Source: Bacteroidales bacterium (GTDB taxonomy: Bacteria; Bacteroidota; Bacteroidia; Bacteroidales; Prolixibacteraceae). From it: a DNA stretch of 24,000 nt. Every line of letters begins with the position of its first letter. Positions within the stretch are counted from its first letter, which is position 1. The position numbers and the translations under genes are program-made. Of this stretch, positions 1 to 24,000 are shown in pieces. Where the stretch lies: positions 11,798 to 35,797 of the forward strand of contig JBKEAJ010000005.1 in assembly GCA_047972135.1 (NCBI GenBank), written 5' to 3'. A model generated the notes under the pieces. That model was not told the origin of the DNA. It saw only the letters and a list, made by a program, of their open reading frames with translations, and searched no databases.

Positions 1-426
1 ACTATCAACGACCTTAAGAGTAAAGTTAACGAATTGGCTGCTGCTGAGCGCCCAAATCAGACTGCTGCTCCTGCCAGCTCAGGTGACTTTAGTTATGTTG
101 GAGGACTTACTGTTCCATTTGCATTGAACTCGGTTAACCCTTCTTCTGATGGTCTGTCTAACATTGTTACTCTTGCTAACTATCTTAAATCAAATAGCGG
201 TGTTAACTTGTTGATTAAAGGTCATGCTGATGCTACAGGAAGCTCTAGCTACAACCAATCTCTATCTGAAAGAAGAGCTAAGGTTGTTAAAGGTCTACTT
301 GAAGAACTTGGTGTTGCCGGAAGCAGACTTGAGACTAAAGGATATGGCGAAAGCGATTCTTTAACAAAAGGAAAAGGTGCTACTGCTAATACTATCAACA
401 GAAGAGTTGATTTTGAAGTGAAATAG
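1..426 (+). CDS. OmpA-family peptidoglycan-binding protein, C-terminal part (5' end lies outside the window)
   Basis: Frame 1 is open from base 1 (TINDLKSKVNELAAAE...), so the listed 34..426 ORF is only the in-window tail. OmpA C-terminal signature: NLLIKGHADATGSSSYNQSLSERRAKVV...NRRVDFEV. Confidence 0.85.
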   Translation, partial: TINDLKSKVNELAAAERPNQTAAPASSGDFSYVGGLTVPFALNSVNPSSDGLSNIVTLANYLKSNSGVNLLIKGHADATGSSSYNQSLSERRAKVVKGLLEELGVAGSRLETKGYGESDSLTKGKGATANTINRRVDFEVK

Positions 427-452
427 TAGTATATACTAGCATTAATTAAAAG

Positions 453-486
453 AATGACTCGTCTTTTTGGGCGAGTCATTTTTTTA
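453..486 (+). terminator. Rho-independent terminator after the OmpA-family gene
   Basis: Perfect 9-bp stem aatgactcg (453-461) / cgagtcatt (472-480), followed by a T run (481-485). Confidence 0.8.
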
Positions 487-741
487 TTCATCTATTTTCG
501 TAGTTAGTGTCTATGTACTAATTTGTATTGATGTGGTATGTAATGAGCTCTTAAAATTTCAAATTTAAAAATTAATGTATTATCTTCGTTTCGTTGATGT
601 ACACTTATTCAGGTAGATTTCAGAGTAATAATATGAAACTTCCATGCAGTAGGCTTTAAGCTATATGCAATAAGCCTAACTACACACAGGCGGATGATTG
701 TAACTAGCAAAAGCATAAAGCTTATAGCTAAATATAAACAC

Positions 742-1500
742 ATGAAAATAAAATATGCCGTCCGTAGTGATATCGGACAAGTCAGAGAAAATAATGAAGA
801 TAATAATATTTGCTTATCTTTTGATGCATATCCTCATATACTTTTGTTGGGTGCCATAGATGCTGTGGGAGGATATGAAGGGGGCGAGATAGCTGCCGAG
901 ATCTGTAAGCTCACAGTAGAGTCCTATTTTGAGGAACTGACAAATCTTGAAGACAAAGACATGGACTTGGAGCTTAAAAAAAGTATGTATAAGGCAAACA
1001 ATCGGATATATTCGGAGCGTAGTAATAATCCAGAATATTCTCAAATGAGCTGTGTTGCTACGGTCGTTTTGATGGATATACAAAAGGGGAGTCTTTGCTT
1101 TACTCATGTTGGTGACTCTCGTGGATACATATATAGGGACGATAAACTGGAAAAATTTACTACCGACCATTCGCTAGTTGGTTACTTGGAGGAGTCGGGT
1201 AGGATTTCAGAAGAAGATGCCATGAATCATCCGCGACGCAACGAAATATCAAAGCTGATGGGTGGAGAACTGTTAGGGTATGACAGCAAGTATATGCAGT
1301 GTGGAAGACATAGTTTTTATTCGGGCGATATAGTAGTGCTATGCAGCGATGGGCTTACTGATTTGGTAAATGCAGCTGGGATAGTTTCCATTCTGTCGGC
1401 AGATGCAACTTTAGAAGACAAGAAGGAACTGCTTATATATGCTGCCAATCATCTGGGGGGTAGGGACAATATTACCGTAGCTCTGGCAACAAGCATATAG
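742..1500 (+). CDS. PP2C-family Ser/Thr protein phosphatase (Stp/PrpC-like)
   Basis: MKIKYAVRSDIGQVRENNEDN, DAVGGYEGGEIAAE, HVGDSRGY, TTDHSLV, LCSDGLTDLV and GGRDNITVA match the PP2C metal-binding and signature blocks. The ORF track starts at 694, but the ATG at 742 gives the canonical N-terminus. Confidence 0.85.
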   Translation: MKIKYAVRSDIGQVRENNEDNNICLSFDAYPHILLLGAIDAVGGYEGGEIAAEICKLTVESYFEELTNLEDKDMDLELKKSMYKANNRIYSERSNNPEYSQMSCVATVVLMDIQKGSLCFTHVGDSRGYIYRDDKLEKFTTDHSLVGYLEESGRISEEDAMNHPRRNEISKLMGGELLGYDSKYMQCGRHSFYSGDIVVLCSDGLTDLVNAAGIVSILSADATLEDKKELLIYAANHLGGRDNITVALATSI

Positions 1501-1530
1501 CCTAATGCGTATAGCGTTAAAATCCAAAAT

Positions 1531-4191
1531 ATGAAAGGAATAATTACATTTTTACTATTAAGCATAAGTTTTGGCATGTATGTCCAAACGGATTGCTACG
1601 ATGATGCTACAAAGTTTGCTGAGAAATATTACAATAAAGGCATGATAGCAGAAGCGAAAGCATATATTGAAGATAACGAAAAACCGTGTGCAGGAGAGCC
1701 TTCCGAGGTCTTTAAGTGCATAAAAGAAAAGGTCTATTCCTACAAAGAAGGAAGTCTTATAGATAGGGTTGACCGTATGCAAGAAATTGCCGACCCCGTA
1801 CCAAAAAACAATTTTAAGACTTACACTGAGACCGTAAACGGTGTAAGTTTTAAGATGGTAGCTGTAGATGGCGGCAGCTTTTATATGGGCAGCAATGATG
1901 GAGATGATGATGAAAAGCCCGTTCACCGTGTAAGTCTTAGCGATTATTATATTGGCGAGACAGAGGTAACGCAAGCCTTGTGGGAGACAGTAATGGGCGA
2001 CAATCCGAGCGGTATTAAAGGCAGTAATAATCCAGTAGAGTGGGTGAGTTGGAATGAATGCCGGGAGTTTGTAGATAGGTTGAACAGACTTACGGGTAAA
2101 AGTTATCGATTGCCCACCGAGGCAGAGTGGGAGTTTGCGGCGCGAGGCGGTACCAGTAGTTCTGGCTATAAGTATTCCGGCAGTGATAAAGTTAGTGGCG
2201 TAGCTTGGTACAGAGACAACGGTGGAAATAAGACTCACCCTGTAAAGGGCAAGCAGAGTAATGAATTAGGTTTGTACGACATGAGTGGTAATGTATCTGA
2301 GTGGTGTAGTGATTGGTACGCTTCTGATTACTATAGCAGCAGTTCTAGCAGCAATCCTAGGGGACCTAGTAGCGGTCCTAGCCGTGTGGTACGTGGCGGT
2401 GGCTGGAGCAACTACGCATGGTACTGTCAGGTGGCTGAGCGCGACAGCCTCAATCCGAGCTTTAGCAACTACCGACTTGGCTTGCGCCTCGCCTCCAGTT
2501 CAAATTATGAGGCATCTGTTCCTGCCAATAGTTCTACTGCTCAAAAAGAGGCAGAACGCAAGGTCGCTGCCGAGCGTGCCCAGCAAGCGGAAGCGAATCA
2601 TTTTAAAACCTACACGGAAACTGTAAACGGTGTAAGCTTTAAGATGATAGCTGTAGATAGTGGCAGCTTTAATATGGGAGACAATGAGTGGGGTTGGTCA
2701 AAGCCCATTCACCGTGTTAGCTTGAGCGATTATTATATATGCGAGACAGAGGTAACGCAAGCCTTGTGGGAGGCAGTAATGGGCGATAATCCTAGTTGTT
2801 TTAAAGGCAGCACTAATCCAGTAGAGCGGGTGAATTGGAACGACTGCCAAGAGTTTGTTATCAGGTTGAGTAATTTAACTGGCAGGAGCTACCGTTTGCC
2901 TACAGAGGCAGAGTGGGAGTTTGCGGCGCGAGGTGGCAACAGTAGTTATGGCTATAAGTTCTCGGGTAGCGATAGAGCTAGTGGCGTAGCTTGGTATGAA
3001 GACAACAGTGGAAGTAAGACCCACCCTGTAAAGGGCAAGCGGAGTAATGAATTAGGTTTGTACGACATGAGTGGTAATGTCTGGGAGTGGTGCAGCGACT
3101 GGTACGCTTTTGATTACTATAGCAACAGTTCTAGCAGCAACCCTAGGGGACCTAGTAGCCGCCCTACCCGTGTGGTACGTGGCGGTTGCTGGGGCGACTA
3201 CGCGTCGTACGGCCAGGTGGCTAATCGCTACGGCAGCAGTCAGAGCGACAGCATCAACAATGTAGGCTTTCGCCTTGCCTCCAGTTCAGCGATAAAAGGC
3301 TTTTTGGACAATGAAAAAGAACAGGAGAAAGATGCCACTGCATGGCAACAGGCAAAAGATGTAAACATCATAGCAGGCTACGAAAACTACCTAGGCAGCT
3401 ACCCTTCGGGCAAGCATAAAGCGGAAGCCGAAAGAGCATTGGCAAGTCTAAAGCAAGAGGCAGAAAAGATGATAGCCGCCCAAGCGGAAACGAACCGCTT
3501 TAAAACTTTTACAGAAACCGTAAACGGTGTTAGCTTTAAGATGGTAGCAGTGAAAGGAGGTAGTTTTGATATGGGCAGCAATGATGGATATGCTGAAAAT
3601 CCCGTACACCGAGTAAGTCTTAGCGATTATTACATTGGCGAGACCGAGGTAACACAAGAGTTGTGGGAGGCAGTAATGGGAGATAACCCTAGTAATCTTA
3701 GCGGTAGTAATAATCCTGTGGAACAGGTAAGTTGGGATGAATGCCAAGAGTTTGTACGGCAGTTGAGTAGCCAGACAGGTCGGACTTACCGCATGCCCAC
3801 CGAAGCAGAGTGGGAGTTTGCGGCACGTGGCGGTAATAATAGTTATGGCTATAAGTATTCGGGGAGTGATAATATAGGCGATGTTGCTTGGTATGGTAGC
3901 AACTGCGGAGGTAAAACTCACCCTGTAAAGGGCAAGCAGAGTAATGAATTAGGTTTGTACGACATGAGTGGCAATGTATCGGAATGGTGTAGTGATTGGT
4001 ATGATAGCGACTATTACAACAGTAGCCCTAGTAGTAATCCTAAGGGACCTAGCATTGGCTCTAGCCGTGTGGTACGTGGCGGTAGCAAGAGCGGCTCCGC
4101 AGCGTACTGTCAGGTGGCTGAGCGCCACTACTTCTTTCTGAGCCATGGCGACTACGACCTTGGCTTGCGCCTCGCTTCCGGTTCAAAGTAG
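1531..4191 (+). CDS. Secreted protein with three tandem FGE-sulfatase (SUMF1/DUF323, C-type-lectin-fold) domains
   Basis: N-terminal signal-like segment MKGIITFLLLSISFGMYV. Three copies of ...FKMVAVxGGSFxMGS...HRVSLSDYYIGETEVTQALWE...RLPTEAEWEFAARGG...THPVKGKQSNELGLYDMSGNVSEWCSDWY...RVVRGG...LGLRLA. Starts 30 nt after the PP2C stop. Confidence 0.9.
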   Translation: MKGIITFLLLSISFGMYVQTDCYDDATKFAEKYYNKGMIAEAKAYIEDNEKPCAGEPSEVFKCIKEKVYSYKEGSLIDRVDRMQEIADPVPKNNFKTYTETVNGVSFKMVAVDGGSFYMGSNDGDDDEKPVHRVSLSDYYIGETEVTQALWETVMGDNPSGIKGSNNPVEWVSWNECREFVDRLNRLTGKSYRLPTEAEWEFAARGGTSSSGYKYSGSDKVSGVAWYRDNGGNKTHPVKGKQSNELGLYDMSGNVSEWCSDWYASDYYSSSSSSNPRGPSSGPSRVVRGGGWSNYAWYCQVAERDSLNPSFSNYRLGLRLASSSNYEASVPANSSTAQKEAERKVAAERAQQAEANHFKTYTETVNGVSFKMIAVDSGSFNMGDNEWGWSKPIHRVSLSDYYICETEVTQALWEAVMGDNPSCFKGSTNPVERVNWNDCQEFVIRLSNLTGRSYRLPTEAEWEFAARGGNSSYGYKFSGSDRASGVAWYEDNSGSKTHPVKGKRSNELGLYDMSGNVWEWCSDWYAFDYYSNSSSSNPRGPSSRPTRVVRGGCWGDYASYGQVANRYGSSQSDSINNVGFRLASSSAIKGFLDNEKEQEKDATAWQQAKDVNIIAGYENYLGSYPSGKHKAEAERALASLKQEAEKMIAAQAETNRFKTFTETVNGVSFKMVAVKGGSFDMGSNDGYAENPVHRVSLSDYYIGETEVTQELWEAVMGDNPSNLSGSNNPVEQVSWDECQEFVRQLSSQTGRTYRMPTEAEWEFAARGGNNSYGYKYSGSDNIGDVAWYGSNCGGKTHPVKGKQSNELGLYDMSGNVSEWCSDWYDSDYYNSSPSSNPKGPSIGSSRVVRGGSKSGSAAYCQVAERHYFFLSHGDYDLGLRLASGSK
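1810..2503 (+). repeat. Intragenic repeat unit 1 (FGE-sulfatase domain 1)
   Basis: Starts aattttaagacttacactgagaccgtaaacggtgtaag and ends cgcctcgcctccagttca. Aligns along its length with units 2 and 3. Confidence 0.9.
2599..3288 (+). repeat. Intragenic repeat unit 2 (FGE-sulfatase domain 2)
   Basis: Starts cattttaaaacctacacggaaactgtaaacggtgtaag and ends cgccttgcctccagttca. Offset from unit 1 is 789 nt. Confidence 0.9.
3496..4186 (+). repeat. Intragenic repeat unit 3 (FGE-sulfatase domain 3)
   Basis: Starts cgctttaaaacttttacagaaaccgtaaacggtgttag and ends cgcctcgcttccggttca. Offset from unit 2 is 897 nt because of a longer linker. A 56-nt block (3916-3971) is identical to 2233-2288. Confidence 0.9.
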
Positions 4192-4240
4192 TACTTTTAA
4201 ATGGTGAATTGTTAATGGTAAATTATAAATGAAAATATAA

Positions 4241-4378
4241 TGTAGGGGCGTCCCTTGTGGACGCCCAATGCCACGGTGCAATATTTGCATCCCAAACAGC
4301 CGGGCAGGCACAAGGCACTGTCCCTACAAATTCTAGCAACAAAGAACAGATTGCCATGCTAGCGCTCGCAATGACGAC
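4241..4378. repeat. Cluster of GC-rich palindromic/interspersed repeat modules between the convergent FGE-domain gene and ahcY
   Basis: Hairpin gggcgtcc-cttgt-ggacgccc (4246-4266). tgtaggg (4241-4247) is inverted at ccctaca (4322-4328). 4336-4375 matches 14910-14949 at 36/40 positions, including a 20-nt exact run gcaacaaagaacagattgcc. Confidence 0.7.
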
Positions 4379-4440
4379 TGTTAAAACTGGCTGTCTTATC
4401 GCCGCATTATCACATCAGCAAATAATCACATCGGCATTAC

Positions 4441-5844
4441 CTAATATCTGTAATGCTCCGGTTTATACGGACCTTCAGGCTTTACTCCTATATAATCCGC
4501 CTGCTCTTGCGACAATCTTGTTAGTTTAACGCCAATTTGTTCTAAATGCAAACGGGCAACCTCTTCATCAAGATGTTTTGGAAGCATATAAACACCTGTT
4601 TCATAGTTGTTTCTCCAAAGCTCTATCTGTGCTAATGTCTGATTTGAAAATGAATTGCTCATCACAAACGACGGATGACCTGTTGCGCATCCTAAGTTTA
4701 CAAGACGCCCTTCGGCAAGCAAGAATATAGAATGTCCGTCGGCAAAAGTAAACTTGTCAACTTGCGGCTTTATATTTGTCCTTGTAACCGTTCTGTCGCT
4801 CATTAGGTCATAAACCTGTATTTCGTTGTCGAAATGACCAATATTACAAACAATAGCTTGGTCTTTCATCTGCTTCATGTGTTCGAGTGTGATTATATCT
4901 TTATTACCGGTTGTGGTAACATAAATATTTCCTTCTGAAAGACTATCTTCTACGGTTTTAACCTCGAAGCCTTCCATGGCTGCTTGCAATGCACATATCG
5001 GGTCTATTTCTGTTACAATTACCCTCGCTCCATAAGTACGTAGTGAATGGGCGCAACCCTTGCCAACGTCGCCATAGCCACAAACAATTGCAACTTTTCC
5101 TGCAATCATAACATCGGTGGCTCTTTTTATTCCGTCTGCCAACGACTCGCGGCAGCCGTAGAGATTGTCGAATTTAGACTTTGTTACAGAGTCGTTTACG
5201 TTGATGGCAGGGAAGAGTAGCTGACCATTATCAAGCATCTGGTAAAGTCGGTGTACTCCTGTTGTTGTCTCTTCCGACACTCCTTTTATTTCTTTTGCTA
5301 CCTTGTGCCAACGTGTACTGTCTTTTTCAAGACATCTTTTTAGAGCCTTATTTAGTTCTATCTCGTCTTCTGCCGTTGTAGGCTCATCAAGGATAGAGGG
5401 ATTGTCTTCTGCCTGATAGCCTTTCAATATCATTATTGTAGCATCTCCTCCGTCGTCAACAATAAGGTTTGGACCTTTGCCACCTCCGAAGTCTAAGGCT
5501 CTTTCTGTACACCACCAATATTCTTCTAAGGTTTCACCTTTCCATGCAAAGACTGGAACGCCCGAAGCTGCTATTGCTGCCGCTGCATGGTCTTGGGTGG
5601 AGAAGATATTACAGCTTACCCATCTTACTTCTGCGCCGAGTTCTACAAGGGTTTCTATCAACACTGCCGTTTGAACGGTCATGTGTAGAGAACCCATTAC
5701 TCTTGCCCCCTTTAAAGGCTTTTCTCCGCTGTACTTATTTCTGATTGCCATTAAGCCGGGCATCTCTCTTTCGGCTATCTCTATTTCCTTTCTTCCAAAG
5801 TCGGCTAAGGAAATATCAGCCACTTTGTAATTATTGTTGCTCAT
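4441..5844 (-). CDS. ahcY: Adenosylhomocysteinase (S-adenosyl-L-homocysteine hydrolase)
   Basis: 467 aa. Full-length match to the AhcY family pattern: [29 protein letters not shown]-binding [19 protein letters not shown]-terminal KPEHYRY. Confidence 0.97.
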
Positions 5845-5874
5845 GCTATTTTATTTATATTGTATTCCAACCAT

Positions 5875-6273
5875 CTAATTATCTTCGTCTTCAAGAGATT
5901 CATCAAAAAAGAATTTCTCTATGTCTCTACGTTCTTTTTTTGTAGGTCTGCCTGTTCCTCTGTCTCTGTATATCGATACTCCTTTCTGTATATCAAGTAT
6001 TTCTAGCTCTTCCGGAGCTGTAATGTTTTCACAGAATTTGGATACTTCTTTTGCTCCCATTCTTTTGTCAGCCACATCGAGTACCTTAAAAGAGTAGGTG
6101 ATAGGAGGCTTCTTCACCTGTACTGTGTCGCCTGCATGCAGAGTGCGAGACGGCTTTATAGATGCTCCATTGAGCATAACACGTCCTTTTTTTATTTGTT
6201 CGGTGGCTAAACTCCTTGTTTTGAAGATGCGTACCGCCCACAGCCATTTGTCGACTCTGACAATATTACTCAT
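5875..6273 (-). CDS. hslR: S4-domain RNA-binding heat shock protein 15 (ribosome-associated)
   Basis: VRVDKWLWAVRIFKTRSLATEQIKKGRVMLNG is the Hsp15/S4 motif. The start overlaps the pth stop by 8 nt. Confidence 0.85.
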   Translation of the reverse strand: MSNIVRVDKWLWAVRIFKTRSLATEQIKKGRVMLNGASIKPSRTLHAGDTVQVKKPPITYSFKVLDVADKRMGAKEVSKFCENITAPEELEILDIQKGVSIYRDRGTGRPTKKERRDIEKFFFDESLEDEDN

Positions 6274-6841
6274 CTTTTTTCTTCGTATTTACTACATTCA
6301 TTGCTCTATCAACTCCTAGACTAACAAAACTGTTAATAGCAGCAGAAATATCCTTGATGATGAAGGGGAGAACTTCACTCTCTTTGTCTGTCCATTCGCC
6401 CAACACATAGTCGATTTGTCGTCCTCTTGAGAAGTTATCTCCAATACCGACTCGCAGGCGTGCAAAGTTGCTGTGTCCTAAGCATTCAATGATATTTGTG
6501 AGTCCATTGTGTCCGCCGTGTCCTCCTTTAGATTTAAGCCTAAGGCTTTCAAATGGCAGTGCAAGGTCGTCGGTTATTATCAAAAGGTGCTCAGGATTGA
6601 TTTTTTCTTCTTGCATCCAATATCTTACAGCCTTGCCGCTGAGGTTCATGTAGGTATTAGGTTTAAGCAATATGAGTTTTCGTCCTTTCATGGAGGTCTC
6701 TGCAACACTGCCGTAGCGTAAACCCTCAAAAAAGACATTGGACGCTTTTGCAAAAGCGTCCAATGCATCAAATCCAATATTGTGTCGGGTATTTTGGTAT
6801 TCACTACCAATGTTTCCCAAACCTACTATTAGAAACTTCAT
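6266..6841 (-). CDS. pth: Peptidyl-tRNA hydrolase
   Basis: MKFLIVGLGNIGSEYQNTRHNIGF..., DDLALPFESLRLKSKGGHGGHNGL, with the typical Pth catalytic His and Asp blocks. Confidence 0.95.
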   Translation of the reverse strand: MKFLIVGLGNIGSEYQNTRHNIGFDALDAFAKASNVFFEGLRYGSVAETSMKGRKLILLKPNTYMNLSGKAVRYWMQEEKINPEHLLIITDDLALPFESLRLKSKGGHGGHNGLTNIIECLGHSNFARLRVGIGDNFSRGRQIDYVLGEWTDKESEVLPFIIKDISAAINSFVSLGVDRAMNVVNTKKKDE

Positions 6842-6855
6842 ATTTTTATAACGAA

Positions 6856-7494
6856 TTATTCAGCACTTTCGCTTTCGCCTTCGCTTTTGTCTTCACCATT
6901 GCTGTTACTTCCTCCGTCTTTCTTAGCTTCGGACGCCGCGGCTTTTGCTGCACGGGTAATTGCTACGCTGACAACAGGATTTGACGCAGGGTTCAAAAAT
7001 TCAACATTGTCTACCGAGAGTTCTCCTACTTTGTAACTTTCTCCCAATTCCAAGTCGTTAATCTTAATCAAGATATTGTCAGGCAAATCTTTGGGGAGTG
7101 CTTTTACTTTAAGTTTTCTAAGCTCTACTTTCAATCTACCGCCGGCACGCATACCTTTTGCATAGCCTTCTACCTTGATGGGTATTGAAATCTTGATAGC
7201 GGTGTCATCGTAAATCTCAAGAAAATCCGCATGTAGAAGTACATCGTTTACAGGATGAAACTGTGTGTCTTGAAGTATTGACTGATGCGTCTTTCCATCG
7301 ACATTAAGATTGATGATATAAACACTGGGAGTGTAGATAACATCCTTAAAGTCTCTTTCGGATACATAAAAGTGAACAGGCTCGCTGTTTCTACCATAAA
7401 GTACACAAGGTACTTTCCCTTCAGCTCTTAGAGCTTTTGTTTCTTTTTTTCCAACAGTACTGCGTACTGTTCCGGTAATTTCAAATGTTTTCAT
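6856..7494 (-). CDS. rplY: 50S ribosomal protein L25 / general stress protein Ctc
   Basis: GKKETKALRAEGKVPCVLYG N-terminal L25 motif and the long Ctc-type C-terminal domain, followed by an acidic low-complexity tail. Confidence 0.93.
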   Translation of the reverse strand: MKTFEITGTVRSTVGKKETKALRAEGKVPCVLYGRNSEPVHFYVSERDFKDVIYTPSVYIINLNVDGKTHQSILQDTQFHPVNDVLLHADFLEIYDDTAIKISIPIKVEGYAKGMRAGGRLKVELRKLKVKALPKDLPDNILIKINDLELGESYKVGELSVDNVEFLNPASNPVVSVAITRAAKAAASEAKKDGGSNSNGEDKSEGESESAE

Positions 7495-7568
7495 TAAAAT
7501 ATCTATTAATTATGGTACTTGGCTTGTCGAACTTTTCGAGTCGCCCCATGCATAATCAAAAATGCTTG

Positions 7569-7576
7569 CAAATATA
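7569..7576 (-). promoter_or_regulatory. Candidate Bacteroidota -7 promoter box (TATATTTG) upstream of rplY
   Basis: The minus-strand sequence tatatttg fits the TAnnTTTG consensus and lies ~75 nt upstream of the rplY ATG. No clean -33 TTTG at canonical spacing. Confidence 0.35.
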
Positions 7577-7606
7577 AGATTTTAAAACCAAATTAGAAAA
7601 TGTCGC

Positions 7607-8539
7607 CTAAAAGAACATCGAGCTTATTGATTGATTATGATTTATTCGGTGTATTGTCTCTGCCAATGCCGGTGCTATTTGAAGTGATTTGACTTTGTCG
7701 GTAGTTTTGAAATTTAAGGAGTCGGTGAAGTAAACTTCCTCAAGTGCCGAGTCGTGAATGCGCTCGTAGGCAGGACCCGAAAGCAAACCATGTGCTGCAA
7801 AGGCTCTGACACTTGTAGCTCCTTTCTCTTTTAAGAGATTGGCTGCCATTGCTATTGTGCCTGCCGTGTCAATTAGGTCGTCCATTATTATCACATTCTT
7901 ATCTTTTACATCGCCGATAACGGTCATTTCACTTACAACATTTGGGCGGTCTCTTTTTTTATGACATAGCGCTAAGCCTGCATCAAGAAGACTTGCGTAG
8001 GTGTTGGCTCTCTTGCTCCCTCCAACATCGGGTGAGGCAATTACAAGATTTTCTAAGTCCATATTTTTAATAAAGGGAACAAACACACTTGATGCAAACA
8101 AATGGTCTACCGGTATGTCGAAGAAGCCTTGTATCTGATCAGCGTGTAAGTCCATTGTTACAAGCCTGTCAATACCTGCTTTCTGAAGTAAATTTGCCAT
8201 TAGCTTCGCACCTATCGATACGCGGGGCTTGTCTTTTCTGTCTTGACGCGCATAGCCAAAATAAGGCATTACTGCAATGACCTTGCTCGCCGATGCCCTG
8301 CGTGCCGCATCAATCATTAACAAGAGTTCCAAAAGATTGTCCGCAGGAGGTGGGGTAGACTGCACAATGTAAACGTGCGAGCCCCTGATTGCTTCTTCGT
8401 AGCAGGGCTCCATCTCGCCGTCGCTGAATACAGGACAGGATACTAAACCCGGCTTGACGCCCAATTCTTTACAAATTCGATGTCCCAAGTCTGCGGTCGA
8501 TTTACAACTGAAAATTTTAAAGTTTGACTTTTTGCTCAT
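7607..8539 (-). CDS. prs: Ribose-phosphate pyrophosphokinase
   Basis: 310 aa. FSDGE, YFGYARQDRK, MDLHADQIQGFF and the PRPP-binding loop IIMDDLIDTAGT. Confidence 0.96.
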   Translation of the reverse strand: MSKKSNFKIFSCKSTADLGHRICKELGVKPGLVSCPVFSDGEMEPCYEEAIRGSHVYIVQSTPPPADNLLELLLMIDAARRASASKVIAVMPYFGYARQDRKDKPRVSIGAKLMANLLQKAGIDRLVTMDLHADQIQGFFDIPVDHLFASSVFVPFIKNMDLENLVIASPDVGGSKRANTYASLLDAGLALCHKKRDRPNVVSEMTVIGDVKDKNVIIMDDLIDTAGTIAMAANLLKEKGATSVRAFAAHGLLSGPAYERIHDSALEEVYFTDSLNFKTTDKVKSLQIAPALAETIHRINHNQSISSMFF

Positions 8540-8583
8540 AACATTTAATGTTTCCCTTGCTAGGGTGTAACTTTATATATGGT

Positions 8584-9183
8584 TTATTTCGGCTCTATGA
8601 TTGACCCGATGTAGTTCAATATTTCCTCGCGTCCTTCTTTTTTTAAAGATGAGGTCTGAAAACATGGTGGTAGCTCCTCCCATTCGTTTAATAATGCATC
8701 CTTGTAGATACTTATCTTCTCCTTGCATGCGGTTTTTGTCAGCTTGTCGGTCTTAGTAAAGATGATGGAGAAGGGGATTTGACTTTCGCCAAGCCATGTG
8801 ATAAATTCCATGTCTATGGGAAGTGGCGCATGTCTGCAATCTATCAATACAAATAGATTATAGAGATTTGGACGACTAAGAATATACTTCTCAATGAAAA
8901 ATTCCCACTTTTGACGCTCTTTTTTGGGAGCTTTGGCAAAACCATAACCTGGCAAATCCACTAAGTACCACTTATTGCCATTGATTCCAAAATGGTTTAT
9001 CAGCTGAGTTTTTCCCGGTCTAGAGGATATTTTTGCCAAATCACTCCTACGAGTAAGCATGTTTATAAGCGAAGATTTTCCCACATTAGACCTGCCGATA
9101 AATGCAAACTCGGGCCGGTCGGGAGTAGGACACTTTAATACATTGCTGTTGCTTATTATGAAATTGGCACTGACGATTTCCAT
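8584..9183 (-). CDS. engB: Ribosome biogenesis GTP-binding protein YihA/YsxC (EngB)
   Basis: P-loop [13 protein letters not shown]3 motif DLPGYG, G4 motif TKTDK. The ORF track extends to 9210, but the ATG at 9183 ([10 protein letters not shown]...) gives the usual EngB N-terminus. Confidence 0.9.
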
Positions 9184-9343
9184 AGCACAAAAGTAGATAT
9201 TATTGTCCAATTAGAAGATAATTATATAGCTAAAAATAATTGGGGAATATCAATAGCTGTTAAGGTAGTTTTATACTGTTATCGTTTTTGCGTATTTGTG
9301 TAAATTTTGTAACTTCACGCTCTATAAATAATTAAAATAAGTC

Positions 9344-10501
9344 ATGAGAAATTTTGTATTTTATAATCCGGTGAAAATAATATTTGGTAAAGGAACAATA
9401 ACAAAACTGGAAGGAGAAATTCCAGTAGATAAAAGAGTCCTAATAACTTATGGAGGAGGCTCAGTTTTAAAGAATGGAGTGATGACGCAAGTACGTGAAG
9501 CACTGAAAAATCATATGTGCCTAGAATTTGGTGGAATTGAAGCTAATCCTAAATTTCATACTCTGATGAAAGCTGTTGAACTTGTAAAGCAAGAGAGTAT
9601 TGATATTATTCTTTCCGTTGGAGGCGGGTCGGTGCTTGACGGAACTAAATTTATCGCTGCTGCAACATACTACGAGGGTGAAGATGCTTACGATATTTGC
9701 CGAAAAGGTGCTAAGATTGAAAAAGCAGTGCCGATTTGTGATGTTATAACCCTTGCTGCCACAGGCTCGGAAATGAACTCCGGAGCAGTTGTCTCTAATG
9801 CTCAAACAAATGAGAAATTTGCATTCAATTCGCCATTGGTATTTCCAAAATTCTCTATTCTTGACCCCGAGACTCTGTTTTCTCTACCAAAAGAGCAAGT
9901 TGCCAATGGAATTGTTGATACATACGTTCACGTGATGGAGCAGTATCTGACAGTACCCGTAAATTCTCCTATACAAGATAGATATTCGGAAAGCCTGTTG
10001 CAGACCTTGATTGACGAGGCTGATACTTTGATGAGTGATGCCGAACCATCTTACGATTCTTATGCCAATTTTATGTGGGCGGCAACTTGTGCATTAAATG
10101 GTTACAATGCCGTAGGAGTGTGTTTCGACTGGGCAACTCATCAAATAGGACACGAGATTACAGCCTTGAAAGAGCTTGCTCATGCAAGAACCCTGGCAAT
10201 AGTTTTGCCCGGTGTATTAAGAACTTACAAGGAGCAGCGTCAAGAGAAATTATTGCAATATGCAAGTCGGGTGTGGGGTGTTAATACGGGAAATGCTGAC
10301 GCCGACATGGAAGAAGCTATAAACAAAACCGAACAGTTTTTCAATTCAGTAGGGATAGAGACAAAGCTACATAAGTATGGTTTCGACAGCTCTCTGGTAA
10401 CTGAAATCAGAGAACGTTTTGAGAAACGCAAGCAGGAATTTGTTGGCGGCATGCAAGTAAAAATCTCAGATATAGATAAAATATTTGAAAGTCAACTTTG
10501 A
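9344..10501 (+). CDS. yqhD: Iron-containing (group III) alcohol dehydrogenase, YqhD/BdhA-like
   Basis: Collinear similarity to E. coli YqhD as I recall it: RVLITYGGGSV, EFGGIEANP, VGGGSVLDGTKFIAAA, LAATGSEMN, DWATHQIGHE. Confidence 0.88.
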   Translation: MRNFVFYNPVKIIFGKGTITKLEGEIPVDKRVLITYGGGSVLKNGVMTQVREALKNHMCLEFGGIEANPKFHTLMKAVELVKQESIDIILSVGGGSVLDGTKFIAAATYYEGEDAYDICRKGAKIEKAVPICDVITLAATGSEMNSGAVVSNAQTNEKFAFNSPLVFPKFSILDPETLFSLPKEQVANGIVDTYVHVMEQYLTVPVNSPIQDRYSESLLQTLIDEADTLMSDAEPSYDSYANFMWAATCALNGYNAVGVCFDWATHQIGHEITALKELAHARTLAIVLPGVLRTYKEQRQEKLLQYASRVWGVNTGNADADMEEAINKTEQFFNSVGIETKLHKYGFDSSLVTEIRERFEKRKQEFVGGMQVKISDIDKIFESQL

Positions 10502-11595
10502 TATAAGTCTAATACTTGTTTCGTAAGTGTCTTACTATCAAAGCGTTTTATGTTTTCTTCGCCTTTGCGGATAAGCTCCTCGCGAAGTGTACTGTCGGAA
10601 TATAGTTTGTCTATGGCTTCGGTAAGGCTTTCTGGGTTGTGAGGATTGATGTAGATAGCTGCATCTCCTCCTGCTTCTTCAAAACATCCTCCTTCGGAGG
10701 TGATTATAGGAGCATTGTGGCATTGAGCCTCTACAATCGGTAGCCCGAAACCTTCGTGAAAGGATGGCAGTATGACCATCGAGCAGTTCTTGTACAAGCC
10801 TACGATGCTTTCGTTGTCGAGGTCATGAAGAATGTGTATACGCTCGCTTAGGTTCAGATTATCAGCTAATTCCATAATGGACTTCGTGTGTCCCGATTTT
10901 CTGCCTGCAATAAGCAAATGATGTTTTTCGTCCGTTTGTTTTATGGCTCTTAGTATAGCTTCGATATTCTTGTGCGGCTCGATAGCTCCAACATATAGTA
11001 AATAATTCTCAGGAAGTCCAAGTTCTCTTATCTTAGAACCATGGATGTTCATTTCTTCGGCATTGCGATGTATTGTTGTTACTGCCTGATAGATTACGGA
11101 TATTTTGTGAGCAGGAACTTTTAGCAAAGTTATCAAATCTTCTTTGGTCTGCTTGCTGACGGCTATGATATGGTCTGCATTTGTGCAGGCCTCGCTAATT
11201 TTTTTGTTGTTAAGGAATTTGTCGACAGCACCACTGCCTCCTTTTTCTTTCATAAACGCCAAATCATGAATGGTTACAATGCGTTTGCACTTGCTGTCCT
11301 TGATTATTGGCAACTCATTGGCTAGACCATGGAAAACCTCAATGCTCTCATTGTCAACGTGTTTGCAGATTTGTTTCTTCCAATAATTATCAAGCTTACT
11401 CAACATTCCTTCCGGCTCAATGATTTCCACGTCGCTGTAATTTGCGTAAAGTTCGTAGTCGTTTGTACTAGGAGTGAATAGTGTGTACTGATTATCAGGA
11501 TGCTGCATACGCATGGCATTTATTAGTGTTCTACTGTAGCTTCCTAATCCGCGAGAATTACAAAATGCACTGTGTGCGTAATATCCTATTTTCAT
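10492..11595 (-). CDS. Glycosyltransferase family 4 (GT-B, group 1)
   Basis: C-terminal GT1/GT4 motif ILPSFHEGFGLPIVEAQCHNAPIITSEGGCFEEAGGDAAIYINP. N-terminal GT4-type domain. Confidence 0.85.
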   Translation of the reverse strand: MKIGYYAHSAFCNSRGLGSYSRTLINAMRMQHPDNQYTLFTPSTNDYELYANYSDVEIIEPEGMLSKLDNYWKKQICKHVDNESIEVFHGLANELPIIKDSKCKRIVTIHDLAFMKEKGGSGAVDKFLNNKKISEACTNADHIIAVSKQTKEDLITLLKVPAHKISVIYQAVTTIHRNAEEMNIHGSKIRELGLPENYLLYVGAIEPHKNIEAILRAIKQTDEKHHLLIAGRKSGHTKSIMELADNLNLSERIHILHDLDNESIVGLYKNCSMVILPSFHEGFGLPIVEAQCHNAPIITSEGGCFEEAGGDAAIYINPHNPESLTEAIDKLYSDSTLREELIRKGEENIKRFDSKTLTKQVLDLYQS

Positions 11596-11740
11596 GTGTT
11601 TATATTTTATGCAATGGGCTGTATGCTATAGTCTTTATGCTTTTGTGGCCACTGACTTCTCATCTTGCAAAGTTAGTCTTATTGACGAAAAAACAATGTA
11701 AATTTGAATTTAAATGAATATATTGTATTTCTAAAATACT

Positions 11741-11748
11741 TACATTTG
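11741..11748 (+). promoter_or_regulatory. Candidate -7 promoter box (TACATTTG) for the DUF1266 lipoprotein gene
   Basis: Fits TAnnTTTG, ~138 nt upstream of the ATG at 11886. Followed by TGCCGAAA, which is shared with the box at 12755. Confidence 0.45.
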
Positions 11749-11885
11749 TGCCGAAAATATATAGACGGAAATGTGCAGAGTTATTGTTGATGGATTGCGA
11801 GAACAAGAGGAAGATTAAAAATAGAGATAAATATATCGGCAAATTAAATAAATTTAAATATTTACAATCAATTAAAGTTAGAAAA

Positions 11886-12572
11886 ATGAAAATGGTTATT
11901 TTTAAAAAGTCAGTAGTTATGCTTCTTTTAGGAGTATTGGTTTTTACTTCTTGTGGTGGAGCTAAGAAAGGTGGAGATGGCAAAGAACCTAAAGAAGCTG
12001 CGAAAGCTCCTGAGAGTAAGACTATTCAAGACGATGAGTTGAAGTCGTTTATGTTGGGAGGTATTTATTTTGTGCATGGTTTTGGTGGGAAAGCTAAGTT
12101 TGACGGAATGATTACCCAAAATGGCAAGTCTCCAAAAGATGTACATGAAGCTGCTAAGTTTTATCTTATATTTCCCTTTGAGCAAGGGCAAGCAGGCGTT
12201 AAAGAAATGCTAAGTGGAATGTGGGAAATCAATAACAAAGAAGAGTTGTTGTCAACTTTAGGCGAATTGAAAGCACATTCTTTGGAATCGTGCTATACTA
12301 AATCATGGGACTATGCTCGTTATATAAATCTTACTTGTTTGGGATATGCTGCCAACTATATTACCAAGGAAGAGGGTAAAAGAATGGCAGCCGAAATATT
12401 GCTGCTAGCTCAAGCAGATTATAAAAACTGGGACGAGTATTATGCTGATTTTGTTAAAGGTCGCAACGAGTGGGATGCAGAAGAAACTCAAGAAAAAAAA
12501 GATTTTAATGAGCTTGCAAGTACTATTACTAAAGGAGAGAACAATGTATATGCTCTTTTTCCTCTGAATTAG
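11886..12572 (+). CDS. DUF1266-domain lipoprotein
   Basis: Lipoprotein signal MKMVIFKKSVVMLLLGVLVFTSCGG. SWDYARYINLTCLGYAANYITKEEGKRMAAE...NWDEYYADFVKGRNEW matches the DUF1266 pattern as I recall it. The ORF-track start at 11748 lies in the AT-rich leader and is unlikely. Confidence 0.75.
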   Translation: MKMVIFKKSVVMLLLGVLVFTSCGGAKKGGDGKEPKEAAKAPESKTIQDDELKSFMLGGIYFVHGFGGKAKFDGMITQNGKSPKDVHEAAKFYLIFPFEQGQAGVKEMLSGMWEINNKEELLSTLGELKAHSLESCYTKSWDYARYINLTCLGYAANYITKEEGKRMAAEILLLAQADYKNWDEYYADFVKGRNEWDAEETQEKKDFNELASTITKGENNVYALFPLN

Positions 12573-12595
12573 AGGCGTATCGTTTTTTTTTAAAG

Positions 12596-12631
12596 AAAGG
12601 GTGTTTCGGCTGGTTCGGGACACCCTTTTTT
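12596..12631 (+). terminator. Rho-independent terminator after the DUF1266 gene
   Basis: Stem aaagggtgt (12596-12604) / acacccttt (12620-12628) running into a T run. Confidence 0.75.
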
Positions 12632-12754
12632 CGAGAGCACAGCCTTCATTTGCTCTAAGTATCCTTCTTGTGGCTAGGATTGATATATTTTTTATTATGC
12701 GTTATTTTTGTGTAAAATATATCTGTAAATATGTTTTTATGTGGATGTTTTATC

Positions 12755-12762
12755 TATCTTTG
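12755..12762 (+). promoter_or_regulatory. Candidate -7 promoter box (TATCTTTG) for the 12833 lipoprotein gene
   Basis: Fits TAnnTTTG, ~70 nt upstream of the ATG at 12833. The 12-mer TTTGTGCCGAAA (12759-12770) is identical to 11745-11756. Confidence 0.45.
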
Positions 12763-12832
12763 TGCCGAAACTATAGTATGAGGTAGCCGAAAATCATATA
12801 GAGTAGGCAATTTAAACAAAGTGAGTAATAGA

Positions 12833-13495
12833 ATGAAAAAGTTATTGAAATTATTGCCAATGTTCTTATTGGTAGGTATGTTGGCAACAAGTTGTTCAAG
12901 TGATGATGATGACAATGGAGGTATTGGTGCAGGTACTCTTAAAATTGGAAATCAAAGTCAGTCTTTGATTTCAGGTTCTCTTGTGTGCGAAGATACTCTG
13001 ACTATCAACAATGCTACGGTATACAAATTTGAGTTGGGTCTTGTTTCGGCAGGTGCAAAATGGTCTGAAACATCTAAAGAATTCATTCCTGATGGAACGC
13101 CTACAGAAGCAGCCGAAGTGTCTTTCTCTCTGTATTCTTCAAGTAATGACGGTCTAGTTGATGGAGCTTATAGTTGCGCAGATTATAAATCTGAGAATTA
13201 TTGCGCAGCCAAGACTTATTCTTCGAGTGATGCTAGTATTTATACTAATCTTAGTGATTACGAAAACGATGAGGATGGCGACTTATCTCCAACAAAAGGT
13301 GATGATGCATTTACTACAAATGAGTTGGGACTCACTGGAGAACTTACAGTAACGAAAGCTGGCGAAGCTTACACCTTTGCTTATTCAGGAAAAGCAACTG
13401 TAAAGTATAGAGAGGTTGCATCAGACTCTGTAAAATCTAAAGTAGTAGAAAATGTAACAATCTCTTATACAGGGTTGTTGAATGTTGTGAAGTAA
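12833..13495 (+). CDS. Hypothetical lipoprotein
   Basis: MKKLLKLLPMFLLVGMLATSCSSDDDDNGG is a lipoprotein signal plus an acidic, Bacteroidota surface-export-like stretch. No family recognised. The ORF track uses a GTG at 12821; the ATG at 12833 is more likely. Confidence 0.7.
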   Translation: MKKLLKLLPMFLLVGMLATSCSSDDDDNGGIGAGTLKIGNQSQSLISGSLVCEDTLTINNATVYKFELGLVSAGAKWSETSKEFIPDGTPTEAAEVSFSLYSSSNDGLVDGAYSCADYKSENYCAAKTYSSSDASIYTNLSDYENDEDGDLSPTKGDDAFTTNELGLTGELTVTKAGEAYTFAYSGKATVKYREVASDSVKSKVVENVTISYTGLLNVVK

Positions 13496-13516
13496 GTAAG
13501 TACAGACATTACTAAG

Positions 13517-13547
13517 AAACCGATGCTCCATACGAGTATCGGTTTTT
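13517..13547 (+). terminator. Rho-independent terminator after the lipoprotein gene
   Basis: Stem aaaccgatgctc / gagtatcggttt with loop catac, followed by ttttt. Confidence 0.75.
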
Positions 13548-13610
13548 GTATATGTAGGGGTTTAGTATATGACAAAATTGCAATACATATCAAGCACTGA
13601 AAGTGCGATA

Positions 13611-13700
13611 GCCATTGCTCGCATGCTCCTCGCAATGACGTTCGTGTATTGGTTGTTCGCTTATAGCCTAAAGCCTACGGCATATAGCTTGTATTTATAT
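13611..13700. repeat. Interspersed intergenic repeat copy
   Basis: The reverse complement of 13624-13643 (gaacgtcattgcgaggagca) is identical to 14871-14890. The following gcttatagcctaaagcctacggcatatagctt belongs to the ataagc/tatagc motif group also seen at 651-730 and 15079-15115. Confidence 0.7.
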
Positions 13701-13791
13701 CATTACCGAGTCATTATTTTTTGTCATTGTACTAAGATAACAAACACTAAACTTCTAAACCAAACGTTATTACTACGATAATTAAATTTAT

Positions 13792-14538
13792 ATGATAGAT
13801 TTTCCCGCTAGATTTGTACTTTTCGATCAAGAAATTCTGTGGCACACCGTCTTGGAAGCACTAGGCATATTTCTGGGGATGCGATATTATTTCTATCTTA
13901 GAAGAAAGTCTTCCACCAGACTGCCATTCACAATATCTCTTTTTATTGTGATTGGGGCAACTGGTGGTGCTTTAATAGGCTCTAAGCTGATTGGCAACCT
14001 TGAACATCCTGAAATACTTTTCAATAATCCATTCTCACTCAAAAGATTTTGGATGAATAATACAATCATTGGCGGATTGTCCTTTGGTTTGATAGGCGTT
14101 GAGCTTATAAAGAAAGCTATCGGACACAAAGAAAGTACCGGCGATTTGATGGTCTTTCCACTTATGCTGGCAATGATAGTCGGGCGTGTAGGGTGCTTTG
14201 TTACAGGTGTTTACGAAGAAACTTATGGAGTGCCCACAAACTCAATCTTCGGGATGTACTTGGGAGACGAATATCGCCGTCACCCTGTTGCGCTATACGA
14301 AATAGTATTTCTGATTGTATTGTGGATTGCAATAGCTGTGTTTAAGAAAAAACATAAGTATGAGTCAGGGCGTTTGTTTCAGATATTTATGCTCTGTTAT
14401 TTTGGCTTTAGGTTTGTGTTAGACTTTATCAAACCCCGATACGAATTGTTTTGGAGTCTGGGAACTATTCAGATAGTTTGTATTGTTGTAATAATATACT
14501 ATCTTTACCTAATATTTATGAGAGACTCTAAGAAGTGA
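13792..14538 (+). CDS. Prolipoprotein diacylglyceryl transferase (Lgt) family integral membrane protein, short divergent form
   Basis: Polytopic membrane protein of 248 aa. Lgt-like blocks GRVGCFVTG (compare GRLGNFINGE in E. coli Lgt), RHPVALYE (compare RHPSQLYE), GFRFVLDFIKP (compare FRIIVEFFRQP) and GGLSFGLIG (compare GGMSFHGG). Confidence 0.8.
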   Translation: MIDFPARFVLFDQEILWHTVLEALGIFLGMRYYFYLRRKSSTRLPFTISLFIVIGATGGALIGSKLIGNLEHPEILFNNPFSLKRFWMNNTIIGGLSFGLIGVELIKKAIGHKESTGDLMVFPLMLAMIVGRVGCFVTGVYEETYGVPTNSIFGMYLGDEYRRHPVALYEIVFLIVLWIAIAVFKKKHKYESGRLFQIFMLCYFGFRFVLDFIKPRYELFWSLGTIQIVCIVVIIYYLYLIFMRDSKK

Positions 14539-14592
14539 GTTTGAGGAAGTGAAGGAGTTGTCATTTTTCGTAGTATAATAATACGTAATGTT

Positions 14593-14781
14593 ATGGTCGG
14601 ATTTGTACTATTAGTGCTTCTTGCACTATTTGTGTTTGGAAATATAATAGCAGGTGTGGTTAGTCTGGTATTACATCTTACGAATAAGAACTATTTTTCT
14701 ACAAAACAATATTTTATGCTTGTTTTTGTATTAATGCTGATAGGAGGAATTATTATAGGAGGAATTTGCTCTGGCATGTAG
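14593..14781 (+). CDS. Small two-helix membrane peptide (62 aa), paralog A
   Basis: Two hydrophobic helices separated by LTNKNYFSTKQY. The C-terminal half (KQYFMLVFVLMLIGGIIIGGICSGM) is conserved with the unlisted ORF at 15224-15400. Confidence 0.55.
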   Translation: MVGFVLLVLLALFVFGNIIAGVVSLVLHLTNKNYFSTKQYFMLVFVLMLIGGIIIGGICSGM

Positions 14782-14827
14782 TAAAATAATGTGCGAGCTG
14801 TTGATACTAAGATATTACAAGACTGTG

Positions 14828-15102
14828 ATGTTTAAGCGTTGAACCGTTTAAGCGTAACAGCCAAATACAGGAACGTCATTGCGAGGAGCAGGCGACGAAG
14901 CAATCTCCTGCAACAAAGAACAGATTGCCGCGATATCGCTCGCAATGACAGATGATTATGAATGAAACACAATTGTTTAGGCGTTGAATCGTTTAAGGTT
15001 TATAGTAAGAATTAACGAATTAATAATTAGACGACAAGGTAGTCCGTAGGACTTATATTTTAGTAGGAAAAAAGATAACAAAAGCATAAAGCCTATAGCT
15101 TA
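14828..15102. repeat. Composite intergenic repeat element between the two small-peptide genes
   Basis: Direct repeats gtttaagcgttgaaccgtttaag (14830-14852) and gtttaggcgttgaatcgtttaag (14975-14997), 21/23 identical. They flank a perfect 11-bp inverted repeat gtcattgcgag (14875-14885) / ctcgcaatgac (14939-14949). 15079-15102 matches 708-730. Confidence 0.75.
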
Positions 15103-15223
15103 CAGCTTATTGCAAAATTATAAACAGATGAATACAGCGATAATGCTTGGGTTTAGGGGAGATGGATTGGGTGGTCTTATATGGACTACTGACTAGTAGT
15201 TGTGAATATTAAAAAATGAAAGT

Positions 15224-15400
15224 ATGGTGAGTTTTGCTATGATTGTAGTACTATTTATAGTCTCAAATATCATTACATTGATAGTCAGAGCTATTTATAA
15301 TAGTGAAAAGGATAAGTGGCTTTTGCCAAAGCAATATTGGCTGATTGTCCTCGCATTAATGCTATTGGGTGGAATTATTAGCGGTATGTGCTATAATTAG
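15224..15400 (+). CDS. Small two-helix membrane peptide (58 aa), paralog B; below the ORF-track length cutoff
   Basis: My translation: MVSFAMIVVLFIVSNIITLIVRAIYNSEKDKWLLPKQYWLIVLALMLLGGIISGMCYN, ending at a stop codon. It aligns with the 14593 peptide: MV.F at the N-terminus, NII, KQY, LML.GGII, and a conserved C-proximal Cys. Confidence 0.5.
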   Translation: MVSFAMIVVLFIVSNIITLIVRAIYNSEKDKWLLPKQYWLIVLALMLLGGIISGMCYN

Positions 15401-15574
15401 TGCTTGTCCATAATGTCAAGAGTCTGAGATAGAAAGTTCATGATTAAGGCTTGCGAAACTTTGTGAAGTAGGAGTTTACTCGTGTAAATGATTAATACGC
15501 AAAGTGAGTGTAACACAGATATTGGACTTTGTAGACGGAATCTAATTAGTAATCAATAAATTAAATAATATATT

Positions 15575-16972
15575 ATGCCGGTTCGCGATTATACCTATTA
15601 CGACTATACCATTAGTCTTTGCCCAGAGTGCTTGAAGCGCATTGGGGCGAAAATAACCATCGAAGACGATGCTGATTTTATGAGAAAAAACTGTCCCGAG
15701 CATGGGGACTTTAAGACAAAGATAGCTTCGGATGTCGATTATTATAAGAATATTAGAAACTACAACAAGGCTTCGGATATGCCATTGTACTTTGAAAGCG
15801 AGATAAAGTACGGTTGCCCTTACGACTGCGGTTTGTGTGTCGACCATGAGCAGCACAGTTGTCTGTCGGTGGTCGAAGTAACCGACCAATGCAATATGTC
15901 TTGCCCCACTTGCTATGCCATGTCCTCGCCAAATTATGGTACTCACAGAACATTGGAAGAGATTGAGGCGATGTTTGATGCGGTAGTCAGAAACGAAGGT
16001 GAGCCTGATGTTGTGCAGATTAGCGGAGGTGAGCCAACAATCCATCCTGAGTTTTTTAAGATTATGGATATTGCCAAGTCGAAGCCTATTAAACACCTGA
16101 TGCTGAATACTAACGGAATCAGAATTGCCAACGAAGATGGATTTGCTGAGAAACTGGCTAGCTATGCTCCCGAATTTGAGATTTATCTGCAGTTTGATTC
16201 TTTTAAACCTGAGGTACTGAAAGACTTTAGAGGAAAGGATATGAGCGATGTGAGAATGAGGGCGTTGGAGAAATTGAACGAACTAAATTTATCTACAACT
16301 CTAGTGGTAGTTTTGCAACAAGGAAAGAATATTGACGAAATAGGAGCGATATTAGACTTTGCAGTAAAACAAAAATGTGTGAGAGGAGTTACATTCCAAC
16401 CCGTAGAAATAGCAGGGCGTAACAGAGAGGACTCCATCAGAGAGAAAATAACGCTGACAGAGGTCAGGCAAGAAGTCCTAAAGCAGTTTCCACTCCTACA
16501 AGCGGATGATATTATTCCTGTTCCTTGCAACCCCGACGCTCTGGCGATGGGATATATGCTGAAATTCTGTGGAGAAATTACTCCGCTGACACGCTATATT
16601 AATCCTGCCGATTTGCTGAATAATGCGTCTAAAAATACCATTATCTACGAGCAGGACGAAGGACTGAAAATGCAAATGATAGACATTTTTAGCACAGGCG
16701 TGTCTGTTGATGATGCCAAATCTAAGGTCGACCAACTGCTTTGCTGTTTGCCCTCAGTTTCCGCTCCGGGATTGGGATATGAAAATCTTTTCCGTATTAT
16801 TATTATGAACTTTATGGATGCCTACGATTTTGATGTCAGAGCGATTAAGAAATCTTGTGTCCATATCGTAAGTAAAGACTTGAAACTGACACCATTTGAG
16901 ACGATGAACCTGTTTTATCGGGACGATAAGAAAAAACATTTAGACAAGCTGCGAGAAACAAATATCTTATGA
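15575..16972 (+). CDS. Radical SAM enzyme with N-terminal zinc-ribbon/rubredoxin-like motif and an auxiliary Cys cluster (COG1964-like; possibly related to archaeal tetraether lipid synthase Tes/GDGT-MAS)
   Basis: Radical SAM motif C106-x3-C110-x2-C113 (CNMSCPTC) and SAM-binding ISGGEPT. Upstream motifs C16-x2-C19...C40-x2-H43 and a second C81-x3-C85-x2-C88...C96. No SPASM-type C-terminal Cys array. Confidence 0.85.
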   Translation: MPVRDYTYYDYTISLCPECLKRIGAKITIEDDADFMRKNCPEHGDFKTKIASDVDYYKNIRNYNKASDMPLYFESEIKYGCPYDCGLCVDHEQHSCLSVVEVTDQCNMSCPTCYAMSSPNYGTHRTLEEIEAMFDAVVRNEGEPDVVQISGGEPTIHPEFFKIMDIAKSKPIKHLMLNTNGIRIANEDGFAEKLASYAPEFEIYLQFDSFKPEVLKDFRGKDMSDVRMRALEKLNELNLSTTLVVVLQQGKNIDEIGAILDFAVKQKCVRGVTFQPVEIAGRNREDSIREKITLTEVRQEVLKQFPLLQADDIIPVPCNPDALAMGYMLKFCGEITPLTRYINPADLLNNASKNTIIYEQDEGLKMQMIDIFSTGVSVDDAKSKVDQLLCCLPSVSAPGLGYENLFRIIIMNFMDAYDFDVRAIKKSCVHIVSKDLKLTPFETMNLFYRDDKKKHLDKLRETNIL

Positions 16973-17002
16973 AAGGGTAATCAATAAATCATACAAAAGC
17001 GG

Positions 17003-17010
17003 TATATTTG
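17003..17010 (+). promoter_or_regulatory. Candidate -7 promoter box (TATATTTG) for argS
   Basis: Fits TAnnTTTG, 28 nt upstream of the ATG at 17038. The ORF-track TTG start at 17008 sits inside this box. Confidence 0.4.
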
Positions 17011-17037
17011 CAAATTGTCAAATTATATACACAAGGA

Positions 17038-18822
17038 ATGATGCCGGAAGAAGACCTGAAGAAATATGTATGTGCTGCTGTCAAAGCTCTATACAATACC
17101 GAAATAGATATAAACTCACTTCAAATACAAGAGACTCGAAAGGAGTTTGATGGAGAATTGACACTCGTAACTTTCCCTCTTACCCGCTCACTGAAACAAA
17201 AGCCCGAAGAGATTGGAAACTCTATTGGTAGCTATCTTGTCGAGAATATCGACAAAATAAAGGATTTCAATGTTGTAAAGGGCTTCTTAAACGTATCTTT
17301 TGAGGATAGTGTGTGGCATTCGCAATTGCTAAATGTCTTATCTAGTGATAATTATGGCTTGACGGGAGTAGATGCTTCGTCCAAAAGTGTAATGGTGGAA
17401 TTTTCGTCGCCAAACACAAATAAACCCTTGCATTTGGGGCATATCAGAAACAACCTGCTGGGCGACAGTATTTGCCGTATACTTGCTGCAAACGGCAATA
17501 AGGTAATCAGAACAAATATTGTAAATGACAGGGGTGTACACATTTGTAAATCCATGTATGCGTGGATGAAGTATGCTAAGGGAGAAAGCCCCGAAAGCTC
17601 CAGCAAGAAAGGCGACCATCTAGTGGGCGACTATTATGTGAAATTCGATACGGAGTATAAGCGAGAACTCGCAGAGCTGAAAGATAAAGGAATGAGCGAG
17701 GAGGAAGCCGCCGAAAATACAGAGTCATTGAAGGCTGTGCGTGATTTGCTCCGCAAGTGGGAAGCCAAAGACCCCGAAGTCTACGCTCTTTGGCAGAAAA
17801 TGAATGCTTGGGTATATGCAGGTTTTGATGAGACCTACAAGAAACTGGGTATTAGCTTCGATAAGATATACTATGAGTCCGATACCTACCTTGAGGGTAA
17901 AAATGAAGTCCTTAGAGGTTTAAATGAAGGTCTTTTTGTTAAGCATGACGACGGTTCGGTGTGGGCAGACCTCGAAGCAGATGGTTTAGACCAAAAGATA
18001 TTGCTACGCTCCGACGGAACTTCGGTGTATATGACGCAGGACATAGGAACGGCAAAGTTGCGATATCAGGATTATAAGATAGATAGAATGGTATATGTGG
18101 TTGGCAATGAGCAGGATTACCATTTTAAGGTTTTGTCTATTCTGCTCGATAAGCTCGGTTTTGAGTGGGGGAGCTCGCTGTTTCATTTTTCCTACGGTAT
18201 GGTGGAATTGCCACACGGTAAAATGAAATCCAGAGAAGGTACGGTGGTCGATGCCGACGACCTTGTAGAGGAAATGATAAGGGTTGCTAAAACCACTTCC
18301 GATGAGCTCGGCAAACTAGAAGGACTGTCGGACGAAGAGGCGTATAAAACCTACGAAATGATAGCTTTGGGAGCTTTGAAGTATTTTATTCTGAAAGTCG
18401 ACCCTAAGAAAAAAATGATGTTTAATCCCGACGAGTCTATTGACTTCAACGGAAATACTGGTCCTTTTATACAATATACCTATGCCCGTATTTGTTCTGT
18501 GTTGCGAAAAGCTGAGGAAATGGGCATAAAAACTGCTTATTCTTACGAAACTCTGGAGGAAAAAGAGAAAGCCTTGATAGTGATGCTGACAAAATTTGGC
18601 AGAGTAATCGACGAGGCAGCAACAAATTACAGTCCTGCCTTGATAGCAAACTATTGCTACGATGTGGCAAAAGCCTTCAATGCTTTCTACCACGACCATT
18701 CAATATTGAATGTAGACATCGATGAGCTGAAAGCATTTAGAACTAGTCTGGCAAAGGCGACAGGTAAGGTCTTAAAATCGGGAATGGAGCTGCTGGGTAT
18801 TATGATGCCCGAAAGAATGTAG
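17038..18822 (+). CDS. argS: Arginine--tRNA ligase
   Basis: Class I HIGH motif (SSPNTNKPLHLGHIRN), KMSK-like MKSREG, and the ArgRS N-terminal and DALR anticodon-binding regions. Confidence 0.96.
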   Translation: MMPEEDLKKYVCAAVKALYNTEIDINSLQIQETRKEFDGELTLVTFPLTRSLKQKPEEIGNSIGSYLVENIDKIKDFNVVKGFLNVSFEDSVWHSQLLNVLSSDNYGLTGVDASSKSVMVEFSSPNTNKPLHLGHIRNNLLGDSICRILAANGNKVIRTNIVNDRGVHICKSMYAWMKYAKGESPESSSKKGDHLVGDYYVKFDTEYKRELAELKDKGMSEEEAAENTESLKAVRDLLRKWEAKDPEVYALWQKMNAWVYAGFDETYKKLGISFDKIYYESDTYLEGKNEVLRGLNEGLFVKHDDGSVWADLEADGLDQKILLRSDGTSVYMTQDIGTAKLRYQDYKIDRMVYVVGNEQDYHFKVLSILLDKLGFEWGSSLFHFSYGMVELPHGKMKSREGTVVDADDLVEEMIRVAKTTSDELGKLEGLSDEEAYKTYEMIALGALKYFILKVDPKKKMMFNPDESIDFNGNTGPFIQYTYARICSVLRKAEEMGIKTAYSYETLEEKEKALIVMLTKFGRVIDEAATNYSPALIANYCYDVAKAFNAFYHDHSILNVDIDELKAFRTSLAKATGKVLKSGMELLGIMMPERM

Positions 18823-18825
18823 AGA

Positions 18826-18897
18826 CAGGGCATGCCCTGCCCTGCGTCTTGTTAATGTACGAACAAGTATCCCCCAAATCCGGGCAGTTGCGTATTG
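18826..18897. repeat. GC-rich palindrome plus repeat module immediately after argS
   Basis: Perfect 14-nt palindrome cagggcatgccctg (18826-18839), 4 nt after the stop. cccaaatccgggcag (18873-18887) resembles cccaaacagccgggcag (4291-4307). Confidence 0.6.
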
Positions 18898-18985
18898 TAA
18901 GAAGATAAGTTTTAATTAATCGACTGTTAGTTAGTAGCTATAAGTTAATAGCTAGCAGCTAATAAAAAAGATAATAAGAAAAAAA

Positions 18986-19567
18986 ATGTTGAATTTAGTA
19001 CTATTTGGACCTCCCGGAGCGGGGAAGGGCACGCAAGCAGAGTTTGTAAAAAACAAGGAAACACTCCTACACCTTTCAACGGGTGAGATTTTGAGAAGAG
19101 AAATATCTAATGGCACAGAGCTGGGAGTGGAAGCAAAGAAATGGATGGATGGTGGAAACCTTGTTCCCGATGAAGTGGTTATCGGAATGATAAGAAATAT
19201 TATCGAACGAAACCCCGACGTAAAAGGTTTTATTTTTGACGGTTTCCCTCGTACTGTGGCTCAGGCTGAGGCTCTTGATATTATGCTAGAAAGTATGAAT
19301 ATTCCTATTTCGGGAGTAGTGTCTTTGGAAGTGGGTGAACAAGAGCTGACTGACAGATTGCTCGAACGTGGAAAAGTATCGGGCAGAGTTGACGACCAAG
19401 ACGAGTCGATAATTGCAAATCGTATTGCTGTCTATACCAAAAATACGATGCCACTTTTGGACTACTATAAAAATCAAGAAAAACATTTCGGTGTTAATGG
19501 CACAGGCTCAATTGAGGAAATTGCGGACAGGGTGGCTGAAGCAATTCAAAGAATAAAAAACAGATAG
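18986..19567 (+). CDS. adk: Adenylate kinase (short form, no zinc lid)
   Basis: P-loop LFGPPGAGKGTQAE, STGEILR, GFIFDGFPRT. Confidence 0.95.
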   Translation: MLNLVLFGPPGAGKGTQAEFVKNKETLLHLSTGEILRREISNGTELGVEAKKWMDGGNLVPDEVVIGMIRNIIERNPDVKGFIFDGFPRTVAQAEALDIMLESMNIPISGVVSLEVGEQELTDRLLERGKVSGRVDDQDESIIANRIAVYTKNTMPLLDYYKNQEKHFGVNGTGSIEEIADRVAEAIQRIKNR

Positions 19568-19586
19568 TTAGTAGCAAACAAGTAGT

Positions 19587-20573
19587 ATGGCAGGTTCTAA
19601 TTTTGTAGATTATGTGAAGATTTTCTGCCGCTCCGGAAAAGGAGGGGCAGGTTCTACACATATGCGTAGAGAGAAATATATTCCCAAAGGCGGACCTGAC
19701 GGTGGCGATGGCGGACGTGGAGGTCATATTATCATTAGAGGCAATAGTCAAATGTGGACTTTGCTGCCTTTGAGATATAAAAAGCACCTTTTTGCAGGAC
19801 ATGGCGAAAGTGGCTCGGGTGCTCATAAACATGGTGCCGACGGCGATGATATAGTCATAGAAGTTCCTCTGGGTACAGTTATAAAAAATGGTGAGAACGA
19901 GGAATTTCTATTTGAAATAACAGAGGATGGCGAGGAGCAAATTGTCGTAAAAGGTGGTAGAGGCGGATTGGGAAATACCCATTTTAAGTCCTCAACCAAC
20001 CAAACTCCACGCTATTCCCAACCGGGGGAGGATTATGTGGAAGGATGGTTTATATTGGAGCTGAAAGTCTTGGCAGATGTGGGACTGGTGGGTTTTCCTA
20101 GTGCTGGCAAGTCGACCTTGCTGTCGGTAGTGTCGGCGGCAAAACCCAAAATCGCAGCTTACCCTTTTACTACGCTAGTGCCAAATCTGGGCATTGTGTC
20201 CTATCACGATTATAAATCTTTCGTGATGGCGGATATTCCCGGTATTATTGAGGGAGCAGCCGAAGGAAAAGGGCTGGGTATTAGATTCTTGAGGCATATT
20301 GAGCGCAATGCGGCTCTTCTGTTTATGGTCCCTGCCGACAGCGACGACCATCTTAAAGAGTATAATATACTATTGGATGAGTGCAAAAAATATAATGCCG
20401 AACTATTGGATAAGAAAAGATATTTAGTGATAAGCAAGTGTGATATGTTGGATGAGGTGTTGATGAATGATATTAGCAAGGAGTTGGACGGTATTCCTCA
20501 TACCTTTATGTCTTCAATAACGAATTATAATATTCAGACGCTGAAAGACGTGCTTTGGCAAATGATTAATTGA
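19587..20573 (+). CDS. obg: GTPase Obg/CgtA
   Basis: Glycine-rich Obg fold [42 protein letters not shown] domain motifs [13 protein letters not shown] and SKCD. Confidence 0.95.
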
Positions 20574-20574
20574 A

Positions 20575-22614
20575 ATGAAATTTGTAAATCCTAATTTCCT
20601 ATATGCACTGGCATTTATTGCCGTGCCGATACTGATTCACCTATTCAACTTTAGGAGATACAAAACTGTGTATTTTAGTAATACAGCACTGCTTCAAACT
20701 TTAAAACGTGAGTCGAAACGACGTAGTAGACTGAAAGAACTCCTTATCCTCTTGATGCGGATTCTGGCTATAGTTTGTTTGGTGATAGCATTTGCACAGC
20801 CATATATTCCTTATAATGATGAAGTTGACACAAAGGTTGGGGGGAATATTGCAGTGTATGTCGATAATTCTTTCAGCATGCAGCTCAACGGCGAGGCAGG
20901 ACCGCTTATCGAAGAAGCACGCAGTATGGCGGTGGAGATTGCTAATTCAGCTTCGTCGGGTTCTATGTTTATGCTCATTAGCAACGACTTGTCGCCCGAG
21001 AATAGACGCTTGGTGTCGAAAGAGGAATTTCTGCAAAACCTTAGCAAAATCACTTTTAGTCCCAAAGCTCCATCTTATAAATCAATAGTTTCGTATGTGA
21101 ACTCCGTACTGGGGGGAGCAGGGGAGTCCTCATTATATTTATTATCGGATTTTCAGCAAAATAGCTTCTCTTTTAATGATGTCGCCGTAGATAGTGCTTG
21201 TAGTATTTATGTGGCAAAAGTGAAAAACTCAGAAATAAACGATGTTTCTATTGACAGTTGCTGGTTTAATAGTCCCGGACGCACTGTCGGAAAGAGTAAT
21301 ACTCTGAAAGTGAAATTGAAAAATCATGGCTCTCAACCAATAATAGATATGCCTATAAGGTTTTATATTAATGATACTTTGAAAACGTCTACTACTGCAA
21401 TAATAGATGCTAAATCGGACACTACAATAAGTATCGTATATACTTCCTCGAAGGCAGGAATAAAAAAAGCCTCAGTCGAAATTAACGATTTGCCCGTGTC
21501 CTTCGACGATAAGTATTTTATGAGCTATAAGGTAAGTAAACATATCAAGGTAATCGAACTAGTAGACGGACAAAGCAAACACTCAAACAGTTTTGCAAAA
21601 CTATATAACTTGGATGATTTCCTCAACCTTAAACAAGTTGATTATAGGAGTTTTAAAACATCTGATTTAATCACTACTAATCTGCTGATTTTGAACCAAA
21701 TGAAATCTATATCTAGTGGTTTGTCTAATGCCATATCAAAGTATGTGGAGGAGGGAGGAGCTATGATTTATGTGCCATCAGATAATCTGGCGACAGAGAA
21801 AAATAAGTCATCTTTTTTGCAGGCTTTAAGTCTGCCCGGATACATTTCGCAAGATTCTTCAAGGTCTAGCCTTGGGCGTGTCAATTTTAATGATATTATA
21901 TACAAAGACGTATTTGAAAAGCGTGAGAGCAGTGGAGATTTGCCCAAGCTGAAAGGTGCATATAGATTATCGCGAGGTGCAAATACCTCCTTTGCAGTAT
22001 TGTCGATGTTGAATGGGGAAACTGCACTCGGAAGGGTGAATGTAGGGCAGGGGCAGGTTTATATGTTCGGCTTCCCACTGTCTGAAAATAAAGAGTTCAC
22101 GCAGGATGTTCTCTTTGTGCCGACAGCTTATAATATAGCGATGAATAGTATTCCCTATACAAGTCTTTCGTATTCATTGTCATCAGATCAGGTAATAAGC
22201 GGTAGAACAGCAGAGCTTGATAATCACTTGCAGATTGTGGTGAAATACAAGGAGCAAGAGGGACGTTACGCTGTTGAGCAACGTGGAGTGGGGGTGTATG
22301 CTCTAAATTTGTCGGATGCTTTGAGTACTCACGGTTTTTATGATATAAATTCGGAAAATGGTGATGAAATAAAATCTCTGGCATATAACTATTCTCGCAG
22401 TGAGGCTGATTTTAGAACATATAGCTCAGAACAAATTATAAGTATTGCCAATGACAATGGTATTAAAAACATTGATTATCTGGGCGAAGGAATGGATGAG
22501 CTGAATAGTGCGTTGGAAGTTTTAAATAGCGGAAACACCATGTGGAAGCTATTTTTAATACTCTGTATCCTCTTTATAATCTGCGAAGCATTGATTATCA
22601 GGTTTGTGAAATAA
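20575..22614 (+). CDS. BatA-like N-terminal double-transmembrane domain protein with a C-terminal membrane anchor
   Basis: MKFVNPNFLYALAFIAVPILIHLFNFRRYKTVYFSNTALL matches the aerotolerance-operon BatA / two-anchor N-terminal domain pattern. C-terminal helix MWKLFLILCILFIICEALII. Starts 1 nt after the obg stop. Confidence 0.7.
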   Translation: MKFVNPNFLYALAFIAVPILIHLFNFRRYKTVYFSNTALLQTLKRESKRRSRLKELLILLMRILAIVCLVIAFAQPYIPYNDEVDTKVGGNIAVYVDNSFSMQLNGEAGPLIEEARSMAVEIANSASSGSMFMLISNDLSPENRRLVSKEEFLQNLSKITFSPKAPSYKSIVSYVNSVLGGAGESSLYLLSDFQQNSFSFNDVAVDSACSIYVAKVKNSEINDVSIDSCWFNSPGRTVGKSNTLKVKLKNHGSQPIIDMPIRFYINDTLKTSTTAIIDAKSDTTISIVYTSSKAGIKKASVEINDLPVSFDDKYFMSYKVSKHIKVIELVDGQSKHSNSFAKLYNLDDFLNLKQVDYRSFKTSDLITTNLLILNQMKSISSGLSNAISKYVEEGGAMIYVPSDNLATEKNKSSFLQALSLPGYISQDSSRSSLGRVNFNDIIYKDVFEKRESSGDLPKLKGAYRLSRGANTSFAVLSMLNGETALGRVNVGQGQVYMFGFPLSENKEFTQDVLFVPTAYNIAMNSIPYTSLSYSLSSDQVISGRTAELDNHLQIVVKYKEQEGRYAVEQRGVGVYALNLSDALSTHGFYDINSENGDEIKSLAYNYSRSEADFRTYSSEQIISIANDNGIKNIDYLGEGMDELNSALEVLNSGNTMWKLFLILCILFIICEALIIRFVK

Positions 22615-22647
22615 AAAAAGTGCTGTGATAGGAGTCACAACACTTTC
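22613..22647. terminator. Bidirectional terminator hairpin between convergent genes
   Basis: An A run, then stem gtgctgtga (22620-22628) / tcacaacac (22635-22643) with one mismatch, then ttt. Confidence 0.6.
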
Positions 22648-22670
22648 TCAATATTATCACTGCGCAAGTG

Positions 22671-23363
22671 TTATTCGCCTGCTGCTTGTTGTGCGTCTTG
22701 TACCATCTTCTCACTGGGAACGATATATACTTCTACACGGCGGTTCTTTGCTCTGTTTTCAGGCGTGTCGTTGGTTACGCGAGGCTTAGTCTCGCCAAAC
22801 CACTGAGTTGCAATTCTTGATTTGTCTATGCCTTGAGAAATAAGATAATTACTCACCGATTCTGCCCTGTTTTCTGACAATTTTAAGTTGTACTCATCCT
22901 TGCCTACATCGTCAGTATGTCCGTTGATTTGCAAGTAGGTGTCAGGAAACTCTTGGAAAATACCTGAAAGTTTTGCAAGATTTGTTTTTGACAGATCATT
23001 CAAATCATATTTATTCGTGGGGAAGGTTATTCCATCCTGATTACCGTCGAATGTGATTGCCAAAGCCTCGCCGTTATTGATTTTCTCAACTTCAGCTCCA
23101 GGAATAGTCGACTCTATTGCCTGTGCCTGCTTGTCCATATTACGCCCAATAAGTGCTCCCGTTCCTCCACCTACGGCAGCACCAATTGCTGCTCCTAAAG
23201 CTTCGTTGCCGTCGCCGATGAAGTGTCCGATAATTCCGCCTATTACAGCACCGCCGCCTGCTCCAATGGTAGCGCCTTTCTGTGTGTTGTTCATACTTGC
23301 ACACGATACTAATGCTCCAATAATTAGAAAGATTGAAGCATATCTAATCACCATTCTTTTCAT
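22671..23363 (-). CDS. OmpA-family lipoprotein with an N-terminal glycine-zipper region
   Basis: Signal and lipobox MKRMVIRYASIFLIIGALVSCAS. Glycine zipper GATIGAGGGAVIGGIIGHFIG...GGGTGALIG. OmpA C-terminal domain INGHTDDVGKDEYNLKLSENRAESV...NRRVEVYIV. The ORF-track start at 23444 overlaps the upstream gene and is unlikely. Confidence 0.85.
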   Translation of the reverse strand: MKRMVIRYASIFLIIGALVSCASMNNTQKGATIGAGGGAVIGGIIGHFIGDGNEALGAAIGAAVGGGTGALIGRNMDKQAQAIESTIPGAEVEKINNGEALAITFDGNQDGITFPTNKYDLNDLSKTNLAKLSGIFQEFPDTYLQINGHTDDVGKDEYNLKLSENRAESVSNYLISQGIDKSRIATQWFGETKPRVTNDTPENRAKNRRVEVYIVPSEKMVQDAQQAAGE

Positions 23364-23404
23364 ACTTTTTTTTTTGTGTTTACTAAATAATGAATTAAAA
23401 CCTA

Positions 23405-23914
23405 TTACTTTGCTTGCTTCGTAAAGTTCAGAGTAATAGGGCATTGCTTGTTCAGAAACAATACGGTTGTTTTTAAACTAAAATATGTTTCCGTTGCATT
23501 GTAAATCTCAAAGTCGTAGCCTGTAGTTACAGTCTTGGCTTTTGTCCCTTCGTCAACAACTTTGAATCTAAAACTGTTACCTAATACAGACCAAACGATT
23601 TTTCGAGTGGTAGAGTAGCATTTGCTGCTCTCGGGCAATGTGTACGTGCCTGTGTTGTTGTTGGAGATTAAATGCCAGGTACTGCCTTGAAAGCATGATG
23701 CATCGCCTTCGCCTAATACTGTTACATCGCCTGCCAATTGTTTTAATCCCGGGTCTATTTCAACACTGTTGACTACCCAAGTGCCATTAAATAGGCTCTT
23801 TTTTAGATTTGCTGCGCTTGCCGTACTTGAAGTTGTAGACTGTGAGCTTGAGCAAGACACCGCAACTAGTGCAAAAGCCAGTAATGCAGGTAAAATAAAA
23901 TTCCTAATTTTCAT
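23405..23914 (-). CDS. Lipocalin-like domain lipoprotein
   Basis: Lipoprotein signal MKIRNFILPALLAFALVAVSCSSS. NGTWVVNSVEID...TWHLISNNNTGTYTL is typical of the bacterial lipocalin-like domain family. Confidence 0.7.
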   Translation of the reverse strand: MKIRNFILPALLAFALVAVSCSSSQSTTSSTASAANLKKSLFNGTWVVNSVEIDPGLKQLAGDVTVLGEGDASCFQGSTWHLISNNNTGTYTLPESSKCYSTTRKIVWSVLGNSFRFKVVDEGTKAKTVTTGYDFEIYNATETYFSLKTTVLFLNKQCPITLNFTKQAK

Positions 23915-23940
23915 ACGTTTCTAATTTATTGTTCTAATAA

Positions 23941-23974
23941 TTAAAAGAGTGTAATCCTTTTTAAATTACACCCC
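23941..23974 (-). terminator. Probable terminator of the next minus-strand gene to the right
   Basis: 7-bp stem gtgtaat (23949-23955) / attacac (23965-23971). On the minus strand it is followed by tctttt. Confidence 0.5.
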
Positions 23975-24000
23975 CAAATAAACTACTTTTATTTGTATTC

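Follow-up and report, generated by a model that had tools for sequence, protein, structure and literature searches.

A secreted protein of 886 residues from a Bacteroidales MAG carries three hypervariable cassettes that were very probably written by a diversity-generating retroelement (DGR). Each variable region (VR) lies at the C-terminal end of an FGE-sulfatase domain, and two of them (VR1 and VR3) bear the mark of a common template that overwrote them when the domains were already divergent. The gene is located in a 24-kb stretch of DNA, the whole of which was analyzed (herein the window) and which forms part of a source contig of 37,708 bp, with 13.7 kb of that contig unseen. Its features, in window coordinates, are as follows:

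694..1500, + strand: gene of a PP2C-family phosphatase, 30 nt upstream of the target ORF and on the same strand
1531..4191, + strand: target ORF, 886 aa; Pfam PF03781 x3, E=6.5e-134
1813..2496, + strand: FGE/CLec domain 1, aa 95-322; PF03781; TvpA 2Y3C E=1.4e-47
2378..2502, + strand: VR1 tract, ∼125 nt, template-length, with homogenized third codon positions; 5' constant 19-mer 2382-2400, hypervariable core 2401-2478, 3' constant IMH-like flank 2479-2502
2602..3282, + strand: FGE/CLec domain 2, aa 358-584; PF03781
3164..3288, + strand: VR2 tract, core 3187-3264; the outlier copy
3499..4179, + strand: FGE/CLec domain 3, aa 657-883; PF03781
4061..4185, + strand: VR3 tract, core 4084-4161; stop three codons after the core end
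4246..4266, no strand assigned: GC-rich 8-bp hairpin GGGCGTCC/GGACGCCC with a 5-nt loop, 61 nt past the VR3 tract, between convergent genes

The protein sequence is identical to NCBI MFV0344661.1 (MAG, Bacteroidales bacterium). An N-terminal hydrophobic signal-like segment is followed by an N-terminal region of ∼95 residues and by three FGE-sulfatase (C-type-lectin-fold) domains, which are connected by charged linkers. The protein forms a singleton cluster, with the next homologue ∼50% identical; exact matching of three proteins (target, PP2C, and AdoHcyase) turned up no sister-strain contigs. Upstream of the target ORF lie the PP2C gene, with which it is possibly co-transcribed, and an OmpA-family gene; downstream are a convergent AdoHcy hydrolase gene and then 20 kb of housekeeping genes. 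The flanking genes in the window are housekeeping throughout.

The top sequence match in the PDB is the Treponema DGR protein TvpA (2Y3C, E=1.4e-47), and true FGEs match at 3e-28; a TvpA match at E=1e-47 settles the fold. The scaffold RGG.W.....YC.V.ER....P......LG.RLA is common to the window domain and TvpA, and the variable block aligns with the C-terminal RGG..GFRLA segment of TvpA. TvpA (Treponema denticola) has an FGE-type C-type-lectin fold with its VR at the extreme C terminus of the domain, as in the window protein, and this match together with the three PF03781 hits bears out the position that a preliminary description of this DNA had assigned to the variable region. The two systems differ in that TvpA-type targets have one VR per protein, whereas here three VR domains are fused and two VRs are internal; the hosts also differ (Treponema vs. 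a Bacteroidales MAG), and the template repeat (TR) and reverse transcriptase (RT) were not seen for the window protein. Catalytic FGE/SUMF1 shares the Pfam family and fold but was rejected as an identity for the protein, the match being weaker (E=3e-28) and the catalytic cysteine pair not being found: in the alignment to 6MUJ, the first FGE Cys corresponds to Asn and the second to a Cys of the variable block that is Gly in copy 2. The T9SS lipoproteins GldJ/GldK/PorK were likewise rejected, as PorK chains match at E∼1e-13 only, in the C-terminal half. Judged by its sequence, the protein is a binding scaffold and not a formylglycine-generating enzyme, a name unsuitable for its annotation.

We recounted the variation across the three 26-codon blocks. 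Twenty of the 26 codons are variable; the third base is fixed in 14 of these 20 and is C in 10 of the 14, exactly as the preliminary description had it. The reversal of the divergence pattern relative to the framework, claimed there as well, is equally clear: variable columns at codon positions 1, 2, and 3 number 17/11/6 in the blocks and 32/38/97 in the framework (195 framework codons), and codons variable only at positions 1/2 amount to 14/20 in the blocks vs. 25/122 in the framework (Fisher p=2e-5). C occupies 54% of third positions in the blocks vs. 23% in the framework. Variation concentrated at positions 1 and 2 is the NNC/NNT signature of AAY-derived codons that characterizes DGR VRs; when AAC/AAY-type template codons are mutated at their adenines, positions 1 and 2 differ, C/T is kept at position 3, and other tract positions stay uniform. 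The VR cores show 33 transitions vs. 44 transversions; ts:tv values are 10:18, 12:11, and 15:19 for pairwise tracts and 58:33, 69:45, and 87:56 for framework pairs. No VR contains a stop codon, and the ORF is intact.

The 19-nt stretch CCGTGTGGTACGTGGCGGT, described earlier as shared by the three copies, occurs exactly three times in the window (2382, 3168, and 4065; chance expectation 0). The 3' motif GGCTTGCGCCTCGCC, said to be conserved after each block, is exact in copy 1 only; copy 3 has one mismatch, and copy 2, where the flank is GGCTTTCGCCTTGCC, has two. Within the 125-nt tract, the 5' 19-mer is identical and the 24-nt 3' flank, a candidate IMH, near-identical between VR1 and VR3. With a GC content of 59 to 61% (VR1, 59%) vs. 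46% in the framework, the VR tracts are GC-rich islands. Copy 3 does have AAG (Lys) where copies 1 and 2 have the Trp codon TGG, as had been pointed out.

Copies 1 and 3 differ at 36.7% of third positions in the framework (188 codons) and at 5.1% in the tract (2/39; binomial p=5e-6); the same tract has 21 first- and second-position differences and 14 nonsynonymous vs. 1 synonymous codon. This contrast between tract and framework indicates that one template overwrote both VRs after domain divergence, and the presence of only two differences in 39 third positions dates the last rewriting as recent when measured against the 37% divergence of the framework. The third-position divergence of VR2 from VR1 is 20.5% (framework, 26.6%), which we take as not lower in the tract, and VR2 has several (∼7) non-adenine-type differences from VR1/VR3, plus a differing 3' flank. 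VR2 thus looks older or derived from another template. A single template for the three copies would require AAA, AAG, and AGA codons able to mutate to stops, and AAG at the structural Trp codon of VR3 requires an AAG template codon or non-adenine changes. One template, as far as the three copies let us judge, cannot account for all of them, and the notion that the adenines of one template explain the whole substitution spectrum fails on the ∼7 non-adenine-type differences of VR2.

A single-domain homologue of 284 aa (P0149), 63% identical to each window domain, provides a template for comparison. Its locus (L111) is a complete chromosomal Bacteroidales DGR comprising the target, an HRDC gene, RVT_1, and a 134-nt TR at 12480-12613; all TR/VR mismatches within the repeat are at TR adenines (17/19 in a slightly wider counted stretch). 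In L111 as in the window, the VR spans 26 codons, bounded on its two sides by CGTGGCGGT and GG-YT-CG, and a close homologue is hence a DGR target with its VR in the same register. When the variable columns of the window are compared with the L111 TR, 20/29 adenine positions vary vs. 14/49 non-adenine positions (p=8e-4). Non-variable tract bases are identical at 32/44 positions between L111 and the window, which marks L111 as a DGR of its own rather than the origin of the window's template. In layout, too, L111 differs, with a single domain, a single VR, and the machinery directly downstream, from the three domains and three VRs of the window protein. No RT was found within 6 kb of two other single-domain homologues.

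The HRDC-type DGR of T. denticola that includes TvpA, architecture C in PMC5758913, has one TR for several VRs far from the RT (PMC4891356). Seven T. denticola VRs are ∼77% identical mutually (72 to 80% for pairs of window VRs), and 38/56 of their variable columns are at TR adenines (PMC4891356), which leaves a third off them. The DGR reading of the cassettes thus stands on the codon signature, the fold, the length and register of the VRs, the match to TR adenines, and the homogenized VR1/VR3 tract; the part of it that does not hold is a single template for all three.

The preliminary description had reported neither TR nor RT within the window, and Pfam, pattern, and blastn searches agree. 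A Pfam scan of the 20 window ORFs revealed no reverse transcriptase and no DGR accessory gene (Avd/HRDC), and pattern searches and blastn (word size 7) revealed no fourth cassette copy or TR in the window. Exact and degenerate searches with the 5' 19-mer in GTDB representative genomes (source MAG not included) returned 62 loci, all chance or unrelated FGE genes; the 19-mer and a 51-nt degenerate VR pattern gave nothing relevant in IMG/VR; the invariant core TNCTGTCNGGTGGCTGNGCGC had 0 matches in IMG/VR and 41 in JGI metagenomes, all chance; and blastn of the VRs against INPHARED phages gave no match. GTDB representatives, JGI metagenomes, IMG/VR, and INPHARED, none of which contains the source MAG, yielded no TR or co-target. 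A 50-aa profile built from the three VRs found just three candidates, and the QVAER scaffold was present in 0/120 homologues returned by the domain profile.

VR1 and VR3 suggest what the template would look like. Its predicted length is ∼125 nt, with the ends CTAGCCGTGTGGTACGTGGCGGT...GGCTTGCGCCTCGCYTCC, and its probable form is CTAGCCGTGTGGTACGTGGCGGT AGC (AAG or TGG) AGC AAC TAC GCA AAG TAC TGT CAG GTG GCT GAG CGC, continuing AAC AAC ATC AAT CAG AGC AAT AGC AAC TAC AAA CTT GGCTTGCGCCTCGCYTCCRGTTCA. The hairpin at 4246..4266 is more likely a terminator than a DGR cruciform. No hairpin follows VR1, VR2, or the bona fide DGR VR of L111; with only this distant, terminator-like one after VR3, hairpins were dropped as DGR evidence either way. 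Rfam searches of the downstream intergenic region gave sub-threshold matches only.

Gut and rumen Bacteroidales also have FGE-sulfatase proteins with several domains (P0004, P0022, and the P0087 and 774-aa families); these carry two to six FGE domains, each with a terminal VR-like segment, and no RT lies within 10 kb. They are 40 to 54% identical to the window protein, and many have dockerin or PEGA modules, which are absent here. The four-domain homologue P0004 shows the homogenized-tract signature across its four VRs, as does the window protein; its TR is absent from its 23-kb locus and from IMG/VR. The VRs of P0022 and L065:5826-8144 are codon-decayed, and in comparison with the remainder of the protein, the VR-like segments show no excess variability in seven clusters of multi-domain homologues and in the 774-aa family. 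As most multi-domain relatives change little from strain to strain, activity in the window protein is not to be assumed.

Target genes with three VRs are rare but have been described before, namely one CLec1 target (Wu et al. 2018, PMC5758913) and three targets in a 2024 BMC Genomics survey (PMC11661182). In these, likewise, two VRs are internal; all VRs are apparently mutagenized, and the cognate TR and RT were identified. Remote and orphan DGR targets have also been published (PMC5758913, PMC4891356), and multi-domain homologues with no RT next to them are common in Bacteroidales; to call the layout of the window gene "unusual", as was done at the outset, was an overstatement.

We propose that each cassette ends a TvpA-like FGE/C-type-lectin domain at the C terminus and contacts the ligand there, with all three domains in one secreted protein. 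A TR of ∼125 to 135 nt, lying outside the window, would be transcribed; the DGR reverse transcriptase would copy the transcript, misincorporating opposite template adenines; and the cDNA would replace the VR (mutagenic retrohoming). One template would have served to overwrite both VR1 and VR3 when the three domains had long since diverged; VR2, written at an earlier time or from another template, would have drifted since, its altered 3' flank perhaps having disabled homing. Most likely the machinery would be a cellular DGR of the HRDC type, like that of Treponema TvpA, and would act in trans, encoded either in the unseen 13.7 kb of the source contig or at another place in the genome. We infer that this TR and RT exist, where they would lie, and that they may be active at present. 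The chance that the matching DGR is still resident in the source genome is, in our estimate, slightly better than even, and the account as a whole, with a DGR still resident or only recently lost, we consider probable on balance.

The cassettes might instead be fossils, written by an ancestral DGR whose TR and RT have since been lost, which would leave all three binding sites fixed today, with ordinary mutation behind any further change. We regard this as rather unlikely, but it has precedents: T. denticola strains without the DGR core still retain target genes as orphans (PMC4891356), the VR-like segments of the seven multi-domain clusters and the 774-aa family lack extra variability, P0004 is identical in two samples, and stand-alone homologues sit in housekeeping contexts with no RT within 6 to 10 kb. 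The window protein itself contributes the framework-level third-position drift and changed 3' flank of VR2 and the loss of the scaffold Trp in VR3. The near-identity of VR1 and VR3 at third positions speaks against it, as it requires rewriting that was recent relative to framework divergence, and so do the intact ORF with stop-free VRs and the great frequency of DGRs among gut Bacteroidales (10.1101/2024.11.15.621889). The remaining possibility within the DGR explanation concerns location: a canonical adjacent DGR, with its TR and RT a short way beyond the window on the source contig, would be a sub-case of our proposal, not exclusive of it, and we think it unlikely. The target ORF begins only 1.5 kb into the window from its left edge, which leaves room upstream for as much as 13.7 kb of the unseen contig sequence, and it is common for non-adjacent targets to lie within a few to 50 kb (PMC5758913). 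In L111 and most DGRs, however, the accessory gene, RT, and TR are directly downstream of the target, where here the convergent AdoHcy hydrolase gene and its 20 kb of housekeeping genes are found, with PP2C and OmpA-family genes upstream. With TR and RT adjacent on the contig, the layout would be ordinary save for the three VRs.

An origin that involves no retroelement, in which strong selection diversifies ordinary paralogous binding loops and gene conversion acting locally equalizes their flanks and third positions, appears very improbable. Gene conversion or nucleotide-level constraint does occur in the target gene, as a 60-nt stretch (2233-2292, 3019-3078, 3916-3975) is near-identical in the three copies at every codon position, and the C-terminal loop in FGE-fold proteins generally is the ligand or active site. 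Conversion, however, evens out all codon positions and cannot leave 21 position-1/2 vs. 2 third-position differences; selection predicts neither the NNC bias (54% vs. 23% C) nor the match to homologous-TR adenines (p=8e-4); and, unlike in framework pairs, transitions are not dominant in the cassettes.

In fragmented metagenomes, current DGR surveys recover only targets adjoining an RT, and remote targets are invisible to adjacency-based metagenomic surveys, as stated by Roux et al. 2021 (PMC8144416). Third-position homogenization set against position-1/2 hypervariation between repeat copies constitutes an intragenic test that detects DGR-written cassettes; as it needs no template, it is usable for remote and orphan targets in fragmented metagenomes. 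It is conceivable, though we advance it only tentatively, that two or three separate binding sites of a single polypeptide are now being rewritten in trans by a cellular DGR elsewhere in the genome, which would make the protein a combinatorial and multivalent surface receptor. In that case, the multi-FGE-domain proteins that abound in gut and rumen Bacteroidales would represent a large class of remote DGR targets with multiple VRs, many of them fossil and some still live. Should a live DGR act on the target gene, a single protein would offer three ligand-binding sites, each hypervariable independently of the others; the accessible repertoire would be far larger, and multivalent binding would be possible.

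The three cassettes (VR1 to VR3, candidate DGR variable regions) each end one domain of a single long open reading frame (ORF). The 886-residue product matches the FGE-sulfatase family three times (PF03781; E = 6.5e-134) and no other Pfam domain. It corresponds to NCBI MFV0344661.1 (100% identity; Bacteroidales MAG, 37.7-kb contig), a singleton in a 15-billion-protein collection whose nearest full-length relative is ~50% identical; no sister strains of the window are on record. The window has a GC content of 40.6%, and the genes around the target are housekeeping genes:

Upstream: OmpA-family gene
694-1500, plus strand: PP2C-family phosphatase gene, 3' end 30 nt ahead of the three-domain ORF
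1531-4191, plus strand: three-domain target ORF
Downstream: convergent AdoHcy hydrolase gene, then Pth, L25, PrsA, EngB, ArgRS, Adk, Obg and others

By sequence, the top solved-structure match is TvpA, the DGR variable protein of Treponema denticola (2Y3C; E = 1.4e-47), with genuine formylglycine-generating enzymes (FGEs) far behind (E = 3e-28). The variable block aligns to the C-terminal segment of TvpA (RGGSWAGSADYCAVGERVNISPGVRCSDLGFRLA), which bears out the TvpA-type fold and block placement proposed in the preliminary description. In alignment with a bacterial FGE, the first residue of its Cys pair falls on Asn and the second on a variable-block Cys, which copy 2 replaces with Gly; the protein is thus a binding scaffold rather than an FGE. 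An N-terminal hydrophobic segment fits a secreted or surface location, as for the Treponema targets, which are mostly lipoproteins (PMC4891356).

Two relatives of the target (P0021 and P0024) carry fused Ser/Thr kinase domains, and a third, P0022 in locus L067, has a kinase gene nearby; with the PP2C neighbor, this hints at a link between these variable lectin-like proteins and phospho-signaling. Two GC-rich hairpin-like motifs (4246-4266 and ~4300-4330) of opposite orientation and similar design (TGTAGGG-stem-CTTGTG-stem) lie in the 250 nt that separate the target gene from the convergent AdoHcy hydrolase gene; Rfam gave sub-threshold matches only. A DUF805b RNA motif (RF02914; 12777-12809, plus strand; 42.1 bits, gathering score 35.6) directly precedes ORF 12821-13495, which has no Pfam match at E ≤ 0.001. 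Two small paralogous plus-strand ORFs (14593-14781, 62 residues; 15224-15400, 58 residues), predicted to encode hydrophobic two-helix proteins, lie within a ~1-kb stretch lacking a longer ORF; the two short minus-strand ORFs between them share the ending ...LKRFNA, suggestive of a small repeated element.

Recounting the VR blocks (2401-2478, 3187-3264 and 4084-4161) reproduced the earlier figures in full: 20 of 26 codons vary, and the third base is kept in 14 of these 20 and is C in 10 of the 14. Variable columns number 17, 11 and 6 at first, second and third codon positions, against 32, 38 and 97 in the framework (195 codons, from a codon alignment of the three domains outside the blocks; Fisher p = 2e-5), which has the opposite, ordinary pattern ascribed to it; third-base C amounts to 54% in the blocks and 23% in the framework. 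The 19-mer reported ahead of each block occurs exactly three times in the window. The 3' motif, described as conserved, is exact in copy 1 only; copy 3 departs from it at one base and copy 2 at two. The VRs are 72-80% identical to one another.

The three domains are old duplicates, with pairwise framework third-position divergence of 27-44%. Over a ~125-nt tract (2378-2502 and 4061-4185), copies 1 and 3 differ at only 2 third positions in 39 codons (5.1%, against 36.7% in the framework; p = 5e-6), while 21 first or second positions differ, with 14 nonsynonymous codons and 1 synonymous. GC content is 59-61% in the tracts and 46% in the framework, and the tract length agrees with real template repeats (134 nt in the homologous DGR below). 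Plain homogenization has an internal control in the gene itself: a 60-nt stretch (2233-2292, 3019-3078 and 3916-3975; THPVKGK[Q/R]SNELGLYDMSGN), set in framework of 27-44% third-position divergence, shows almost no differences among the copies at any codon position, which indicates either intragenic gene conversion or nucleotide-level constraint. The cassette tract instead combines uniform with scrambled positions, a mixture that ordinary gene conversion cannot generate and that rewriting from a common template with site-specific misincorporation, after domain divergence, does produce; of all the results this is the most informative.

A profile search with the three domains returned many single-domain Bacteroidales proteins (260-350 residues, 60-67% identical, ending ...LG(L/F)RLAL). 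One of them, P0149, sits in a complete chromosomal DGR (locus L111, 10001-12613):

10001-10855: target gene (P0149), with VR at 10726-10859
11015-11515: HRDC accessory gene, overlapping the RT gene
11478-12479: RVT_1 gene
12480-12613: template repeat (TR), 134 nt, downstream of the RT gene and matching the VR

All TR/VR mismatches within the repeat fall at TR adenines (17 of 19 in a slightly wider counted stretch). With murF/alr, fucokinase and Big_2 genes on its flanks, this DGR is a cellular rather than a phage element. As in the window, its VR comprises 26 codons between CGTGGCGGT and a GG-YT-CG flank. Window columns vary at 20 of 29 adenine positions of the L111 TR and at 14 of 49 others (p = 8e-4). 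Only 32 of 44 invariant window columns are identical to it, so the L111 TR is related to the missing template but is not that template.

The window contains neither an RT nor a fourth copy of the tract, as first reported; we infer the existence, position and activity of both TR and RT. The machinery could even lie within ~15 kb upstream on the same contig, since the window covers 24 of its 37.7 kb. In the proposed mechanism, a TR of ~125 nt would be transcribed and reverse-transcribed with adenine-specific errors. The common 5' constant stretch and the 3' GGCTTGCGCCTCGCYTCCRGTTCA flank would direct the cDNA to VR1 and VR3, which it would replace, and in one C-type-lectin domain each such replacement would re-randomize ~15 binding-face residues. 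VR2 has an altered 3' flank (GGCTTTCGCCTTGCC), differs at ~7 positions where copies 1 and 3 have a common non-adenine base, and diverges from copy 1 at 20.5% of third positions (framework 26.6%; not significant). In the Bordetella phage DGR, homing reportedly depends on an intact 3' flank element (IMH), and VR2 has on that ground probably left the rewriting cycle. Where the scaffold Trp is expected, VR3 has AAG (Lys). This calls either for AAG as the template codon, TGG then having been selected in the other two VRs, or for non-adenine errors, reportedly frequent among DGRs of this lineage (PMC5758913). The homolog P0020 has RGGSK at the corresponding point.

HRDC-type DGRs form "architecture C", with the Treponema element as its type example (PMC5758913); this element is the best-documented remote-target case, with seven target genes (PMC5758913, PMC4891356), some hundreds of kb to >1 megabase from the TR by annotated coordinates (PMC4891356). 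Its seven VRs are ~77% mutually identical, comparable to those of the window, and TR adenines occur at only 38 of 56 variable columns (PMC4891356); the imperfect single-template fit of the window VRs is therefore within the range of real remote targets. The layout of three cassettes away from any machinery had been called unusual. The architecture is uncommon, but all its elements are published: three-VR targets (one case in 372 DGRs, PMC5758913; three in PMC11661182), non-adjacent targets (45 of 372, >100 kb away in 10; PMC5758913) and orphan targets (PMC4891356).

Bacteroidales have an abundance of multi-domain FGE proteins, with two to six domains each. Dockerin or PEGA modules often accompany these domains, and an RT is usually absent within 10 kb. 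The four-domain P0004 (L065:10001-13051; no RT within 10 kb) shares the window signature: tract third-position divergence is 6-14% in five of six pairs (19%, not significant, in the sixth) against 29-42% in the framework, and its four tracts differ at 19-28 first or second positions; two samples yielded identical copies of the gene. P0022 and a neighboring three-domain gene have decayed VRs and show none of this signature. From strain to strain these relatives are mostly static: neither a 774-residue family of 32 sequences nor seven further clusters have excess variation in VR-like segments. One exception is the P0087/P0256 family (dockerin plus three FGE domains; L115:493-2904), whose terminal VR varies at ~9 of 26 positions among 13 sequences (alleles N/D/H, T/N, F/Y and K/N), and in which both internal VR-like segments are invariant and have decayed codons, the NNC pattern being lost; all three contigs retrieved (L115-L117) begin ~400-500 nt upstream of the gene. 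The multi-FGE family evidently holds both live remote targets and fossils, and the near-zero third-position drift between VR1 and VR3 places the window gene toward the recently rewritten extreme of this range. More broadly, many Bacteroidales multi-FGE proteins would carry DGR-written cassettes that adjacency-based surveys miss (PMC8144416).

Follow-up and report, generated by a model that had tools for sequence, protein, structure and literature searches.

Several described systems resemble parts of the locus analyzed here. One is Lgt of Escherichia coli (5AZB/5AZC), a PF01790 protein with a seven-transmembrane fold, a GR-x-G-x-F motif that includes R143, an RHPxxLYE motif, and residues Y235, R239, E243, and R246; its acceptors carry N-terminal lipoboxes. 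Residues Y26, H103, and N146 are essential in the E. coli enzyme, and the second Lgt homologue of M. smegmatis, MSMEG_5408, an extra copy beside the main Lgt that carries both Y26H and N146C, is presumed to have low activity (PMC13251419). The archaeal radical SAM enzyme GDGT-MAS/Tes (MJ0619; 7TOL/7TOM) binds lipid tails and forms bonds between sp3 carbons (PMC9433317). Met439 and Tyr459 are invariant among the archaeal GDGT-MAS homologues. A further radical SAM enzyme, Mss of Thermotoga and Thermoanaerobacter, joins bacterial fatty-acid tails tail-to-tail (PMC13159169); all known examples come from anaerobes, with no reported partner of the Lgt or peptide type. Finally, lipoprotein signal peptides and the MYXO-CTERM, PEP-CTERM, and PGF-CTERM sequences each present a short motif, whose invariant cysteine neighbors a transmembrane (TM) helix and a basic cluster, to a dedicated membrane enzyme that reads it.

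A conserved module of four genes

The window, by which we mean the whole stretch of 24,000 nucleotides that was analyzed, contains the four co-oriented open reading frames named in the initial annotation, all of them on the plus strand. The first (13792-14538), assigned through Pfam LGT, encodes a divergent Lgt-family membrane transferase of 248 amino acids, which we call LgtP. Next come two Cys-tail mini membrane proteins, each with two TM helices and each recognized by paralogy and by a family HMM: one of 62 amino acids that ends in GGICSGM (14593-14781) and one of 58 amino acids that ends in SGMCYN (15224-15400). The fourth gene (15575-16972) encodes a Tes/GDGT-MAS-like radical SAM enzyme (rSAM) of 465 amino acids, which belongs to a distinct LgtP-associated clade by Pfam, NCBIfam, and PDB comparisons. 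The terminator proposed upstream was borne out by folding: a strong terminator-like hairpin on the plus strand at about 13517-13547, 3' of the upstream lipoprotein gene, combines a stem of 14 bp with a U run behind it (−21.1 kcal/mol, z = −6.0) and forms the 5' boundary of the module. Downstream of the rSAM gene, argS starts at 17008. Rfam gave no credible RNA element in 13480-15600.

We compared 90 loci, comprising this window, 80 genome loci, and 9 loci from outside those lineages; the sampled lineages were Bacteroidota, Planctomycetota, Verrucomicrobiota, Kapabacteria, and unnamed metagenome lineages. The rSAM gene is beside or fused to LgtP in 89/90 loci, and at least one small Cys-tail membrane protein is likewise present in 89/90 (the window, 79/80 genome loci, and 9/9 further loci). 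The expectation that the arrangement would recur in related genomes held: LgtP lies upstream of the rSAM gene, with both on one strand, in 79 of the 80 genome loci, and in the exception (L044), the sequence ends 309 nt before the rSAM gene. The LgtP and rSAM genes often overlap, and in PVC bacteria they are fused; at least 57 protein clusters carry PF01790, PF23545, and PF04055 on one polypeptide. All 107 matches to the peptide HMM are on the strand of the enzymes, next to them in every case but one. When the open reading frames of the 80 loci were clustered, only LgtP, rSAM, and the peptides were shared across lineages. Other neighbors were considered as module parts and set aside, being lineage-specific housekeeping genes only (FabG, RsmI, GMP reductase, SurE, thymidine kinase, and others). 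A rhodanese-membrane gene accompanies the PVC fusions but was found in none of the Bacteroidota loci searched and is therefore not a universal part of the module. We conclude that the four genes are a real, widely conserved module and not a chance arrangement, and LgtP and the Tes-like rSAM are shown to be obligate partners.

The Cys-tail mini membrane proteins

The two mini proteins in the window are true paralogs (39% identity, E = 6e−12), as the initial annotation had supposed, and the cysteine near the C terminus that it had singled out is invariant across the family (106/106). The last helix ends in [LI][IVA][GS]xx[IVTAL]-C-[GST] and is followed by a tail of 1 to 15 residues. G or S occupies position −4 in 102/106 sequences, and G, S, or T occupies +1 in 101/106; position −1 is I, V, T, or L in 80/106 and A or S in 18/106. 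The uncharged stretch before the cysteine has a median length of 19 residues (helix, 15 to 21 residues). On average, 3.4 K/R residues are found in the 15 residues N-terminal to this stretch versus 0.2 in the tail. A basic segment before the helix and an uncharged tail would place the cysteine on the outer face of the membrane, which is the side of the Lgt active site. As with Lgt substrates, the probable acceptor is a cysteine that caps a hydrophobic helix on its outer side, with a basic segment ahead of the helix.

The mini proteins share the combination of features seen in lipoprotein signal peptides and in the CTERM sequences, including the order of a signal peptide (basic segment, helix, cysteine), yet this arrangement stands at the C terminus of a mini protein. 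A canonical lipobox would require an N-terminal signal peptide that closes with [LVI][ASTVI][GAS]C and leads into a mature domain. The mini proteins differ from this in their mostly bulky −1 residue, in the C-terminal position of the motif, and in having only 1 to 15 residues after the cysteine, and so the view that the motif is not a canonical N-terminal lipobox stands. Unlike the MYXO-CTERM, PEP-CTERM, and PGF-CTERM systems, the module has no sortase-type protease. Frequent CGGM and CSGM endings led us to consider a CaaX box, which the tail length of 1 to 15 residues rules out as a rule.

Each locus has one to four peptide genes in tandem, with sequences that are highly variable outside the motif, a pattern typical of substrates. 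The N-terminal parts vary as well and include a Zn-ribbon head in Aquisphaera. The orthologs are conserved as proteins, with a dN/dS of ~0.09 that indicates purifying selection. Met and His are enriched in the tail, an indication that the peptide end may serve another purpose, with copper binding as one candidate.

LgtP, a divergent Lgt-family protein

The reading of the 248-residue protein as a divergent Lgt relative is well founded. It matches Pfam PF01790 (LGT) with 78.6 bits (cut-off, 24.9; E = 6e−22) but falls far short of the NCBIfam Lgt equivalogs TIGR00544 (31 bits; cut-off, 118.9) and NF000778 (44.7 bits; cut-off, 334). The AF2 model (pLDDT, 89.9) has seven long helices, consistent with seven TM helices and a very small periplasmic head, and its sole PDB match with an E value of ≤0.001 is E. 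coli Lgt 5AZB (E = 4.6e−7; TM-score, 0.66). By sequence, single-sequence phmmer against the PDB gave no match, and 5AZB was reached only with a family profile.

LgtP shares with E. coli Lgt the fold and motifs listed above. Its residues R132, Y203, R207, D211, and K214 correspond to R143, Y235, R239, E243, and R246, which in Lgt bind the lipid head group or take part in gating, and are conserved; counted over 142 sequences in E. coli numbering, R143 is present in 142/142, Y235 in 142/142, and R239 in 135/142, with D or E at 243 in 142/142 and K or R at 246 in 142/142. H18 and C135 replace Y26 and N146 (Y26 is H in 126/142 and N146 is C in 132/142), H103 has become V, L, or I, and the periplasmic head is nearly gone. 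As a counterpoint to activity of LgtP, these substitutions fall on positions that E. coli Lgt cannot do without; N146C also occurs in Leptospira Lgt, however, and so by itself is no proof of lost activity. The Lgt of B. thetaiotaomicron is reported to keep both Y26 and N146, whereas LgtP has neither. LgtP shares with MSMEG_5408 the Y26H/N146C pair and, probably, the status of an extra copy. It further differs from Lgt as a probable accessory copy, in its constant pairing with an rSAM (as a neighbor or in one fused protein), and in its presumed acceptors, which are C-terminal mini-protein motifs with a bulky −1 residue.

Databases label LgtP “prolipoprotein diacylglyceryl transferase.” Could the gene simply be an ordinary housekeeping lgt that lies by chance near an unrelated rSAM gene and spurious small open reading frames? 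The database name would fit, but we find this scarcely credible in the face of the LgtP-rSAM fusion proteins, an arrangement kept in 89/90 loci across phyla, scores far under the Lgt equivalog cut-offs, and peptides under purifying selection. In addition, a housekeeping lgt, usually present once, serves every lipoprotein of its genome, and published per-genome counts give 2 to 3 LGT genes in the module-carrying genera versus one in most Bacteroidales; LgtP is an additional copy in two related genera, Chryseobacterium and Elizabethkingia.

The Tes-like radical SAM enzyme

Pfam finds a Zn_ribbon_HMPTM domain and a Radical_SAM domain in the rSAM and neither a SPASM nor an RRE domain. Together with two CX3CX2C motifs (C81/C85/C88 and C106/C110/C113), this agrees with the domain layout first proposed, namely, a zinc-ribbon-like motif, a second CX3CX2C, and no SPASM domain. 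Across 32 diverse sequences, the family-invariant residues are C16/C19/C40/H43, C81/C85/C88/H91/H94/C96, and C106/C110/C113, and those of the C-terminal region are C318/C390/C391/C428/H430. The best NCBIfam match is TrsS (NF045646; 312.3 bits, below the cut-off of 490), and the score against the Tes equivalog, 267.3 bits, is also below its cut-off (450). Against 7TOL (GDGT-MAS), E is 4.5e−63 by sequence and 3.5e−37 by fold, with TM-scores of 0.81/0.76; the next best TM-score is ~0.37. GDGT-MAS/Tes is the only full-length structural relative, and the enzyme does not fall into an unrelated family of known function. In PADLOC, the enzyme shows only generic viperin-core similarity, and a known defense system was accordingly rejected.

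The likeness to GDGT-MAS covers the whole-length fold, a rubredoxin-like CX2CX20CX2H motif, an N-terminal CX3CX2C with its His cluster, the radical SAM CX3CX2C, and Met439 (M411 here). The enzyme differs in its hosts, which are bacteria with ester lipids, and in its partners, since no archaeal Tes has been described with an Lgt-like protein and Cys-tail peptides. It differs too in its C-terminal region. Tyr459 is replaced by Ile (I431); of GDGT-MAS Cys 438, 455, 456, and 470 in the Met439 region, only one is kept (as C428) and three are missing; and the family has its own C318/C390/C391/C428 set plus an extra C96. Without Tyr459 and three of the four cysteines near Met439, the chemistry may differ from C-C coupling. 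Mss is a member of another rSAM family, and no Tes homologues have been found in the organisms that carry it.

One alternative is a maturation of the kind seen in RiPPs, in which the rSAM would modify the peptide cysteine or C-terminal tail (e.g., through a thioether/C-S bond) before or during membrane insertion, and LgtP would lipidate or dock the peptide. The peptide genes do look like precursor genes, being small and tandem with a conserved C-terminal motif, and many rSAM enzymes act on Cys-containing peptides. The rSAM family has four invariant C-terminal cysteines of its own, and the chemistry of GDGT-MAS already involves a C-S bond, formed with a sulfide of a cluster (PMC9433317). We nevertheless consider this route quite unlikely: SPASM and RRE domains are lacking, the RiPP maturases SkfB and SuiB match the core barrel only (TM-score, ~0.37 versus 0.81 for GDGT-MAS), and the predicted topology puts the cysteine and the rSAM on opposite sides of the membrane.

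A proposed mechanism

We tentatively posit an inner-membrane module of three components that would yield a glycerolipid anchored to a peptide, its tails remodeled by radical chemistry, a reading that we regard as plausible though short of probable. In this model, LgtP would be an active, Lgt-like transferase that uses a phosphatidylglycerol-type lipid and has its own acceptors; at the outer surface of the inner membrane, it would join a (di)acylglyceryl unit by a thioether to the cysteine of the mini protein, whose motif would serve as a private pseudo-lipobox. Given the usual bulky −1 residue (I, V, T, or L), cleavage by signal peptidase II is improbable, and so the peptide would stay as an anchor. 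The rSAM, presumably on the cytoplasmic face and tethered to the C terminus of LgtP, may apply 5'-deoxyadenosyl radical chemistry to unactivated lipid-tail carbons in the manner of GDGT-MAS. We speculate that the likeliest reaction is tail-to-tail C-C coupling to a macrocyclic or membrane-spanning lipid and that the remodeling could precede transfer, on the donor lipid, or follow it, on the lipidated peptide. With the cysteine and the LgtP active site facing outward and the rSAM in the cytoplasm, however, action on one shared molecule would need a flip or a membrane-spanning intermediate. Iso-branched acyl chains are common in module-carrying bacteria. The ends of iso-branched fatty acid tails resemble those of phytanyl chains, as noted by Zeng et al. 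(PMC8941075). Our literature searches found no report of membrane-spanning lipids from these Bacteroidota.

Might the module instead make a free lipid? LgtP and the rSAM would then produce a modified membrane lipid, e.g., a membrane-spanning or macrocyclic phospholipid of the iso-diabolic-acid type, with LgtP as a membrane-embedded partner that binds or presents the lipid and the mini proteins acting as structural or regulatory subunits. This would suit an rSAM whose sole full-length relative is a lipid-tail enzyme and that is fused to a lipid-binding membrane protein. Some loci also have lipid genes nearby (a CMAS-like methyltransferase, LPG_synthase_TM, PhyH, and CdsA), and Tes homologues of bacteria have been put forward as synthases of brGDGT or membrane-spanning lipids (PMC8941075). 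It is hard, though, to see a mere subunit in a protein with an invariant cysteine at a helix's outer end beside an Lgt relative that keeps the catalytic Arg pair, or to account for one to four tandem copies that are so variable outside the motif and, as in Aquisphaera, in their N-terminal parts, and we think a lipid-only pathway rather unlikely. Between a lipid pathway with accessory subunits and lipidation of the peptides, which the initial annotation had left side by side, the data favor peptide lipidation without settling the question.

Implications

The trio of LgtP, rSAM, and peptide has no description in the literature or family libraries that we searched, in line with the earlier statement that no system of this composition is known to have been described. 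A bolder form of the peptide-anchored model, which we consider improbable, is that the LgtP-associated “bacterial Tes homologues” use a ribosomal mini protein as the covalent primer on which they build a lipid, i.e., a membrane-spanning or macrocyclic diacylglyceryl lipid, coupled tail-to-tail by radical chemistry and held by a thioether to the peptide cysteine. Such a peptide-primed coupled lipid would represent a new kind of lipid-protein conjugate. Lipidation of the mini proteins by LgtP would in itself mean that evolution has put the Lgt fold to use in a second, private lipidation system whose dedicated acceptors are mini proteins. It would also account for one group of those “second lgt copies” (the Y26H/N146C type) now dismissed as low-activity enzymes.

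In the bolder, improbable form of the model, the module could also supply what has been missing for Bacteroidota, Planctomycetota, Verrucomicrobiota, and Acidobacteriota, namely, an oxygen-tolerant bacterial route to iso-diabolic-acid/brGDGT-type lipids. In metagenomes, bacterial Tes homologues are now counted as candidate brGDGT or membrane-spanning lipid synthases; with a large clade of these homologues accompanied by an Lgt-like partner and Cys-tail peptides (89/90 loci), the meaning of such counts changes. Small S-diacylglyceryl-Cys peptides are classic TLR2 ligands, and if host-associated Bacteroidota make such peptides, they would be of immunological interest. The chemistry of the module can be approached in culturable aerobes such as Chryseobacterium, Elizabethkingia, and Sphingobacterium.

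Conservation of the Module in Bacteroidota

The initial annotation described four co-oriented genes behind a terminator, and all four open reading frames are found at the expected positions, with family matches that agree with that description: LgtP, a divergent Lgt-family paralog (13792-14538, 248 aa, Pfam LGT match); peptide 1 (14593-14781, 62 aa, C terminus GGICSGM); peptide 2 (15224-15400, 58 aa, C terminus SGMCYN); and a radical SAM protein, here rSAM (15575-16972, 465 aa), which matches Pfam Zn_ribbon_HMPTM and Radical_SAM and has no Pfam match to SPASM. A strong terminator-like hairpin lies at 13517-13547 (z = -6.0), and argS, starting at 17008, is the next gene 3' of the module. The two peptides are indeed paralogous (39% identity, E = 6e-12), and neither has an above-cut-off match in Pfam or NCBIfam.

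With one genome scanned per species, rSAM was found in at least 591 species, with 65-84% identity across Bacteroidota. We kept 80 loci, from Weeksellaceae, Sphingobacteriaceae, Chitinophagaceae, Flavobacteriaceae, and Lewinella. The proposed co-occurrence of the genes is borne out: an LgtP homologue lies upstream of rSAM on the same strand at 79/80 loci, where it frequently extends over the start codon of rSAM (in Lewinella, 3.9 kb separates the two genes), and at the remaining locus (L044) the sequence ends 309 nt before rSAM. Peptide genes are likewise present at every locus but one (L050, a 4.7-kb contig). An iterative small-ORF hidden Markov model (HMM) recovered 107 peptides, all encoded on the same strand as the enzymes and 106 of them adjacent to the enzymes; the L071 peptide is present though not detected by the HMM. 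These genes lie between LgtP and rSAM in Weeksellaceae, Sphingobacterium, and the window and directly 3' of rSAM, in one to four tandem copies, in Chitinophagaceae, Flavobacteriaceae, and Lewinella. Clustering of all neighboring ORFs in the 80 loci revealed no further neighbors common across lineages. LgtP, rSAM, and the peptides form an obligate trio.

The source genome is labeled Bacteroidales at NCBI, an order whose cultured members mostly carry a single LGT gene. Because the window rSAM shares 82-84% identity with its Weeksellaceae counterparts (L001-L033) and the gene order, with peptides between the enzymes, is of the Weeksellaceae/Sphingobacterium type, the placement of this module in a Bacteroidales genome points to lateral transfer or mis-binning.

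LgtP as a Probable Accessory Lgt Paralog

The LgtP family profile reaches Escherichia coli Lgt (E = 3e-6), and the AF2 model (pLDDT 89.9, seven transmembrane helices) has Lgt 5AZB as its only significant match in the PDB. Beyond the fold, LgtP shares with E. coli Lgt the equivalents of R143 and Y235 (each kept in 142/142 family members), R239 (135/142), E243 (D or E in all 142), and R246 (K or R in all 142). In contrast, Y26 is replaced by His in 126/142 members, N146 by Cys in 132/142, and H103 by V, L, or I, and the periplasmic head is reduced to only about 25 residues. According to a 2026 survey (PMC13251419), the Lgt of Bacteroides thetaiotaomicron matches that of E. coli at all of 16 conserved residues except G142, Y235, and R246, and the second Lgt homologue of Mycobacterium smegmatis carries exactly the Y26H and N146C pair seen in LgtP. 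The same survey (Table S2) lists three LGT genes in Chryseobacterium and Elizabethkingia; two to three in Flavisolibacter, Niabella ginsenosidivorans, and Niastella; and one in Porphyromonas, Prevotella, Alistipes, Parabacteroides, Dokdonia, and Cellulophaga. LgtP is probably an accessory paralog and not the housekeeping Lgt, because it scores far under the cut-offs of the NCBI Lgt equivalog models, because its Y26H and N146C changes are those of the second M. smegmatis homologue and not of the B. thetaiotaomicron Lgt, and because extra LGT copies occur in Chryseobacterium and others (counts that come from genomes other than the source genome). Set beside the synteny and the equivalog scores, a chance arrangement around the housekeeping lgt is barely credible. 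Chryseobacterium and Elizabethkingia also have a third PF01790 gene besides canonical lgt and LgtP (PMC13251419, Table S2).

Resemblance of rSAM to a Lipid-Tail Enzyme

The initial annotation called rSAM Tes-like, and in both sequence (E = 4.5e-63) and fold (E = 3.5e-37, TM 0.81) its only full-length relative is GDGT-MAS/Tes. The two share the radical SAM motif, a CX2CX20CX2H rubredoxin-like site, and an N-terminal CX3CX2C plus His cluster, and Met439 of GDGT-MAS is kept as M411. However, Tyr459 is Ile in rSAM, three of the four Cys around Met439 are missing, and the rSAM family has its own invariant Cys (C96, C318, C390, C391, and C428); rSAM falls under the NCBIfam cut-offs for both Tes and TrsS. 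The JGI label "7,8-dihydro-6-hydroxymethylpterin dimethyltransferase" originates from the old MJ0619 annotation, which the GDGT-MAS structure paper rejected (PMC9433317). In sum, rSAM resembles a lipid-tail enzyme, and it must be cytoplasmic.

The Cys-Tail Peptides

The Cys is invariant in 106 distinct peptide sequences and sits within a conserved setting: L/I at position -6 (98/106), G/S at -4 (102/106), I/V/T/L (80/106) or A/S (18/106) at -1, and G/S/T at +1 (101/106). An uncharged run (median, 19 residues) precedes it, and a tail of 1-15 residues follows, in which G, S, M, N, and H are abundant and acidic residues nearly absent; His is the final residue in 28/106 peptides. The 15 residues before the uncharged run hold a mean of 3.4 K/R and the tail only 0.2, a clear topology signal that gives the Cys a predicted location on the outer face of the inner membrane, which is also where Lgt enzymes work. 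The order of elements, a basic stretch followed by a helix and then the Cys, is that of a lipoprotein signal peptide, but here these elements stand at the C terminus of a mini protein. The dN/dS of 0.09 among Chryseobacterium-type orthologs indicates that the peptides are real genes.

The Module beyond Bacteroidota

We searched 1.84 billion cluster representatives exhaustively and obtained 599 rSAM relatives at E <= 1e-30, among them a 733-aa protein with an LgtP domain N-terminal to rSAM. A search with this fusion found single-chain PF01790 + PF23545 + PF04055 proteins in at least 57 clusters; named carriers belong to Tepidisphaeraceae (Planctomycetota) and Verrucomicrobiota, and unfused relatives occur in Aquisphaera, Opitutaceae, Kapabacteria, and Acidobacteria. 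At nine of nine such loci (L081-L089), a small membrane protein is encoded directly 3' of the rSAM or fusion gene, frequently overlapping it, and in all nine the C-terminal motif is similar: GFGLC-LTLAR (L081), AAGLC-FAMAR (L082), IAYC-SMTGPVNFH (L083, Aquisphaera), AFGLC-ITILKNLH (L084), LTIC-GRSFL (L085), AWGLC-LTVFRIHV (L087), and VSAC-FGGLAMSSGMNFH (L089). Gene fusion and conserved adjacency across such distant phyla are strong evidence that the module proteins work together.

The Cys-tail proteins of Aquisphaera giovannonii (L083, 6431-6898 and 7755-8210) are larger, about 150 aa, with an N-terminal CxxC...CxxC zinc-ribbon-like head; the N-F-H ending of one (CSMTGPVNFH) also occurs in Chitinophagaceae peptides. 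At the three fusion loci examined, an overlapping upstream gene (L081, 2930-4102; L082, 3703-5001; L084, 3580-5004) encodes a weak rhodanese-like domain and a polytopic membrane domain with the invariant motifs RC-x5-C-x2-C-x-K-x5-C, LLEHxH, and HPxxHQxYE. None of the 80 Bacteroidota loci has this gene, whose product is a candidate fourth component of the module in PVC bacteria. Some lineages have lipid-related neighbors, namely, a CMAS-like methyltransferase, LPG_synthase_TM, a PhyH-family dioxygenase, and CdsA (L089, 5494-6321 and 6872-7990; L086, 8849-9637; L088, 705-1649).

Proposed Mechanism

The initial claim that no system of this composition has been described held in open-access papers and bioRxiv, where work on Lgt paralogs, Tes homologues, TrsS, and lipidated RiPPs does not describe it, and in Pfam and NCBIfam (June 2026 release) and PADLOC, none of which has a model for the peptides or the LgtP/rSAM system. 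Each part falls within a known superfamily, but no described system combines a Tes-like rSAM, an Lgt-fold enzyme that is coupled or fused to it, and dedicated mini proteins with a C-terminal Cys.

Judged by alignment, LgtP retains the lipid-binding residues of Lgt. We tentatively posit that LgtP lipidates the peptide Cys and that rSAM remodels or couples the lipid tails. In this model, LgtP would take a glyceryl-lipid from a phosphatidylglycerol-type donor and attach it to the Cys. The specificity of LspA (signal peptidase II) disfavors a bulky -1 residue, and because that residue is usually bulky in the peptides, cleavage is improbable and the peptide would probably stay attached. The rSAM protein would activate unactivated tail carbons of the donor lipid ahead of its transfer or of the conjugate. 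The likeliest reaction of rSAM would be the tail-to-tail coupling of iso-branched chains, whose ends resemble those of phytanyl chains (PMC8941075). A lipid-only pathway, in which the peptides are subunits, would fit the kinship of rSAM with GDGT-MAS; given the invariant, lipoprotein-like Cys element, we consider it possible but unlikely. A RiPP-like modification of the peptide itself could draw on the conserved residues around the Cys, and, with a lipid-tail enzyme as the only full-length relative of rSAM, it seems more doubtful still. The main gap in the lipidation model is the link between chemistry on the two membrane faces.

Other Features of the Window

Outside the module, the window is ordinary chromosome, with genes for AdoHcy hydrolase, Pth, L25, Prs, EngB, ArgS, Adk, and Obg. 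Two repeats, a 32-nt inverted repeat (94%; 13619-13650 and 14864-14895) and a 26-nt direct repeat (13665-13690 and 15083-15108), each occur once 5' of LgtP and once in the 442-nt spacer that separates the peptide genes (14782-15223), which folds strongly (z = -4.3). Because the tandem peptide genes of Weeksellaceae are only ~10 nt apart, this spacer resembles an insertion of a repeated intergenic element. A DUF805b RNA motif (Rfam RF02914; 12777-12809, + strand; 42.1 bits, exceeding the gathering score) lies directly 5' of a 224-aa lipoprotein gene (12821-13495). Finally, a PP2C-type phosphatase gene (694-1500) precedes a gene (1531-4191, + strand) for an 886-aa protein with three stretches matching the FGE-sulfatase domain (E = 6.5e-134).
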